Shown in pieces: positions 1 through 64,000 of a DNA stretch of 64,000 nucleotides. The DNA comes from Euryarchaeota archaeon UBA171 (GTDB lineage: Archaea > Thermoplasmatota > Poseidoniia > Poseidoniales > Thalassarchaeaceae). Every line of letters starts with the position of its first letter. The stretch's first letter is position 1. The position numbers were made by a program, and so were the translations under genes. The stretch is taken from NCBI GenBank assembly GCA_002497295.1, contig DANO01000039.1, positions 16,405-80,404 on the forward strand, written 5' to 3'. The notes below the pieces were generated by a model that had not been told where the DNA came from, ran no database searches, and saw only the letters and a list, made by a program, of their open reading frames with translations.

Positions 1-772
1 GCTCCTCCCATCCTGCATCATCTTCTAGTGCGATCTTTGAAAGTCGCCTAGCCTTTTCTTCCAGACCCCTTCGAGCAAGATCAACGGATGTCCAGAATGC
101 TATTTCGGGAATCTCTACCCGTACTGACTCGTCATAATTTCTAGATTCTAAATTCGCATATGCATTATGCAAATCTAGTAATCTCTCAATCTCTAACAAC
201 GGTTGTGGGTGATCATCCACTCTCACATCGACTAATACGTCCTTCCATGGCCGGTTGCTCGGCTCGGAGTTGACAACCAATATCCTTGATGATTGCATCC
301 CCCTGATGTCGCCTCCCTCCTCCTGGGCAGCCTTGAGGGACTCTAGCATTCTTTGTGCTAAATCGCCACTGGATTTGACAAACCTGTCATGCATACTTTT
401 CCAAACCGAGGCACTCCACATCATGTTAGCCTGACAAGCAACCCCGTCGCCAGCAATATGACCAGCCTCGGGAATGGTTTTCCCGCCTGTGTGGATAGCC
501 ACTTGCCCGCTTGAATCGACCATTGCAACTTGTCTTATTTCAGGAGAATCATCTAAAGACATCCTGTATTCTAGTGCATCTTTAGCGGATTTTCCTTGCT
601 CCATCTGATCTAGGCCCAATGGTCCATGATCAATCATAGTCATTGCTTGTGTTGCTACGGCACCGACCCCAGACTTCGCCCAACAAACTATTCCTGATGC
701 AAACCAATGAGATTGTACTGCGACACCAAGATTACCAGTTTCTTGACATCTCGCGACTATTGAATAAGTCAT
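1..772 (-). CDS. DUF1028-family (Ntn-hydrolase fold) protein, C-terminus cut by window edge
   Basis: Absent from the ORF track because it runs off the edge. Manual translation from the ATG at 772-770 gives MTYSIVARCQETGNLGVAVQSHWFASGIVCWAKSGVG... This fits the N-terminal MT[FY]SIVAR...GVAVQS...GVG pattern I recall for DUF1028. It starts 1 nt after the stop of the upstream EVE gene. Confidence 0.7.
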   Translation of the reverse strand, partial: MTYSIVARCQETGNLGVAVQSHWFASGIVCWAKSGVGAVATQAMTMIDHGPLGLDQMEQGKSAKDALEYRMSLDDSPEIRQVAMVDSSGQVAIHTGGKTIPEAGHIAGDGVACQANMMWSASVWKSMHDRFVKSSGDLAQRMLESLKAAQEEGGDIRGMQSSRILVVNSEPSNRPWKDVLVDVRVDDHPQPLLEIERLLDLHNAYANLESRNYDESVRVEIPEIAFWTSVDLARRGLEEKARRLSKIALEDDAGWEE

Positions 773-773
773 T

Positions 774-1256
774 TTAACGCCCTATTGAAGTCGAGTCTAT
801 CCCGCCCATCTGACATACTATCCTGAAGTGTTCCTCTTCAACTGGCTGAACAGATAGCCGCTGCCCCCTAGCTAGGAGAGCCATTCCTTCTAGATCTCCA
901 TTTTGCCGTAGCTCATCGAGCGAAACTGCCTTCATTTCCGCCACAGGAGCAATGTCGACCATGAACCATCTTGGTGATTCAGGAGTGGATTTTTCATCCC
1001 TATATTTCGAATTGGAATCCCATGAGGTGTGATCGGGATATCCTTCTCTGACAACCTCCGCAACTCCTGCAACATGTGGGGGCTTGCAGTTTGAATGGTA
1101 GTACAGAACTAAATCACCAATCTTCATCGAGTCCCTCATGAAATTCCTAGCTTGGTAATTCCTAACTCCATCCCAGTGGGTTTTACCATCTTCTACTAGT
1201 TTGCTCCACGGATACACGTCCAATTCACTCTTCATCAACCAACTCGCCATCACCAC
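774..1256 (-). CDS. EVE (PUA-like, DUF55/THYN1-like) domain protein
   Basis: 160-aa ORF. Motifs WLMKSE...W.GVRNYQARNFMR..MKIGDLVLYYHSN....VAGVAEVVREGYPD are typical of EVE domains. Confidence 0.8.
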   Translation of the reverse strand: MVMASWLMKSELDVYPWSKLVEDGKTHWDGVRNYQARNFMRDSMKIGDLVLYYHSNCKPPHVAGVAEVVREGYPDHTSWDSNSKYRDEKSTPESPRWFMVDIAPVAEMKAVSLDELRQNGDLEGMALLARGQRLSVQPVEEEHFRIVCQMGGIDSTSIGR

Positions 1257-4195
1257 GCCTCCTTAGCTTCGTACACTGGTATCTGAGGCTCATTGTCGCT
1301 TGATTTAGAACGTCCGCCAGATATCTTCAGTATCATCGAGTTAGAACCACCTGTGAGAGGTATCCCCGATTTTACCAAGAATGAGTATATGGCGGGAAGC
1401 AGGAGAAGTGCAGAAAGAGCGGCAACCACTAGGAGGATGATTATCACAGTGATGAACGGCTTGATTGCAGGTATGGGTATCAGATACGCACACGTCATGC
1501 CAGCAGCAGTTACTATCGTCGCTTCGAATAGGCTCAAACCAGTGCTTGCACATGATGCTTCTATAGCTTCTATACTCCCGCCCAATTTCTTTACACGATT
1601 GGCAATATGTATGGAAAAGTCAACCCCGACGCCGACAAGTATCGAACCAATCATGACCGTAACCAGGGATAGTGAAACATTGCCAGAGTCCATCACAAGC
1701 CATTGCATCCCCACGGTGAATCCCACTGGAACCGTTGTGAGTAATGCGAATCTTAAGTCCCTGAATACTAACCCCAGTGTAATCACTGTAAACAGTAGTG
1801 CGAATCCCAAGGAGCTCCACTGCGAGCCCACAATTAACTCATTCACTTCTATCGTGATGGACGCAACCCCGACTAGCGGGGTCGATGTCAAAGCTCCTGA
1901 TGTATCTTGACTAGCATAGAGATCGATCTGCTCTGTTGCTGATTTCGTACGCTGAACGTCCATGAAAGGCATATCAATGTATATCAGACTGGATTGAAAA
2001 TCTGGAGCGATGAAGAACTCCCTCATCTCAAGAGACAGGCTGTTGTAGAAAACGTAGATTAGGAAATTCTGTGCCTGAACGCCTCCGGCTTCCTGCGCGT
2101 CAAGAAGATCAAGTGCACCCCAGAAAGATACATTTCCGTTCCGGCTGTTATTGAACAGTATATCTGAAATCTGGTCAACAGGCTCATTAATCGGGTCAGG
2201 AAGTGGAAGATCGTCTATAGTATCATCAATTGGTGTTCCAGAGACATTGATACCAACTGCTATGGCCTTCATCAGGAAGACTACAGATAACGCAGTTGTG
2301 CTTTCCACAAGATTGCACTTGGACTCTAACTCCTCCATCCCTTCGAGATTTGCATATGGATCTCCAAGTAGCACCGGGTCGCTGAACAATGAGGGGTTCG
2401 CAGATATATCGGCTTCCACGAGTAGGAAGCCGGGTTGACCCCCATCGAATTCGTCGGAATATGTTCCAAGTTTTTCAACTGCAGCAACGGTTTCTGGGGC
2501 CATCTCAAGCAAATCAATATTTTCTTCGACATTGGTCCTGCTGTACCCTGCGGATATGAGGACGAATACTAGGAAGACTGTGAGTGTAATTTTACTCCAT
2601 TTAGTCGGAACCCCCACACTCGCTGTGAAAATCCTGGGAGGTGGATGTGACGGTTTCTTCAAGTCCAAAATCATGGTTAAATTCGGGACCATCAGCATCG
2701 TCATGATGTAAACGATTACTATGCCCATAGCTAGACACCAACCCACTGTTTGTATGGGGGCCATGGGTGTGAAAGTAAGGGAGATGAATCCAATTATCGT
2801 AGTTATCGCCGAGAGTAAAACTGCACGTCCGGTCGAATCAAGAGCTGTTTTGATTTTTTCTTTTGGCGTACCTTTGGACTCCGCGTAGCTATTGGTTATG
2901 TGTAACCCGTATGAGACGCCTAGAGCTAACACTATCGGGCCTACAATAATCACCGTCATCGTGACCTCGTAATTCGTAAACCCGATTACCCCCATCGTAA
3001 TGAATACTGAACACAATGTCGGGAGGCCGGATATGATGACGACCTTTACGCCTTGCACGAATCGGATCCTTCCTGTCTGAAGTAGGTCGCAGTGGAAGAA
3101 AAACAAGGATAGTGCAACCGCTATCCCCCCTACTGGGAAAACTTGCCAGAATAATTTGAATGACTCTTCGGTAACGGCATTTGTAAGTGGAACAGGGCCA
3201 GTCAGGGTCATCTTAAGATTGAGGCATCTTTCCCCGTCTGTTGAATTCGCATCCTCGATACATTCAGACTCATCACTATTCCAGTTATTTTCGTTTGCAA
3301 TTTCAGATATTATACCCTGGGTCCTTTCAATGAGTTCAGAGACAGAGGAGTCTGCAACCCCATCTCCATCTCTATCGATATCATCCGCGACGCCTATTAT
3401 GATTACAGCCCGATTCCAATAGCCGGCCTTCTCAGCTTCCTTTATTCCGTCCCCATTAGAATCCCTACCCACGTCACGAACTAATTTGTCAAGGGCGTTT
3501 TGAGGCATTTCATCGAGAATCTGGTCTACTCTTTGCTGCTCATCGGGTATGTCGTAATTGCCTAGAAAATCCTCATTTTGAGATAATGTGGCATTTATTG
3601 ATTCTGCAAGTTCTTCATTCCCTATTGCGGTAGCTATGCCGGATCCAAAAGAACTGATAACGCGCCCTGCACTGGAATTAACCTCCTTTACAACTGTAGA
3701 TATGGATAATGCGTAAATGATATCGTCGTTCTGCCCATTGTCGTCCCTATTCGTATTTAGTCCACGTTCGACACGATCCATCTCTTCCAGAATTCGAACG
3801 GTTGTAATGTTGTAATCCTCTGATTCAACGTATATTATCATCACATTTGTAGTCCAAGTTTCTTCAACTCTGTACAGATTCTGGCTAACATCTGAACCTT
3901 GTGGCAAGTAAACTTCCAAATCGCCATTGACATTCATCGACGCGTCTTCATCACACCATGACGGATTGTAACCGTCTCTACAATCATTGATGCCGGAATG
4001 CATTATGAAAAACCCAGTAACGATTAGACACAGTACAACGGTTACTACTGGGGCTTTGATTAGTATGTCGCTTGTATCTATCCCGTCAAAACCCTGCCCT
4101 TTTTTTCCCGACTTTGTCTTACGGAGCGACTCGGCCTTCTCAGAAACACCTTCCAACGCTTTCTTCGCGCGCTGCAGGGCCCCGCGAGTCGTCAT
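1250..4195 (-). CDS. RND/MMPL-superfamily exporter with large extracytoplasmic domains
   Basis: The ORF is about 1000 aa with two blocks of multiple hydrophobic helices, separated and preceded by large acidic soluble domains (RND/MMPL topology). It carries DxDxDG-type Ca-binding-like motifs (DRDGDGVAD). The track ORF extends to 4288; a start at MTTRGAL (4195) is more likely. Confidence 0.7.
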   Translation of the reverse strand: MTTRGALQRAKKALEGVSEKAESLRKTKSGKKGQGFDGIDTSDILIKAPVVTVVLCLIVTGFFIMHSGINDCRDGYNPSWCDEDASMNVNGDLEVYLPQGSDVSQNLYRVEETWTTNVMIIYVESEDYNITTVRILEEMDRVERGLNTNRDDNGQNDDIIYALSISTVVKEVNSSAGRVISSFGSGIATAIGNEELAESINATLSQNEDFLGNYDIPDEQQRVDQILDEMPQNALDKLVRDVGRDSNGDGIKEAEKAGYWNRAVIIIGVADDIDRDGDGVADSSVSELIERTQGIISEIANENNWNSDESECIEDANSTDGERCLNLKMTLTGPVPLTNAVTEESFKLFWQVFPVGGIAVALSLFFFHCDLLQTGRIRFVQGVKVVIISGLPTLCSVFITMGVIGFTNYEVTMTVIIVGPIVLALGVSYGLHITNSYAESKGTPKEKIKTALDSTGRAVLLSAITTIIGFISLTFTPMAPIQTVGWCLAMGIVIVYIMTMLMVPNLTMILDLKKPSHPPPRIFTASVGVPTKWSKITLTVFLVFVLISAGYSRTNVEENIDLLEMAPETVAAVEKLGTYSDEFDGGQPGFLLVEADISANPSLFSDPVLLGDPYANLEGMEELESKCNLVESTTALSVVFLMKAIAVGINVSGTPIDDTIDDLPLPDPINEPVDQISDILFNNSRNGNVSFWGALDLLDAQEAGGVQAQNFLIYVFYNSLSLEMREFFIAPDFQSSLIYIDMPFMDVQRTKSATEQIDLYASQDTSGALTSTPLVGVASITIEVNELIVGSQWSSLGFALLFTVITLGLVFRDLRFALLTTVPVGFTVGMQWLVMDSGNVSLSLVTVMIGSILVGVGVDFSIHIANRVKKLGGSIEAIEASCASTGLSLFEATIVTAAGMTCAYLIPIPAIKPFITVIIILLVVAALSALLLLPAIYSFLVKSGIPLTGGSNSMILKISGGRSKSSDNEPQIPVYEAKEAW

Positions 4196-4314
4196 GGCCG
4201 TTGAGCGCGGCAGTAACTGCTTCAATACGACGGATGTTTTGGGTACCTTTACCCGTTTAAGACGATGAATGACAATCGTCAAGTGCATTGCACTAGGCCC
4301 AAGGCTGAAGAAAT

Positions 4315-6768
4315 ATGGGCGAGGCGCGGTTTGAGGATAAGAGATGGTCAGTTGACCTCGAGCATAAAATCCTTGATCAGCTCGACAAATCTTCGTCTAA
4401 ATCCCAATTCTCCTTCAATCCGTCATCTGAACGGGAGATATTCGTAATTGACACTCCGCCGCCCTATCCGAGTGGCACTTGGCACATCGGTGCTGTCGCT
4501 CAATACAGCATGATAGATGTCATCGCGAGGAGTCAAAGGCTCCTCGGAAAAGAAGTGTATTTTCCATGGGGAGTAGATAGAAACGGCATCAATATCGAAT
4601 TCACAGTTGAGCGGAAACATAATCGAAAAATGCGCACTTTCGATCGTGCTGATTTTATTGATGAATGCCGAATTACAATAGATGAGTACACTGATGCAAT
4701 GCGAAAAACTGCGAGAAGGGTCGGACTCTCATGTGACTTCGATAAGCAGTACCTGACGGACTCTCCGGAATATAGGTCGGTAACTCAATCAATCTTCGTC
4801 GATCTATTGTTGAAAGGGAATATTGTAGAAGATCTAAGGCCTAACCTCTATGATCCAGTCGAGGGGACAACCATCGCCGATGCGGAGGTTACGAGAGTAT
4901 CAAGAGCAACCAGACTAGTCCACGTGGAATGGTCAACTGAAGATGGTCAGAAAGTCATCATATCCACTACAAGACCTGAATTAATCTGTGCTTGTGGTGT
5001 TGTTTTAGTTCATCCGGAGGATGATAGGTACACGCATTTACACGGAAAGAGGATTTCTCTCCCCATGCCAGTGAATGGCCGTGCAGAATCGGTGGAAATT
5101 ATAGCACATCCTTCGGTAAAAATGGACTTCGGATCAGGAGTTCTTATGGTGTGTAGCTATGGTGATCAAAATGACGTGGCGGTGTTCAGAGAACTTGGTC
5201 TAGATCCCTATCAAGCCATCGATTTAGATGGTAGAATGACGGATATTTCCGGACCTCTCTCTGGCATGACTGTGATGGAAGCTAGAAATGAGGCTGTGGA
5301 ACTTCTTGGGAGGAAGGATAAAATTGATTCAATTGAAGACCGGGATCAGGAGATTCCCGTTAGCGAAAGGGGCGGCAATCCCATCGAGATTATACTATTG
5401 AAAGAGTGGTATGTGAAACAAGTAGGTATACAGGATCGACTAGAGGAACTAGTCGATAAAATCCGCTTTGTACCGGAGCGTAACAAGCAGTTACTACTTG
5501 ATTGGATGCAGGGTATAAGCATAGACTGGCCAATCAGCAGGAGGCGTTGGTATCATACCGAGATACCCATATGGTATTCCGAGGACGGGGAAACAATAGT
5601 CGTCCCTCCAAGTGGTACCTATGTGAGGCCATGGTGTGAAAATCCCCCGCCAGGTTCAGTTGCAATAAACCGATCTACGAGAGAGGAACTCGGGAAATAT
5701 GAGAATCTCGATCTTGGAGAGCTTGTCGGTGAGGGCAAGGTCTTCGATACCTGGATGGACTCTTCAAATTCAAATCTGTTTGTCTCTGGATACGGGGGGG
5801 ATGATTCTAATTTCATGAGAGCCTTTCCAACTGCGTTAAGGCCGCAGGGAAAGGAGATCGTAAGAACTTGGCTCTATTACACGATGCTCAAGAGCGCCCA
5901 TCTACTGGACTCGCCCGCGTTTCAGACTGTTTGGATCGACGGACTTGGAATGGATCCGTGGGGCAGAAAGATGTCTAAATCTTGGGGCAATGGGATTGAC
6001 GCAGATTCGGTCCTTGATTGCGGTCTCGGGGGAAGAACGGGTTCATGGCAGATAAGAGGGCCGGATGGAAAATCAGTTAAGCTCAAGGCTAACAAAATTG
6101 GGTCTGAGTGTTTCAGACTCTGGAAAGCAGCTGAAGCCCAGGTCGGTGACGATTTTCACATTAATCCCGAGGAAATCGAATCAAAATATTTCGGAGTGCT
6201 GACTAAGATATTCAACGTTGCAAGATTCGCTAGTCAGTTCAAATCTCCAGGGTCCATGCCCCCCAACCTCTCTAATGCTGATATGTGGATACTATCGGAG
6301 TATGACAGAATGAGGGAAAGCACTGAAAGGCATTGGTCGGAGATTGACATATATTCTGCAACACAAGCAGTGAAGACATTCCTAACTGGAGTATTCCCCA
6401 GTCATTGGATGGAAATGGCGAAGAGCAGACTCTACGACGACGATCCCAGTGCGGCGTGGACGCTTCACACAGTTCTTTCAGGTTCTCTTGCCATATTCTC
6501 CCCCGTATGTCCGTTGTTTTGTCACCACTTATCCGGAGTATTGTACGGCAAAAGTACGATGTACGAAAATGAATACCCGCGATCACCCGGAGTCACAATC
6601 AATTCTAGCGATTCAGTCACGAAATCGATGATGCAGTTTAACGCTGAGATATGGAGAACTAAGAAGGAAAGGAACCTATCCCTAAAGTCCCCCCTCGAAG
6701 ATGTTTCAATACCCTATGAATTAGAAGACTATGCCATCGATCTTCAGAAGATGCATTCACTGGTCTAA
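4315..6768 (+). CDS. valS: valyl-tRNA synthetase (class Ia, archaeal type)
   Basis: 817 aa. Motifs seen: IDTPPPYPSG.WHIG (HIGH region), CP1 editing-like GSGVLMVCSYGDQNDV, DWPISRRRW, DTWMDSS and an intact KMSKS. Val is favoured over Ile/Leu on size and the MVC.[YF]GD motif. Confidence 0.72.
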   Translation: MGEARFEDKRWSVDLEHKILDQLDKSSSKSQFSFNPSSEREIFVIDTPPPYPSGTWHIGAVAQYSMIDVIARSQRLLGKEVYFPWGVDRNGINIEFTVERKHNRKMRTFDRADFIDECRITIDEYTDAMRKTARRVGLSCDFDKQYLTDSPEYRSVTQSIFVDLLLKGNIVEDLRPNLYDPVEGTTIADAEVTRVSRATRLVHVEWSTEDGQKVIISTTRPELICACGVVLVHPEDDRYTHLHGKRISLPMPVNGRAESVEIIAHPSVKMDFGSGVLMVCSYGDQNDVAVFRELGLDPYQAIDLDGRMTDISGPLSGMTVMEARNEAVELLGRKDKIDSIEDRDQEIPVSERGGNPIEIILLKEWYVKQVGIQDRLEELVDKIRFVPERNKQLLLDWMQGISIDWPISRRRWYHTEIPIWYSEDGETIVVPPSGTYVRPWCENPPPGSVAINRSTREELGKYENLDLGELVGEGKVFDTWMDSSNSNLFVSGYGGDDSNFMRAFPTALRPQGKEIVRTWLYYTMLKSAHLLDSPAFQTVWIDGLGMDPWGRKMSKSWGNGIDADSVLDCGLGGRTGSWQIRGPDGKSVKLKANKIGSECFRLWKAAEAQVGDDFHINPEEIESKYFGVLTKIFNVARFASQFKSPGSMPPNLSNADMWILSEYDRMRESTERHWSEIDIYSATQAVKTFLTGVFPSHWMEMAKSRLYDDDPSAAWTLHTVLSGSLAIFSPVCPLFCHHLSGVLYGKSTMYENEYPRSPGVTINSSDSVTKSMMQFNAEIWRTKKERNLSLKSPLEDVSIPYELEDYAIDLQKMHSLV

Positions 6769-7724
6769 GACTCGAACTCAGATAAGATCAGATTTACGAT
6801 TTCCATTCCTATCCGCTTCTGAGACTCTACAGTAGCTGCTCCGATGTGGGGCGTTGAAGTCACGTTAGTGTGTGATGATAGGGCGGGATTACCCTCCGGC
6901 TCATTTTCGAAAACATCTATGCCAAGACTTCTGATATGGCCCGAATCTAGCATTCTATGCGCATCTGACTCGTTCAATATGCCTCCCCTAGCACAATTCA
7001 CAATATGCCTCCCACAGACTGTTCCATCAGGGGAGACATCCGGCATAAGTTGAATCAAATCAAAATTCACCATCCCGCGTGTCGATTCGGTCAATGCACA
7101 ATGTATGCTTATGTGCGTACAAGACGAGAAGAGGGATTCTACAGAGTCGTGTATGATTACGTCGGAGTTCTTTGCGAGATCCTTTTCGAGAAATGGGTCG
7201 AAGACATGCACAGTCATCCCCAGTGACTTAGCTACCACCGCAACTCCTCTCGATATCCTCCCGTATCCAACTAGCCCCAAATTCTTGCCTGATAACTCAG
7301 TACCCGTTGAGTTCTTCTTTGCCCATATTGTGGAACGCATCGCTCTATCTGCTCGGGATATGTTCCTGACCCCTGTGAGGAGGTGGCCGATGGTGAACTC
7401 TACGACTGCCTTGGTAGAGGCAGTAGGCGTGTTCTTCACCAATATCCCATATTCTGAGGCCTTTCCCAAATCGATATTGTCCAACCCTACCCCTGCTCTG
7501 ACTATGAGTCGAATACATGAATCCGGAGACATATTTGCTGCAAGCACTTCAGAATCAATTTTCGTGGCCGATCTGATGATTATGGCATGATATCCGGATA
7601 TCGCCCCTCCTAACAATTCGTCTCTTTCGAAGTGTATCAGATCCACATGATGCCCCTTCTCTAGAAGTATTTTGACGCATTCAGGATCGAGCCCGTCCGT
7701 AGCGAGTACCCTTGCCATGGGCAT
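6765..7724 (-). CDS. D-isomer-specific 2-hydroxyacid dehydrogenase (SerA/phosphoglycerate dehydrogenase-like, no ACT domain)
   Basis: 319 aa. It has the NAD-binding LGLVGYGRISRGVA motif and the C-terminal catalytic region NCARGG...D...E...HIG typical of the family. Confidence 0.8.
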   Translation of the reverse strand: MPMARVLATDGLDPECVKILLEKGHHVDLIHFERDELLGGAISGYHAIIIRSATKIDSEVLAANMSPDSCIRLIVRAGVGLDNIDLGKASEYGILVKNTPTASTKAVVEFTIGHLLTGVRNISRADRAMRSTIWAKKNSTGTELSGKNLGLVGYGRISRGVAVVAKSLGMTVHVFDPFLEKDLAKNSDVIIHDSVESLFSSCTHISIHCALTESTRGMVNFDLIQLMPDVSPDGTVCGRHIVNCARGGILNESDAHRMLDSGHIRSLGIDVFENEPEGNPALSSHTNVTSTPHIGAATVESQKRIGMEIVNLILSEFES

Positions 7725-7792
7725 GCTCTTGTCTATGAGTCAGTTATTGTTGCCCTCGACATATTGATTTATCAGTCTCCGTAGCGTACCTC

Positions 7793-8401
7793 ATGACCTT
7801 TCAACTGCCTGACCTTAATTACGCATACGATGCCTTGGAACCACACCTCGATGCCTTGACCATGGAGATACATCATTCGAAGCATCATGCAGGTTACACC
7901 GCTAAGTTGAACGCTGCAATCAGCGGCACCGAATTGGAGGGCTCTAGCATAGAGGATATCCTGTCTGTGTGTGCTGATTCTCCAGGTATCAGAAACAACG
8001 GTGGCGGATATTGGAACCATTGCTTTTTCTGGGAGTCCATGAGTCCGAACAGCACATCAGCAGAACCGTCTGGCTCTCTTTCTGAAGCCATTGATTCCGC
8101 ATTCGGCTCATTTGAGGAGTTTAAGTCAGAATTCAAGAAGGCAGCACTCACTAGGTTTGGTTCCGGATGGGCCTGGCTCTGTATGGGCGATAATGGACTC
8201 ACCATCTGCAGTACGCCCAATCAAGATAATCCTCTAATGAACATAGGTGGATGCGGGGATTCGCCTATATTGGGAATAGATGTCTGGGAACACGCATACT
8301 ACAAGAAATTCGGACCCGGCCGTGGCGATTACGTCGATGCTTGGTGGAACGTCGTGAATTGGGCCGTCGTCGAGGATAGGTTCAACTCAGCATCCCAGTG
8401 A
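7793..8401 (+). CDS. sod: Fe/Mn superoxide dismutase
   Basis: 202 aa. The sequence F.LP.L.Y.YDALEPH.D..TMEIHH.KHH..Y plus the C-terminal DVWEHAYY motif is diagnostic. Confidence 0.95.
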   Translation: MTFQLPDLNYAYDALEPHLDALTMEIHHSKHHAGYTAKLNAAISGTELEGSSIEDILSVCADSPGIRNNGGGYWNHCFFWESMSPNSTSAEPSGSLSEAIDSAFGSFEEFKSEFKKAALTRFGSGWAWLCMGDNGLTICSTPNQDNPLMNIGGCGDSPILGIDVWEHAYYKKFGPGRGDYVDAWWNVVNWAVVEDRFNSASQ

Positions 8402-9438
8402 CGCATCACGTGGCCTCGGACTCCGGTGACATCTTCTCCGCGGTACTAATCCTAATCATCCCCGTTCTTCTCACGGTCCCTCTCAGGGTTCTCTGGTCGT
8501 GGTGGATTGGCAACGAACCAGAGCATCTGCACTATCGCGAACGCTTTACTTCTGTTATCGACTCGGGCTTTCCGATCAAGAATTTCCGTCAAGAGTTGGA
8601 TAGAACGGCTCGCCAATATGATATCGATTTAGAACGTCAAACCAGAATCGAAACAGATATGCTACATCCTCTCGACATGAGGCATTTCTTGCTTGTACCT
8701 TCCTTGGTTGTATGGCCAATCCTGAGTATACCAGCTGGATTCGTATTCCTCCCTCTTCTCCCAGTAACTAGATTTTTCGAATATATCTTGATTGAGAAAA
8801 AGGTACTCTTACTGGTTCTGAGGATCGTAAAGAAAGCAACCGGTTGGGACGTAGTCTGGATAGATAGGCCGGGAGACCCCACCCGCCCACCGGAACCTGT
8901 TATCGCTGCGATACACCGCCTCCCCATAACTGTCCTCTTAGGTGTATTCGCCTACCTCATCGTATCATATCTGTCGGTTTCCTTCAACCTCATCGCTGCC
9001 ATAACGGTCGGAGTCTATGTCATCTTAGTAGCTGCGATATCCATCATAAGAGCAGCCACCAGTGGATCGCTCGTATTCATGGATGCTAGAAACCGTCGTA
9101 TGATTCCTGCGGATAGTTTCGTCGAACAGCTAATCGGACCGTGGGTGGGGGTCGGACTTGTCTTCCTCTTATCAAGACAAATCGCTCTCTCATCAACAAT
9201 CAGGACTGGGGCCCTTTCCGATCCTTCTTATTTTGCGATGACTGTGGTCCTGGTCTTGTATATCGCCACAATAATCGGTATCTCTCTGGAGCTGTCTTTC
9301 TTCAGAACGCGAGGTAGAGTTGTTGAGTCCGCTTTCGAAGAGCAGGTTGAGAACCACATGGATCCGGATGAGTATAGGTTCATACGTCATCTGGGAACTT
9401 ATCAACTAGTAGACTCGGATAATCAGAATGCAGAATGA
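8398..9438 (+). CDS. polytopic membrane protein, unknown function
   Basis: 346-aa ORF with several hydrophobic helices. Its GTG start overlaps the sod stop (aGTGA). I recognise no family. Confidence 0.55.
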   Translation: MTHHVASDSGDIFSAVLILIIPVLLTVPLRVLWSWWIGNEPEHLHYRERFTSVIDSGFPIKNFRQELDRTARQYDIDLERQTRIETDMLHPLDMRHFLLVPSLVVWPILSIPAGFVFLPLLPVTRFFEYILIEKKVLLLVLRIVKKATGWDVVWIDRPGDPTRPPEPVIAAIHRLPITVLLGVFAYLIVSYLSVSFNLIAAITVGVYVILVAAISIIRAATSGSLVFMDARNRRMIPADSFVEQLIGPWVGVGLVFLLSRQIALSSTIRTGALSDPSYFAMTVVLVLYIATIIGISLELSFFRTRGRVVESAFEEQVENHMDPDEYRFIRHLGTYQLVDSDNQNAE

Positions 9439-10199
9439 ATGGTTGATATCTCCACATCCATGCCCTTGTGATTAATCACGCCGTCCAAAACACCTTCATC
9501 GGCAATAGCATGTGCAAAAGAATCCACAAAAGGCGTGAAAATCTTCAATTTACCATCTTCAGTGATTAAGCGCCCCATATCCAGTGCAGCCTCGGATCTT
9601 ATCCTGACGAGCCTCTTTGTTACGGGGTTCCTGGAATCTAGCCTAGCATGTATCTCCTGCCCAGGATAGCATCCATTTTCCAGCTTAACGAAATCTGATA
9701 GACCAATTTCATGAGGCAGATACCTCCCTCCTAGATGATACTCCGTTAACCCTCCTTGTGCCAGTGCAAAATGCAGTAACGAGAGATTTGTGGACTCCTC
9801 ACCTCCCTCGTCCGATGAAATTCTGATTCTGAAATTACTTTCAATTCCAATTCCTCGTATGAGAATTCCATCACTATGGCCAGAGCCTCTCTCATCTTGG
9901 ATGAATCTTGCAATTACAAGAGACGCGTCTCTGACTGAACCGCCCTTCTTACTCAGATTTCTTGCTATTGCAGAGAGATAGTCCGGTTTCCCTCTACATA
10001 GATGGAGCAATATCAACCCGGCCTCATCGTGAATAACGTATGGAGCATCAATAGTTCTTCCAACCGGATCGCATATTACGGCCCTAGATATCGACCCAGG
10101 CGGATATGGCTTAATTTTCACAGTAGAAATAGAAGACAGGACATCTTCAATTCCATCTCCCTCGAGAAGGGTCGTTGGGCGCGAGTCTTCTATATTCAT
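9423..10199 (-). CDS. YgfZ/GcvT-like folate-binding protein (Fe-S cluster maintenance family)
   Basis: It contains the family signature K/N-GCYpGQE (here NGCYPGQEIHARL). The start was moved to MNIEDS (10199) to avoid overlap with the upstream IscA-like gene; the track ORF extends to 10268. Confidence 0.6.
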   Translation of the reverse strand: MNIEDSRPTTLLEGDGIEDVLSSISTVKIKPYPPGSISRAVICDPVGRTIDAPYVIHDEAGLILLHLCRGKPDYLSAIARNLSKKGGSVRDASLVIARFIQDERGSGHSDGILIRGIGIESNFRIRISSDEGGEESTNLSLLHFALAQGGLTEYHLGGRYLPHEIGLSDFVKLENGCYPGQEIHARLDSRNPVTKRLVRIRSEAALDMGRLITEDGKLKIFTPFVDSFAHAIADEGVLDGVINHKGMDVEISTIHSAF

Positions 10200-10203
10200 A
10201 CCA

Positions 10204-10554
10204 TCAACCAAACGACTGCCCACAGCCGCAAGATTTGTCTGCATTAGGATTTGTAATCTGGAAACCACCGCCCATCAGCGTATCCTTGTAGTCTAGTACA
10301 ATTCCATTAAGGAGATCGGAATCCCTGTCATGTATCATGATGGTTCTTCCTCCGACGGATATGGATTGATAGCCCTCTTCATCGGGCCTATCTACAATCT
10401 TCATGTCATACAGATAGCCCGAGCATCCCCCAGACTCTGCAGATATCACAAGTACGGACCCTTCTCCATCATCAGACATGGATTTCTCTATGGCTGACTT
10501 TGCAGTCTCGGTGACATCTATTTTCACCTCTACGACATCGACTTCCACGGCCAT
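10204..10554 (-). CDS. IscA/HesB/ErpA-family Fe-S cluster insertion protein
   Basis: The sequence GGCSGY...D....GG..I.I.......L.G..LDY........GF...NPNA...CGCG.SF is the classical A-type carrier motif set. The start was chosen at MAVEVD; the track ORF extends to 10641. Confidence 0.85.
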   Translation of the reverse strand: MAVEVDVVEVKIDVTETAKSAIEKSMSDDGEGSVLVISAESGGCSGYLYDMKIVDRPDEEGYQSISVGGRTIMIHDRDSDLLNGIVLDYKDTLMGGGFQITNPNADKSCGCGQSFG

Positions 10555-10639
10555 CGGCAGACCGAGTCCGCTCCCGCCTATCAGCCCCATGTGTCTCTGT
10601 CGGTCTGTTGATATTTGAACCCGTCCAGGGATATCTGGC

Positions 10640-11437
10640 ATGAATGCTCATGATCGACCCGATAACGGGGAATGGATTGAAATCGAATCCAGGTATTTGA
10701 GTTCGGACGATGGCACTGAATTCGATTACAAAGCGCCTCTCGAAGAACCATTGAGGATATCTATAACACATCTAGGGAAGACCAATTACCTTGGCATTTT
10801 TATGAGAACCCCGGGCAATGACCTGAATCTAGTTAGAGGGCTTCTCTACAATGAAGGAATAATTACAGAACTAGATTCGATAGATACGCTCACTCTTGAA
10901 GACGGTTTAGCAAAGATAGCCCTCATGGATGATACCCCCTACGACCCTTCCGAACACAATAGAAACATGATGGTGACGGGTTCATGCGGTCTTTGCGGAC
11001 GTAGTGCCTTACACGACCATCAACCTGTTAATTCTCATGACACATTCTCACAAAAACAGATTCATGATATGCATGCTTTGGCTATGCAGCAACAGCATAT
11101 GTTTAGGGAAACTGGAGGTACACACGGTGCTGCAGCCTTCAACTCGAAGGGGGATATGATTGGCTGTGAGGAAGATGTAGGACGTCACAATGCGATGGAT
11201 AAGCTAACTGGATACCTGCTGACTGAATCACTCGCCCCGTCAGTATGTACACTATCTGGTCGAATCTCATATGAATTGGTTCAGAAAGCAATCAGAAGTG
11301 GGTACTGCATTCTTTCTGCTGTCGGCTCCGCAACCACTTTGGCCATTCAGCTGGCTAGAGAGTATGATCTCACTCTCGTCTCATTTGCCAGGGTAGATAG
11401 GATGACAGTTCTATCAGCTCCAAGACGTATACGATGA
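10640..11437 (+). CDS. fdhD: FdhD sulfurtransferase (formate dehydrogenase/molybdoenzyme accessory)
   Basis: 265 aa. Motifs seen: GSCGLCG, GGTHGAA, EDVGRHNAMDKL. Confidence 0.9.
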   Translation: MNAHDRPDNGEWIEIESRYLSSDDGTEFDYKAPLEEPLRISITHLGKTNYLGIFMRTPGNDLNLVRGLLYNEGIITELDSIDTLTLEDGLAKIALMDDTPYDPSEHNRNMMVTGSCGLCGRSALHDHQPVNSHDTFSQKQIHDMHALAMQQQHMFRETGGTHGAAAFNSKGDMIGCEEDVGRHNAMDKLTGYLLTESLAPSVCTLSGRISYELVQKAIRSGYCILSAVGSATTLAIQLAREYDLTLVSFARVDRMTVLSAPRRIR

Positions 11438-11506
11438 ATGACAGTAACCGATGGACACTACTGAATCTTCAGACATGCATATACCGGTGTAACTGCGCAC
11501 AGGGCC

Positions 11507-13774
11507 ATGGGCAGAGGGGCTTCGAGAACAGGCCCGACTAATTTCAAACAACCAACTCTAGCTCCTGTCAAAGAAGTCGCTGCGGGCCTTCCAGCTGTAG
11601 TTTCGGCTTGGAAACACGGCATAGGGAAGATGGGTCCACTGGATTCTGCCAAAACACTCAGTCGTGCAAATCAACATAAGGGGTTCGATTGTCCGGGTTG
11701 CGCATGGCCTGATCCATCAGAACCGTCGCCCTTTGAGTATTGTGAGAATGGTGCAAAGGCCATCGCTGATGAGGCAACTAACAAAGTGATACAAGACTCG
11801 TTCTGGGAGGAGAATAGCGTTTTGTCGCTGGCTAGGAAATCTGACATTTGGTTGAATGCACAAGGCAGGCTCTCGAGACCACTGATCATGGAAAAGGATT
11901 CGAACCACTACAGACCCATAGATTGGGACAGGGCCTTCGGGATAATCGGGGCCGCACTCTTCAATCTAGAGAATGAAGATGATGCATACTTCTACACTTC
12001 AGGAAGAGCCTCTAATGAGGCGGCATTTCTTTGGCAATTACTCGCAAGGCAACATGGTACCAATAATCTTCCAGATTGTTCGAATATGTGCCATGAAAGT
12101 TCAGGAGTGGCCTTGGGGGAATCGATAGGCATTGGAAAGGGCACTGTAAGGCTTGAAGACTTCGATCACTCCGATTTGATAGTGGTTGTTGGGCAGAATC
12201 CAGGTACGAATCATCCCAGAATGCTTTCCGCACTCAGTTCTGCTAAGAAATCTGGATCATCTGTATTGAGTATCAATCCAATCAGAGAGACTGGCATGCG
12301 AGGGTTTCGACATCCACAGAACGCCATCGATATGCTAGGCTCCGGAGTGAAAATAGCAGATGATCATGTCGATATCAGAATCAATGGGGACATGGCACTA
12401 TTCAGAGGGATAGGTTCTGTAATGATTGAAAATGGGTGGATCGATAAGTCATTTATCGATTCCAGTACCAGCGGTTACAATTCTTATGTAAAAGCCTCAA
12501 AGAAAATTGATTGGGGCGAGATTGAGAAGGCAACAGGCCAATCCGAATCCAGGATAAGGGACCTAGCCACTCTTTTCTCAAGATCCAGGAGTACCATCAT
12601 TTGTTGGGCTATGGGCATAACCCAGCACAGAAATTCAGTGGATACGATACGCGAGATCGTGAACGTCCTACTATTGGGCGGCCACATAGGCAGGCCAGGA
12701 GCAGGTGTATGCCCTGTGAGGGGACATTCTAATGTTCAGGGCGATAGAACCGTTGGAATCACTCATGCGCCGTCAGAGAAGTTTCTAGCAGCCATCCAGA
12801 AAAGATACGGAGTCCATCCAGTGGAGGGACATGGGGCTGACGCTGTGCATGCGGTGGAGAGGATGAGGGAAAGAGGCGGTATTTTCCTTTCCCTCGGAGG
12901 TAATTTCCTTTCTGCGATGTCCGATACAGATCGAACCGCAGAGGCACTTGAGTCCTGTAGTCTAACAGTCCAGATATCAACTAAATTGAATCGCAGTCAT
13001 CTGATAACCGGTGAAACTGCGATCATACTTCCATGCCTTGGGAGAACGGACGAGCAAGTCACTTCAAACGGCCCTCAGATTCTATCTGTTGAGAATTCGA
13101 TGGGAGTGGTGCATATGTCCAATGGCAGCAAAAGTAGGCCTTCGATGTCAATGCGATCTGAACCTACGATAATAGCCGGAATAGCTCGCAAGCGTCAAGA
13201 TATGGCTGGCGGCGCGATTCAATGGTTAGACTTGGGTTCGGACTTCTCGTTAATCAGAGAAGGAATCGAGGCCACAGTTCCTGGCTTCGAGGCATATAAT
13301 TCCAGAATTCTCCGCCCATCGGGGTTCGAATTGCCAAATCCGCCAAGGGATACCAGAACTTTCAGAACATCCACGGGAAGAGCTGAGTTTTCAGCAGCGG
13401 AAATCTCATCATTTACCCCCGACGATGATGCTTACACTATGATGACAATCAGGTCACATGATCAATTCAATACAACGATATACACTGAAAATGATAGATA
13501 CAGGGGTATTTCTGGTTCGCGGAGGATTATACTCATGTCGAGAGACGATATGAATGAAAGAGGCTTCAGAACTGGTCAAATGGTGGATATATCAACAACA
13601 GGAGTAGATAGGAGGATGGAATCAGATGGGTGGTCAGTAGTCCCATACGATATACCTAGGGGCTGTGTAGCAACTTACTTTCCCGAGTCCAATCATTTGA
13701 TCCCAATAGAGTCATACGCTGAAGGGAGCTTCACCCCTACATCCAAATCGGTTTCAGTGCTAATTAACGGCTAG
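11507..13774 (+). CDS. FdhF/YdeP-family molybdopterin oxidoreductase
   Basis: 755 aa. The N-terminal GFDCPGCAWPDP....F.YCENGAKAIA.E.T resembles E. coli YdeP as I recall it. MopB-type and C-terminal molybdopterin dinucleotide-binding regions follow. It sits directly downstream of fdhD. Confidence 0.85.
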   Translation: MGRGASRTGPTNFKQPTLAPVKEVAAGLPAVVSAWKHGIGKMGPLDSAKTLSRANQHKGFDCPGCAWPDPSEPSPFEYCENGAKAIADEATNKVIQDSFWEENSVLSLARKSDIWLNAQGRLSRPLIMEKDSNHYRPIDWDRAFGIIGAALFNLENEDDAYFYTSGRASNEAAFLWQLLARQHGTNNLPDCSNMCHESSGVALGESIGIGKGTVRLEDFDHSDLIVVVGQNPGTNHPRMLSALSSAKKSGSSVLSINPIRETGMRGFRHPQNAIDMLGSGVKIADDHVDIRINGDMALFRGIGSVMIENGWIDKSFIDSSTSGYNSYVKASKKIDWGEIEKATGQSESRIRDLATLFSRSRSTIICWAMGITQHRNSVDTIREIVNVLLLGGHIGRPGAGVCPVRGHSNVQGDRTVGITHAPSEKFLAAIQKRYGVHPVEGHGADAVHAVERMRERGGIFLSLGGNFLSAMSDTDRTAEALESCSLTVQISTKLNRSHLITGETAIILPCLGRTDEQVTSNGPQILSVENSMGVVHMSNGSKSRPSMSMRSEPTIIAGIARKRQDMAGGAIQWLDLGSDFSLIREGIEATVPGFEAYNSRILRPSGFELPNPPRDTRTFRTSTGRAEFSAAEISSFTPDDDAYTMMTIRSHDQFNTTIYTENDRYRGISGSRRIILMSRDDMNERGFRTGQMVDISTTGVDRRMESDGWSVVPYDIPRGCVATYFPESNHLIPIESYAEGSFTPTSKSVSVLING

Positions 13775-14882
13775 ACGCCTTTTTCAATGCCTTGACTTGC
13801 TTTATGAGCGCCTTCACAGTTTTCTTGTGAGTGCGATCCTGATTCATTTCGGAGGACTTTTTTAGGCAGGTTATGGCATCATCGAATCTCCCCAAGTGGG
13901 TGTATGCATTACCCATGTTGAATATCGCCGCATATCCAAGAGATTCAGGCTTCGCTTCATAGGTTTGGACATATGCGGATATCGCTTCCTCGTACCTGTT
14001 TAGTGCTGAATAGGCATCTGCAATCCCAACCTTAGCCCTTATACGCAGGTCTTCAGGACCATCTGATCTAGTGTAGAGAGTCTTCTCAAAGCAACCCAGT
14101 GCCTCTAATGGCTTTCCATCATTAAGCAGAATTAACCCTTTATTGTACCATTCGATCCCCTCATTCACGGTATCCAATCTTGTTGGCTCATTGGGTTGCT
14201 TGGCTTCAACACTTCTAGCCAAAGCCTCCAAATCGACCCTCGAAGCTGCTTCTATCGCCTCCGCTGTAGATGAGGCTCGGAGCCTGGCTTTATTGGCACG
14301 ATTACTGTAACCAAGGGCTTCGAGACTTTCAGCGAGTCCGTTCCACCTGCCTGCAGACTCTTCAATCTTGATGAGGCGGGTCCAGGCCTCTATAGCTCCG
14401 TTGTAATCTCCTGTGGACATCAGGATTATTGCCTCGCTGTCCTGCGAATAATCAGGTTTGGATGCCAAAATGGATGATTCTTCCTCTAAAACCAGATTGT
14501 CAGAGATAGAAATGATAGATGGTCCCTCTGTAAGTAATTCTCGATCTTCAAATTGTTCATTTCCACCATATCCCTCCGATGCTGACGATTCTTGATCACG
14601 TACACTATCTGCATCACCGATATCCTCAGGAAGGTCCGCAGACTCTTCATTTTCTGTAACTTCACTAGAGCTAAGTAGACTCTCCCCGTATGAAATGGAC
14701 TCTAGTCCTTGTTCTTCGAATCCAAGTTTCGTCAAACCACGGCCTACCATTATCCATGCATGTCCATTCGAGGCAAGATCGTCCTGTACTCTATTTCGGA
14801 GTTCATTGACGACTCTGGCCGGCTCCTCCTCGAGAAGATTTTCCATTTCTGCATGACCTTCGAAGAACTCCATGTACTCCAC
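13764..14882 (-). CDS. TPR-repeat protein with acidic central linker
   Basis: 372 aa. The C-terminal half has repeated W/A..LG.....Y.EAI..Y (TPR-like) units. The centre is an acidic low-complexity stretch. Confidence 0.6.
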   Translation of the reverse strand: MEYMEFFEGHAEMENLLEEEPARVVNELRNRVQDDLASNGHAWIMVGRGLTKLGFEEQGLESISYGESLLSSSEVTENEESADLPEDIGDADSVRDQESSASEGYGGNEQFEDRELLTEGPSIISISDNLVLEEESSILASKPDYSQDSEAIILMSTGDYNGAIEAWTRLIKIEESAGRWNGLAESLEALGYSNRANKARLRASSTAEAIEAASRVDLEALARSVEAKQPNEPTRLDTVNEGIEWYNKGLILLNDGKPLEALGCFEKTLYTRSDGPEDLRIRAKVGIADAYSALNRYEEAISAYVQTYEAKPESLGYAAIFNMGNAYTHLGRFDDAITCLKKSSEMNQDRTHKKTVKALIKQVKALKKASSR

Positions 14883-14955
14883 CGAGTAGGTTTACTATTT
14901 TGAAGGATGTCTTCTTCTGCGCAACTACAATATTGACGATGGTATTCCCATTAAC

Positions 14956-15486
14956 ATGGGTGTGTTGGTAATTTCCGGCGGCTATGGTCTAGATGGGTCC
15001 ACAGGCATTGTCGCTCAAACAATAGTTGCAAGGACAAAATCAAAAGGGATGGATTGCGATGTATTCCGCAACGATATCACAACTCTCCCCTTGATAGGTT
15101 CCCCTGGGTGTTGGGATTCAGAATCGGTATCAGAATACCGCAGCATGGCCGAATCTTCAGAAGGCTTCATACTCATTACACCCGAATATCACGGAACCAT
15201 GAGCAGTACAATGAAATTACAACTTGACTGGTTGGGCAAAGATCAGGTTGGAGGTAAGCCATTCGCGCTTGTCAGCATGCTAGGTGGAGTTTCTAACACA
15301 TCCTCACTCAATCACATGCGTCATGTTGTGAGATGGCTTGGCGGATGGTGTACACCCGAGCAAGTAGCCATTCCGGGTGGCAGAACCCACCTTTCGGACG
15401 ACGATCTTGTAGAAGAAGGCCTTTCAGAGCGGCTCGATGGCGTGCTAGACTCACTAATGCATGCAATAGAGAAGTTCGGGAACTAG
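14956..15486 (+). CDS. NAD(P)H-dependent FMN reductase (flavodoxin-like fold)
   Basis: 176 aa. The motif G.ILITPEYHG..S...K...DWL is typical of the FMN_red family. Confidence 0.75.
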   Translation: MGVLVISGGYGLDGSTGIVAQTIVARTKSKGMDCDVFRNDITTLPLIGSPGCWDSESVSEYRSMAESSEGFILITPEYHGTMSSTMKLQLDWLGKDQVGGKPFALVSMLGGVSNTSSLNHMRHVVRWLGGWCTPEQVAIPGGRTHLSDDDLVEEGLSERLDGVLDSLMHAIEKFGN

Positions 15487-16295
15487 TCTGCCGGGGGCGG
15501 ATTTTCAGCTCTTATCCTATCTTCTTTCTTCTGCCGAGCGACACTGGAGAAGTAGGCAATCATGGGTACGACGATCATCATGGTGAAGCATCCGATCAAA
15601 GAGGCTAGCCCATAGAGTGTTTCGGTAATCGGGTCGAGCTTAAACTCCTCAACGCTAACTAGCTCATGAGTAACAACGTGTATCTCAGGTGCATCAGTAA
15701 GGTTGACGATTTCTCCAGATTTTCTTACCTCTACTGACCACGTAGTTATTCCTTCTGCTTCCGATAAACGTTCTGTTGCTTTCTCAAATGCGCTATCATA
15801 ATCGTCAGCCTCGATATATCCTACTCCGCCCAGAGGAAGCTCGATTTCCACAATCGATTTGAATTCTACAATTCCTTCTGCCTCTAGCGATTCATGTGAG
15901 AAATCTAGATCACAGGACTCAACAATTAACTCAAAATCCTCATCAATATCCTTGCAGGTAAACATCCGACCAGCATTATCTGCACCCAATGATTCACTCG
16001 TGTAGAATGGGATAGAACTTGAAGATACGATCATTTCGGACCCCTCTGAAAGCCCCTCCATAGAGATATTCAACCAAGAAATAGCGGATGTCGTAGTAAC
16101 GTACCACTTCCCGTCACCATCCAGCTCGGCAGTTGTGAGAACTATTTCTTCATTAGTTGTCTCGAATCGATAATATTCGCTATCTAGAGTGTTTGAATAG
16201 ACTGCGTAACCGAGGAGGAGGATAAGGGTCATACCCAGGCCAATCATGGTTCTAAGCATGTTCGGATTCCTTGAGAGGGTTTTCTTCATTACCAC
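15483..16295 (-). CDS. hypothetical membrane-anchored acidic protein (N- and C-terminal TM helices)
   Basis: 270-aa ORF with a hydrophobic helix near each end and an acidic extracytoplasmic middle. I recognise no family. Confidence 0.5.
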   Translation of the reverse strand: MVMKKTLSRNPNMLRTMIGLGMTLILLLGYAVYSNTLDSEYYRFETTNEEIVLTTAELDGDGKWYVTTTSAISWLNISMEGLSEGSEMIVSSSSIPFYTSESLGADNAGRMFTCKDIDEDFELIVESCDLDFSHESLEAEGIVEFKSIVEIELPLGGVGYIEADDYDSAFEKATERLSEAEGITTWSVEVRKSGEIVNLTDAPEIHVVTHELVSVEEFKLDPITETLYGLASLIGCFTMMIVVPMIAYFSSVARQKKEDRIRAENPPPAD

Positions 16296-16419
16296 TCTCT
16301 GGTCGCAACCTGTTTTGAAACCTCGTTAAGGATTAGGGCCCCGCTGCGCTGTCTGACGATTATGGAATGTCATCACGGTTAAATACGGACGGAAGGTCGG
16401 CGGCTTGCCAGGTGTAGAC

Positions 16420-16890
16420 ATGACCACTGTACATGACATCCCAGCCGATCTAATGATCGAGGCTCTTTCGAGCCGACTTGTGGATGACAAGACGGTGGAT
16501 GCGCCCGAGTGGAGCCGCTTCGTTAAGACCGGAATACACAGGGAAAGAATACCCGTTCAAGAAAACTGGTGGAGCATTAGGAGCGCCGCAGTACTCCGTA
16601 AAGTAGCAATGAAGGGACCGATAGGAGTGAATAGGCTCGCTCATGAATTCGGTGGTCCGAGGGATCGCGGAGTAAAGCCAAATTCTGCAGCGTCCGGCTC
16701 CAGAAAAATCATCAGAACCATACTTCAACAGTTGGAGAAGGGCGGTCTCATCGAGCCCAGAACCACACTCGGCGGGAACGTTAACCTAGGCAAAGTAATT
16801 TCATCTAAAGGACAATCATACGTAGATTCCGTGGCCCACGAAGCAAGAGAGGCTGCTGAAGCTAGATATCCGGAGCTCTCTAGATACTGA
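16420..16890 (+). CDS. rps19e: ribosomal protein eS19
   Basis: The sequence V.D.PAD..I..L...L......AP.W..FVKTG..RER.P....WW..R.AA.LRKV...GP.GV..L....GG is the eS19 pattern. The ATG at 16420 is preferred over the TTG at 16405. Confidence 0.9.
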   Translation: MTTVHDIPADLMIEALSSRLVDDKTVDAPEWSRFVKTGIHRERIPVQENWWSIRSAAVLRKVAMKGPIGVNRLAHEFGGPRDRGVKPNSAASGSRKIIRTILQQLEKGGLIEPRTTLGGNVNLGKVISSKGQSYVDSVAHEAREAAEARYPELSRY

Positions 16891-16899
16891 GGTGAACAT

Positions 16900-17055
16900 A
16901 TGGCAAGACACAAGCCCTATGCTAAGAAGAAGCGCCTGATCAAGGTGACTAATCAGAATCGGCGTGTTCCCGTATGGGTGATGATGAGGACTGCCAGGAA
17001 GGTAACCACTCACCCTAAGCGTCACATGTGGCGTAGATCGAAACTCCAGAGGTGA
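16900..17055 (+). CDS. rpl39e: ribosomal protein eL39
   Basis: At 51 aa it is below the ORF-track cutoff. Manual translation: [51 protein letters not shown], a typical eL39 sequence in the typical position before eL31. Confidence 0.9.
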
Positions 17056-17324
17056 ATGCTATGTCCGAAGTTAGAGAAATGGTGATTCCCCTAAGGGCAG
17101 CTTGGAAGGTCCCAAGGAGCCGTAGAGCTAATCGGGCAATGGCAGAGATAAGAAAGCACGTACATCGACACATGAAGGTCTCTGATGATGAGAAAATTTG
17201 GATAGATGAAGACGTGAATCATGCGATATGGGCTCGAGGGATGCAGAAGCCGCCAAGGAAGATTCGCGTCGTCTGCACCAGGGAAGAAGGATTCCCGATT
17301 GAAGTGAAGCTAATGGAGGATTGA
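17052..17324 (+). CDS. rpl31e: ribosomal protein eL31
   Basis: 90 aa. The sequence PLR.AW.VPR.RRA.RA...IR.HV.RHMK.....I.ID..VN..IWARG...PPRKIRV fits eL31. Its start overlaps the eL39 stop. Confidence 0.9.
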
Positions 17325-17325
17325 A

Positions 17326-17517
17326 ATGGGCAATATCAGACCGTCATTCATCAAAATAAGGGCCCTAAGGCTCATTGAGAGGTATCCTGATCATTTCACA
17401 TCAGATTTTGACGAGAACAAGGGTCTCGTAGAGCGCTTCACAGATGTCGATAATAAGAAGATGCGAAACTGGATAGCCGGCTATATCACCAGGTACAAAC
17501 AGCGCAAAGTCGACTGA
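17326..17517 (+). CDS. rps17e: ribosomal protein eS17
   Basis: 63 aa. [32 protein letters not shown]....[11 protein letters not shown] resembles archaeal eS17 (MG.IR..FIKR...L......F..DF..NK...RN.IAGYIT). Confidence 0.85.
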
Positions 17518-17559
17518 CCTAACGCCATCCTTCATGCCACATGATGGCGACCATGGGCC

Positions 17560-18327
17560 ATGGGCAGCCGCAGTATTGAATCCACTCCCGAGTGGGCAAA
17601 TCGAGTTTGCATCATCCTTGTCAGGCCATATCATGAAGGAAATATAGGTGCAGTCGCTCGCTGTATGATGAATTTCGGTATTACCGATCTCCGGATAGTT
17701 GGCAGAGAGGAAGAGCTGACCGAAATTGCTAGGAAGAGAGCCAAACATGCTAATTCGATATTAGATAAGGTCGCCTTCCACGACGATCTGAGGTCTTCAA
17801 CTTCGGACCTTTCCCTTGTGATTGGAACCTCCGGAAAGAGGGAGCTCGGTGATAAGACCCATCATAGGCATTTCCTCCTCCCAGACGAGATTCCAAGCAG
17901 GGTTGAGGAGGATTCTGGAAAAGTCGGCATAGTATTCGGACCGGAAGGTAAAGGATTGTTGAATGATGAGTTGAGGGAATGCGAAATCCTAGTGACGATA
18001 CCCACTTGGGAGGGCTATCCCATAATGAATCTCAGTCATGCGGTTGCAGTAATATGCTATTCATGGTTCATAAATTCGGAGACCGATGGAAATTACGAAG
18101 GCTCCAGAGTTCTATCCCCAGGTCTCAGAAAAAGATTCAGGGAAGAGGTCGGTAGACTTTCGAAGATTGTCCCCACCCAGAATCATAGGAGGAAGAGCAT
18201 AGAGGATACCCTGATACGAATCATAATGCGAGGCCTGCCGAAAGAAGAGGAGATATCCAGAATACTCTCGGTCATTACGTCTGCTGCTGATGCTTTCGAG
18301 GACGTGAAATCAGATGATACGGAGTAA
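17560..18327 (+). CDS. SpoU/TrmH-family RNA 2'-O-methyltransferase (TrmJ-like)
   Basis: 255 aa. Motifs seen: ILVRP.HEGNIGAVAR.M.NFG...L..V, then GPEG.GL and the trefoil-knot C-terminal motif (IP....YP.MNLSHAV). Confidence 0.8.
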   Translation: MGSRSIESTPEWANRVCIILVRPYHEGNIGAVARCMMNFGITDLRIVGREEELTEIARKRAKHANSILDKVAFHDDLRSSTSDLSLVIGTSGKRELGDKTHHRHFLLPDEIPSRVEEDSGKVGIVFGPEGKGLLNDELRECEILVTIPTWEGYPIMNLSHAVAVICYSWFINSETDGNYEGSRVLSPGLRKRFREEVGRLSKIVPTQNHRRKSIEDTLIRIIMRGLPKEEEISRILSVITSAADAFEDVKSDDTE

Positions 18328-18895
18328 TATCTCTATAATCAGCGAAACAGGTGTTGAAGAACCCGGAATTCTCCTTCAAGACCGATCATTTTCAATTGAA
18401 GGCATGGGTTCGTCCATTATCGAACAAATGATGAATATACCAGATTTATCAGATCTTCATATAGCAGGGCTCTCTCAAATTCCATTGGGAAAACTAAGAA
18501 AAAATGCTGTCAGACTACACGCTGTTTGCAGATATAAGAAAGGAGTAAAGAAAACAGACGAAATATCGCCTGTTAGTGTTAGGTGTATAGATATCCATCC
18601 GAGAGCTCTGAATATCAGATGGGAGAGATATGCAAATTTCTTACTTTTTCATGAATATTTACATGCTCTCGGATTTTCAAATCATGGTAAAGAATTCAGG
18701 AGGCTCGAGGCCCTATGGCATGATCCGGAAGCACGCGAAATGGGGCGATCCTTCAGCTTACATCTACGTAAGATGAACGCTAGATGGATTTGGTTCTGCC
18801 CTGCTTGCGAAATTAAACATTTGAAATCTAAGCGATCAAATGGGCGATATAATTGTAGATTGTGTCTATGTTCTTTGATAGATGTTAAAAATTGA
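18314..18895 (+). CDS. HExxH zinc-metallopeptidase-like protein (SprT/YgjP-DUF45-like) with C-terminal Zn-ribbon
   Basis: 193 aa. It has FLLFHEYLHALGFSNHGKEFRRLE (HExxH followed by H..eF, as in SprT/DUF45 families) and a C-terminal CPAC...(x17)...CRLC. By eye it is visibly more AT-rich than its neighbours. Confidence 0.5.
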   Translation: MIRSNISIISETGVEEPGILLQDRSFSIEGMGSSIIEQMMNIPDLSDLHIAGLSQIPLGKLRKNAVRLHAVCRYKKGVKKTDEISPVSVRCIDIHPRALNIRWERYANFLLFHEYLHALGFSNHGKEFRRLEALWHDPEAREMGRSFSLHLRKMNARWIWFCPACEIKHLKSKRSNGRYNCRLCLCSLIDVKN

Positions 18896-18931
18896 ATATC
18901 GCATATACGATCTATCGTATTACGTCCAATA

Positions 18932-19378
18932 TTATGGGGACCATATAGCCCATGATTTAGGCGTCTCTCTAACGTGGAATGAGAGGAGCCTTATCCTATT
19001 TCCATATGCTGTATTTATGTGTGGATTAACCTGTTCGAATGCCCATTTGGCTAGATTTTCTGCCGTTGGCACAAATGGTACTTCCAATGTTTTTTGTCCT
19101 TTGATAATCGAAAGTGCATTTATTGCGTCGATGTCTCCTTCATAGACGATGAAAGCATGATCAACAACATCATGGATATATTTCTCCAGTATCATGGATA
19201 TATCTGAGAAATCCATCAACATACCTTCTTCTGATGTACCTGCCTGGGATACAACATCGCCTTCCAGCTCCACCTCCCATCGATATCTATGTCCATGCAT
19301 ATTCTTGCACTTGCTCTTGTGGTTCGGCACTCTGTGCCCAGTATCCGTTTCGACCCATCTTCTTATTCTACTAGTCAT
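18932..19378 (-). CDS. queD: 6-carboxy-5,6,7,8-tetrahydropterin synthase (QueD / PTPS family)
   Basis: 148 aa. Motifs seen: H.V.......C.N.HGH.Y..EV.L.G, and later a Glu/His catalytic region. Confidence 0.85.
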   Translation of the reverse strand: MTSRIRRWVETDTGHRVPNHKSKCKNMHGHRYRWEVELEGDVVSQAGTSEEGMLMDFSDISMILEKYIHDVVDHAFIVYEGDIDAINALSIIKGQKTLEVPFVPTAENLAKWAFEQVNPHINTAYGNRIRLLSFHVRETPKSWAIWSP

Positions 19379-19787
19379 CTATATCCCTCTCTTTGAAAAT
19401 CATCGATACTGAATTTATACAATATCTTTCACCGCCATATTTTCTAGGGCCATCTTCGAAAACATGGCCAAGGTGAGCATCACAAGATCCGCATCGAACC
19501 TCGACCCTCACCATCCCATATTTTCGATCTATTAGCCTACGTATTCCCGCTTGAGGATGCTCGGTATGGAATGAAGGCCAACCGCAGCCGGAGTCAAATT
19601 TCATATCAGAGGTGAATAAGAGATGATTGCAACAGATACAGAAATAGGATCCTGACCGATCTTCAAGATAAAGAGTGCCTGAGAAAGGAGGTTCTGTCCC
19701 ACCCCTTCTTGTCACCTCGTACTCGATTGGAGTTAGCATGTCTTTCCAGTCTTTTTCCGTTCGAGATTTATCATTCATTGCTGTCAC
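19371..19787 (-). CDS. msrB: peptide-methionine (R)-S-oxide reductase MsrB
   Basis: 138 aa. The sequence Y.C..C...LF.S..KFDSGCGWPSF.........R.EV.C..C.AHLGHVF.DGP.....RYCINS is diagnostic. Confidence 0.95.
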   Translation of the reverse strand: MTAMNDKSRTEKDWKDMLTPIEYEVTRRGGTEPPFSGTLYLEDRSGSYFCICCNHLLFTSDMKFDSGCGWPSFHTEHPQAGIRRLIDRKYGMVRVEVRCGSCDAHLGHVFEDGPRKYGGERYCINSVSMIFKERDIDD

Positions 19788-20571
19788 CCCAGTCTAATTG
19801 TACATTCAGTGCATGCTTAAGGGCAGAGTCCCAACCTCCAGCGTACTCCAGTGGGTCTTTCTTACCTATCGCATGAAATGCTAGTATACGTTCAATATCA
19901 GCACCACTCCGACCAGAAGATCTGCCCTCACTATCCGGATTATAGGATGTGTTCGTGTTTTTGAAGACGGTATCGAAGTCAAGACTCAATTTATTCAATG
20001 AAATCTCTGCATCTCCAAGTATGGATTGCTTGTTACCATCGATATAGGGGAGGTGAAAGGAAACCCGATCACTGTCCCAGTTACCGATTTCAAATGCCAT
20101 GCTGAGGGCCTCATAGAATTCTGGACGGCAATCTGGATAAATTTCATGGTCACCGCTATGTACGCCTAAAGCTAGGATAACGTCGCTATCTTCCTTGATA
20201 GAGGTAGACAGAGCATACCCATACAATATGGATGCGAATATGGCATTTCGATTCGGCACGACGGTCTGCTTCATCTGCTCCTCCTCATAATGCCCCTCTG
20301 GTACATCATAACCATCCGTAGTCAATGCTGAGTGAAATAGACCAATTGTGGAAGATAAATCAACAATTTTATGTTCTACGAGATAGCCTTCTGATTTCAG
20401 ATAAGCGATGTTTTCAGAAGCTCTTTCCAATTCTACTACGTGCTTCTGACCATAATTATACGATATGCAGCTGGTCTGGTAACCTTCTGCTAGAAGATGC
20501 ATCAGGAGAGCTGTGCTATCCATTCCTCCAGAGAGTGCCATTACAGCCCTGATTAGAGCACCCCCATCCAT
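19771..20571 (-). CDS. queC: QueC-like 7-cyano-7-deazaguanine synthase (variant lacking the Zn-binding cysteines)
   Basis: 266 aa. It has the PP-loop ALSGGMDST, NRN.IF and HSGDHEIYPDCRPEF (compare E. coli ETDFSGYPDCRDEF). The positions of the four Zn-ligand Cys appear as TSYNP / SGRSGAD. Confidence 0.75.
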   Translation of the reverse strand: MDGGALIRAVMALSGGMDSTALLMHLLAEGYQTSCISYNYGQKHVVELERASENIAYLKSEGYLVEHKIVDLSSTIGLFHSALTTDGYDVPEGHYEEEQMKQTVVPNRNAIFASILYGYALSTSIKEDSDVILALGVHSGDHEIYPDCRPEFYEALSMAFEIGNWDSDRVSFHLPYIDGNKQSILGDAEISLNKLSLDFDTVFKNTNTSYNPDSEGRSSGRSGADIERILAFHAIGKKDPLEYAGGWDSALKHALNVQLDWGDSNE

Positions 20572-21152
20572 TTGTGTGTCTGGAGGCTGAGCCTCCAGCC
20601 CTTAGACTCCTTCACTACTTTCTCAACTGCCTGAAATGATATTCCATTTTCTTCCACTGAATCTGAATCGATGTAGCACGGCTGAATGAAGTGGTGCAAG
20701 AAGCCCATCCTCAAATCATCATACATTCCCAAATCTTGTCCACAATATACAATCTTCAACTCGTCGCCCTGTCGTTGTTTGATTTTCGCATTCGGGTATA
20801 ATTGGTCCTTAGGCGAGACACATATCCAATCTATAATCGGGTCAATTTCTATTGTACCATTGGTTTCTATAGACAAATTAATTCCTTCTTTTTTCAGACT
20901 TGATCCGATAGTAGAGAGATCTTGAAGAGCAGGCTCACCACCTGTGAAAATAACTCGGTCGCAATCATAAGAGAGCACCTCGTCTATGATTGATTCAAGC
21001 TCCCGTTCTTCATATTTTAGAAAATCAGTATCGCACCATTCGCATCTTAAATTACAGTTCCCAAACCTCACGAAAACATGCGGTACACCTGCGTGGAAGC
21101 CCTCCCCCTGGACTGAATGGAAAATCTCTACGATTGGGTATGTGACTGACAC
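20553..21152 (-). CDS. queE: 7-carboxy-7-deazaguanine synthase QueE (radical SAM)
   Basis: 199 aa. Motifs seen: EIF.S.QGEG...G.P.VFVRF.GCNLRC.WCDT. Confidence 0.9.
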   Translation of the reverse strand: MSVTYPIVEIFHSVQGEGFHAGVPHVFVRFGNCNLRCEWCDTDFLKYEERELESIIDEVLSYDCDRVIFTGGEPALQDLSTIGSSLKKEGINLSIETNGTIEIDPIIDWICVSPKDQLYPNAKIKQRQGDELKIVYCGQDLGMYDDLRMGFLHHFIQPCYIDSDSVEENGISFQAVEKVVKESKGWRLSLQTHKWMGVL

Positions 21153-21161
21153 ATTATCAAC

Positions 21162-21722
21162 TCAATCTTTGATTAGCCGCATCAACTCTGAACGTGCTTC
21201 AGACCTATCAAAAAAAACCCCACGCATCGAAGAAGTAGTCATTGTAGCATTTTGCTTCTTGACGCCACGACACTGCATACAACCGTGCGAGGCTTCGATT
21301 ATCACTGCACAACCAAGTGGAGACAGATGCTCCTCCAAATCATCAGCAACGTTCTTTGTTATTCGTTCCTGATTTTGCAACCTGCGTGAATGGAGGTCTA
21401 CGATCCTCGCTAGTTTGCTGATCCCTACAATACGATCCGTTGGGATATAAGCTACATGTGCACTTCCTGTGAAGGGCTGGAGATGATGTTCGCAGGTACT
21501 ATGGAATTCGATATCCTTTAGCAGAACTATCCCGTCATATCCCTCTCCGTTGAACGTAGAGCTCAAAACTTGCTCCGAGGATTGGTGATACCCTGCGAAT
21601 ATCTCGTCCCATGAATTGATTACTCGTGAGGGCGTATCTTCAAGTCCTTCCCTGGACGGATCGTTTTCGATGTATCCCAAAAGTGTCTTTACGGCTTCCT
21701 CGGCCTCGTCCCTCGTGGTCAT
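21162..21722 (-). CDS. folE: GTP cyclohydrolase I (FolE type 1)
   Basis: 186 aa. Motifs seen: F.S.CEHHL.PF.G.AHVAYIP...IVGISKLARIVD....RLQ.QER.T. Confidence 0.92.
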   Translation of the reverse strand: MTTRDEAEEAVKTLLGYIENDPSREGLEDTPSRVINSWDEIFAGYHQSSEQVLSSTFNGEGYDGIVLLKDIEFHSTCEHHLQPFTGSAHVAYIPTDRIVGISKLARIVDLHSRRLQNQERITKNVADDLEEHLSPLGCAVIIEASHGCMQCRGVKKQNATMTTSSMRGVFFDRSEARSELMRLIKD

Positions 21723-21896
21723 TCAATCACCCCTTATGCGACCATGACGTTCATCGATCATGTCTAATTGGTCTAGCATTTTCCGGCAAGCTGTCCTCAC
21801 CGCATCTGCAACACTAACGAACTTGCCCTGCTCACCAACGTGTTTTTTGATGTCATCGAGTAAATGGCCTGGGATGTCCAAGCTTATCTTAGGCAT
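21723..21896 (-). CDS. ribbon-helix-helix (CopG/Arc/MetJ-like) small DNA-binding protein
   Basis: At 57 aa it is below the ORF-track cutoff. Manual translation: MPKISLDIPGHLLDDIKKHVGEQGKFVSVADAVRTACRKMLDQLDMIDERHGRIRGD. The pattern is a beta-strand (KISLDIP) followed by two helices. Its stop abuts the folE start codon. Confidence 0.6.
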   Translation of the reverse strand: MPKISLDIPGHLLDDIKKHVGEQGKFVSVADAVRTACRKMLDQLDMIDERHGRIRGD

Positions 21897-21910
21897 GTCT
21901 ACGCCTAGAT

Positions 21911-21952
21911 AGTATTCTTCAAGTATCTTTCTAGTAATACTCGAAGAATACT
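21911..21952. promoter_or_regulatory. near-perfect inverted repeat (16-nt arms, 10-nt spacer) over the predicted promoter of the RHH-folE-queE-queC-msrB-queD operon
   Basis: AGTATTCTTCaAGTAT (21911-21926), then ctttctagta, then ATACTcGAAGAATACT (21937-21952), with one mismatch. It lies 15-56 nt upstream of the RHH start codon (21896, minus strand). Confidence 0.4.
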
Positions 21953-22211
21953 AACTTGATATTGCATGGATCCTTTCAACCATGGATTCGACGTGGATTC
22001 GAATTTCTTCCGAGGAGGCCCCGTTTTCGATCATTGCTATAATGACATCTAATCCCCCCTCTATTTTCCCCGAGGAGAGGAATTCGTCATTTGTGATATT
22101 TCCTGAATCCCTGGCACTCACAAGACGGTCGGAAATCGTATTTCTGAGTAATTTAACCTCGTCAATGTCCATTGGCTCCTTGACAACAGCATCTACTATG
22201 TCTGCAAGCAT
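21951..22211 (-). CDS. small acidic hypothetical protein
   Basis: 86-aa ORF, co-directional and tightly spaced between the epimerase gene and the RHH operon. I recognise no family. Confidence 0.45.
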   Translation of the reverse strand: MLADIVDAVVKEPMDIDEVKLLRNTISDRLVSARDSGNITNDEFLSSGKIEGGLDVIIAMIENGASSEEIRIHVESMVERIHAISS

Positions 22212-22236
22212 GTCAAGGGCCTTACATTATCCCTTT

Positions 22237-22650
22237 TCATGGTTCCTTCTGAACCAGTTCGACCAGCACCCCGCCAGTACTGGAGGGGTGTATGAAAGAT
22301 ATCATCGCACCCCCTGCTCCCTGCATGGGCTCTTCATTGATCAATCTGATATTATTGGAATTCAAGATTTCGAGCAGGCCTGTGAGGTCGTCAGTTGCGA
22401 GGGCCACCTGCTGGACTCCTGCCCCTCTCTTGGAGATGAATCGTCCAACAGGAGTATCCTCTGTAATAGGCTCAAGGAGTTCTAATCTTGGTTGAGGAGC
22501 ATCTTTACCTTGCATGAATCGTATCTTTACCCCTTGCTGGACATTCTCTTCTTGACCAGTCTCATAGAATCCCAAGAGCCTCCAGAATTTCTCAGATTCC
22601 TCGTTTGATTCACAGGCAATTCCAATGTGATCAAACCATACTCCAGGCAT
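22237..22650 (-). CDS. mce: methylmalonyl-CoA epimerase (VOC/glyoxalase fold)
   Basis: 137 aa. Motifs seen: FDHIGIA......S..FW..LGF........E...V...F........ELLEP......P...F...RG.G..Q.A. It directly follows the mutase gene. Confidence 0.85.
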   Translation of the reverse strand: MPGVWFDHIGIACESNEESEKFWRLLGFYETGQEENVQQGVKIRFMQGKDAPQPRLELLEPITEDTPVGRFISKRGAGVQQVALATDDLTGLLEILNSNNIRLINEEPMQGAGGAMISFIHPSSTGGVLVELVQKEP

Positions 22651-24156
22651 CTATATCCCTCCAGGGGCTGTCCATGTTCCAAGCTCTTCACGTAGTATTC
22701 CGCATATCTCCCCAATTGTCGCACCCGACTTACAGGCTACTCTTATCGGATCAATGAGGTTCATGTCTGAACTTACCGCTAATCTAAGCGCCTCAAGTGC
22801 ATTCTCGAAGTTTGTGCTATCCCTCGTGCTTCTATGATTAGATAGTTTGGATATTTGTCGTTCAATCGCTTCATCGTTAATGACTTGTCCAGCTGGGTAT
22901 TTGCCTTCTTCCTCCACGTGTAGATTCACTCCTACGACCCTCTGCAGATCATCTTCCAACTCATTCTGCTGTATCCATGCACTCTCATGGATCATCCTAG
23001 TCTGTATTCCTGCTTTTACAGCTTCAACAGATCCGCCATGCCTGTCTATCGATTCGATTACATTCCGTGCCTCTGCGATAATATTCGAAGTAATTTCTTC
23101 AATTAGTGGCGCACCGCCAAGAGGGTCTACGTGATCAACTACACCGATCTCATGGGCTATGATCTGCTGAGTTCTGAGCGCTACTTTAGCGGATTCTTCA
23201 GTGGGAAGTCCAAGAGCCTCGTCATATCCATTCGTATGGAGCGATTGTGTTCCCCCAAGTACAGAAGCTAGTGCCTGATATGCCACTCGCACTATGTTAT
23301 TCGTAGATTGTTGGGCTGTTAGGGTGACTCCAGCTGTTTGTGTATGGAATCTCATTCTACCACATCTGACATCGTCAAAATCATATCTTTCATTCATAAT
23401 CTGATACCACAGGGTACGCGCAGCGCGGAATTTGCATATTTCCTCTAGGAAATCACGATGACACCCGAAAAAGAATGAGATTCTGGGTGCGAATGTATCT
23501 AGGTTGAGTCCCCGTTCCCTGGCTGCCTCTATGTATGCAAGGGCATTTGAAATAGTCAAACCGACCTCCTGTGCCGCTGTAGAGCCGGCTTCTCGTATGT
23601 GGTAGCCACTTACAGATATTGGATTCCATTTGGGGGCGTTTTCAGAGCACCACTCAATAATGTCTACCGTAAGCCTCATCGATTCCTCAGGGGGATGGAT
23701 GTGGAGTCCTCTTGCCATGTACTCTTTCAAAACATCATTCTGGACAGTACCAGATATCTGAGAGAGGTCTGCTCCTTGCTCCTCAGCAACCACTGAGTAC
23801 ATTGCAAGGAGGACTGCTGCAGGCGCGTTAATTGTCATGGACGTGCTAACATCAGATAATTCGATACCTTCGAAAAGTGATCTCATATCTGAAATTGAAT
23901 CTATCGGAACACCGACTCTTCCAACTTCCCCTATGGAGTGATCATCATCGGAATCAAAGCCGAGTTGTGTGGGGAGGTCGAATGCAACGGATAACCCAGA
24001 CTGTCCTGATCTAAGGAGTGATTTGAATCGTCTATTCGTGGATACTGGATCGGAAAATCCCGCATATTGGCGCATTGTCCATATTCTGTCCCTGTACATT
24101 CCTTCATGTATCCCTCTAGTGAAGGGAGGGCTTCCAGCTGAAGGAGGGGGATCCAC
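22651..24156 (-). CDS. methylmalonyl-CoA mutase, catalytic (large, N-terminal) subunit
   Basis: 501 aa. The sequence PPFTRGI...MYR.R.WTMRQYAGF.....N.RFK.LL..GQ.GLSVAFDLPTQ.G.DSD is diagnostic. No B12-binding subunit is adjacent. Confidence 0.93.
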   Translation of the reverse strand: MDPPPSAGSPPFTRGIHEGMYRDRIWTMRQYAGFSDPVSTNRRFKSLLRSGQSGLSVAFDLPTQLGFDSDDDHSIGEVGRVGVPIDSISDMRSLFEGIELSDVSTSMTINAPAAVLLAMYSVVAEEQGADLSQISGTVQNDVLKEYMARGLHIHPPEESMRLTVDIIEWCSENAPKWNPISVSGYHIREAGSTAAQEVGLTISNALAYIEAARERGLNLDTFAPRISFFFGCHRDFLEEICKFRAARTLWYQIMNERYDFDDVRCGRMRFHTQTAGVTLTAQQSTNNIVRVAYQALASVLGGTQSLHTNGYDEALGLPTEESAKVALRTQQIIAHEIGVVDHVDPLGGAPLIEEITSNIIAEARNVIESIDRHGGSVEAVKAGIQTRMIHESAWIQQNELEDDLQRVVGVNLHVEEEGKYPAGQVINDEAIERQISKLSNHRSTRDSTNFENALEALRLAVSSDMNLIDPIRVACKSGATIGEICGILREELGTWTAPGGI

Positions 24157-24190
24157 GCTTATCTGACACCTGTATAGTGTTTCAAGTCGT

Positions 24191-24922
24191 TCATCTTCGG
24201 ACAGTGTAGTTGTCGATAAGTCGAATCAAACGAGCTGCCTGATCATCATTTATTGCTCCCTCAGAGACCTTAGAGGCGACAAATGCCTTGGCCTCGTCAG
24301 CTGTCTGACGCTCGCCTTTAGCCCAAACGGACCCGATTATTGACGATCTGTGCTCTTCAACAACGGATATTTCCTGTAGCAGTCCCTTCATTTCGTACTT
24401 ATATTCCATATGCCTGGCTCTATCAAGCCTTTTCTCTCTGGCAGCAGGCTGGTAAGTCTTATTTCTCCCACGTCCCCCTTTCCTCCTCTTGGGTTTGGCC
24501 GATGGTGCAGGGGTTGGAGGTCTTCTTGGAACATTTTTAGCAGCCTCGGAACGTTCCTTTGCCCTTGCTAGAGCCTGCTGGACCTCTATGTCAATTGCAC
24601 TTTCATCTTCCGTCTTCTCCTGTTCTCCAGATTCGAGAGAAGGCTCTTCTGTCTTCAGCCCGGAGGATTTCCTTCTAGGTACGCCTAGAATCTGAGATTC
24701 TACAACTTCTATTTGTTCAGCCTCTATTGAGGCGTCCTCTTTCTTAGATTTTGATATTGCTTTAGCAGGCTTATTTTCGGAGGGAGACTCTGGCCTAGGT
24801 GAACTAATCAGAGGTTTTTTGATTGGTGCGGGTGCAGGAACAGGCCTCTTCGTTTTCTTCGGCTTCTGACCGCCGGAGAACACGTTCGCGGGTGCTGCTT
24901 TTGGCTTCCTTCTCCTCTGCAC
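24191..24922 (-). CDS. basic K/P/A/E-rich low-complexity protein with ~85-aa structured C-terminal domain, unknown function
   Basis: 243-aa ORF. Residues 1-150 are proline/lysine/glutamate-rich. The C-terminus (ARHMEYKYEMKGLLQEI...NDDQAARLIRLIDNYTVRR) looks globular. I recognise no family. Confidence 0.5.
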   Translation of the reverse strand: MQRRRKPKAAPANVFSGGQKPKKTKRPVPAPAPIKKPLISSPRPESPSENKPAKAISKSKKEDASIEAEQIEVVESQILGVPRRKSSGLKTEEPSLESGEQEKTEDESAIDIEVQQALARAKERSEAAKNVPRRPPTPAPSAKPKRRKGGRGRNKTYQPAAREKRLDRARHMEYKYEMKGLLQEISVVEEHRSSIIGSVWAKGERQTADEAKAFVASKVSEGAINDDQAARLIRLIDNYTVRR

Positions 24923-24976
24923 TTCGTAATCGACCAGCCTTTGGGCTCAGAGGTGTCCGAATAAGTATATGGTATG

Positions 24977-25981
24977 CTAAGACCATATGACGGGGGTCAT
25001 ATCAGTTCTAAGGGATGGGTCGATTGCACTATTTGTCATAATAGTCTCTATACCTGAGTCCAGCATCCTCCTACCCAATTCCGCTATCATGGTTCCATTA
25101 TCTACGCATAATGGCCTTTCTGGCCAGTATGCCTCCCCTCCACGCTCTTGGGCCATTATGGAGGTCATTGTTCGAATTCTCTGATTGCATGCGACACCCC
25201 CGCCAAGTAGAATTTCTGATTTACCAGTCAGAGCCATTGCCCTCTCGCCAACCTCAACACAACTCGCGAAAGACACTTCTTGTAATGAATGGCATACAAG
25301 TCCGGGGTCCTCTCCCCGTTCTGCGTGTGCGATTGCAGCGCCTAATATGCCACTAAATGCCATGTCTGTTCCATGTACCGCGTATGGTAGATCTAAAAGA
25401 TGTTCAGATCCATTTTCTTGTATGAATCTGGATGCCTTTCGCTCTATCTCCGGACCACCAGGAAAGGGTATTCCAATAGATCTTCCAAATTTATCCAGCA
25501 TGTTCCCTATTCCAATGTCCAATGTTTCTCCGAGTACCCTGTAGCGACCTGATGCACGAGCGATAACTTGGGTATTTCCACCGCTTACATACAGCAATAT
25601 GGGATCGTCACAGCCAGTCATTCTTCGTCCAATCTCGATATGGGCAACACAGTGATTCACTCCAACAAGAGGGACGTCTAGGGCCATAGACATTGATCTC
25701 GCAACGGCCCCGCCGACTCTCAAACAAGGACCTAAACCGGGGCCCTGGCTAAATGCAATTGCATCGATATCGTCCTTGTTGGCCCCCCAGTTTCCCATTG
25801 CAGTTCTGAGGAGGTCCCCTGCAGACTGCACATGATGGTCTGCCGCCTCTCTTGGATGTATGCCCCCCTCTTCGGGCCTGTATAGCGACGAGGAAGATGG
25901 AAGCACATCAGATCCATCACTAGATACCGCCCCGAAAGAGAATGTATGGGCAGTACTCTCGATGCCGATGATCAGTCCCAC
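24977..25981 (-). CDS. kae1: tRNA N6-adenosine threonylcarbamoyltransferase Kae1 (no Bud32 fusion)
   Basis: 334 aa. Motifs seen: GIESTAHTF, H.......A, VNHC.AHIE, LYVSGGNTQ. It starts at a GTG. Confidence 0.92.
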   Translation of the reverse strand: MGLIIGIESTAHTFSFGAVSSDGSDVLPSSSSLYRPEEGGIHPREAADHHVQSAGDLLRTAMGNWGANKDDIDAIAFSQGPGLGPCLRVGGAVARSMSMALDVPLVGVNHCVAHIEIGRRMTGCDDPILLYVSGGNTQVIARASGRYRVLGETLDIGIGNMLDKFGRSIGIPFPGGPEIERKASRFIQENGSEHLLDLPYAVHGTDMAFSGILGAAIAHAERGEDPGLVCHSLQEVSFASCVEVGERAMALTGKSEILLGGGVACNQRIRTMTSIMAQERGGEAYWPERPLCVDNGTMIAELGRRMLDSGIETIMTNSAIDPSLRTDMTPVIWS

Positions 25982-26028
25982 GGTCCTTGGGAAAGGCTTC
26001 TAGATTCAAAATTACGGGTCACAACGAT

Positions 26029-27300
26029 ATGGATTGCCTCATCTCGATGGCCATGGCACGTAATGTTCTGCTACATGGTTCAGGGCCAGTTGTAACCTTG
26101 GATTCAGGGGATACATCAGAACCCCTCAGGGGGCATGAAATGTCTGACAAAGGGGCTTTGATCAGACAAAGTGGGACTGAGATACTAATCATAGACGGGA
26201 TAGTATCGGACATCCAGTCTGCGGGCAGTATAACTTGCGAATGGGAGGGGTCTAGCGATATTGAACTGATTGACGCAGAAGGACGATGCTTAGTACCGTC
26301 TTTTGTGGATTCTCACACGCATCTAGCATGGACGGGAGATAGAAGTAATGAGGTGTCTTTGCGCTATCAGGGCATGTCTTACTCTGATATCGCTGAATCC
26401 GGCGGTGGCATACGGAGTACGGTGCAGTCAACAAGAAGATCTAGTGATGTGGAGTTACGCCAATCCATAAAATCAAGGATAGATCAAGCCAAGACACTCG
26501 GAACCGCAAGGATGGAGGCAAAATCTGGATACGGATTGGACGTTGAAACCGAAATTCGATCTCTTATGGAGATAAAATCGATAGCCGAATCTAGTTCTAT
26601 GCCAGTTGAAACTACGTGGTTAGGTGCACATGACTTTCCTGCGGATAAATCGAAATCAGAATACATGACTGAGCTTATCGAACAACAACTTCCAGCTGTC
26701 ATCGAGAATGAACTGGCCTCTTTCGCAGATGTTTTCTGCGAACCGGGCTGGTTCTCCCTTGAGGATACCGAACAAATTTGCACAGCAGCAAAGGACGGAG
26801 GATTAGGAATTAGGCTCCATGTGGACGAGTTTGTCGATGGAGGCGGTTTGGAGCTCGCTACAGAAATGGGTGCCGTCAGCGCGGATCATGTTGCAAAATC
26901 CAACATCGAATCCCGCCGTGCTGCCGATGAAGCAGGAGTTATGCAGACCTTCCTTCCAGGAACGCCCTATGCGCTGGGGAAAGATTTGGATTTACCATTG
27001 AAGGAATGTTATGATTCTGAATATGCATTTTCCATGGCTACAGACTACAACCCGAACTGCCCATCGCTCTCTCTTCCGTTTGTTGGAAGCCTCGCAGTTC
27101 ACCGTATGGGCTTAGATCCGTTGGCTTCATTGGTGGCTGTTACTAGGAATCCAGCAACAACAATGGGGCAACTAGGAAATGAGCATAGAGGGACGATTGA
27201 AATCGGAATGAAGAGTTCTATATTGATGATGAATTCTAAAAATCCAGAGTCATGGATTTCTTCTTTCGGATCCATGAATAACTTTTCTATGATTAATTAA
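26029..27300 (+). CDS. hutI: imidazolonepropionase HutI
   Basis: Motifs seen: PSFVDSHTHL...G.R..E........Y..I...GGGI..TV..TR, and later HVDE and DYNP. The start is uncertain: the track ORF begins at 25987 (TTG), with internal ATGs at 26029, 26047 and 26053. Confidence 0.9.
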   Translation: MDCLISMAMARNVLLHGSGPVVTLDSGDTSEPLRGHEMSDKGALIRQSGTEILIIDGIVSDIQSAGSITCEWEGSSDIELIDAEGRCLVPSFVDSHTHLAWTGDRSNEVSLRYQGMSYSDIAESGGGIRSTVQSTRRSSDVELRQSIKSRIDQAKTLGTARMEAKSGYGLDVETEIRSLMEIKSIAESSSMPVETTWLGAHDFPADKSKSEYMTELIEQQLPAVIENELASFADVFCEPGWFSLEDTEQICTAAKDGGLGIRLHVDEFVDGGGLELATEMGAVSADHVAKSNIESRRAADEAGVMQTFLPGTPYALGKDLDLPLKECYDSEYAFSMATDYNPNCPSLSLPFVGSLAVHRMGLDPLASLVAVTRNPATTMGQLGNEHRGTIEIGMKSSILMMNSKNPESWISSFGSMNNFSMIN

Positions 27301-27604
27301 AATACATAGGTATGTATCTGTATCTTATTAGTTATAGTATTGTTTCAACATAATGTAGTCTTTCAATTTATGTCAAACAGGTTACAATAATTCTTCAGAT
27401 CTAATAATTCTGTTTCGCAGGATAGTTATTCGGAAGGATCGATTAACAAATTATGGGCCGATAATGCACATTATCAGACCAAAATTACTAGCGCCCCACA
27501 TCAATAAGAGCGCAGTGCATCGTTTTTTCAATATATACAAAAAACTGGTAAAAACCCCCTTATTGTACGTGCAAATGAAATAATTCATCCAACTCGCTTC
27601 GTAC

Positions 27605-27754
27605 ATGGTAGAACGTGCATTCTGCATGAGGTGTAAACAGGATGTGAACGTCTCAAATGGAAAGATCGTAGTTATGGGCAATGGGAGAAAAAGACTCTCG
27701 GGCATCTGTGATATAGAGGGCTGTGAAGCCAAATTGTCTAAGATAATAGCTTAA
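27605..27754 (+). CDS. small Zn-ribbon protein (DUF5679-like)
   Basis: At 49 aa it is below the ORF-track cutoff. Manual translation: MVERAFCMRCKQDVNVSNGKIVVMGNGRKRLSGICDIEGCEAKLSKIIA. The layout C-x2-C ... NGR...G.C...C..K...I matches what I recall of DUF5679 small proteins. Confidence 0.5.
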   Translation: MVERAFCMRCKQDVNVSNGKIVVMGNGRKRLSGICDIEGCEAKLSKIIA

Positions 27755-27813
27755 TGTGTTTTTCATTATCTTCAGAATCCTTCATCAGTGAGTGGTTACT
27801 GGCCTCATAAGTA

Positions 27814-27889
27814 GGGCTCGTGGTCTAGGGGTTATGACGTCGCCTTGACATGGCGAAGATCGCAGGTTCAATTCCTGCCGAGCCCACCA
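27814..27889 (+). tRNA. tRNA-Val (anticodon GAC), genomically encoded CCA
   Basis: Folded manually into a cloverleaf. Acceptor GGGCTCG/CGAGCCC. D-arm GTCT-AGGGGTTA-TGAC. Anticodon stem TCGCC/GGCGA with loop TT-GAC-AT. Variable AGATC. T-arm GCAGG-TTCAATT-CCTGC. Discriminator A, then CCA. 73 nt plus CCA. Confidence 0.93.
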
Positions 27890-27926
27890 ATAGAATTTAT
27901 ACTAATTATATTAATTATTCATAATT

Positions 27927-28655
27927 CTATATTTCGAAGTAGATTCGAAAGGTCCCCTTCCCCTTGTTCTGAACTCTTCCTATCGTTATGTTTCCAATCG
28001 ATGATGTCGAGGAGAGGTGAGTGCCCGCGCAAGGACATAAGTCGATACCTTCTATCTCAACCATTCTCAATATTGGGTCGCTGCCGCCTATTCTATCGAT
28101 AATCCTCTCTACGAATCTTCTATTCCTAACTCGATCGTCGGACATGATCTGTTTACGGCTCCATTCGTGAATCATAATTTCAGCATCCTTGTTTACCCAA
28201 TGATTGGCATCTTCCACTAACATATTCACATCAAAGTCATCTCTATTTTCGAATTTAAGATCCATTCTACTTTCACTCTCTCCAAGCTGATTCCCAACTG
28301 TTATGGCCCCCCATCTCTCATTTGCAGTAGCAGAGACGATATGCGCTGCACTATGCATCGAAGTAAGTGCATTCCTCCGTTCAACATCTATCACGCAATC
28401 GACCTCTTGTCCAACCTGTAGAATATCACCAGAAACAGGATGGATTATGTGTGATGACGCGGAAACCTCCCCGAACCGAAATTCTTCACCATCAGATAGG
28501 AAGATCCCTGTGTCTCCCGGCTGCCCCCCTCCTTTGGGATAGCACCAAGAGTCGGAGAGAATTACCCCCTCGTCTGTAACAGACTCGACGATTGCCTTGA
28601 ATGGTGCTGGATTTATTCCAGGATGATGTTCTAAATGCCTCCTAGTTAGGGCCAT
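27927..28655 (-). CDS. alaX: alanyl-tRNA editing protein AlaX (AlaRS second-additional/editing domain homologue)
   Basis: It has HSAAHIV (HxxxH) and CPCAGTH (CxxxH) zinc motifs characteristic of AlaX/ThrRS-AlaRS editing domains. The track ORF starts at 28673. Confidence 0.8.
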   Translation of the reverse strand: MALTRRHLEHHPGINPAPFKAIVESVTDEGVILSDSWCYPKGGGQPGDTGIFLSDGEEFRFGEVSASSHIIHPVSGDILQVGQEVDCVIDVERRNALTSMHSAAHIVSATANERWGAITVGNQLGESESRMDLKFENRDDFDVNMLVEDANHWVNKDAEIMIHEWSRKQIMSDDRVRNRRFVERIIDRIGGSDPILRMVEIEGIDLCPCAGTHLSSTSSIGNITIGRVQNKGKGTFRIYFEI

Positions 28656-30171
28656 TTGAACCCTCCATGCCACTCAAAATCATCTCGGTCATCCTATTCG
28701 TATCACCTGACATTGACCTGTCCCCGTTTATTGGATCTGAAACTGATCTCACCATTTCATGATGCTTTTGAACGCCCTTGCCTGGTTTATGCTCTCTGAG
28801 ATCCAACGCTGCTGAGGCGACGAGCATCTCATTCCCGAGGACCGATGCTGCCAGTCTGCATATCTCTTCTAGACGCTGACAGGCTGTTGACCCCATTGAT
28901 ACATGATCTTCCTTCCCACCTGAAACGGGTATATTGGTTAATGCTGCTGGACTTGCTAGCAGCCTTATTCTTGCAATCGCAGCTGCTGAGACATATTGCA
29001 CAATCATCAACCCACTTTCAAGGCCGCTGTTATTTGCTAGATATGCGGGAAGCCCACTCCAACTTGGCATCAGCATTTGATTCGTTCGTCGTTCAGAAAT
29101 GGAACATATCTCATGTATCGCAGATGCTAAATTATCAGCTGCCAGAGCAAGAGGTTCACCATGGAAATTACCTCCACTAAGTACATCGTATCCGCCATCA
29201 CCATCCTCGAGTATTAGTGGGTTATCTGTAGCACTGTTGACATCTGATATAGCAATCTCTTTGCTTGATCTAACGACGTCTATAACGGCACCATGCACCT
29301 GAGGTGCACATCTGAAACTGTAAGCGTCCTGTACACGTTCGCAATCCTCATGAGACTTGTTTATCTGAGAACCCCGAAGATGACTCAAAATCCGATTGGC
29401 ACTGACCCTTTGGCCACGTTGCAATCTGACATCGTGTATTCTAGGGTCGAATGGCTTGTGAGAACCCGCTATAGCTTCGATACTCATTGCACATGCAGCA
29501 TCTGCAGCGGCGCATAGTCTGTCAGCATATGCTGCTGCTTCAGCAAGATAGGCTGCCATCTGAGAAGTTCCGTTGATCAGGGAAAGCCCCTCTTTCGCAC
29601 TTAGGATGACGGGTTCTCTACCTATGTTCTCAAAAACAGTCTTGGCTTGAATTTCCACCCATTCAGTCCCCTTTCTATGCATAAATTCACCTTCACCAAT
29701 AAGTGACATCGCCATATGGGCCAGCGGGGCGAGATCTCCTGAAGCGCCTAGTGAGCCAACTGATGGAATGGTTGGCGCATATCCGGAATTAACTAGGTCA
29801 AGCATCGTATCAACAACCTCCGGCCTTATACCCGAAACCCCCATGGTGAGCGAATTAGCTCGTATAGCCAGCATCCTAAGCGATGTTATGGGATTCATGG
29901 CCGGGCCAATACCGCAAGCATGACTAAGAATCAGATTGCGTTGTAACTGTTGAAGTTCCGAGGACTCTATCTTTACATTGGAAAGACTGCCGAATCCTGT
30001 ATTTATTCCATATACGGAGTCATCGCTCTCTAGAATCGACTCGACGTGCTCTCTTGACCTAGCCATTAATTTTCGTGCGGACTCTGAAATGGAAATCTTC
30101 GTTGGAATAATGCCAATCGACATGATATCCTCTATCGTCATTGATTTTCCATCGAGTACGATTTCTCTCAC
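28642..30171 (-). CDS. hutH: histidine ammonia-lyase HutH
   Basis: 509 aa. It has the MIO-forming GSLGASGDLAPLAH motif, YG.NTGFG, and a NFHGEP-type region. Confidence 0.95.
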   Translation of the reverse strand: MREIVLDGKSMTIEDIMSIGIIPTKISISESARKLMARSREHVESILESDDSVYGINTGFGSLSNVKIESSELQQLQRNLILSHACGIGPAMNPITSLRMLAIRANSLTMGVSGIRPEVVDTMLDLVNSGYAPTIPSVGSLGASGDLAPLAHMAMSLIGEGEFMHRKGTEWVEIQAKTVFENIGREPVILSAKEGLSLINGTSQMAAYLAEAAAYADRLCAAADAACAMSIEAIAGSHKPFDPRIHDVRLQRGQRVSANRILSHLRGSQINKSHEDCERVQDAYSFRCAPQVHGAVIDVVRSSKEIAISDVNSATDNPLILEDGDGGYDVLSGGNFHGEPLALAADNLASAIHEICSISERRTNQMLMPSWSGLPAYLANNSGLESGLMIVQYVSAAAIARIRLLASPAALTNIPVSGGKEDHVSMGSTACQRLEEICRLAASVLGNEMLVASAALDLREHKPGKGVQKHHEMVRSVSDPINGDRSMSGDTNRMTEMILSGMEGSNGPN

Positions 30172-32207
30172 GGTGAATGTCCCCCTATCTTATCCAGCAA
30201 TTCTTTGTCTACCAGAGATGGTTCAGTGATTACTAGGCGAGGGTCTTTTTCCTTAGCCCTGTTTATCGCCCACATTGCACCAGGATTCCTGGCCCATGCC
30301 CTTCTGGCGATACCATTGTCAACATCCCATGAGAGCATAGATTCAGCACGTAGCGAGGCATCTACTGAACCATCTAGTAGGAGTCCGAATCCACCATTCA
30401 TCACTTCCCCCCATCCGACGCCTCCTCCATTATGCAAGCTAACCCATGTGGCTCCCCTACAGGCATCGCCGATGAAATTCTGTACTGCCATGTCGGCAGT
30501 AAACCTTGATCCGTCCCTGATATTGGCAGTTTCCCTGTATGGGCTATCTGTCCCTGAAACATCATGATGATCTCGTCCAAGGATGATCGGTGCCGATAAT
30601 TTTCCACTGGCTACTGCTTCATTGAATTTAGCAGCTATACGCTTTCTGCCATCACCATCTGCGTAAAGTATCCTAGCTTGACTTCCAACAACCATGCCAT
30701 AGCCATCTGCATTAGTAATCCACCTCAGGTTGTCTAGAATCTGGCTCAATATCTCATCGGGTGCGACAGCGGATTGCTCGAGTAGAACCTGCTTAGCTAT
30801 TTCATCGGTGATTTTCAGATCCTCCCTTGATCCTGATGAGCATACCCATCTAAACGGCCCAAAACCGAAATCAAAGCACATAGGCCCCATTATATTCTCG
30901 ACATAGGAGGGGTATCGGAATGAGCCATCTTCCCCTACATTTGCCCCTGCTCTAGATGCTTCTAACAAGAATGCGTTGCCATAGTCCCAGAATTTCATCC
31001 CTCTTTCAGAGAGCCGGTTTATGACGTCCCCATGATCTACAAGCGTCGATTGGACCATTTTTCTAAATTTTTCAGGATCATCTGAGAGCATTTGAGAAGC
31101 CTCGCTATGGGACATATTCCTTGGAATATAACCACCCAACCATGGGTTGTGAAGACTAGTTTGATCACTGCATAAATCTGGAACTACATCCGACTCTTCG
31201 AGATGCTCGAGGAGATCGACTATATTACCAACATAACCGATTGAAATCGCTTCCTTACTAGCTATAGCCTCCTTCGCCCGAGTTGTAATCCACTCGAGAT
31301 CATCGCTCATTTCCGATAACCAGCCTTGTGAGCGCCTCTTCTCTACAGCATGTCGGTTAGTCTCTGCAATTATCCCAACCGCGCCGGTTATCACTGCAGC
31401 CTTTGCTTGAGCACCCGACATGCCGCCAAGGCCAGAGGTTACGAAAAGAACCCCCTCCAATCCTCGCTCGTGATCCAGACCAAGATGAAGCCTCGCTGCA
31501 TTAAGGAGGGTTATCGTCGTGCCGTGTACGATTCCCTGTGGCCCGATATACATGTAGGATCCAGCCGTCATCTGGCCGTACTGAGTAACACCTATTGCAT
31601 TGTGATAATCATAATCCTCTTGAGTGGAGTGATTAGGTATCATCATACCATTTGTTATGATTACTCTAGGTGAGTCTTTGTTAGAAGGGAATAGCCCCAT
31701 TGGGTGGCCCGAGTACATCACAAGAGTCTGTTCTTCGGACATCATACTGAGAAGTCGCATCGATACGAGATACTGTGCCCAATTCTGGAATACCGAGCCG
31801 TTCCCGCCGTAAGTAACAAGCTCGTGTGGGTATTGCGCGACTGCGGGGTCTAGATTGTTCTGTATCATCAGCATTATCGCTGCTGCAGATGGTGTTTCTG
31901 CTGGATAATCGCCTATCGGTCTTGCATGCATCGGATAATCCGGCCTGAACCTATGCATGTACACATGGCCATACTTCCGAAGCTCTTCAGAGAAATCCTC
32001 TGCTAGTTCTTCATGCCATGATTTTGGGAAGTATCTGAGTGCATTTTCTATAGCGAGGGAGAAGGATTCCTTGTCAAGATTCATGGGGCGTGGCGGAGCA
32101 TGATCTACATCTAGGTCTATTTCTCGCTTGGGGGGAAGGTCTTCCGGTATCCCTCCTCTAACGAGTCCTCTGAAAGATTCTTTATCGCCCATCAAGATTC
32201 GCTCCAA
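30168..32207 (-). CDS. hutU: urocanate hydratase HutU (long, ~680-aa form)
   Basis: 679 aa. Motifs seen: GLGGMSGAQ, YMYIGPQGIVHGT, and a GG.GWGE-type C-terminal region. It overlaps hutH by 4 nt. Confidence 0.93.
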   Translation of the reverse strand: MERILMGDKESFRGLVRGGIPEDLPPKREIDLDVDHAPPRPMNLDKESFSLAIENALRYFPKSWHEELAEDFSEELRKYGHVYMHRFRPDYPMHARPIGDYPAETPSAAAIMLMIQNNLDPAVAQYPHELVTYGGNGSVFQNWAQYLVSMRLLSMMSEEQTLVMYSGHPMGLFPSNKDSPRVIITNGMMIPNHSTQEDYDYHNAIGVTQYGQMTAGSYMYIGPQGIVHGTTITLLNAARLHLGLDHERGLEGVLFVTSGLGGMSGAQAKAAVITGAVGIIAETNRHAVEKRRSQGWLSEMSDDLEWITTRAKEAIASKEAISIGYVGNIVDLLEHLEESDVVPDLCSDQTSLHNPWLGGYIPRNMSHSEASQMLSDDPEKFRKMVQSTLVDHGDVINRLSERGMKFWDYGNAFLLEASRAGANVGEDGSFRYPSYVENIMGPMCFDFGFGPFRWVCSSGSREDLKITDEIAKQVLLEQSAVAPDEILSQILDNLRWITNADGYGMVVGSQARILYADGDGRKRIAAKFNEAVASGKLSAPIILGRDHHDVSGTDSPYRETANIRDGSRFTADMAVQNFIGDACRGATWVSLHNGGGVGWGEVMNGGFGLLLDGSVDASLRAESMLSWDVDNGIARRAWARNPGAMWAINRAKEKDPRLVITEPSLVDKELLDKIGGHSP

Positions 32208-32782
32208 TCCAATGTTATTGAGAGCATGTTTTCTATTTCTTCCATCATCGTGGATAGCTTCGACTTAATTGACAGTCTTTTTTGATTAGAAATCTCGGGA
32301 AGGTTGGCTGCAACATTATACGCTCCGATAACCGAAGCAGTAGCCAAGAGATGCTTTGAGGCCATTAAATCACTGTGAGCATTTTTATTATGATTACCAT
32401 TTATCTCCATGTGAAGAAGAGAAATCTCATGGGCCCTTGAAACGAGATCCAGTGGGATTTCAGCAGCGATTAATGATGCGGATTCTATTGCCCCTCTTCT
32501 GCTTGGATCTTCCTTGTCCAAACGATATGCTTCTACTACAGTGTCATACGCCTTGCAATCTTCGCTGTACCCATCGATTGCAATATCTTCGAATCCCATA
32601 GTTTTGGAAATTATAGATTCCGCGGATAGATGTCCATCTGACCACTTTTTTGATTTGAGTGTTAGATTAGAAACCATTCTCAGAAGAGCAGTTCCCTGGC
32701 CCAATGCGAGCCAACCTACCGCGCCGCCCCCGGGGGTAGGCCGTCCATCTGAAATGTTGGAAAGAGTCTCTTTGATGTCCAT
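32192..32782 (-). CDS. formimidoyltetrahydrofolate cyclodeaminase (FTCD C-terminal domain, stand-alone)
   Basis: 196 aa. P.PGGGAV....LA.G.AL..MV.NLT is typical of the cyclodeaminase/cyclohydrolase (FTCD_C) family. Confidence 0.8.
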   Translation of the reverse strand: MDIKETLSNISDGRPTPGGGAVGWLALGQGTALLRMVSNLTLKSKKWSDGHLSAESIISKTMGFEDIAIDGYSEDCKAYDTVVEAYRLDKEDPSRRGAIESASLIAAEIPLDLVSRAHEISLLHMEINGNHNKNAHSDLMASKHLLATASVIGAYNVAANLPEISNQKRLSIKSKLSTMMEEIENMLSITLDWSES

Positions 32783-32794
32783 TTTTCCACCAGC

Positions 32795-33814
32795 CTATAT
32801 GTCTCTTAGAGCCCATTCTATTATTCTCGATTCAGGGTTGAATTTTTCAAGAGTGCTGAGTCCCAAACCTAGTATCGCTTGCTCCACTAGAGTCTCCTCC
32901 GATGCATCTTCGCCAAGATACCAACGACCTGCCCTGAGCATGCTTTGAAGAGGTACGAGTCCGACAATCTCGCTTCCATTTACCCTTGCACCAAGTGCCC
33001 GTGCCAGAGCCAGAACAGCTTCATAGGCTACGTGAATATCTGTTTCGTCGGGATTCGAGAGATTCATTGATACTTGCGATATTCCATGTGATTCAAGCTT
33101 CACACCCATCCCCTGAACAGATTCTAGCATGCCCCCGACCCTTATTCTCTGACCAGATTCAGACTTGATGAGGAATCCGGACGTCCTGAGGACTTTGCCA
33201 ACTGTAGCCGAAACTTGTGGCTCGACCTCTTCGATATTTACGTTGTATGCTATCAAGATTGGACGTACTCCAATGGCCATAGCACCGAATCTATCGCAGC
33301 TTTCATCCCACTCTCCGGACCAACTATCGGGCATTCTAGTCTCTTCATTTTTCCACACCCCTCCTGAAAATCTCTCCTTGAGTCCTTCATATCCTCCTCT
33401 TCGTAAATCGGGTAATCGTGACCTAGAAGGATGACTGGCGTATGACCCGTATTTGAACATCGATACTTCCCCCATTAGTTCTGTGAAGCAGGCTTCAGCG
33501 ACAGAGGCAGCATCCTCTTCGGTTGATTCTCCAAGCGGTATGAATGGTAGCACGTCAACTGCACCCATTCGAGGATGACCTCCTTTATGCTGCCTCATAT
33601 CAATCAGCGAGCGGGCTCTTCTGACAAGATCTATGCTGGAACGTATGACTTGTTCCGGATTCCCGGCATAGGTTATCACTGTCCTATTGTAATCCTCATC
33701 CGGCTCAACACCAAGTACACTTGAGCCTCCATCTTCGACAGAAGACACGATTGATTGGATAATCGATGTATCTCGTCCTTCGCTTATGTTAGGAACAGCC
33801 TCTATAAGAGTCAT
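32795..33814 (-). CDS. glutamate formimidoyltransferase (FTCD N-terminal domain, stand-alone)
   Basis: LIEAVPNISEGRD at the N-terminus is the family hallmark. The start was moved to MTLIEAV; the track ORF extends to 33853. Confidence 0.88.
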   Translation of the reverse strand: MTLIEAVPNISEGRDTSIIQSIVSSVEDGGSSVLGVEPDEDYNRTVITYAGNPEQVIRSSIDLVRRARSLIDMRQHKGGHPRMGAVDVLPFIPLGESTEEDAASVAEACFTELMGEVSMFKYGSYASHPSRSRLPDLRRGGYEGLKERFSGGVWKNEETRMPDSWSGEWDESCDRFGAMAIGVRPILIAYNVNIEEVEPQVSATVGKVLRTSGFLIKSESGQRIRVGGMLESVQGMGVKLESHGISQVSMNLSNPDETDIHVAYEAVLALARALGARVNGSEIVGLVPLQSMLRAGRWYLGEDASEETLVEQAILGLGLSTLEKFNPESRIIEWALRDI

Positions 33815-33824
33815 TTTTCTGACC

Positions 33825-35054
33825 TCACTGATACAATGCCTCTGCTCCTTCACTTGAGCGAGATCTTTCTGAGAGTACTCTGGTGACTCCTTCCTCTAAG
33901 TCTTCCTTTGACATGCTGTTCTTACGTTCTGATATTGCATGCATACCGGCCTCTGTCACCACCGCCTTCAATTCTGCACCACTCATTCCTTCGCATTTTT
34001 TGGCTAACTTCCTCATATCAACGGAATCATCAACAGGGGTATTTCTAGTGTGGATTTCAAGAATTGATATCCTTCCTTCGAAATCAGGTACATCTATTCC
34101 AATTATCCTATCAAACCTACCGGGCCGTAACAAGGCTTTGTCCAGCAGTTCCATCCTGTTTGTGGCAGCGATTACCATCACACCCTCAGATTCTGAGAAT
34201 CCATCCATTTCAGCAAGAAGTTGCATCAGGGTTCTATGGACTTCGCGGTCACCAGAGGTTGTGGAATCAAGTCTTTTACTACCAATTGCATCTATTTCGT
34301 CAATGAATATCACTGATGGGGCCTTTTCTCTTGCCATCGAAAAGATTTCGCGAACAAGTCTACCACCTTCTCCGATATATTTCTGGGCAAGCTCTGATCC
34401 GACTATACCGAGGAATGTTGCGTTAGTTGAGTTTGCAAGTGCCTTTGCCAACATGGTCTTCCCATTGCCAGGGGGGCCTGAAAGAAGAACGCCCCTTGGA
34501 GGGTCTATCCCAAATTTAGAGAAAGCTTCTGGATTGAGAAGAGGCATCTCAACAGCTTCTCGTAGGGATTTTATTTGTTTATCGAGACCCCCGAGCATGC
34601 TGAATTTCGTATCTGGTTTGTGAATTATCTCGGAAGCAGCTACCAAGGGATCCCATCCGTCATTTAGAATCTCAATTATGGATAATGTGTCCTGATTCAG
34701 AGTTACTCTCGACCCAGGCGATAGGTCCGCTTGGTCGATTCGAGGGTTGTATGTTACCAGGAATACAGTTCCATTAGAGCTCTTGACGATAGCTCTGTCT
34801 TCGATGACGTCCTGGACATGACCCACGACCAGCGGCGGTGATTTGAGGTGTCTAAGATCTTCCTCTAGTCTCCCTGCTCTCTTGGATACCTGTGTAATCT
34901 CGTTTTCCAAAAGAAGCTTTTCGGTGAGGAGTGTTTGTGTTCTGTCCGCGAGCATCTCAAAGTCACGTTTGAGTGAATCGATCTCTGAGGCCATATTTGT
35001 AATGCTATCGACGTCATCTTCGACATGAGATGTGCCTGCCGCGTCGCTCGCCAT
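33825..35054 (-). CDS. pan: proteasome-activating nucleotidase PAN (AAA+ ATPase)
   Basis: 409 aa. It has an N-terminal coiled coil, an OB region, Walker A GPPGNGKT, Walker B IIFIDEIDA and the SRH region. Confidence 0.93.
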   Translation of the reverse strand: MASDAAGTSHVEDDVDSITNMASEIDSLKRDFEMLADRTQTLLTEKLLLENEITQVSKRAGRLEEDLRHLKSPPLVVGHVQDVIEDRAIVKSSNGTVFLVTYNPRIDQADLSPGSRVTLNQDTLSIIEILNDGWDPLVAASEIIHKPDTKFSMLGGLDKQIKSLREAVEMPLLNPEAFSKFGIDPPRGVLLSGPPGNGKTMLAKALANSTNATFLGIVGSELAQKYIGEGGRLVREIFSMAREKAPSVIFIDEIDAIGSKRLDSTTSGDREVHRTLMQLLAEMDGFSESEGVMVIAATNRMELLDKALLRPGRFDRIIGIDVPDFEGRISILEIHTRNTPVDDSVDMRKLAKKCEGMSGAELKAVVTEAGMHAISERKNSMSKEDLEEGVTRVLSERSRSSEGAEALYQ

Positions 35055-35130
35055 GGGGCTCCTTCTATACAGACAGTTGAGAAGGCTTCGGCTGAGTCGA
35101 ATTCATGACTGATTAGCAAAACCGCGTAGC

Positions 35131-35613
35131 ATGGGCGTGTGCGAGCTGTGCGGAAAAGAGAATACCGGAGTCTTCAATATACTAGTTTCTGGCGCACAAA
35201 TATCTGCGTGTGTTGCATGTAGTACTAAGAGAGGTTTTTCTATTCCGTCTAGAGAAACGGACAGAGCAAGATCATCGGTCAAATCACCAATTTCTAGGGC
35301 CCGCAAGGCCCGGCCAACGTTCGAAGCTGCAAGTGACTTTCACATAAGAATAAGAAAGGCCAGGGAAGCCAATGGAATGAGTGTCGAGGAGCTTGGGAGG
35401 AAGATGAATCTCCGCGTACAAGATCTTCAGAAATACGAAGGCGGAAGTGTACCTCCTGACTCAATAGCCAAAAAACTAGAGAGGGAGTTAGGGATAGTTA
35501 TTCTGGAGGAAGCTGAGGCGAATGACGTCTCTCCAGTCGTAAAACGTTCCAATAAGTCCGTTACTATCACGGATATGCTAGATGATCTGATGAGGGATGC
35601 ATCCAATGACTGA
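35131..35613 (+). CDS. mbf1: archaeal multiprotein-bridging factor 1 (Zn-ribbon + XRE-type HTH)
   Basis: 160 aa. It has the N-terminal C.LCG....(x17)..C..C ribbon and the central IR.ARE..GMS.EELG.K......L...E.G HTH. Confidence 0.85.
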   Translation: MGVCELCGKENTGVFNILVSGAQISACVACSTKRGFSIPSRETDRARSSVKSPISRARKARPTFEAASDFHIRIRKAREANGMSVEELGRKMNLRVQDLQKYEGGSVPPDSIAKKLERELGIVILEEAEANDVSPVVKRSNKSVTITDMLDDLMRDASND

Positions 35614-36154
35614 TGTTAAGAAAATCAGAATTGAAGCCATACATCTCGATCAGGACGACCCTAAGAAATGCACTGCCAAGAAATTAGAGAAGAGGGGACT
35701 CATACGGTGCAAGACAAGGATATCCTCAGCTGCGAAGAAGGGAATTCTACTAGATCCCCTCTCAGAGATACTGCTTAGTCCAAGTGATGTGAATTTAATC
35801 GAAAGCGGCGCTCTTGTTGCGTTGGATTGCTCATGGAAGAGGATTCATGAATCTGTCAGGATTATATCAAAAACCACAAGGCTCGAATCAAGGATACTCC
35901 CCATCTTGCTCGCAGGGAATCCAGTGAGCTGGGGAAAGAGAGGACGAATGAGTACTGCAGAGGCTCTATCCGCCACCCTATACATAGTTGGCTACAAAGA
36001 ACAGGCCATTTCACTATTGAATCCATTTAAGTTCGGTGATGCGTTTATGGATTTAAACAGGCAACTGCTTGAAGCGTACTCGTCTTGCAATAGTCAGACT
36101 GAAGTTGAGAAGATGCAGTGGGAATTTTTTGATCGTCCATCATCTGACATTTGA
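35597..36154 (+). CDS. tsr3: 16S rRNA aminocarboxypropyltransferase Tsr3
   Basis: 185 aa. Motifs seen: DQDDPKKCTAKKL......, then V.LDCSW.R, then NPV.WG....ST.EAL.A.LYI.G. Confidence 0.85.
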   Translation: MHPMTDVKKIRIEAIHLDQDDPKKCTAKKLEKRGLIRCKTRISSAAKKGILLDPLSEILLSPSDVNLIESGALVALDCSWKRIHESVRIISKTTRLESRILPILLAGNPVSWGKRGRMSTAEALSATLYIVGYKEQAISLLNPFKFGDAFMDLNRQLLEAYSSCNSQTEVEKMQWEFFDRPSSDI

Positions 36155-38371
36155 TCCCGGGGCTATGTCTCCGTCTGGCCTAAGTAGTCGTACGGATCCT
36201 TTGCCGTCATCGGCTGCCAAGAGCATGCCCTCCGACATAACGCCTCTGAGTTTCCTGGGCTCTAAATTAGCGACAAAAACGACCAAAGAGCCTGTGAGGT
36301 CTTCTTTGGTATAGTGGTCTTTTAGACCTGCGCAAACAGTTCGATCTTGCTCGTCACCTTCAGATATCTTGACCACATAAAGGCGGTCTGCATCGGGGTG
36401 GTCGTCGACGGAGACGATCTTGCCTATTCTGAGTTCGACGGATGCAAATGTATCGAAATCAACGAATGCCACACCTTCGATGTGTGAGGTGTCGTTATTC
36501 ATTGTGTCTGTAGATTCTTCATCTGAGAGTATACTCTCGAGATCGAGTCTAGTAAAAAGAGGGGCGGATTTAGGCAAGTGAGATGGACGTTCGCCGCTAG
36601 CCATTGCATCATCCCACAGCAAATCTCTCGGATTTCCAGGTTCTCCTATCATGCCCCACAATCTTTCTGATTGGAAGGGCATGTATGGATAGGTGAGTAT
36701 TGAAAGAACCCTTAGGCTATGCCATGCGGCAGATAGGGGTAACAACGCTTTCTGAATTTCTTCTGGATCATCGGAACGTAGATACTTCCAAGGTTCAGAT
36801 CTTTGAAGAAAGCCGTTGCCCTCTTGGGATATGTCCATTATCTTCCTGAGAGCCTCCTTGAACCTCTGACGTTCCATCGAATCAATTGCTCCCTCGATTT
36901 TCGACTCTATGAATTTCTTAAAATCTGGATATGCCTCCAAGCCTGGCAAGGAGGCAACAGGGTTGAATCCATCCTTGGAAGCACGTTTCACTAGTGAGAG
37001 CACCCTATTCACATAATTACCATAATTACCAATCAACTCAGAATTGACGCGTTCCACGAATTCGTCCCATCGAAAGTCTGTATCGTGAAGTTCTGGCATG
37101 TTTATGGTCAAATGATAACGAAGTGAATCAGGATCGTATCTTTCGAGGAATGTAGGAAGCCAAACTGCATGCTTCCGACTTGTCGAGAATTGATCCCCGG
37201 AGAGCATCAAATATTCATTGGATGCGACGTTGTCCTCGAGGTGAAGCTTCGCTTGCTCGTCCTTTCCTGTGTTAAGTGCCAACAATATGGCTGGCCATAT
37301 TATAGTGTGAAAAGGGATGTTATCCTTCCCCATGAAATATATATGTTTGAGAGATTCTCCATGTATCCACCACTTCTTCCAGATATCCTCATAGACACCA
37401 TCATGTGACTTGCTTGCGTGCTGTTCTGCCCATATTCTTGCACAGGTCAAGTATCCCTGAACAGCATCAAACCACACGTAGACCCGTTTTGATGCCCATA
37501 CTTCTTCCTCCAATGGTATCGATACGCCCCATTCTATATCCCTGGTGACTGCACGTGGACGTAGGCCCATATCTAGCCAATTCTTTGTCATGGACCTAAC
37601 ATTCGGCTTCCAAACCCTCTGTCGCTCTGATGCATGATCTTCCAAATCTTTCTGAAGGAGATCCAACCTGAAAAAGAGGTGATCAGTTTTCCGAATTTCG
37701 ACAGGATCTTCAGGATTAAGTTTTGAGACTGGTTCTATCAGCTCATCTGCCTCGTATGTTGATCCACATGTGTCGCATTGATCGCCTCTAGCACCATCCG
37801 CAGAACATCTTGGGCATTTTCCGAAAACATACCTATCAGGAAGGAATTGTATGTCGCCATTATCCTTGACGGAGCAGAACTGCTCCATAGTTTCCCTCAT
37901 CAAAAATCCTTTTTCATGTAATTCCAGTATGACTTCTTGAACAAGTTCATGGTGCCTTGAGTCAGAAGTTCTGCCATACAAGGCGCCGCCATAATCTACA
38001 CCTCTGGAATCGATATTATCGTCCCAAGAACAGCCTAGCCTCAACAGAGAGTCAAGTATATCTTTGTGATTCTCATCCACAATTTCCTGTGGTGATTTCC
38101 CTGTTTCATCAGCAGTCACTGTTATCGGTGTTCCGTGCTCATCAGAGCCGCTCAACATCAATACTCTCCTACCTCTCATTCGTTCATACTTGTACTGTAT
38201 ATCGGCAGGAAGGCAATTGCCTGCTACATGTCCCAGATGAAGTGGTCCATTGGCATAGGGCCAGGCCATGAAAATTGCAACATGCTGACTGTCCACGTGT
38301 CCGCTCCCGGACAGCCACATATTTAGGAGATGGGCAAACTCGGAGTTATGGAGCAACGCAACCTCATGCAT
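36140..38371 (-). CDS. metG: methionyl-tRNA synthetase with C-terminal tRNA-binding (Trbp111/EMAP-like) domain
   Basis: Motifs seen: PYANGPLHLGH, Zn knuckles CPRC...CD.CG, the DSLRY anticodon-domain region, and a C-terminal ELRIGKIV...HP.ADRLYV.....G. The track ORF extends to 38629, but that extension overlaps the divergent CorB-like gene. Candidate starts are 38371 or 38320. Confidence 0.9.
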   Translation of the reverse strand: MHEVALLHNSEFAHLLNMWLSGSGHVDSQHVAIFMAWPYANGPLHLGHVAGNCLPADIQYKYERMRGRRVLMLSGSDEHGTPITVTADETGKSPQEIVDENHKDILDSLLRLGCSWDDNIDSRGVDYGGALYGRTSDSRHHELVQEVILELHEKGFLMRETMEQFCSVKDNGDIQFLPDRYVFGKCPRCSADGARGDQCDTCGSTYEADELIEPVSKLNPEDPVEIRKTDHLFFRLDLLQKDLEDHASERQRVWKPNVRSMTKNWLDMGLRPRAVTRDIEWGVSIPLEEEVWASKRVYVWFDAVQGYLTCARIWAEQHASKSHDGVYEDIWKKWWIHGESLKHIYFMGKDNIPFHTIIWPAILLALNTGKDEQAKLHLEDNVASNEYLMLSGDQFSTSRKHAVWLPTFLERYDPDSLRYHLTINMPELHDTDFRWDEFVERVNSELIGNYGNYVNRVLSLVKRASKDGFNPVASLPGLEAYPDFKKFIESKIEGAIDSMERQRFKEALRKIMDISQEGNGFLQRSEPWKYLRSDDPEEIQKALLPLSAAWHSLRVLSILTYPYMPFQSERLWGMIGEPGNPRDLLWDDAMASGERPSHLPKSAPLFTRLDLESILSDEESTDTMNNDTSHIEGVAFVDFDTFASVELRIGKIVSVDDHPDADRLYVVKISEGDEQDRTVCAGLKDHYTKEDLTGSLVVFVANLEPRKLRGVMSEGMLLAADDGKGSVRLLRPDGDIAPGSNVR

Positions 38372-38378
38372 ACCAGCT

Positions 38379-39458
38379 TTGTCCAATCTCCCCCTCGGAG
38401 GAACCCCTAAAGTGACTCCCATATCCGCTATTTTGCTATATGGAACGGTCGCTCTGGGAGTTTCATTTATCTGCTCAATACTCGAAGCTGTTCTACTAAG
38501 CACGACCAGGGGCCACGTACTCGCATTGCAGCCGAAGATGCCCACAACCGCTGAAAGATGGCTGACATTCAAGGATGATCCAGAACGCCCCCTCACCGCC
38601 ATACTCACTCTGAACACAATCGCACACACTGTGGGTGCGCTGGGTGTCGGCTCTGAAGTAGAAAATGCGTATCCCGGCGAATATGCACTAGCAATCGCAT
38701 CAACTATTCTGACACTTCTCGTATTGCTCCTCTCGGAAATTCTTCCTAAAACAGTTGGAACACTCTATTGGAGACGACTCACAGTTAGTGCGGGGTTGGT
38801 ACTTCACTGGATGACAATCGTACTAGCACCCATAATATGGCCAATCGAAAAGACACGCAGGCTTCTTCCATCCGTCAAAGAGGAGGCGATGACTCGAGAT
38901 GAGATATCTGTCATAGCAGACATAGCCGAAGAGACCGACGTCATAGATGAGAGAGAGGAGAGCATCATACAGAATCTATTGATGCTCAAAGAGATGACTG
39001 TGGGGGCGATTATGACCCCAAGGACCGTCATGACCTCCGTCGAATCTGAAGAGACGATTGGATCGGTCATGGAGCGTATTCCCGTAATGGTTCATGGCAG
39101 GATGCCCGTGTTCGATGAGGATGCCGTAGTTGGCATGGTGCTGAGGTCGGATATTCTCAAGAATGCAGCTGCAGATAATTTCGATCCGCTGATGACTGCG
39201 ATAATGCGTCCAATATCGAGTGTTCATTCTGACGGATCCATAGATGCAGCACTCAGAATAATGCTTGAGGATAGGGTGCAAATTTTGACTGTGGAAGAAG
39301 AATTTGGAACCATCATCGGCCTAGTAACAATGGAAGACGTCATTGAAACACTACTCGGGGTCGAGATAGTAGATGAAGCGGATATCGAAGGCATAGAGGA
39401 TGGAGCGGTAAGGGAAGATATGCGCGAGTTGGCTATGATGCGTCGAGAAGAAGAGTGA
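38379..39458 (+). CDS. CNNM/CorB-type Mg2+/divalent-cation transporter (DUF21 TM domain + CBS pair, no CorC_HlyC tail)
   Basis: 359 aa. It has the DUF21-type helices with the EILPKT.G motif, followed by two CBS-like segments (IMTPR..M..., V.DE.....G.V...D..). Confidence 0.8.
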   Translation: MSNLPLGGTPKVTPISAILLYGTVALGVSFICSILEAVLLSTTRGHVLALQPKMPTTAERWLTFKDDPERPLTAILTLNTIAHTVGALGVGSEVENAYPGEYALAIASTILTLLVLLLSEILPKTVGTLYWRRLTVSAGLVLHWMTIVLAPIIWPIEKTRRLLPSVKEEAMTRDEISVIADIAEETDVIDEREESIIQNLLMLKEMTVGAIMTPRTVMTSVESEETIGSVMERIPVMVHGRMPVFDEDAVVGMVLRSDILKNAAADNFDPLMTAIMRPISSVHSDGSIDAALRIMLEDRVQILTVEEEFGTIIGLVTMEDVIETLLGVEIVDEADIEGIEDGAVREDMRELAMMRREEE

Positions 39459-39459
39459 T

Positions 39460-40287
39460 TCAGTCTAGATTGACCGTATCTTCTTCTTTCTCAGAGAGAA
39501 GTCCTCTCTTCTCTGCATAGTCGCTTAGTTGGTCAAGTCTCTTCAACCATCCTTTGGAGCTTCCAGTCTTGGTAGATCGGACGAGCCAGACGCCACCGAA
39601 TACCCTCTCCCAGAGACCTCTCTTTGCCATCGAGAAACGGGTTAATAGCCAATCAAAAAAGAGCGGCAGTGAAAGTAGAAGTCCTATCACCCTGAATATG
39701 GCTGATCCCGTTGATTCGCCTAGGGGCGATGAGAGGTCTGAGAGCATTGTTAGTGCTGTGACTAGGCCGATTAGTGCGAAAGGGAAGTTCAGCCCTTTGA
39801 GGAATGTGTAAGCCCATGATGCATTGTTGCCGCTGGATGTGACAAACTTGGTCCGAGAGACTATGTTTCCAACGGTTCTGTTGAATCTAGATGGCAAGAA
39901 TCCTACATTACCCAAGTAAAGAAGCATCCCGCCTATGATGATGTAAGTCGCATCAAAATTTAATCCCCATGCGAATACACCGACTACGGGAAACATCCAC
40001 CCATACCCCACGAGTACATCAATGAACCTTCTAAAGGCCATCTGACCACTGGTTGGGGACTCGAAGCCATCTGGAAACGAAGGTAACTCGGAGGGTTCAG
40101 GCTTTGTCTTGCTCTCTTTCTTCTCGCGACGTCTTGAAAATCGAGATTCTTTTTTTGCTTTCTCAACCTTCACAGGAGGTTTTGCAGGGGTCTTCACAAT
40201 AGGCTTTGAAGGAGCCTTCTCTGGGGCCTTTTTCTTAGTATTCTCTTTAGGAGTTTTTCCAGATTCGGCCTTCTCTAGCAATCCCAT
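39460..40287 (-). CDS. membrane protein with Lys/Pro-rich cytoplasmic N-terminus and RDD-like TM domain
   Basis: 275 aa. The N-terminal ~70 aa are K/P/E-rich. AFRRFIDVLVGYG then opens a 3-4 helix hydrophobic domain resembling RDD-family topology. The family assignment is weak. Confidence 0.5.
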   Translation of the reverse strand: MGLLEKAESGKTPKENTKKKAPEKAPSKPIVKTPAKPPVKVEKAKKESRFSRRREKKESKTKPEPSELPSFPDGFESPTSGQMAFRRFIDVLVGYGWMFPVVGVFAWGLNFDATYIIIGGMLLYLGNVGFLPSRFNRTVGNIVSRTKFVTSSGNNASWAYTFLKGLNFPFALIGLVTALTMLSDLSSPLGESTGSAIFRVIGLLLSLPLFFDWLLTRFSMAKRGLWERVFGGVWLVRSTKTGSSKGWLKRLDQLSDYAEKRGLLSEKEEDTVNLD

Positions 40288-40296
40288 CTCGAACCC

Positions 40297-41289
40297 TCAC
40301 TGAAGCGCCTCGCCCATAGTCTTGTAGTGTTCAAAGTCCTCTGATTGGGTAAAACTTTCAATTTCAGAGGCAGGCAGATCGCCCAAAACTTCGTTGATAA
40401 GTGCAAAGAAGTCTCTTCTCTCATCTTCAGGAGTGTGGTGTGGATCTGTTCCAACACGCTTGTATAACTCGTATGCATCTGATTCAGTAAAGGATTCAAT
40501 GAATTTAGAACTTTGATTCCCTAGAAGCGTATCTACTATGCTGAAGAGCCTCGCGAAGTCGTCATTCGCTTGCTTTAGTCTTGTTATGGCTGCCGCAAAC
40601 TCATCGAATTCCATTGTTCCGCTATCATCAACATCAGCAGTTTGGAAGAAATCAACCAACTCGTCCTCTTCAAATGATGATAACATTTCAGCGCTTATAC
40701 CCGTTGCGTCTGATACTTTCTGAATGAATGCTGGTTCATCCATGGAGTGAATGAATTCATCAAGCGTGAGATGGTCCGTGTCCTTGGGCTTCTCAATAAG
40801 CTGTACTTTGGGAGCAATATCCCTCACAACCTGTTGTTGCTCCTTCCTCATGACTATGATCTCCCTGTCCAATTCTGTTCCAAACCTATCAGAGAATCTA
40901 TTGATCAATGATCCTCTATCTCCCTTTGCGATTCTGTCTATGTGGCCATACATCCCATCAAGACCTTCGGAGCCTATGTTGGCAGCTTTCCTGGCACTCC
41001 ATAGCGACTCTAGGTCTTCTTCTGCTGGATCTTTGTTTTTGTCAGGCCATTCATGATCATACTCTCCCAATTCAGGTGTTGTGACCGTTCCCCTGCCGCC
41101 TCCAATGGGTACAAGGCTGTCAAAGTCCTCATTGGGGAGGTTTTGAGGTGGGGGAGGGGGCACAATAGGATTACCCTGAGAATCCATCGGAGGAGGCGGC
41201 GGGGGCGGAGGGGTAGGAGGTAATTTCCCCTTCTTCTTACGTCTCGGGATTAGGCCCATGGCATGGCCTGAGTCAATTCCGTGTTTCAA
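40297..41289 (-). CDS. polyproline + EF-hand protein with C-terminal tandem ~33-aa repeat, unknown function
   Basis: 330 aa. It has PPTPPPPPPPP and VPPPPPQ tracts and a canonical EF-hand loop DVDDSGTMEFDEF. Two C-terminal repeats end in IESFTESDAYELYKRVG / IESFTQSEDFEHYKTMG. Confidence 0.55.
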   Translation of the reverse strand: MKHGIDSGHAMGLIPRRKKKGKLPPTPPPPPPPPMDSQGNPIVPPPPPQNLPNEDFDSLVPIGGGRGTVTTPELGEYDHEWPDKNKDPAEEDLESLWSARKAANIGSEGLDGMYGHIDRIAKGDRGSLINRFSDRFGTELDREIIVMRKEQQQVVRDIAPKVQLIEKPKDTDHLTLDEFIHSMDEPAFIQKVSDATGISAEMLSSFEEDELVDFFQTADVDDSGTMEFDEFAAAITRLKQANDDFARLFSIVDTLLGNQSSKFIESFTESDAYELYKRVGTDPHHTPEDERRDFFALINEVLGDLPASEIESFTQSEDFEHYKTMGEALQ

Positions 41290-41321
41290 CGTTCGCCGAA
41301 TGTGTAGCTATTGTGAGCTAT

Positions 41322-42503
41322 TCAAGAAGGTACTAGCTCAGCCCAGCCTTTGAGCTGCAAAAACATAGCCATACCCTCATCAACGACATACTCGCTTCCT
41401 GAATTCCCATCTATCTCCCTATCGGATATTATGGCTCTAACATCATCGATTAAGAGGCGAATTTTGGTATTCTCGCTCCCTCCAAAAACAATAGCCTCCT
41501 TCAATGGGTCAAATGGTTTAGAGCCGTCTGGATCCAATCTTTCGAAGGGTATCTCAGTAACCCTGAGGCCTGATTTGCCATGGAGGCTCCCGAGATGGCG
41601 TATTACTCTCTTAACATCAACCGTAACATTCTCGTCCGTTTCGCCGCCTATTACCGATACCGTTGAGTTGGCATGTACGAGTGCCCAGAATAGGCTTGTT
41701 CCAGATTCTCCGAACACCTTGAGGGACCTATCTCGTTTCAGTCTTGAGACGTGGTCTTTGCTGGAGGCTTTCTCAATAAGATCCAGCATTTTGGGCCGAC
41801 TGACGGGATGGTTCTGACCTCTTGCTTGTTCAATCAGTGTATTGACACTTAGGGAACCCTTTGATCCAGTTGCCGCTTCTGAAAGCATATTTGAAATTCT
41901 TTCCACACCGTCATCCAGTCTTCTGGACCAGCCCGAGTCTTCCCTTTGAGATGATGATACCTCCAGCCCCACACCTCGAATATATGTCACAATCTCCCTT
42001 CTTGCATTTGAGTCCAGATGGAATAGAGACGGGTCCCTTAGATGAATATGGAAACCCCTATGTCCTGAGAAAGTAAATTGAGCATAATCTCTGTTGAATC
42101 CGAATTCCGGCTCCAGGAAGTCGTTCCAGAGTGACCACGCCTGATCTTGTATGGCAGATATAAGGTTGGGGAAATCGGTGGGATTGATGCCGTGTAAATG
42201 ATCGCCGTCTAGATCGAAGATGAGGTCAGCGCCCCTCCATCCCTTATCGGACATTGTTCTCTGAGAGGGATCATCGTAGTAAGCCGTAGAATGGAAGCAT
42301 GAATGCGGGAATCTTTGACATAGATAAGAGTGGAGCGCTCCTGCATCCGTAAATGAGCGATGACGGTCGGTTGGCCTATCGCCCCACGGCATGAACATCC
42401 ACTCCCGACGTCTGAGGCGCGGAGGCAGCCAGATTTCGCTAGGTTCCATGGACCTGTAGAAGTCAGCGAACCTCGAACCTATACGACTCCAACCCTTCGC
42501 CAC
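41322..42503 (-). CDS. priS: DNA primase small (catalytic) subunit PriS
   Basis: 393 aa. It has DLIFDLDGDHL (the catalytic DxD) and FSGHRGFHIH, which are AEP primase motifs. Confidence 0.9.
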   Translation of the reverse strand: MAKGWSRIGSRFADFYRSMEPSEIWLPPRLRRREWMFMPWGDRPTDRHRSFTDAGALHSYLCQRFPHSCFHSTAYYDDPSQRTMSDKGWRGADLIFDLDGDHLHGINPTDFPNLISAIQDQAWSLWNDFLEPEFGFNRDYAQFTFSGHRGFHIHLRDPSLFHLDSNARREIVTYIRGVGLEVSSSQREDSGWSRRLDDGVERISNMLSEAATGSKGSLSVNTLIEQARGQNHPVSRPKMLDLIEKASSKDHVSRLKRDRSLKVFGESGTSLFWALVHANSTVSVIGGETDENVTVDVKRVIRHLGSLHGKSGLRVTEIPFERLDPDGSKPFDPLKEAIVFGGSENTKIRLLIDDVRAIISDREIDGNSGSEYVVDEGMAMFLQLKGWAELVPS

Positions 42504-42539
42504 GTCGAAGCGATTGAAAGGAAGACCTTCAAGATGGTG

Positions 42540-42734
42540 TCATTCCATCCTCAGGCCTGGGACCGTTTTTGGCTCTGTGGAGGGCTCCGCTCCAGTCAGT
42601 TCCAGATAGGCCTCGTACGACAGATACTCGCCGTCATGAACTATCGCCTCTGAGAATTTCAAGGGCTTTCCGGTCTGGGCGCACTTTGGGCCTAGTTGAC
42701 CAGTAGCGGTAGATAGCTTCTCAGCATCGGGCAT
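42540..42734 (-). CDS. small hypothetical protein upstream of priS
   Basis: The track ORF (92 aa) would start 5 nt from the divergent mqnD start, so the internal start MPDAEK (42734) is more plausible. I recognise no family. Confidence 0.35.
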   Translation of the reverse strand: MPDAEKLSTATGQLGPKCAQTGKPLKFSEAIVHDGEYLSYEAYLELTGAEPSTEPKTVPGLRME

Positions 42735-42823
42735 GTATTGCCCAACGAGCACAGATACTTCATGGTGGCGATTGTCACGGAGTCTGCCAAGGCAATTTAT
42801 ACAACCTAAGCAGCCCACGTGCT

Positions 42824-43681
42824 ATGACGACTCATTACAGCATAGGCCATTCACCAGATCCAGATGATGCATTCATGTTCTATGCCATGACTGAGTCATT
42901 GATAGATACGGGTGACAGGCGATACGAGCACGCCCTCGTAGACATACAGACGCTCAATCAACAAGCTCTTGATGGTGCGCATGATGTAAGTGCTGTCTCG
43001 ATACACTCCTACCCGACAATTTCCAATAACTACTCATTGATGAATTGCGGAGCTTCGATGGGAGAAGGATATGGACCGATGATAATATCTACTACACAAT
43101 CTTCAGTTGAAGAGGCCTCTGAATCTACGATTGCAATTCCAGGACTAGGCACTTCTGCTTATCTAGCATTGAGGCTCGCCTTAGGTGACGTGAATGTAGA
43201 AGTTATGCCATTCGATGAAATTCTTCCCTCAGTGGCATCTGGAAAATCAACTCATGGCTTGATTATTCACGAAGGGCAATTGACTTGGAAAGATGAAGGG
43301 GTTCACCTGGTGCTAGATCTGGGCGTATGGTGGAATGAAAAAACAGGTCTTCCACTACCACTGGGGGGGAATGTAGTGCTAAAATCTCATGGTCCAGAAA
43401 TGTGCGAGCATATCGCCACTGACGTGAGGCACTCCATAGAGCATGCTATATCTAATCCTGAATCTGCACTGTCATTTGCTAAAAAATGGGGCAGGGGGAT
43501 ATCGGATGAAACTAACGAAAAATTCGTTGGGATGTATGTTAATCAACGAACTATCGATTACGGGGACGACGGGAGGGAGGCTGTGATGAGATTCTTAGAA
43601 GAAGGGCAATCAATCGGGTTGGTTGACTCGAACTTTGACCCTCGAGCCATCGATTTCATAGGCAGGACGCATGGTCGATAA
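42824..43681 (+). CDS. mqnD: MqnD-like 1,4-dihydroxy-6-naphthoate synthase (MqnA/MqnD periplasmic-binding-like fold)
   Basis: 285 aa. GHSPDPDDAFMFYA....ID.........DIQTLN..AL.G..DVSA.S resembles the MqnD N-terminal pattern (SPCPND.F.F..L....DIE.LN). Confidence 0.7.
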   Translation: MTTHYSIGHSPDPDDAFMFYAMTESLIDTGDRRYEHALVDIQTLNQQALDGAHDVSAVSIHSYPTISNNYSLMNCGASMGEGYGPMIISTTQSSVEEASESTIAIPGLGTSAYLALRLALGDVNVEVMPFDEILPSVASGKSTHGLIIHEGQLTWKDEGVHLVLDLGVWWNEKTGLPLPLGGNVVLKSHGPEMCEHIATDVRHSIEHAISNPESALSFAKKWGRGISDETNEKFVGMYVNQRTIDYGDDGREAVMRFLEEGQSIGLVDSNFDPRAIDFIGRTHGR

Positions 43682-43684
43682 AAC

Positions 43685-44164
43685 ATGGATAAGCCAGAGA
43701 TATCCGAGTTCGATTCTGTTGACCCAGCACCTGCGAGTGAGATACTATCAGTGCCAAGCTTGAGACAGACAATTTGTGATGAAAATGAAAGAATGTTTCA
43801 AAGAATGAGAGCTCTTTTCGCATTGAGGAATATCGGTGGTGTTGAGGCTGTCGAAGCTCTTGCCGCCGCCTACTCTTCCAAATCAGCCCTCCTAAAGCAC
43901 GAGATTGCATATGTGATGGGGCAAATGCAAGACCCTGCAGCAGTACCACATCTCATCCATCGTCTCGAGGATCAAGATGAAGATCTCATGGTACGTCATG
44001 AGGCTGCGGAAGCCCTGGGGGCGATTGGAGATAGAGTCGCTTTGGCCACGTTAGAGAAATTCGTAGGCGATCCAGAACCTGTTGTCGCAGAGTCCTGTGA
44101 AGTTGCAATGGACCTGCTAGAGTACGTCGCATCCAAATCCTTAGACTACGAAGTAACTGATTGA
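43685..44164 (+). CDS. single-module deoxyhypusine-hydroxylase (DOHH/Lia1)-like HEAT-repeat protein, half the eukaryotic length
   Basis: 159 aa. It has SVDPAP, RMRALFALRN.GG, SALLKHEIAYVMGQMQD, AAVP.L, MVRHEAAEALGAIGD and PVVAESCEVAMDLLEY. Each has a near-identical counterpart in human DOHH as I recall it. There are two His-Glu pairs instead of four. Confidence 0.7.
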   Translation: MDKPEISEFDSVDPAPASEILSVPSLRQTICDENERMFQRMRALFALRNIGGVEAVEALAAAYSSKSALLKHEIAYVMGQMQDPAAVPHLIHRLEDQDEDLMVRHEAAEALGAIGDRVALATLEKFVGDPEPVVAESCEVAMDLLEYVASKSLDYEVTD

Positions 44165-44952
44165 ATACATCCAAGAGCTGCACCGGCATCCATCCCACAA
44201 ACATCTACAAGGAATCTTGCAAGCCCCTCCACAGACTGGTCATCGAGTATGTTGGAAACCTCCGAACGGAAGTACTGGTCCATTCTGCTGGGGGTTAGCC
44301 CTATCTTATCGGCAGCGATCCTGACTACTTCTTCCCTCCTATTATTGTCATTGATAAAGGCCCGGTAGTTTGAGATTAGCTCTGTCTTAGCTTCCAATAT
44401 ATCTTGATTATTTGATGACTTGTGTGTGGCGAAAATACCGAAGACCATTGGAAGGCCTGTTGAACGGGTCCATTCCGCTCCAAGATCCAATTGGACCAGA
44501 GACGGATGTTCAGAAGCTGCCCTCAATGCTCTGTCCCCTATGAGAAGAGCCCCGTCACATTGTTGGAGCATGGAACCCAAATCTGGTCCTAGGTCTATTG
44601 CACGGGGGTCTAGTCCCCGTTTGTCCAAATACCATCTTAACAATCTTTTTGAGGTGGAGGAATCGGTTGGGAATGCTATATCTCTCATGTGATCCGGTGG
44701 GCGATCCCCGAACAGAAGTACACTTCCAACATGACCCATCGAGACAATTCCTAGATCGCCGACTAGACGTAGGATGTCGCTATGCTTCGCGAAATCGGCA
44801 GATGGTATAGGGGCCATTAGGCAGTCCCTTCGAAGTACATGCCCCGTCAACCACGAAGGGGGAGCAGGCAGAATCCGCCATTTTTCTGACAGGTTGTGGT
44901 ACAAAGGATCGCAGTTTGTAAATGCGACACGCCCTATGGTCCTGTTCCACAT
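44146..44952 (-). CDS. mqnA: MqnA-like chorismate dehydratase (futalosine pathway)
   Basis: 268 aa of the MqnA/MqnD family. It has the N-terminal I.RV.F.N..PL....., and a later DLG..W....GLP.VF pattern. Confidence 0.65.
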   Translation of the reverse strand: MWNRTIGRVAFTNCDPLYHNLSEKWRILPAPPSWLTGHVLRRDCLMAPIPSADFAKHSDILRLVGDLGIVSMGHVGSVLLFGDRPPDHMRDIAFPTDSSTSKRLLRWYLDKRGLDPRAIDLGPDLGSMLQQCDGALLIGDRALRAASEHPSLVQLDLGAEWTRSTGLPMVFGIFATHKSSNNQDILEAKTELISNYRAFINDNNRREEVVRIAADKIGLTPSRMDQYFRSEVSNILDDQSVEGLARFLVDVCGMDAGAALGCIQSVTS

Positions 44953-44956
44953 ATTA

Positions 44957-46132
44957 TCACCTCACTACTGGTAGTGCCCTCGGTCCTGAATGGTTTTTCA
45001 AAGTGTGTGATCTGAATTTGGTATATGTCGTGTTTCTTTGGACAGCCTCTTGTCCCGTGGATTCTATCATGCGTACCAAGCCCTCCAAGCCTGTGTTAAG
45101 GGGGGTGCTCGAACCTGCAGAGTGCATGATTTCCTCTTTCTCAACAGTTCCATCCAGATCATCGGCTCCATTGAGGATCGCTAGAGATGCTAGATCGTCT
45201 CCAATGTTCATCCTGTAAGCCTTCAGATGAGGTATATTATCAAGCATTAATCTGGATATGGAGATAGTTCTGAGGACCTCTTCTGCACTTGGTATCTTTG
45301 CCTCTGGTAAACGTGTTTTATCAGGCAGAAAAGGATATGGTACAAAGCATTGGAATCCAGAAGTCTCGTCCTGTAATCTCCTAAGCAAATCCAGATGTGT
45401 GATTCTGTCTCTAAGCGTTTCAACGGTACCGAACAACATGGTACAATTCGTCGGAAGTCCTGCTTCATGAGCTGATCTGTGGATTGAAAGATACTCGAGA
45501 CTAGATTCTTTACCCCTGCAAATTCTATCTCTGACTGAATCTACGAGGATCTCTGCACCTCCACCAGGAATAGCGTCCAAACCTGCATCCATCAAACGAG
45601 TCAGAGTTTGAGGTATAGTTATCCCAGTACGTTTGGCGATGTGTTTGATTTCAACCGCAGTTAGAGATTTGATCGTAATGTGTGGAAATTCTTTCTTCAT
45701 GGCCCTGTATAGATTTTCATAGTGGTCAATAGTCCATTCAGGGTGAAGTCCTCCGACTGAATGTACTTCATCGATAGATTCCGAATATGGGCGTACGCGA
45801 TCCAAATATTCTTCTACTGACAAGTAATACGCATCTTCATGCTTCGAGCCTTTCCTAAACGCACAGAACCTACAAGCTAGAACGCATATATTGGTAGTAT
45901 TGACATGTAGGTTTAGATTGAAATGTATCTTTTCTCCGTGCATTTTCCTCTTCACTGAATGGGCTAATTCGCCGAGTTGCAATAGGGGCGCATGTTTGTA
46001 TAGCGACAAGCCCAAATCAAAATCGATTCGACCCCCTTCGGAAATGATTATCCGGGCGCGAGCCATGGCTTCATTGCCTTCTAAATCACCCATATTGGGT
46101 TCCAGCGGCATAGCGCCGCTGTCATTATGCAT
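44957..46132 (-). CDS. radical-SAM enzyme of the MqnC/MqnE/CofH family (cyclic dehypoxanthinyl futalosine synthase or aminofutalosine synthase)
   Basis: It has the N.TNICVLACRFCAF radical-SAM cluster motif and family-typical downstream regions (GG.HP, GLD..PGGGAEI). I cannot distinguish C from E by eye. The start is uncertain; the track ORF extends to 46204. Confidence 0.75.
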   Translation of the reverse strand: MHNDSGAMPLEPNMGDLEGNEAMARARIIISEGGRIDFDLGLSLYKHAPLLQLGELAHSVKRKMHGEKIHFNLNLHVNTTNICVLACRFCAFRKGSKHEDAYYLSVEEYLDRVRPYSESIDEVHSVGGLHPEWTIDHYENLYRAMKKEFPHITIKSLTAVEIKHIAKRTGITIPQTLTRLMDAGLDAIPGGGAEILVDSVRDRICRGKESSLEYLSIHRSAHEAGLPTNCTMLFGTVETLRDRITHLDLLRRLQDETSGFQCFVPYPFLPDKTRLPEAKIPSAEEVLRTISISRLMLDNIPHLKAYRMNIGDDLASLAILNGADDLDGTVEKEEIMHSAGSSTPLNTGLEGLVRMIESTGQEAVQRNTTYTKFRSHTLKNHSGPRALPVVR

Positions 46133-46231
46133 GGTATTCCTCTCTAGACCCCTATCTATAACTGAATGGCTAACTCCATAGCAACCAAAACGATAGGTAA
46201 CCAATAAAGACTGATAGAATCACGTGAGTAC

Positions 46232-47047
46232 ATGCAGAGTGACGCCATAGAGGAATTGAATGAGTCTGCATTAAGGTGTAGAAGGAGGATTGTCGAAATG
46301 GTATACAAGGCCCAATCCGGCCATCCGGGCGGCTCCTTATCTTGTATAGACATCCTTGTGGGCCTATACAGAGGCGTTATGCGATTTGACCCAGAGAAAC
46401 CCAGCTGGGGCGATCGTGATAGATTTATCATGAGCAAAGGGCATGCTAGTCCTGCAGTATACTCGATACTGAGAGATGTAGGAGTTCTTGAGGATTCAGA
46501 TCTAGATGGTTTCAGATCACTTGGATCTGTATGTCAGGGCCATGTTGACAGGAAGTGGACAGAAGGGGTCGACTTCTCCGCAGGCAGTCTGGGCATGGGG
46601 CTTTCATTTGGACTTGGATCGGCACTTGCAGCCAGACTCGATGTATCTGATAGGCATGCATGGGTATTGTTAGGGGATGGCGAGATACAAGAAGGCCAGA
46701 TATGGGAGGCGGCTATGGCCGCATCTCATCTTGAGGTGACTAATCTCACTGCGATAATCGATAGGAATAGAATCCAGAATGATAATTTCGTAGAAGATCA
46801 GATGAGAGTCGGGGACGTAGCCTCAAAATTCCGCTCGTTTGGATGGAATGTTATCGAAATTGATGGGCACGATATGAAGGAGATTGTTAATGCTCTTTCT
46901 GAGGCGAAGGCGAGTGTCGGGCCTACTGCTATTGTGGCAGCGACAGTAAAGGGGAAGGGAGTCTCCTTCATGGAAGATAATCCCGCTTTCCACGGAGCTG
47001 CTCCAAATGAAGATCAGTATGCTGAGGCAATGGAGGAATTGTCATGA
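46232..47047 (+). CDS. transketolase, N-terminal (TPP-binding) subunit
   Basis: 271 aa. It has SGH.GGSLS..D, KGHA.PA.Y and the GDGE..EG..WEA motif. Confidence 0.92.
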   Translation: MQSDAIEELNESALRCRRRIVEMVYKAQSGHPGGSLSCIDILVGLYRGVMRFDPEKPSWGDRDRFIMSKGHASPAVYSILRDVGVLEDSDLDGFRSLGSVCQGHVDRKWTEGVDFSAGSLGMGLSFGLGSALAARLDVSDRHAWVLLGDGEIQEGQIWEAAMAASHLEVTNLTAIIDRNRIQNDNFVEDQMRVGDVASKFRSFGWNVIEIDGHDMKEIVNALSEAKASVGPTAIVAATVKGKGVSFMEDNPAFHGAAPNEDQYAEAMEELS

Positions 47048-47997
47048 CCGGAATATCGGAGCCAGGAGCGTCAAGAGATGGATATGGCGATGCATTACTT
47101 GATTTATCCTCTGATAAGAGAGTTGTAGTTCTAGAGGCGGACCTTGGAAAGTCCACCAAATCCTGCCACTTCAGAGCGCAGTATCCGGACAGAACGTTCT
47201 GTCTTGGCATAGCTGAACAGAATATGGCACTTGTCGGAGCGGGTCTTGCAGAAGCCGGCAAGATCCCCTTCGCGAGTACTTTCGCGATATTCTCCGAACG
47301 AGCCTTTGAGCAGTTTAGAAACGGTATAGCTAGGACAGGGCTCGTTGTGCATCTCTGCGGTAGTCACGGTGGTATGCATACTGGGCAAGATGGAAGCAGT
47401 GCTCAGTCTACTGAAGATCTTGGCATCTTCAGGACCCTTCCGGGAATGACTGTGATGCATCCATGTGACAGAAACTCGGCACGATCCTTGACCCGCAATC
47501 TCCTCAGTCATGATTACCCATCTTACACCAGAACTGCCCGTAATAAAACTAGAGAAATATATTCCGAGGCAGAGGCAGATAATTTGGAGATAGGTGTCGC
47601 ATCTGAGTTGAGGGCTGGCGAAGATGCGACGATAATCGCATGTGGCGTAATGGTGGAGCGATCGCTGGATGCTGCAGAAGAGCTCTCAAATCACGGCATA
47701 GAGGCACGAGTAATTGATATGCATACCTTAAAGCCGATCGATAAAGATGCGATTCTCAAAGCAGCAAAGACCGGGGCTATAGTAACCGCAGAAGACCATT
47801 CAGTTATCGGCGGACTCGGTTCTGCAGTTGCTGAAATACTATCAGAGGAATGTCCAACAAGGATGAAAATGGTCGGAGTTAGAGATAAATTCGGTGAAAG
47901 CGGATCTCCAGAGGAAATCATGAATAAGATGGGGCTGACTTCCGAGAATATAGTTCAAAGAGTGATGGAATTAGTACAAAAACCTGGGCGTACTTGA
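47044..47997 (+). CDS. transketolase, C-terminal (pyrimidine-binding) subunit
   Basis: 317 aa. Motifs seen: G.AEQNM...AGLA..GK.PF..TFA.F, then G..G.SHQ..ED-like, then MHT.KP.D. It overlaps the N-subunit by 4 nt. Confidence 0.92.
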   Translation: MTGISEPGASRDGYGDALLDLSSDKRVVVLEADLGKSTKSCHFRAQYPDRTFCLGIAEQNMALVGAGLAEAGKIPFASTFAIFSERAFEQFRNGIARTGLVVHLCGSHGGMHTGQDGSSAQSTEDLGIFRTLPGMTVMHPCDRNSARSLTRNLLSHDYPSYTRTARNKTREIYSEAEADNLEIGVASELRAGEDATIIACGVMVERSLDAAEELSNHGIEARVIDMHTLKPIDKDAILKAAKTGAIVTAEDHSVIGGLGSAVAEILSEECPTRMKMVGVRDKFGESGSPEEIMNKMGLTSENIVQRVMELVQKPGRT

Positions 47998-48023
47998 TGT
48001 AGGCGTTCGTATCCGAATCACTC

Positions 48024-48524
48024 ATGGTTGACGAGTCCGTACTAAGAGATCTGCTCGACGGGAAGATATCTCCTGAGGAGGTCGATGACCCAAATATTGT
48101 AAGTCTCATAGAGCGAATATACGGTGCAGAAGCACTTGAAAAGCTTGGATTGAGACAGAAAGATTTGGCTCCTAGGAGTTTTTCTGAACCTATTCCCAAG
48201 GAGGTTGATTCCCCAGAGTCCGATATCGCGAAAATTGAAACTATTCAAGACGAAGGGGGGCGATGGGGTCCGAGATGGACGATTCTCATATTGGGGATTC
48301 TGACAACTGGACTTTTCGTGTTCAACGTCTATGCAGGCGTTGGAACCGTGGTTGACCTTTGTGAATCTGACTCCTGCGGGGAAACCTACACGCTTGGACA
48401 TGCTCCGGACCTTGAATCTTCAGACAGTTGGAGAGAGCCCGGGACACTGACAAATGAGGATATCATTGCCATAAGTGCCACCTCCATAATCGCAGTAGTT
48501 GGTCTGACTGGAAGGTACCGATAG
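48024..48524 (+). CDS. hypothetical protein with two predicted TM helices
   Basis: 166-aa ORF with an acidic N-terminal half and hydrophobic helices at ~95-115 and near the C-terminus. I recognise no family. Confidence 0.45.
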   Translation: MVDESVLRDLLDGKISPEEVDDPNIVSLIERIYGAEALEKLGLRQKDLAPRSFSEPIPKEVDSPESDIAKIETIQDEGGRWGPRWTILILGILTTGLFVFNVYAGVGTVVDLCESDSCGETYTLGHAPDLESSDSWREPGTLTNEDIIAISATSIIAVVGLTGRYR

Positions 48525-48547
48525 AAATCCACATCGAGGTCTGGTAA

Positions 48548-48643
48548 ATGGAGTTGGTTACTCTTAGCATAGTCGGACTCATAACGATTGTAGTACTTTT
48601 CTTGTGGGCCTTTTTGGAAGTTCGATTATCACTCCTGAAATGA
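48548..48643 (+). CDS. possible 31-aa hydrophobic micro-protein, ATGA-coupled to downstream membrane protein
   Basis: Manual translation: MELVTLSIVGLITIVVLFLWAFLEVRLSLLK. Its stop overlaps the ATG at 48640 of the next ORF (aATGA). Nothing supports it beyond the ORF and the coupling geometry. Confidence 0.25.
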   Translation: MELVTLSIVGLITIVVLFLWAFLEVRLSLLK

Positions 48644-49185
48644 GTCTTCTATCTGGTACCTTACTTGCTGTAGCCGATCTTTTTGTAGAACTTCTCGGTA
48701 CCTCAATGGGAAAATGGGAATATGTAGACTCCGTTATATTTCTAGAAGGTCGCGTACCGGTGGAACTCGTTCCAATCTTCTTCTCTCTTGGAATGTTGAT
48801 GGCTTTTATCTATGAATGGCTAAATGTATCTGAGTTAGATATTTCACTCAGTCTTTCTCTAAACATAATCATCCTTCTTGGCGTTTCTGTATACGTCTTT
48901 AGGACTTACAATGATCAGCCGGTAGCTCTGGTAATGATATCCGTGCCACTCGGCGTCTGGGGGCTTATGCAGATTGATGAGATGCGCATGAGGGCCCTAA
49001 GCATCATGTTTGCAGGTTTCGTGGGGGTGGCGGACTATGTCATCGAAGTGATGATAATGAATTCTGGAGGGTATGCCTATTCTGCTGGTTTCAGAGCTGA
49101 GACGCCTCTAACATACAGAATGGCTATTATGGCTATTTTTGGAGTCATAGAGTGGAGTAGGAAAAGACGGGTTAGTACATCTTAG
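48640..49185 (+). CDS. polytopic membrane protein, unknown function
   Basis: The track ORF starts at a GTG at 48604, but an in-frame ATG at 48640 is preferred. There are about 5 hydrophobic helices. I recognise no family. Confidence 0.5.
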   Translation: MSLLSGTLLAVADLFVELLGTSMGKWEYVDSVIFLEGRVPVELVPIFFSLGMLMAFIYEWLNVSELDISLSLSLNIIILLGVSVYVFRTYNDQPVALVMISVPLGVWGLMQIDEMRMRALSIMFAGFVGVADYVIEVMIMNSGGYAYSAGFRAETPLTYRMAIMAIFGVIEWSRKRRVSTS

Positions 49186-50677
49186 CCAGATGCTGCCTCC
49201 TGACAGTCTCCTTCCCAGTTATTATGCAAATTCTGGGTGCCTCATATGGCTCTAACAAATCTCCAAGAAGAGTTAGATTTGTAGATTTTTCTAGTTTTTC
49301 TGCATCCGCATCATTACCGTCGAATGCTACTTCATACACCATTCCTTCATCTAAATCGGAGGGTTTCTGAGGCAGTGACAGGAGGACAGACATCCTGGAC
49401 TCCATTAGATTTGAAGATCTCAGTCTAAGCTCTGTCGAAACGTCCTCGAGAGCCTTCATCACGGTATCTTCTAACAGATCGAGAGAATGACTCGCCTTCC
49501 CGCCAGTTCTGAGGTTCATCACAAAGGAATCGCTGGATAGGTCACGTGGACCGATTTCTATCCTAAGGGGCACTCCCTTGATTTCCCAGTCATAATGCTT
49601 AGCACCAGGACGCATGTCCCTTGAATCGAGTCTAGCCCTGATTCCAGATTTCTTCAGTCGCCCTACAATAGTTGACGCCTGAGGCTCGACGGCCTCGTCA
49701 AGATGCGCCGCTACAGGCATAACCACGACTTGGATGGGTGCGATCGATGGGGGCATTATGAGTCCGGCGTCATCGCCATGAACCCCTACCACAGCGCCTA
49801 AGAGCCTCTCACTCATTCCAAATGTCGTTTGATGGCAATTACTCTGACTGCCGTCCGCACCCTCGTATGTGATGTCGAATGCGCGAGCCCATTGGTCTCT
49901 GTAGTGATGGTATGAGGCTATTTGCAGTGTCCTCCCGTTAGGCATGATTGCATCAACTGCATTTGTGTACCATGCTCCAGGAAATGTATCCCAGACAGGT
50001 CTCTTCGATATGATTGCAGGGAGACAGAGGTCATGAAGGAGTCTCCGCACTATATCTGAATCCTCATCTATCTGGGCATCGGCTCCAGATTGATCTGCGT
50101 GCGCAGTATGAGCTTCGAAAAAGTGGATCTCGCGCACTCTGATGAAGGAACGGGTCTGCTTAGTCTCGTATCGGAATGTATTGACAATCTGGAATGTTTT
50201 CAGAGGTAGATCTGCATGTGATCTGATCCATAGGGAGAACATGGTATACATCGGAGTCTCGCTAGTGGGACGTAGAAACATCGGGACATCAAGATCATGT
50301 TCACCAGCATGTTTTACCCAATAGACTTCCTTCTCGAAGCCCCCAATCTCTTCTTCAATTCGTAACTCAGAGGGGTCAACGCCTTGTTCTCTCGCCATTT
50401 TAAGAGTCTGTACCAATTTATTCTCCTTATCCAAAAGATCGTGGGGCACCAACAATGGGAAGTTGTACTCATCGTGATCCGTGTTCCTCATCTCCGTACG
50501 AACGAGTGCGTCTATGTTCCCCATTGCACTCCATCCATAGGGTTTCCATACATCCATTCCTTTGATCGGGTACCGCTTATCGACAAGATCTGCTATCTCC
50601 ACTATCGCAGGATACCAAGAGTTGAAGTCTTCTTTGGGGGGGATGCCTCGTTTGGCGCTACCTGGTCCCTTGGGCAT
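49172..50677 (-). CDS. proS: prolyl-tRNA synthetase (archaeal/eukaryotic type)
   Basis: 501 aa. It has the N-terminal F..WY.......L.D.RYP.KG..VW.P.G, class II motifs, and a C-terminal Zn-binding-type domain ending ...Y. Confidence 0.92.
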   Translation of the reverse strand: MPKGPGSAKRGIPPKEDFNSWYPAIVEIADLVDKRYPIKGMDVWKPYGWSAMGNIDALVRTEMRNTDHDEYNFPLLVPHDLLDKENKLVQTLKMAREQGVDPSELRIEEEIGGFEKEVYWVKHAGEHDLDVPMFLRPTSETPMYTMFSLWIRSHADLPLKTFQIVNTFRYETKQTRSFIRVREIHFFEAHTAHADQSGADAQIDEDSDIVRRLLHDLCLPAIISKRPVWDTFPGAWYTNAVDAIMPNGRTLQIASYHHYRDQWARAFDITYEGADGSQSNCHQTTFGMSERLLGAVVGVHGDDAGLIMPPSIAPIQVVVMPVAAHLDEAVEPQASTIVGRLKKSGIRARLDSRDMRPGAKHYDWEIKGVPLRIEIGPRDLSSDSFVMNLRTGGKASHSLDLLEDTVMKALEDVSTELRLRSSNLMESRMSVLLSLPQKPSDLDEGMVYEVAFDGNDADAEKLEKSTNLTLLGDLLEPYEAPRICIITGKETVRRQHLAKMY

Positions 50678-50719
50678 AGTCCTTCCACCGCGTTATAACC
50701 TTCAAAATGCCGGATGCAT

Positions 50720-51901
50720 CTACTCCATCCAGTATGAAACAATCGATTCAATGGATATGCATAGATGTTCTAAATCCGATATCTCATCTACATCGTTCTT
50801 CGTAACTAAATGTGCCCTGGGCCCAGGGCCATCGAGATTCTCCAATAGATTTGCAACAACTGCATCGCTTTCACAGCGTTTCATGTGAGATCGCGCTCTA
50901 GAAATCAGCTCCTCGACCTCTATTTCACTTTCTAGTTTGAACGAGATTATTCTGGAATTTGAGCCACTAGACCGTATGGAATCGATCAATCGAGGAGATG
51001 GTTCAACTTCTATGGGCGCGGGAGGTGTGGAGGATGACATTTTCACCATTGAAGGGTTAACTGGCTGAAAATCGAGAACTGCTGCTGCTACAATCCACAC
51101 GTCCGGGATGGACTTGGCCATAACGCCCCTAACTGCTTCTACCATCGCCTGAGGTGTTCTGGCTATTATGTCCGATTGAACCCCACTCGTTTCCACGATG
51201 CCGCATATCCTGGTGACACTGTGCCCCATCCTCTCCAAGTAATCGCTTATCTGAATGCCAGTTTTACCAGAGGATTTGTTCGAAATCACACGTACAGGAT
51301 CAATCGATGACTCGGTGGCTCCATAAATGACTACAACATTTGCTCTATTCGGAAGATTTTCGTTAATTTTCGCTGCTGCGAATCTGACAATGTTTGTGGG
51401 AGAAGGTTGCTTCCTTCTCCCCTCTACAGATGGGGAAACTAACACCTTGTAGCCGATCGATTTGATTGTCTCGATCATATCCCCCGTAACTGCATCGTCA
51501 AACAAGTCATCATGCATTGAAGGAACCAAAAGGATAGTTTTCCCGGCTCCAGAGGCAGCCGTTATTGCCATCATCGCAGGATCATCCATAACGCCAGCGC
51601 ATATTTTGGATAGCGTGTTCCTCGTTGCTGGCGCAACAAGCACGAGATCTGGTGTGTCCAAACCAGGCAAATCAGAAGACCAACCGGTATTCACATCGCT
51701 ACCGGTTGCCCACCCAACGGCGAGCGGCGAAATGATTTTTGTGGCTTCTGACGTCATAGTCACTGTGATTTCTGCCCCATGCCTGCGCAACTCTCTCGCC
51801 AAGCGTACTGTCTCTACAGCAGCTATTCCACCAGTCACAACAAGGTGCACCATCTTACCCCTCAGGGAGTCACCAGACAGTTGAACATCAGAGTCGCGCA
51901 C
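50720..51901 (-). CDS. coaBC: bifunctional phosphopantothenoylcysteine decarboxylase / phosphopantothenate-cysteine ligase (CoaBC/Dfp)
   Basis: 393 aa. The N-terminal flavoprotein domain has VTGGIAA....L.R.L...G. The C-terminal DFP domain has ISN.SSGK.G and AAAV.DF. Confidence 0.9.
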   Translation of the reverse strand: MRDSDVQLSGDSLRGKMVHLVVTGGIAAVETVRLARELRRHGAEITVTMTSEATKIISPLAVGWATGSDVNTGWSSDLPGLDTPDLVLVAPATRNTLSKICAGVMDDPAMMAITAASGAGKTILLVPSMHDDLFDDAVTGDMIETIKSIGYKVLVSPSVEGRRKQPSPTNIVRFAAAKINENLPNRANVVVIYGATESSIDPVRVISNKSSGKTGIQISDYLERMGHSVTRICGIVETSGVQSDIIARTPQAMVEAVRGVMAKSIPDVWIVAAAVLDFQPVNPSMVKMSSSTPPAPIEVEPSPRLIDSIRSSGSNSRIISFKLESEIEVEELISRARSHMKRCESDAVVANLLENLDGPGPRAHLVTKNDVDEISDLEHLCISIESIVSYWME

Positions 51902-51973
51902 ATGTACACGGCCAACGTTGTTTGCTTTCAGTTCATCGACAGACTAAACCTAGATGGCTGGCGGAGTGGGTAC

Positions 51974-52525
51974 ATGGAGGGGATAGGGGCACGTCTTCAC
52001 CGTCGGACAAGTCCGTTCATCCTCCTTGATGCAGTTATACTTGCTGTCCTTCTTGCCAGCCACGTAACCATCTTTGGATTCCTGCTATCCTCCATAGCTT
52101 CTGTTGTGGGCGCCTCTGCATTGTTGTATGTTGTTTTTAGCGCCTACTCATTCAGGAGAATGCGCCTAGGATCACTATCTCAGGCAATGAATGCGTTTTA
52201 TGTTCTTTTCACATTGTATGTGGCAATTGGCATCATTGATTTTCTTGCAGCCGGATTGATTGGTGATGGTTGGCTATTCATACAGGCTTTCCTAGTTCTA
52301 CTACTGGCACGGTCGTGTTTACAACGGAGAAGGGCTTTAGACGATCCTCGTTTTAGATCATGGTGGACGATATCCACAGGAGAAGATGTATTGGGAATCG
52401 AACTCTCCGAGGGAGAATTACTCGCAACTTGTCCATCGTGCGCATCCATGCTCGCGGTTATTCCTGAGAAGCTTGAAGAAGGCGATCTCTGCCCTATTTG
52501 CGGCAAGTCCCTAACTGGAGGCTGA
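51974..52525 (+). CDS. membrane protein with C-terminal Zn-ribbon
   Basis: Four hydrophobic helices are followed by CPSC...(x15)...CPICG. The track ORF start (51779) lies inside the opposite-strand coaBC, so the ATG at 51974 is preferred. Confidence 0.5.
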   Translation: MEGIGARLHRRTSPFILLDAVILAVLLASHVTIFGFLLSSIASVVGASALLYVVFSAYSFRRMRLGSLSQAMNAFYVLFTLYVAIGIIDFLAAGLIGDGWLFIQAFLVLLLARSCLQRRRALDDPRFRSWWTISTGEDVLGIELSEGELLATCPSCASMLAVIPEKLEEGDLCPICGKSLTGG

Positions 52526-52529
52526 CTCT

Positions 52530-54347
52530 ATGGTGTTCAACGTGAAGAGGGTCAATGCGGTTTTACTAGCCCTGGCATTCTTTTCTGCACCCTTAGCCGG
52601 ATGCTTCAGTTCAGAAGGAGACATGATGGAAGAAGATCAGGGGCATTGGCTTCCACCTGTAGAGGACAGACACGCCATGGAGTATAGAACCGATGATGTG
52701 TTCTCCCGAGTGTCAAGGAATGGCACGTATGGAATAGACTTGGTTCGTTCAATATACGTTGAAATCCCTGAAATTGAGGCTTCTGACGGCGGAGCTGGAA
52801 TCACAGGGGGAGCTGAGGTCCATCTTGGCCTCTGGATGCCTGTGATAGAGGGGTGTGATTGGGAATCGGAAGTAATCGAAGACGAGTGTAAGATTCCTGT
52901 AATAACGGAAATTGGACCCTATTACGATGATGGAGATGTAGATGCACTGACACCTGCGGATCGCCTTGGTCGCTTCTTGATTGAAAATTTCGTCCCCCAT
53001 GGTTTTGCAGTCGCTCAAGTTTCTGTCTTCGGCACAGGAGAATCTAACCATTGCATGGATTTGATGGGGCATGACGAACAATCTGGCATCAAGGGCGCCA
53101 TTGACTGGCTCGGGATGCAGGTATGGTCGAATGGCCGTGTTGCTGCAATAGGGAAGTCATATGATGGGAGTACGCCATGGAACGCTGCTGCCTCTGGTTC
53201 AGAATATCTCACTACCATAATCCCGATGTCCGGCTTGATAGGGATGCATGACCTGATGTGGAGGAACGGGAGCATGGAGGCTCGTGGCGCCATTATGCAT
53301 AATGGGGTCTACGGATCTTTCGGACTTGATGGCGACAGCGGCGATATTGAGAATGCTTGCGAGGGATATCTCGAAGGGTATTACGCAGGTCCAGCGGCTT
53401 ACATGACAGGGGATAATCTGGGATGGGTGGGCTCGGACTATTGGGAGGAGCGACATTTTCTAACTCGCGCTCTCGAAATGTACAGTGGTTCGATTTATAT
53501 CATCCATGGACTACAAGACTGGAATGTTGATCCTCATATGGCATTTCCAACGCACCAGATGGCTATCGATGCAGGATTTGAAGTAAAGGGCCTTTATGGT
53601 CAGTGGGCGCACGATTATCCTGATCGTGATAGCGGCCATTCCAGCCTCTCGAGCGGGAGGGGGGGCGAAGCCTACCCCTATACCCTGCGCTGGGATTGGG
53701 GGGATGATCTTCTCGAATGGTTTGACTTCTACCTGAGGGACATCGGACCGCAACCACGGCTGATCGCCGAGATACAGGATAACATGGGTGGTTGGAGAGT
53801 AGAATCTACCTACCCCCCCGAGGATGTAGAATGGCTAATGATCGGAATGGATCAGTGCGACTTCATCGGAAGTGCAGTTATAGGCTCAAACACGCAATCG
53901 CAATTCTCATGCCCTGAATTCGAGGAAAATACACGCATAGTTGGGACTCCAACGTTCCATATCGAAGCCCAGATATCGATTTTCTCGACATCTGGACATC
54001 TCTTTGTAGAGATGCAGAGATCTTCTGACGGACTGCACCTGGGGCATGCTGTGATGGACCTCAGATTCCATTCGGGGGGGAAGGACGGGGAGATCTTAGC
54101 ACCAGGGAGTACCGTTATTGCAAAGATGGAGTTTTTCGGCATGGACGTAGTCGTACCGGCGGGCGATGGGATTTCCCTCTTCTTGAGTCAAACAGGGGAG
54201 GATTATGTGCCAAGCCCGGTATCAACGCAAGCAGTTACCATATCGACTGATGCTGCGTCCACATTGGGTCTTTCAATAGTCAATCGTTCATGCAATGATC
54301 TCTTTTTGCCGCCGATGGCTGATAATTATCCTTTTTGCGAAGATTGA
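52530..54347 (+). CDS. secreted/lipid-anchored CocE/NonD-family (S15, X-Pro dipeptidyl-peptidase-like) serine hydrolase
   Basis: 605 aa. It has a signal peptide with lipobox-like LAGC, the nucleophile elbow GKSYDGS, and a long C-terminal beta-rich (PepX_C-like) region. Confidence 0.7.
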   Translation: MVFNVKRVNAVLLALAFFSAPLAGCFSSEGDMMEEDQGHWLPPVEDRHAMEYRTDDVFSRVSRNGTYGIDLVRSIYVEIPEIEASDGGAGITGGAEVHLGLWMPVIEGCDWESEVIEDECKIPVITEIGPYYDDGDVDALTPADRLGRFLIENFVPHGFAVAQVSVFGTGESNHCMDLMGHDEQSGIKGAIDWLGMQVWSNGRVAAIGKSYDGSTPWNAAASGSEYLTTIIPMSGLIGMHDLMWRNGSMEARGAIMHNGVYGSFGLDGDSGDIENACEGYLEGYYAGPAAYMTGDNLGWVGSDYWEERHFLTRALEMYSGSIYIIHGLQDWNVDPHMAFPTHQMAIDAGFEVKGLYGQWAHDYPDRDSGHSSLSSGRGGEAYPYTLRWDWGDDLLEWFDFYLRDIGPQPRLIAEIQDNMGGWRVESTYPPEDVEWLMIGMDQCDFIGSAVIGSNTQSQFSCPEFEENTRIVGTPTFHIEAQISIFSTSGHLFVEMQRSSDGLHLGHAVMDLRFHSGGKDGEILAPGSTVIAKMEFFGMDVVVPAGDGISLFLSQTGEDYVPSPVSTQAVTISTDAASTLGLSIVNRSCNDLFLPPMADNYPFCED

Positions 54348-54376
54348 CTGTCTGATGCATCATCTTGGAGTAGGAC

Positions 54377-55522
54377 CTACAATCGCTCAATTGCTACCCC
54401 TATCCCCATGCCCCCACCGATACACATGAGTGCCATAGCCCTGGACCCTGGCGTACTCTGGAGTAACGAGGCTGCTTGGCCCAGTATCCTAGCCCCGCTG
54501 GCGCCTAGGGGGTGCCCTATTGCGATAGCGCCCCCATGGATGTTTACCCTTTCACCATCCAAACCAAGTTCTGAGATAGTTGCAATGCTCTGCGATGAGA
54601 ATGCCTCATTGACCTCGAATATATCTACATCAGAGAGTTTCCATCCGGTTCTGTCCGAAAGCTTTCTTCCAGCAGATATCGGACCGATTCCCATCATATT
54701 GGGGTGGACTCCGGTCACTGCTCCTGCAACTACCTTAGCCATCGGAGATATGTTCATCCTCTGAGCGTATTCTTCAGAGCAGACTATCATCGCAACGGCT
54801 CCATCTGTGAGAGGGGATGAGGTTGCGGCTGTTACGCTTCCATTCTCATCAAACGCGGGTGGAAGGCGTGCCATACTGTCGATCGTGGTACTTGCTCTTA
54901 TACATCCATCAAGCAATACCTCCTTTCCATCTATGTCAGAGACTCCGATAATGTGCCTGTTACTAGTCTCATACTCGGCAGCCTTCATGTGGCTTTCAAA
55001 GGCAAATTCCTCCTGTTGCTCTCGTGTGATACCATACTCTCTAGCAACATTCTCAGCAGTTATACCCATTGATATGTACGCATCAGTGACTCCTGACTCT
55101 AGAACAGGGTGAGGACTCCAGTTGAAACCACGCCTCTTCACTCTGGACATCGACTCTACGCCTGCGACTACGTAGCACTCTCCTTGTCCGACACTAATGG
55201 CGTTCGCAGCTGATATTGCTGCCTGCATCGAACTACCACATAGCCTGTTGATGGTCATACCTGGAACAGTTTCTGGGAGATTGGAAAGCAAGGCGGCCAT
55301 TCGGCCTATGTTGTAACCCTGTTCGCCCTCGGGATACGCACATCCGACAATAACGTCATCGATATCGTCCGAGTTTATTTTGAGGCGTGAAACAATCTGG
55401 CTGATGCAAGCCGCCACCATGCTCTCTGGCCTCATATTCACAAGTTTTCCTTTGTGTGCTCTGTGAAATGGGGTTCGGACCCAGCCTGCAATGATAGGAG
55501 CCATGGCCGCGAGGGTGGACAT
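54377..55522 (-). CDS. acetyl-CoA C-acetyltransferase (thiolase II, bacterial/eukaryotic type)
   Basis: 381 aa. It has NRLCGSSMQA (active-site Cys), NE.AFS / GGAIA.GHP.GASG and the C-terminal CIGGGMG. Confidence 0.93.
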   Translation of the reverse strand: MSTLAAMAPIIAGWVRTPFHRAHKGKLVNMRPESMVAACISQIVSRLKINSDDIDDVIVGCAYPEGEQGYNIGRMAALLSNLPETVPGMTINRLCGSSMQAAISAANAISVGQGECYVVAGVESMSRVKRRGFNWSPHPVLESGVTDAYISMGITAENVAREYGITREQQEEFAFESHMKAAEYETSNRHIIGVSDIDGKEVLLDGCIRASTTIDSMARLPPAFDENGSVTAATSSPLTDGAVAMIVCSEEYAQRMNISPMAKVVAGAVTGVHPNMMGIGPISAGRKLSDRTGWKLSDVDIFEVNEAFSSQSIATISELGLDGERVNIHGGAIAIGHPLGASGARILGQAASLLQSTPGSRAMALMCIGGGMGIGVAIERL

Positions 55523-55593
55523 GGCTGCTTAACGATTGAGTCGGACGAACCTCTGACCGGTGTGTATTAATCAGGGCCTTTGTTCGCTGGCTC

Positions 55594-56283
55594 ATGATTC
55601 GCGAATGTAGCGTACACGGTTATTTCTCTGATGAGCCCCTATGTCCCGCCTGCAATGATGAGGGGAAGTTCATCATGCGCTCCGGTGAACGGAACAGCAT
55701 GGCCAGGAGGCTGGCCCTTATTCTGAGGCACGCGCCTGAGAAATTCGATCTCGAAATGGACATTAACGGCTGGATAGACATCAAAGATATCATTCGTCAA
55801 TTCAAGAAAAGAGATGAGCGACGATATCACTGGCTCAGGCCGCATCACTTCAGAGCAGTCTCTGAGACAGATCCGAAAGGGAGATACGAGGTTCGGGGGA
55901 ACATGATTAGAGCGACATACGGGCATACGGTCGAAATAGAACTGGATCTTCCTACAGAGAACATTCCCTCCTCGCTGTATTTCCCTTGTGGCCCTGATGA
56001 GGTAGAAGCGCTTCTGGAAGCGGGTCTGATACCCTCGGGAAGGGCTCATGTTCACCTCTCAGGTAGTATAAGATCCGCAGGTGATGCAGGCAAGGTACAT
56101 CACGATAGACCAGTTATACTTGACGTGGACACCGCAAGAATGGTAGCTTCCGGCCACACCGTTTGGCATGCGGGAGTCACAGTATATCTTGCAGAGAGCG
56201 TAGATCCTGAATTCCTATCAGTCGCTGATCCGAATGACCCAGAAATGCAGATTATGACTGCTAAATGGGATGAAGAAGAGTGA
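55594..56283 (+). CDS. kptA: RNA 2'-phosphotransferase Tpt1/KptA with N-terminal Zn-ribbon extension
   Basis: 229 aa. Motifs seen: LA.ILRH.P..F.L..D..GW..I..I, R.....I.A..GHS-like (here RATYGHT), and HLS. The N-terminal C.VHG......CPAC is an extra module. Confidence 0.85.
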   Translation: MIRECSVHGYFSDEPLCPACNDEGKFIMRSGERNSMARRLALILRHAPEKFDLEMDINGWIDIKDIIRQFKKRDERRYHWLRPHHFRAVSETDPKGRYEVRGNMIRATYGHTVEIELDLPTENIPSSLYFPCGPDEVEALLEAGLIPSGRAHVHLSGSIRSAGDAGKVHHDRPVILDVDTARMVASGHTVWHAGVTVYLAESVDPEFLSVADPNDPEMQIMTAKWDEEE

Positions 56284-56284
56284 A

Positions 56285-56659
56285 CTAGGACTCTTTGTAT
56301 GTCCCACAAAGGGGGCAGAATCCAAGATCGGATGAGACCTTCTCCCCGCAAGATGGGCACACCGTCGGATCGGGGTTTCGTGCAGAGGGTATCTCTACAG
56401 GTCTTACATTCGCATCCCTCTCAACGAATGGATTACTGATTATTCCACTAGATAATGCAACGAGATCTGAGAAACTCTGAGCTTCATGCAAAGCGGAGTT
56501 GAGTCGCCTCAGGGTTATTTTCCTCTCCTCGATATCCTCTATAGATTCCGAATCTTCAATTCTTGCCTGTAACCATCGTTTGAATCTAGACATGTCCGCG
56601 TCCTCGGCCATGACGTTCTGCACGGACGAGGACAGAAGAACCTGTGGTCGACGGCGCAA
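56285..56659 (-). CDS. small protein with C-terminal double-CxxC Zn-ribbon
   Basis: 124-aa ORF ending in CPSCGEKVSSDLGFCPLCG. The N-terminal part is helical and acidic. I recognise no family. Confidence 0.45.
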   Translation of the reverse strand: MRRRPQVLLSSSVQNVMAEDADMSRFKRWLQARIEDSESIEDIEERKITLRRLNSALHEAQSFSDLVALSSGIISNPFVERDANVRPVEIPSARNPDPTVCPSCGEKVSSDLGFCPLCGTYKES

Positions 56660-56677
56660 TCAAATGCTTCGCTTAAC

Positions 56678-57490
56678 GTGAGTACAAACGTGGGACGGAC
56701 CGTAATCAAATTTGGAGGGGCTCTAATTACTGAGAAGGAGTCAAGGAAAGTGTTCAGACCAGATACAATATCGGCTATCGCACCAATAATATCCAAGATG
56801 TCAAATTCTGGAATGGACTTCATAATCGTACATGGCGCGGGTTCTTTCGGCCATATAGACGCTAAGTCAGGGGACCTTTCTAGAGGGCGTCTGCCCGGTA
56901 GAGAGGAAGAGCAACGTCAAGCAAAGGAAACGGTAAGAAAATCCATGTATGAGTTGAATGGCTCTGTGATATCAATTCTTGAGAGTCATGGAATTAGATG
57001 TCGGTGCCATCCTCCAAGAGATTGGGCTAATGGGACGGGGCCTAAATTCAAGGGGGATATCAAAAGATTCGAAGAAGATGGATACGTGCATGTTACCTTT
57101 GGCGATGTTGTTGATGTTCCAGGGGATCGAGAGTTTGGAATTCTATCTGGTGATCACCTCATGGAGAGGCTCTCAACTGAACTTCCAGAAGTGGAGAAAG
57201 TCATCTTCTTGTTAGACGGTATAGACGGGTTGTATGATATGGACCCTACCCTGAAGGGTTCCGAGATGATACCAGTTTGGACTTCGTCGACGACCTACGA
57301 GACTTCTATCAACAACTTAACTGATGTCACAGGCGGCATGGGATTGAAGGTCGATGTCGCTTCTAGAATTTCTAAAAAAGCCCCATTAGTAGCATTCGTG
57401 AATGGTCTCGACCCTGATAATCTTCATGATCTACTAATCGGGGAAGATTTTACCGGAACTCTGTTTGATGGGGCCAAAAGTGATGAATGA
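56678..57490 (+). CDS. ipk: isopentenyl phosphate kinase (amino-acid-kinase fold)
   Basis: 270 aa with a GTG start. It has VIKFGGA.IT.K, IVHGAGSFGH and a C-terminal DVTGGM motif. Confidence 0.88.
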   Translation: MSTNVGRTVIKFGGALITEKESRKVFRPDTISAIAPIISKMSNSGMDFIIVHGAGSFGHIDAKSGDLSRGRLPGREEEQRQAKETVRKSMYELNGSVISILESHGIRCRCHPPRDWANGTGPKFKGDIKRFEEDGYVHVTFGDVVDVPGDREFGILSGDHLMERLSTELPEVEKVIFLLDGIDGLYDMDPTLKGSEMIPVWTSSTTYETSINNLTDVTGGMGLKVDVASRISKKAPLVAFVNGLDPDNLHDLLIGEDFTGTLFDGAKSDE

Positions 57491-59180
57491 CGAATGGTTG
57501 GAGGGAACCATGCGGGATGTACTAGAAGGCCTGGACTCTGATCAGAGATCCATGATGTCGGAGCTATGCATCCTGGTTGACAAGGAGGATAATCCGATTG
57601 GTGGCGCCTCCAAGAAAGAATGCCACTATGGCGAGGGCGCTCTCCATAGGGCCTTTAGCGTCTTACTATTCGATAAGGACGATCGATTGCTAGTGCAAAA
57701 GCGAGCATCGACGAAGATCACATTCCCATCAATATGGGCAAATACCTGCTGCAGTCATCCACTCATGGTATCGGATGGAGGGGCGGCTACAGAAGAGTCA
57801 GTTCGTTCTGCAGCCATAAGAAAGATGGAACAAGAACTCGGCGTCCCCTCGGAAATATCAGATAAATGGGATTTTAGGGAGATTGGTAAATTCAAGTATA
57901 GTTCAAGATGGGATTTCGAATGGATAGAAAGGGAAATCGACCATGTCCTATTGGTTAGGGGTGATACTGATATCAAACCTAATCCGAACGAGGTTGAAGC
58001 GTTCGAATGGTTGAGTCTAGATGAAGTTAGGAGTATGGTAACGCAAACCGGGCGTTGGTCTGAAGAGATAGTAGCCCCCTGGTTCAAGACCATAGTGAGT
58101 GCGTATTTGCCAGAGGGCAAATCGATAGATGAGGCAATGGAAAGTAAGTCTGATGAAATCCTCCAATTCGGAAGAATGTCTCTAAATCTGGGTGATTCTA
58201 GCCAGATTCTAGCGCAGATTTCAGAGCATAGAGAGCATGCGGAGGACCATATCTTGAAAGGTCTTTCAAAGATTGGCCAATCAAGACTCCATGCAGCAAT
58301 GAGTCACTTGTTTACAGGCGGGGGGAAGCGTCTCAGGGCAATGCTCCCAATTCTGGTTGGCGAAGCTATTGGGAAAGGGCATGAAGGACATTACGTTCTT
58401 GGCGCTTGTATTGAGATCATACACAATTTCACTCTTGTCCATGATGACATCATGGACCAGGACCCTGTTAGAAGAGGTCTGAAAGCAGTGCACATAGAAT
58501 TTGATGATTCTACCGCCATTAATGCTGGAGACGCCATGCTCGCTTTAAGTTTTGAAATGCTTGCAGATTCCAATCATATTGATGATGACCAATTACGATT
58601 GCTTGTAAAGAATATTGGGGAAATGGTTCGAAGAGTGGCAGAGGGACAACAAGAGGATTTCGAGTTCGAGGGTAGAGATTTCGTGTCAGAGCAAGATTAT
58701 CTCGCCATGATAGAAGGTAAAACAAGTGCAATGTTCCAAATGTGTGCCAAGACAGGGGCTATAATTTCCGGAGCTTCGGATGAAATGATAGAGACTATGT
58801 CGGAGTGGGGTCTGATGCTTGGTCTGTGCTTCCAAATAATGGATGATGTTATTGATCTGAGGTCCGATACGGAAACTCTGGGAAAGACTTCTGGTTCAGA
58901 TATCTCTAGCGGTAAGAGGACGCTGATTGCGATTCATGCGCTATCAAGCGGCGCGGATATGCCCAATTTCAAAGCAGCCTTCGGGAATGAAAACGCATCT
59001 GAAAGTATGATCAGCATGGCGATTGCGGATTTGGAGGATTCTGGAAGTCTGAATTATGCGTGGAAACGCGCGCTCGATTACCATGAGGCTGCACACCAGG
59101 CACTTGACAAAATTGATCCATCGCCCAGCTTGGATATATTGAGAACCATCACAGACTTTCAGATAACAAGAATTCGATGA
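57483..59180 (+). CDS. fusion protein: type-1 isopentenyl-diphosphate isomerase (Nudix) + (E)-polyprenyl (geranylgeranyl) diphosphate synthase
   Basis: The N-terminal half has LHRAFSV.LF......L.Q.RA..K..FP..W.N.CCSHP and NP.EV..F.W (IDI1 Cys/Glu motifs). The C-terminal half has GGKR.R, FARM HDDIMD and SARM F.QIMDDVID. The start is either 57465 or 57483; both overlap the ipk 3' end. Confidence 0.85.
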   Translation: MNDEWLEGTMRDVLEGLDSDQRSMMSELCILVDKEDNPIGGASKKECHYGEGALHRAFSVLLFDKDDRLLVQKRASTKITFPSIWANTCCSHPLMVSDGGAATEESVRSAAIRKMEQELGVPSEISDKWDFREIGKFKYSSRWDFEWIEREIDHVLLVRGDTDIKPNPNEVEAFEWLSLDEVRSMVTQTGRWSEEIVAPWFKTIVSAYLPEGKSIDEAMESKSDEILQFGRMSLNLGDSSQILAQISEHREHAEDHILKGLSKIGQSRLHAAMSHLFTGGGKRLRAMLPILVGEAIGKGHEGHYVLGACIEIIHNFTLVHDDIMDQDPVRRGLKAVHIEFDDSTAINAGDAMLALSFEMLADSNHIDDDQLRLLVKNIGEMVRRVAEGQQEDFEFEGRDFVSEQDYLAMIEGKTSAMFQMCAKTGAIISGASDEMIETMSEWGLMLGLCFQIMDDVIDLRSDTETLGKTSGSDISSGKRTLIAIHALSSGADMPNFKAAFGNENASESMISMAIADLEDSGSLNYAWKRALDYHEAAHQALDKIDPSPSLDILRTITDFQITRIR

Positions 59181-59184
59181 TTCT

Positions 59185-61392
59185 TCAATCCGAGTAGTAT
59201 GCCTCACCAGGAACCTCTGGTTTGAGGCCCTTTCTCTGACGGATGTCGCCTACAGTCTTCTCAAAGAGATTCATCGGGAGGATGTCGAATCCCGCATTTT
59301 CGGTGTTCCACACAGCCCGGCCTTGGCTTGCTGCGCGTATGTCATTAGAGAATCCGAAGGACTCTCCCACAGGCATCTTACCTATCACTGATGCAGTTCC
59401 CCCATCTACCGGCATATCCTCGATTATTCCCCTTCGATTGGTGACTTCCCTGGTAACGCCGCCGATGACGTCGTTTGGAGCGTCGATTCGTATATTCTGT
59501 ATCGGCTCCAAAATAACAGGCCTCGATCTTACGAGACTGCCTCTTATCGAGTTCCTTACAGCGGGGATCGTCTGTGCAGGGCCTCTGTGTATCGCGTCTT
59601 CATGGAGTTTCGCATCGGTAAGTCTGACCATGACACCCATCAAGGGTTCTTCTGCAAGTGGGCCTTTCTTGCAAACCTCATTGAATCCCTCGATGATTAG
59701 TTCTCGTGTTTCATGTAGATTCTGAATACCCTTGGTATCGTTAACAAGGACGTTTGTCCCATGGATTGCGTATATTTTCCTCATCAGATCTTTCTTCATG
59801 CCATATGCAGCAAATTTATCGCCAACTTCCTTGGAGTCCTTGTTCCTGACTGTACCCTCGCCGAACTCGCCTTCCCTGAGGGCCTGGATGACCTCGGTGG
59901 GCAAGGGTTCTGTTTCTACGTAGAACCTATTATGTCTGTTCGGAGACTTGCCTTCGAATGCCTGACCCTCGTTTTTGGATTGGATGCATTCCCGGTAAAC
60001 AACAATCGGATCGCTTTGCTTGACTTTTATGCCGTGTTCCTCTTCGAGTCTGTAAATTGTAATTTCGAGATGGAGTTCCCCCATCCCTGCCAGAAGTGCT
60101 TCACCAGTCTCGCTGTTGGTGCTAACTTGTAGTGAAGCGTCGGCCTTGGCCAAGCTCGACATAGCACCTATGAACTTCGGCAAGTCTTTCATGGCAATTG
60201 GTTCGATGGCTTTGGTGACAACCGGTTCAGAATAATGCCTTATTGCCTCGAAGGGTGTAGCCTCGGGATCCCTGGTAACTGTGACTCCTGCGGCAGCACT
60301 TCTGATTCCTGTGATTGCAGCAATGTTGCCAGCGGTCACGGAAGGCACTGATATTCTGTCCCCCCCGACCATCATGGAGACTTGTTGAACCCGCTCGGCT
60401 TTTGCACCACCGAGTGCCCAGACGCTCTCACCCTGCTTAATCTGGCCAGAATAGATACGTCCCACTGCAACTTCACCTGCATGAGGGTCCATCCATATCT
60501 TGGTTATCATTAGAGAAAGAGGGCCATCCTCGTCGCAATCAATCATGGCCTTTCCTTGGACTGAATCAAGATCGCCCTGCCAGATATTTGGTATCCTGTA
60601 AACTTGCGCGACCGATGGAGAAGGTAGTTTGTCTACAGCCATATCCAATAGTACCTCGTGTACGGGGGCTTTCTTTGAGAGTTCTTTCTGCTGATCGTTT
60701 TTACAGTGCTCAAAGATATCGACGAAATTCAACTTAGATTTTGCCATGAATGGTACTGACATTCCCCAGTTGTAGTATGCAGATCCAAAGGCTACGGTCC
60801 CACTCTCGACGGAAACCCTCCATTCCTTCTTGAGCCCCTCTGGAGCGAACGTGGAGATTAGCTTGTTGACTTTAGCAATGATTAGCGAGAAGCGCTCCAT
60901 CATCTCTTTTCCATCAATCTGAAGCTCATTGATCAATCGGTCTACCTTGTTTATGAAAAGAACAGGTCGAACCTTCTCCTTCAAGGCCTGACGTACGACA
61001 GTTTCAGTCTGTGGCATTGTCCCTTCCACCGCGCAGGCGAGGATTATGCATCCATCGACAGCTCGCATTGCACGTGTAACGTCTCCGCCGAAATCAACGT
61101 GCCCAGGTGTATCTATCAGGTTGATGAGGTAGTCTTCACCAGATACGTCGTGCACCATCGATGCGGAAGCAGCGTTGATCGTGATTCCCCTTGCAGACTC
61201 CTGTTCATCGAAATCGAGGACCCTGGACTTCCCAGCCAGATCCTCGGACATCATCCCTGCTCCAGCGATTAGATTGTCCGAAAGAGTTGTCTTGCCATGG
61301 TCGATATGAGCAGCGATTGCTAGATTCCTAATTCGATCTCGGTCATGCATGACCTCAGTTGCTCGCTTGATGTTGTCTTCCTTACGTCCCAT
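59185..61392 (-). CDS. fusA: translation elongation factor aEF-2
   Basis: 735 aa. It has the G-domain AHIDHGKTT, DTPGHVDF, NK.D, and the diphthamide-site region HEDAIHRG. Confidence 0.97.
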   Translation of the reverse strand: MGRKEDNIKRATEVMHDRDRIRNLAIAAHIDHGKTTLSDNLIAGAGMMSEDLAGKSRVLDFDEQESARGITINAASASMVHDVSGEDYLINLIDTPGHVDFGGDVTRAMRAVDGCIILACAVEGTMPQTETVVRQALKEKVRPVLFINKVDRLINELQIDGKEMMERFSLIIAKVNKLISTFAPEGLKKEWRVSVESGTVAFGSAYYNWGMSVPFMAKSKLNFVDIFEHCKNDQQKELSKKAPVHEVLLDMAVDKLPSPSVAQVYRIPNIWQGDLDSVQGKAMIDCDEDGPLSLMITKIWMDPHAGEVAVGRIYSGQIKQGESVWALGGAKAERVQQVSMMVGGDRISVPSVTAGNIAAITGIRSAAAGVTVTRDPEATPFEAIRHYSEPVVTKAIEPIAMKDLPKFIGAMSSLAKADASLQVSTNSETGEALLAGMGELHLEITIYRLEEEHGIKVKQSDPIVVYRECIQSKNEGQAFEGKSPNRHNRFYVETEPLPTEVIQALREGEFGEGTVRNKDSKEVGDKFAAYGMKKDLMRKIYAIHGTNVLVNDTKGIQNLHETRELIIEGFNEVCKKGPLAEEPLMGVMVRLTDAKLHEDAIHRGPAQTIPAVRNSIRGSLVRSRPVILEPIQNIRIDAPNDVIGGVTREVTNRRGIIEDMPVDGGTASVIGKMPVGESFGFSNDIRAASQGRAVWNTENAGFDILPMNLFEKTVGDIRQRKGLKPEVPGEAYYSD

Positions 61393-61475
61393 TTAGCACA
61401 CCACTGACGGTTCGGGCCACCTTTGAGTGGTTCATAAAGCCGACCGTTTGGACGTACTCGAAATGAGCGCCTGGA

Positions 61476-62099
61476 TCATCTTGCAGAGGCCGCGATACGC
61501 TCGACTTCCTCTCGTTTCGAAACTGCAAACGAGGCTATGTCTCCCTCGGAAGCCTTGCTAAGTTCGGATACTATCCCTTGCGTCAAGGTTCTGGTACTCT
61601 TCGCTGTGGCTGCAGCGCATCCCTTGGTGAGATTCCTCATAGCAGTGTCGAGCCTCCTGCTGGGAGATGAGTCCACTGCCTTTGGCTGGCTCACAGCACC
61701 GAATTTTATCCTGGTTATCTCCTCACAAGGTGCAGCGTTGACAACTGCATCAATGAAAAGTTGCAAGGGGTTTTCTCCCTTCCTCTCGGCCATTATGTCG
61801 AGTGCTGCCTCGAATGCCTTGGCACAATGCTGCTTTTTACCAGCGTACTTTCCAGTTCTCATGAGGCTGTTGATGAATCGTTCTATGATAGAGAGTTTGG
61901 ATTTTCCAAACCATACTCTGGCATGCCTCCCTCCGGTATGTGGTGTCCCGATTGTAGTGAGGTTGACGTAGGGCGCTAGGCCAGGATCGTTACAGGTCAC
62001 TTCCGTTGCATCCCACTTCCCAAAAACCATGGTTCCTATGCCTGCTATGGCAGCCTGCTGCTCATGCGTCTGAACTTCTTCATCGGACATATTGATCAC
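61476..62099 (-). CDS. rps7: ribosomal protein uS7
   Basis: 207 aa in the conserved position between uS12 and aEF-2. It shows the S7 pattern (...RFINSLM..GK..GKK..A......A...I). Confidence 0.93.
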
Positions 62100-62536
62100 C
62101 TTACTGGCTTCTCCTTACGTCCCCGGACCATCTCGTCTAGTGAGACGCCATTGACTTTGATGACTTTGAATCTAACACCGGGCAAGTCGCCGTAGGATCT
62201 TCCCATTCGGCCACCTATGCCCTCAACCATGACCTCGTCATGTTCATCGATGAATGATATCGCTCCATCGCCTGGTGCGAATGCAGTCAGTTTGTTCCCA
62301 GTTCGTATTAGGGAGATCTTGACAGCCTTCCTGATACCAGAATTAGGCTGCTTGGCCTCGATCCCGACCTTCTCTATGACTATCCCTTTCGCTTGTGTGC
62401 TGCCCATGAGGGGGTCGTGCTTCAATACCCCTCCAGCTTTGCGCTTATCTTGGCGTTGTTTGAACTTACGTTCCTTCCACCTAAATTTCTTACGATCGCC
62501 CTTCATCTTCGGTCCTGAAAACAACCCTTGACCCAA
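62096..62536 (-). CDS. rps12: ribosomal protein uS12
   Basis: Motifs seen: KQPNSG.RK.V...L...GK..TAF.PGDG.....DEHDEV.VEGIGG..G.S.GD.PGVR.KV.KVNGVSL. The track ORF (to 62746) carries a non-homologous N-terminal extension. A likely TTG start at 62536 gives [20 protein letters not shown], or ATG at 62506. Confidence 0.9.
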
Positions 62537-62662
62537 GTGAAGCACCCCTAAGCAGGCGAGGCCACCTGCCCGGGGTATAAGAGCGTGACGCAGGGGAGAG
62601 AACTTAGTATCCCGACCATTGGCCCCCTCAACATTCAAGCACACGATGCCAAACCGACCGAC

Positions 62663-63934
62663 ATGGCCTTCAGGGATCTGCTGGGTGGCGCCATCCGCCA
62701 TTCGGAGGCAATATCGGTGAATCACGGGATACTCGACGCTTCTCAATCAGGGGGACACGTGGCAACAGTGTTCGAAAATATATCTGAATGTCCAGGACAT
62801 AGAGCAGCTGCGAATGTCCTAGTTAGGGAAAGGCTGTGCAAAGCGTTCTCAATAGAACCAGGTGAGCTGATCGATATACTAGCGTGGGCCATGGACAATC
62901 CCGAAGAGCCTGTTGAGGTTGACCGCTCTGATGCTGTCGTTCTCCAGAATAGGCAAGATGAGGTTGATCTCCGTGCGATTCCCATACCGTGGCATCATAG
63001 AGCTGACAGGGGAAGGTACCAATCTGCTTCTATCATTATAGCACAGCATGGCGGTACACGGAACGTATCATTTCACAGGCAATTTCTGAGGGATGCCACT
63101 AGCTGCGTTTCGAGATTCGTTCCAAGGCATCTGAAGACAATGGTTGATTCGGCGCACTCGCATGGTAGCGAGGTTTCAGTATGCGTGGTAAATGCACCTG
63201 ATCCCACGGTATTGTTGGCTGCAGCAATGTCATTCACTGAGCATATAGATGAGTTGAAGGTCGCAGCCGCGTTACATAGGAGAATTCACGGTACACCTCT
63301 AAGAGTAGTCACACTTGACAATGGTATTGCTGTTCCTGCTGACGCAGAGTATGCCATGGAAGCGAGGATAACATCAGACAAAAGTGATGAGGGTCCATAT
63401 GTAGATATTACCGGTACCTTGGACGATGTTAGGCAAGAGGCGGTCATAGTCTATGACTCAATCCACCATAGAGACGAACCGGTTTTCCATGCGCTGATAC
63501 CGGCTGAAAGGGAGCACAGGACACTCATGGGGCTCCCGAGGGCGCCTACGATAAAAAAAGCCGTATCAGAAGTTGTCACATGTACCGATGTGCATCTGAC
63601 AGATGGAGGCTCAGGATGGCTATCGGCAGTTGTCCAAATCGTTCCCGAAGAGCCGGGGGACGGGCAGAGGGCTATCGAGGCTGCTATAAAGGGACATGGA
63701 TCCATGAAACAAGTTGTTGTTGTGGACACAGATATTGACATCGCAGACCCTGTCAGAGTCGAATGGGCCCTCATGACAAGGTGGCAGCCAGATCGAGATA
63801 CGGTTATTCTTAGCGATCAGAAAGGCTCGTCATTGGACCCCAGCCGCTATGAAGATGGGAAAACAAGCAAAATAGGCATGGATGCGACCATCAAAGCAGG
63901 AACCGATGATTCAGCATTCAGGAGTGCCGTATGA
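62663..63934 (+). CDS. ubiD: UbiD-family (prFMN-dependent) decarboxylase
   Basis: UbiD-type sequence (...P.PW.H..D.G.Y......I.......RN.S.HR........). The size of ~420-450 aa fits. The start MAFRDLL (62663) is preferred over the track start at 62585, which lies in the uS12 promoter region. Confidence 0.75.
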
Positions 63935-64000
63935 GCAACTCTGCAGGTAGCACCCTTGAGGAACGACTCCTTCATCCCCGAAGGAGTCTCGGAGACAGAT
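63931..64000 (+). CDS. 5' end of an ORF overlapping the ubiD stop (ATGA); product unknown
   Basis: An ATG at 63931 overlaps the UbiD stop. Only 23 codons ([23 protein letters not shown]) are visible. Confidence 0.3.
   Translation, partial: MSNSAGSTLEERLLHPRRSLGDR

What the first reader, a model, noticed from the sequence alone, without database searches (positions are those of the whole stretch)
43685..44164. Half-length, single-module homologue of eukaryotic deoxyhypusine hydroxylase (DOHH) in an archaeal genome
The 159-aa product shows long strings that are almost identical to eukaryotic DOHH as I recall the human sequence. SVDPAP matches the inter-lobe linker. RMRALFALRN.GG, SALLKHEIAYVMGQMQD and MVRHEAAEALGAIGD match HE-motif segments. 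ESCEVAMDLLEY matches ESCEVALDMYEH. Eukaryotic DOHH is about 300 aa. It consists of two symmetric HEAT-repeat lobes, each contributing two His-Glu pairs to a di-iron site. This protein has exactly one lobe with two His-Glu pairs (HE-IAY, HE-AAE), and it combines features of both the N- and C-lobes. A homodimer could rebuild the four-HE di-iron centre, so this would be a 'pre-duplication' form of the enzyme. To my knowledge archaea are regarded as lacking a recognisable DOHH, although some contain hypusinated aIF5A. A bona fide archaeal DOHH-like gene would therefore be notable. Its placement 3 nt after mqnD raises the alternative that it hydroxylates something other than aIF5A.
Basis: partly seen in the sequence, partly recalled or inferred. 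Interest (0 to 1): 0.72.

Follow-up and report, generated by a model that had tools for sequence, protein, structure and literature searches.

The report
Half-size archaeal deoxyhypusine hydroxylase homologue
Marine Group II archaea carry a strongly conserved 159-aa gene that is exactly one of the two lobes of the eukaryotic enzyme that finishes the hypusine modification of translation factor 5A, and published reviews say archaea have no such enzyme.

Summary
ORF 43685..44164 (+) encodes a 159-aa HEAT-repeat protein that matches human DOHH (PDB 4D4Z) at E=2.4e-70, far above generic HEAT proteins. It aligns to both lobes. Its two His-Glu pairs (H72/E73, H105/E106) and G79 fall on the residues reported to bind iron and substrate.

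It is a real gene. It occurs in at least 89 Poseidoniales species, always about 160 aa, always directly after mqnD, with dN/dS about 0.02-0.03. No second lobe lies nearby. A published MGII pangenome table lists this auto-annotated "DOHH" cluster as core to MGIIa and MGIIb, and deoxyhypusine synthase in 97-99% of genomes, but the text never discusses it.

Cross-validated lobe-specific HMMs place the archaeal lobe midway between eukaryotic N- and C-lobes (delta +1.9 bits, against -29.6 and +34.6). It scores as high as true members on both models. That fits an undifferentiated, ancestor-like lobe rather than a recently captured C-lobe.

A head-to-tail tandem model superposes on human DOHH (TM 0.94), but its alignment contained eukaryotic DOHHs.

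Most likely it is a homodimeric di-iron hydroxylase acting on deoxyhypusinated aIF5A. Dimerisation, iron binding and substrate are inferred, not shown.

The parts
43685..44164 (+). Single-lobe DOHH homologue, 159 aa plus stop codon (four HEAT hairpins)
   Evidence: ORF. Human DOHH at E=2.4e-70. Pfam HEAT_PBS and HEAT_2. At least 2131 relatives, the top 120 of them about 159 aa. dN/dS 0.023-0.027.
43709..43732 (+). N-terminal F-x-S-V-D-P-A-P motif (aa 9-16). It matches the inter-lobe linker that precedes the C-lobe of eukaryotic DOHH.
   Evidence: Aligns to human 153-158 SVDPAP. F9, S11, V12, D13, P14, A15 and P16 are invariant in 18 MGII sequences. N-lobes lack the motif.
43898..43903 (+). His72-Glu73, the first His-Glu motif
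   Evidence: Aligns to human H56-E57 and H207-E208. Invariant. Roles of the human residues are taken from PMC9117371.
43919..43921 (+). Gly79, equivalent to human G63/G214 (reported to bind the deoxyhypusine side chain)
   Evidence: Invariant in MGII sequences and in all 37 rows of alignment A2. Role from PMC9117371, which prints G65 for the N-lobe glycine.
43997..44002 (+). His105-Glu106, the second His-Glu motif
   Evidence: Aligns to human H89-E90 and H240-E241. Invariant.
44132..44161 (+). C-terminal tail SKSLDYEVTD (aa 150-159), which resembles the C-lobe tail (S/D)x(F/L)(Q/E)Y of eukaryotic DOHH
   Evidence: Alignment of lobes. S150 and Y155 are invariant in MGII.
42824..43681 (+). mqnD-like gene (VitK2_biosynth), 3 nt upstream on the same strand and probably co-transcribed
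   Evidence: Pfam PF02621 at 2e-65. Immediately upstream in every locus with enough flank (79 of the 80 GTDB loci), and in the P0234 loci L081-L084.
44146..44952 (-). Convergent mqnA-like gene (VitK2_biosynth). Its 3' end overlaps the DOHH-like ORF by 19 nt.
   Evidence: Pfam PF02621 at 2.4e-42. Coordinates. Synteny.
44957..46204 (-). MqnE/MqnC-like radical SAM gene of the futalosine cluster
   Evidence: TIGR03700 MqnE 394 bits (cutoff 434.55) and TIGR03699 MqnC 346 bits (cutoff 428.1). Radical_SAM plus CofH_C.

Best explanation
The gene encodes a functional single-lobe member of the deoxyhypusine hydroxylase lineage. Each 159-aa chain is one four-HEAT-hairpin lobe. It carries two His-Glu motifs (H72/E73, H105/E106) and the conserved Gly79.

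Shown: specific homology to DOHH; ligand-for-ligand alignment with both eukaryotic lobes; single-lobe length throughout Poseidoniales; strong purifying selection; deoxyhypusine synthase present across the clade.

Inferred: two chains pair around a two-fold axis in the way the N- and C-lobes pair in the eukaryotic enzyme. Each chain supplies the ligands for one iron (His72, His105, Glu106). [quoted passage not shown] The gene is translated from the same transcript as mqnD.

On origin, the lobe is undifferentiated, neither N-type nor C-type in its core. It therefore most likely left the eukaryotic DOHH lineage before the two lobes had diverged, either before the duplication or very soon after it.
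For: Homology and ligands: 4D4Z at E=2.4e-70, both lobes aligned, HE pairs on H56/E57, H89/E90, H207/E208 and H240/E241. These residues and G79 are invariant. Their roles in the human enzyme come from PMC9117371.

Single-lobe architecture: the top 120 relatives are about 159 aa. Among the best 150 representatives at 50% clustering, only two clusters are short and the DOHH-like rest are about 300 aa with two matching stretches. The named two-lobe relatives are eukaryotes. No second lobe occurs in the window or in 80 loci. P0234 is an orthologue, not a partner.

Functional constraint: dN/dS 0.023-0.027. The protein is 70-97% identical across loci, against 43-70% for most neighbouring genes in the more distant loci.

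Pathway context: DHPS in 153/158 and 91/92 MGII genomes, and the DOHH cluster in 119/158 and 72/92. aIF5A is used as a near-universal archaeal single-copy marker.

Dimer compatibility: the tandem model has pLDDT 91.7 and pTM 0.89, and superposes on 4D4Z at TM 0.94 and rmsd 1.2 A over 286 columns.

Origin: cross-validated HMM delta is +1.9±2.5 bits, against -29.6±8.2 for N-lobes and +34.6±7.5 for C-lobes. The lobe scores high on both models. It has 17 C-type and 20 N-type columns. Composition is native. No specific eukaryotic donor stands out.
Against: There is no biochemical evidence for iron binding, dimerisation or activity.

The confident tandem model used an alignment of eukaryotic two-lobe DOHHs, so the inter-lobe geometry may be inherited from them. 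The single-sequence run was poor (pLDDT 66, TM 0.36-0.38).

MGII aIF5A was not retrieved here. DHS and aIF5A are not in this window or in the loci.

The invariant coupling to mqnD inside a futalosine cluster could point to a different substrate.

On origin, the termini (FxSVDPAP and the tail) and three clean diagnostic residues (F38, S137, V140) are C-type. The bootstrapped NJ tree is unresolved, with the archaeal clade next to C-lobes in about 65% of replicates. The gene is so far seen only in one archaeal order.
Confidence: 0.6

Rival explanations
1. Same fold and same di-iron chemistry, but a different substrate. On this view it hydroxylates an intermediate or product of the futalosine/menaquinone pathway, or otherwise serves quinone biosynthesis, as its operon partner suggests.
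For: The gene lies 0-30 nt downstream of mqnD on the same strand in every MGII locus examined (one locus has a 74-nt gap). This holds even where the downstream region is rearranged by a WD40 gene insertion. It is flanked by mqnA-like and MqnE/C-like genes. Its occupancy across MGII genomes tracks mqnD (119/72 against 124/75).
Against: The known futalosine route needs no hydroxylase (my own knowledge of the MqnA-E, MqnP, MqnL/M and MenG steps). There is 44-53% identity to eukaryotic DOHH over the whole lobe, and the residues reported to bind the deoxyhypusine side chain (E73, E106, G79) are invariant. That is more conservation than a change of substrate would be expected to leave. No HEAT-repeat enzyme acting on a small molecule is known to me. 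Synteny within one order can be inherited rather than functional.
Confidence: 0.12
2. On origin: it is the C-terminal half of a two-lobe DOHH acquired from a crown-group eukaryote, then truncated. Selection on a homodimer later made it symmetric again, so it now looks intermediate.
For: The N-terminal FxSVDPAP linker motif, the C-terminal tail, and F38, S137 and V140 are C-lobe characters. phmmer and MAFFT prefer the C-lobe register. NJ places it with C-lobes in about 65% of replicates. DOHH-like genes were seen only in Poseidoniales among archaea.
Against: The core delta is about 0 and lies outside the C-lobe range of +12 to +49.5. The N-model score (165.8 bits) exceeds that of real N-lobes (154.9) and is far above C-lobes (139.7), while the C-model score stays near that of real C-lobes. 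That pattern is typical of ancestor-like sequences, not drifted ones. M41 is invariant where 72 of 73 C-lobes have Tyr and N-lobes vary. Identity to animals, fungi, plants and oomycetes is roughly equal. GC3 is native. The gene is core in both MGIIa and MGIIb.
Confidence: 0.28
3. It is one subunit of a heteromer. It would pair with a second, more divergent HEAT lobe encoded elsewhere in the genome, rather than with itself.
For: Only about 12 kb per genome was inspected. A lobe at 30-40% identity would fall below the 150 representatives and 120 hits I could see.
Against: tblastn found no second lobe in the 64-kb window or in 80 loci, even at E=10. The only divergent short cluster, P0234, occupies the same locus in other genomes and is therefore an orthologue. 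Tully's pangenome lists a single DOHH cluster, GC_00000488. The lobe's intermediate N/C character is what a self-pairing lobe would show.
Confidence: 0.07
4. It is a non-catalytic HEAT-repeat protein, such as a scaffold, an iron-binding protein or an aIF5A-binding protein, that keeps the DOHH fold without hydroxylase activity. A variant of this view is a monomer using its 2-His-1-carboxylate set as a mononuclear iron site.
For: A single lobe cannot form the di-iron site alone. Nothing here shows that it dimerises.
Against: Every catalytic and substrate-binding residue is invariant across at least 60-97% sequence divergence, and dN/dS is about 0.02-0.03. The two-lobe arrangement is sterically compatible.
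Confidence: 0.05

Closest known systems
Eukaryotic deoxyhypusine hydroxylase (human DOHH, PDB 4D4Z/4D50; yeast Lia1; EC 1.14.99.29, KEGG K06072)
   Same: It has the same HEAT-hairpin fold and 44-53% identity to each lobe. The His-Glu motifs and the GQ glycine sit at the same positions. The FxSVDPAP segment and the C-terminal tail are shared with the C-lobe. A tandem of two copies superposes at TM 0.94 and 1.2 A.
   Different: It is half the size: four HEAT hairpins and two His-Glu motifs per chain, against eight and four. It would need to self-associate to form a di-iron site. Its core is neither N-type nor C-type. It is encoded in an archaeal futalosine gene cluster. No activity has been demonstrated.
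PBS-lyase-type HEAT repeat proteins (Pfam PF03130/PF13646: CpcE/CpcF, NblB, E. coli YibA, M. thermautotrophicus MTH187/1TE4) and the artificial alphaRep proteins derived from them
   Same: The repeat type is the same. Pfam sees only these generic repeat models. Small single-domain archaeal HEAT proteins of similar size exist, such as MTH187 at 131 aa.
   Different: These score far lower: 15-27 bits for natural members and at most 49 bits per stretch for alphaRep, against 110-131 bits per DOHH lobe. NCBIfam lyase models lie far below their cutoffs. I know of no report of paired His-Glu iron motifs at these positions in those proteins (my own knowledge; not tested here).
Pseudo-symmetric enzymes thought to descend from homodimers by duplication and fusion (general evolutionary model)
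   Same: The eukaryotic enzyme is described as a symmetric dyad of two four-repeat arms (PMC8153317). This protein looks like the single-arm stage of that model.
   Different: An apparently undifferentiated single-arm form is extant and abundant here, rather than merely inferred. The direction of descent is not established.

Membership tests
Deoxyhypusine hydroxylase (DOHH/Lia1) | HEAT-repeat alpha-helical hairpin fold | tested here: met
   Pfam HEAT_PBS at 1.6e-17 and HEAT_2 at 5.5e-17. The model shows eight helices per copy. Foldseek top hit is 4D4Z.
Deoxyhypusine hydroxylase (DOHH/Lia1) | Sequence similarity specific to DOHH, above generic HEAT proteins | tested here: met
   238.6 bits and E=2.4e-70 to 4D4Z, against at most 49 bits per stretch for alphaRep and 15-27 bits for natural PBS-HEAT proteins. 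It scores 166-168 bits on held-out N- and C-lobe HMMs, as high as real lobes.
Deoxyhypusine hydroxylase (DOHH/Lia1) | His-Glu motifs at the iron-ligand positions | tested here: met
   H72/E73 and H105/E106 align to H56/E57 and H89/E90, and to H207/E208 and H240/E241. They are invariant in all aligned sequences.
Deoxyhypusine hydroxylase (DOHH/Lia1) | Four His-Glu motifs and eight HEAT repeats in one chain (two-lobe dyad) | tested here: not met
   The protein is 159 aa with one lobe and two His-Glu motifs. All orthologues are 156-164 aa. No adjacent second lobe exists.
Deoxyhypusine hydroxylase (DOHH/Lia1) | Residues reported to bind the deoxyhypusine side chain (E57, E90, E208, E241, G63/65, G214) | tested here: met
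   The equivalents E73, E106 and G79 are invariant. The residue list comes from PMC9117371.
Deoxyhypusine hydroxylase (DOHH/Lia1) | Binds two Fe per active site and forms a peroxo-diiron(III) intermediate | not testable with these tools
   Only a compatibility model of a tandem is available, and its alignment contained eukaryotic DOHHs.
Deoxyhypusine hydroxylase (DOHH/Lia1) | Hydroxylates deoxyhypusine on (a/e)IF5A | not testable with these tools
   This needs biochemistry or mass spectrometry.
Deoxyhypusine hydroxylase (DOHH/Lia1) | Co-occurs with deoxyhypusine synthase and IF5A | tested here: met
   This is met at clade level only. DHPS is in 153/158 and 91/92 MGII genomes, and aIF5A is used as a near-universal archaeal marker. 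Neither is in this 64-kb window or in the loci, and MGII aIF5A was not retrieved.
PBS-lyase HEAT proteins (CpcE/NblB type) | Full-length match to a lyase or NblB family model | tested here: not met
   NblB scores 38.1 bits against a cutoff of 300. CpcE scores 29.1 bits against a cutoff of 330.
Futalosine-pathway (Mqn) enzymes | Homology to a known Mqn enzyme | tested here: not met
   Only HEAT families are hit.
Futalosine-pathway (Mqn) enzymes | Conserved gene-cluster linkage with mqn genes | tested here: met
   mqnD lies immediately upstream in every locus with enough flank, and mqnA-like and MqnE/C-like genes lie downstream.

The most novel reading that the evidence does not exclude
The Poseidoniales protein may be a living representative of the homodimeric, single-lobe stage from which the pseudo-symmetric two-lobe eukaryotic DOHH arose by duplication and fusion. 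If so, hypusine hydroxylation existed in, or was exchanged with, an archaeal lineage before LECA. It would also make MGII the first archaea with an identifiable DOHH.
Probability: 0.3. Interest if true: 0.85.

Novelty: new variant of a known kind. Interest (0 to 1): 0.7.

Why it matters
Reviews state that no DOHH orthologue has been found in archaea, even though some archaea contain hypusine. This finding puts a concrete, abundant and easily expressed archaeal candidate on the table.

It also offers a rare natural single-arm version of a pseudo-symmetric di-iron enzyme. The step from homodimer to fused dyad, and how two identical lobes bind one asymmetric protein substrate, could therefore be tested directly.

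If it is active, Marine Group II archaea, among the most abundant planktonic archaea, would make fully hydroxylated hypusine using an O2-dependent enzyme.

It does not explain hypusine in Sulfolobus or Thermoplasma, where no such gene was seen.

The automatic label 'deoxyhypusine monooxygenase' already sits in IMG and in a published supplementary table. What is new is recognising the half-size architecture, its intermediate N/C character and its implications.

Tried and rejected
(1) A single-sequence AlphaFold run on the tandem gave low confidence (pLDDT 66) and TM 0.36-0.38 to 4D4Z. It is uninformative.

(2) I designed an unbiased alignment for the dimer test. It held tandems of archaeal homologues plus eukaryotic lobes paired at random in all four orders, and it aligned correctly. 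Two earlier designs failed because MAFFT placed free lobes, or window-plus-lobe chimeras, in the wrong register.

(3) The NJ bootstrap tree of 90 lobes is unresolved: archaeal clade 95/100, N clan 50, C clan 25. With three clades the unrooted topology cannot separate pre-duplication from post-duplication, so I switched to lobe-specific HMM scoring.

(4) Looking for DHS and aIF5A, tblastn and a motif search found nothing in the window or loci. A profile of four PDB aIF5As returned only thermophile proteins among the 120 listed.

(5) Supplements of Rinke 2019 and Meheust 2022 had no relevant entries. Tully 2019 did.

(6) A scan of viral contigs found no DOHH-like lobe.

(7) Literature searches found nothing on DOHH with Asgard, Marine Group II, Poseidoniales or Thermoplasmatota.

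(8) Considered and rejected: a truncated pseudogene (dN/dS about 0.02-0.03, uniform length, core gene); eukaryotic contamination (archaeal neighbours on contigs up to 1.6 Mb, native GC3); and a generic PBS-lyase HEAT protein (scores).
Full report
**Observation.** It begins 3 nt after the stop codon of a VitK2_biosynth (MqnA/MqnD family) gene at 42824..43681. All the quoted strings are present, and there are exactly two His-Glu pairs, H72/E73 and H105/E106.

**Is it DOHH-like or just a HEAT protein?** Pfam sees only generic HEAT_PBS and HEAT_2 repeats. NCBIfam lyase models are far below their cutoffs (NblB 38 bits against 300).

A search of all PDB sequences puts human deoxyhypusine hydroxylase (4D4Z) first at E=2.4e-70. 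There are two separate alignments. Residues 23-149 align to the N-lobe (109.5 bits). Residues 4-151 align to the inter-lobe linker plus the C-lobe (130.9 bits). The next hits are artificial alphaRep proteins, at no more than 49 bits per stretch. Natural PBS-type HEAT proteins score 15-27 bits.

The two His-Glu pairs fall on H56/E57 and H89/E90, and equally on H207/E208 and H240/E241. G79 falls on G63/G214. According to PMC9117371, these are the four strictly conserved motifs. H56, H89, E90, H207, H240 and E241 anchor the di-iron centre. E57, E90, E208, E241 and two glycines bind the deoxyhypusine side chain. All equivalents are invariant in the archaeal family.

**Distribution and reality of the gene.** The large protein database holds at least 2131 relatives. 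The best 120 are all about 159 aa at 76-96% identity. Several carry the automatic JGI name 'deoxyhypusine monooxygenase' or the NCBI name 'HEAT repeat domain-containing protein [Candidatus Poseidoniales/Thalassarchaeaceae archaeon]'.

A scan of one genome per GTDB species found the gene in 89 species. Of the 80 loci kept, all but one (titled 'uncultured bacterium') carry Marine Group II, Poseidoniales or generic archaeal MAG titles, and all 80 share the MGII synteny.

An exhaustive HMMER search at 50% clustering shows only two short clusters among the best 150 representatives: P0129 (159 aa) and P0234 (161 aa, 62% identity). The other DOHH-like hits are about 300 aa with two matching stretches at 42-53% identity. 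Where these are named they are animals, fungi, plants and oomycetes.

P0234 sits in the same primase, mqnD, HEAT-lobe locus in other MGII genomes. It is therefore an orthologue, not a partner lobe. No second lobe exists in the window or in 80 loci, even at E=10.

For the two closest comparable pairs, dN/dS is 0.023-0.027; synonymous sites are saturated for the rest. Across the loci the protein stays 70-97% identical, whereas mqnD falls to 59-70% and the primase to 43-57% in the more distant loci. GC and GC3 match the neighbours.

**Pathway context.** Neither DHS nor aIF5A lies in this window or in the loci. My profile search for MGII aIF5A returned only thermophile proteins.

The 'MGII Core' sheet of Tully 2019 (Supplementary Data 10) fills this gap. 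It lists deoxyhypusine synthase in 153/158 and 91/92 genomes. It lists a single cluster annotated by GhostKOALA as 'DOHH; deoxyhypusine monooxygenase' in 119/158 and 72/92 genomes. By that paper's criterion this is core to both MGIIa and MGIIb. The occupancy resembles that of mqnD (124/75). The main text of that paper never mentions hypusine or DOHH.

aIF5A is used as a near-universal archaeal single-copy marker. Reviews from 2016 and 2021 state that no DOHH orthologue has been found in archaea. T. acidophilum and Sulfolobus are reported to contain hypusine. My literature searches found no paper linking DOHH with MGII, Poseidoniales, Thermoplasmatota or Asgard.

**Gene neighbourhood.** In every locus with enough flank, mqnD lies immediately upstream on the same strand. 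Downstream lie a convergent mqnA-like gene, whose 3' end overlaps by 19 nt in the window, and an MqnE/MqnC-like radical SAM gene. In a subset of genomes a 786-aa WD40 gene is inserted downstream, yet the mqnD link is kept. This conserved coupling is the main argument for a different, quinone-related substrate.

I rate that rival low, for three reasons. The known futalosine route needs no hydroxylase (my own knowledge). The residues that bind deoxyhypusine are invariant. And 44-53% identity to eukaryotic DOHH across the whole lobe suggests that the protein substrate interface is retained.

**Can two copies make the enzyme?** A head-to-tail tandem of the protein mimics the eukaryotic chain, because the natural N-terminus is the linker. 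Folded alone it gave a poor model.

With an alignment of 42 eukaryotic two-lobe DOHHs the tandem folds at pLDDT 91.7 and pTM 0.89. It superposes on 4D4Z at TM 0.94 and 1.2 A over 286 columns.

That alignment carries eukaryotic inter-lobe covariation. The result therefore shows steric compatibility of identical lobes with both positions. It is not independent evidence for a homodimer.

**Origin.** I split 73 two-lobe proteins at the linker and aligned N-lobes, C-lobes and ten archaeal lobes. Over 138 shared columns the archaeal lobes are closer to N-lobes (40.5%) and to C-lobes (43.7%) than those are to each other (35.4%).

The N-terminal FxSVDPAP motif, the C-terminal tail and three clean diagnostic residues are C-type. 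A bootstrapped NJ tree keeps the archaeal clade together (95/100) but does not place it. With three clades an unrooted tree cannot distinguish pre-duplication from post-duplication in any case.

The most informative test used five-fold cross-validated HMMs of N-lobes and C-lobes on 126 core columns, with linker and tail excluded:

| Sequences | n | N-model (bits) | C-model (bits) | C minus N (bits) | Range |
|---|---|---|---|---|---|
| Held-out N-lobes | 71 | 154.9 | 125.3 | -29.6±8.2 | -48.3 to -14.4 |
| Held-out C-lobes | 73 | 139.7 | 174.3 | +34.6±7.5 | +12.0 to +49.5 |
| Archaeal lobes | 10 | 165.8 | 167.7 | +1.9±2.5 | -3.8 to +5.9 |

The archaeal lobes fall outside both ranges. They score higher on the N model than real N-lobes do, and nearly as high on the C model as real C-lobes.

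Column by column they are a mosaic, with 17 C-type and 20 N-type columns. A typical C-lobe has 45 and 8, and a typical N-lobe has 10 and 46. F38, S137 and V140 are C-type. M41 is invariant at a position where 72 of 73 C-lobes have Tyr.

High scores on both models are what an ancestor-like sequence gives. A drifted C-lobe would lose C score without gaining N score. I therefore favour a lineage that separated before the lobes differentiated, either before the duplication or shortly after it, and in any case before the common ancestor of the sampled eukaryotes.

The alternative is capture of a crown-eukaryote C-lobe followed by selection-driven re-symmetrisation. It is not excluded, and the restriction to one archaeal order supports it. 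No viral carrier was found. I could not see hits ranked below the top 150 representatives, so more divergent half-size forms in other archaea are not excluded.

**Verdict.** This is a genuine, selectively maintained, single-lobe homologue of DOHH that is core to Marine Group II archaea. The most likely mechanism is a homodimeric di-iron hydroxylase that completes hypusine on aIF5A (confidence about 0.6). Dimerisation, iron binding and substrate are inferred. It is a new variant of a known enzyme kind. Annotation pipelines already tag it, but I found no paper that recognises or discusses its half-size architecture.

Noticed in passing
window 40297..41289 (-): A 330-aa protein with poly-proline runs near its N-terminus (PPPPPPPP at aa 27, PPPPP at aa 44) and weak EF-hand hits. 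It holds the only long poly-Pro tracts among 57 window ORFs. Poly-Pro stretches are the sequences whose translation depends on (a/e)IF5A. A proteome-wide count of poly-Pro motifs in MGII against other archaea might explain why they keep a DOHH.
   Followed up: partly
window 42540..42818 (-): A 92-aa Cys-rich ORF (MGCLGCINCLG...) lies between the primase and mqnD. It has no Pfam hit but is conserved in 77 of 80 MGII loci. A 64-aa gene is called at the same place in the P0234 loci.
   Followed up: no
window 44146..44164: The 3' ends of the DOHH-like ORF (+) and the convergent mqnA-like gene (-) overlap by 19 nt in the window and its closest relatives. In more distant MGII genomes the two genes are 20-80 nt apart.
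   Followed up: partly
L081 8542..10902; also L037, L040, L041, L045, L050, L053, L055, L057-L059, L061: A subset of MGII genomes has a gene of about 2.4 kb, encoding a 786-aa WD40 beta-propeller protein, inserted between the DOHH-like gene and mqnA-like. The mqnD-to-DOHH-like junction is untouched.
   Followed up: partly
window 44957..46204 (-): This radical SAM protein scores between MqnE (394 bits, cutoff 434.55) and MqnC (346 bits, cutoff 428.1), below both NCBIfam cutoffs. Its step in the futalosine pathway is therefore ambiguous.
   Followed up: no
window 42824..43681 (+) and 44146..44952 (-): Two paralogous VitK2_biosynth (MqnA/MqnD family) genes flank the DOHH-like gene. NCBIfam names neither of them. 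I did not test them.
   Followed up: no
L015 and L024 (MAG UBA105, contigs DALV01000106.1 and DALV01000070.1): One MAG holds two contigs that each carry a copy of the gene (80% and 78% identity to the window) with identical synteny. This looks like two strains binned together rather than paralogues.
   Followed up: partly
window 46232..47047 and 47044..47997 (+): The transketolase is split into N-terminal and C-terminal genes that overlap by 4 nt.
   Followed up: no
Tully 2019 (PMC6336850), Supplementary Data 10, sheet 'MGII Core': Several other eukaryote-style KEGG labels appear as MGII core functions, for example 'APC6, CDC16', 'DHX57' and 'ADARB'. These may be GhostKOALA over-assignments or further eukaryote-like genes in MGII. 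I did not examine them.
   Followed up: no
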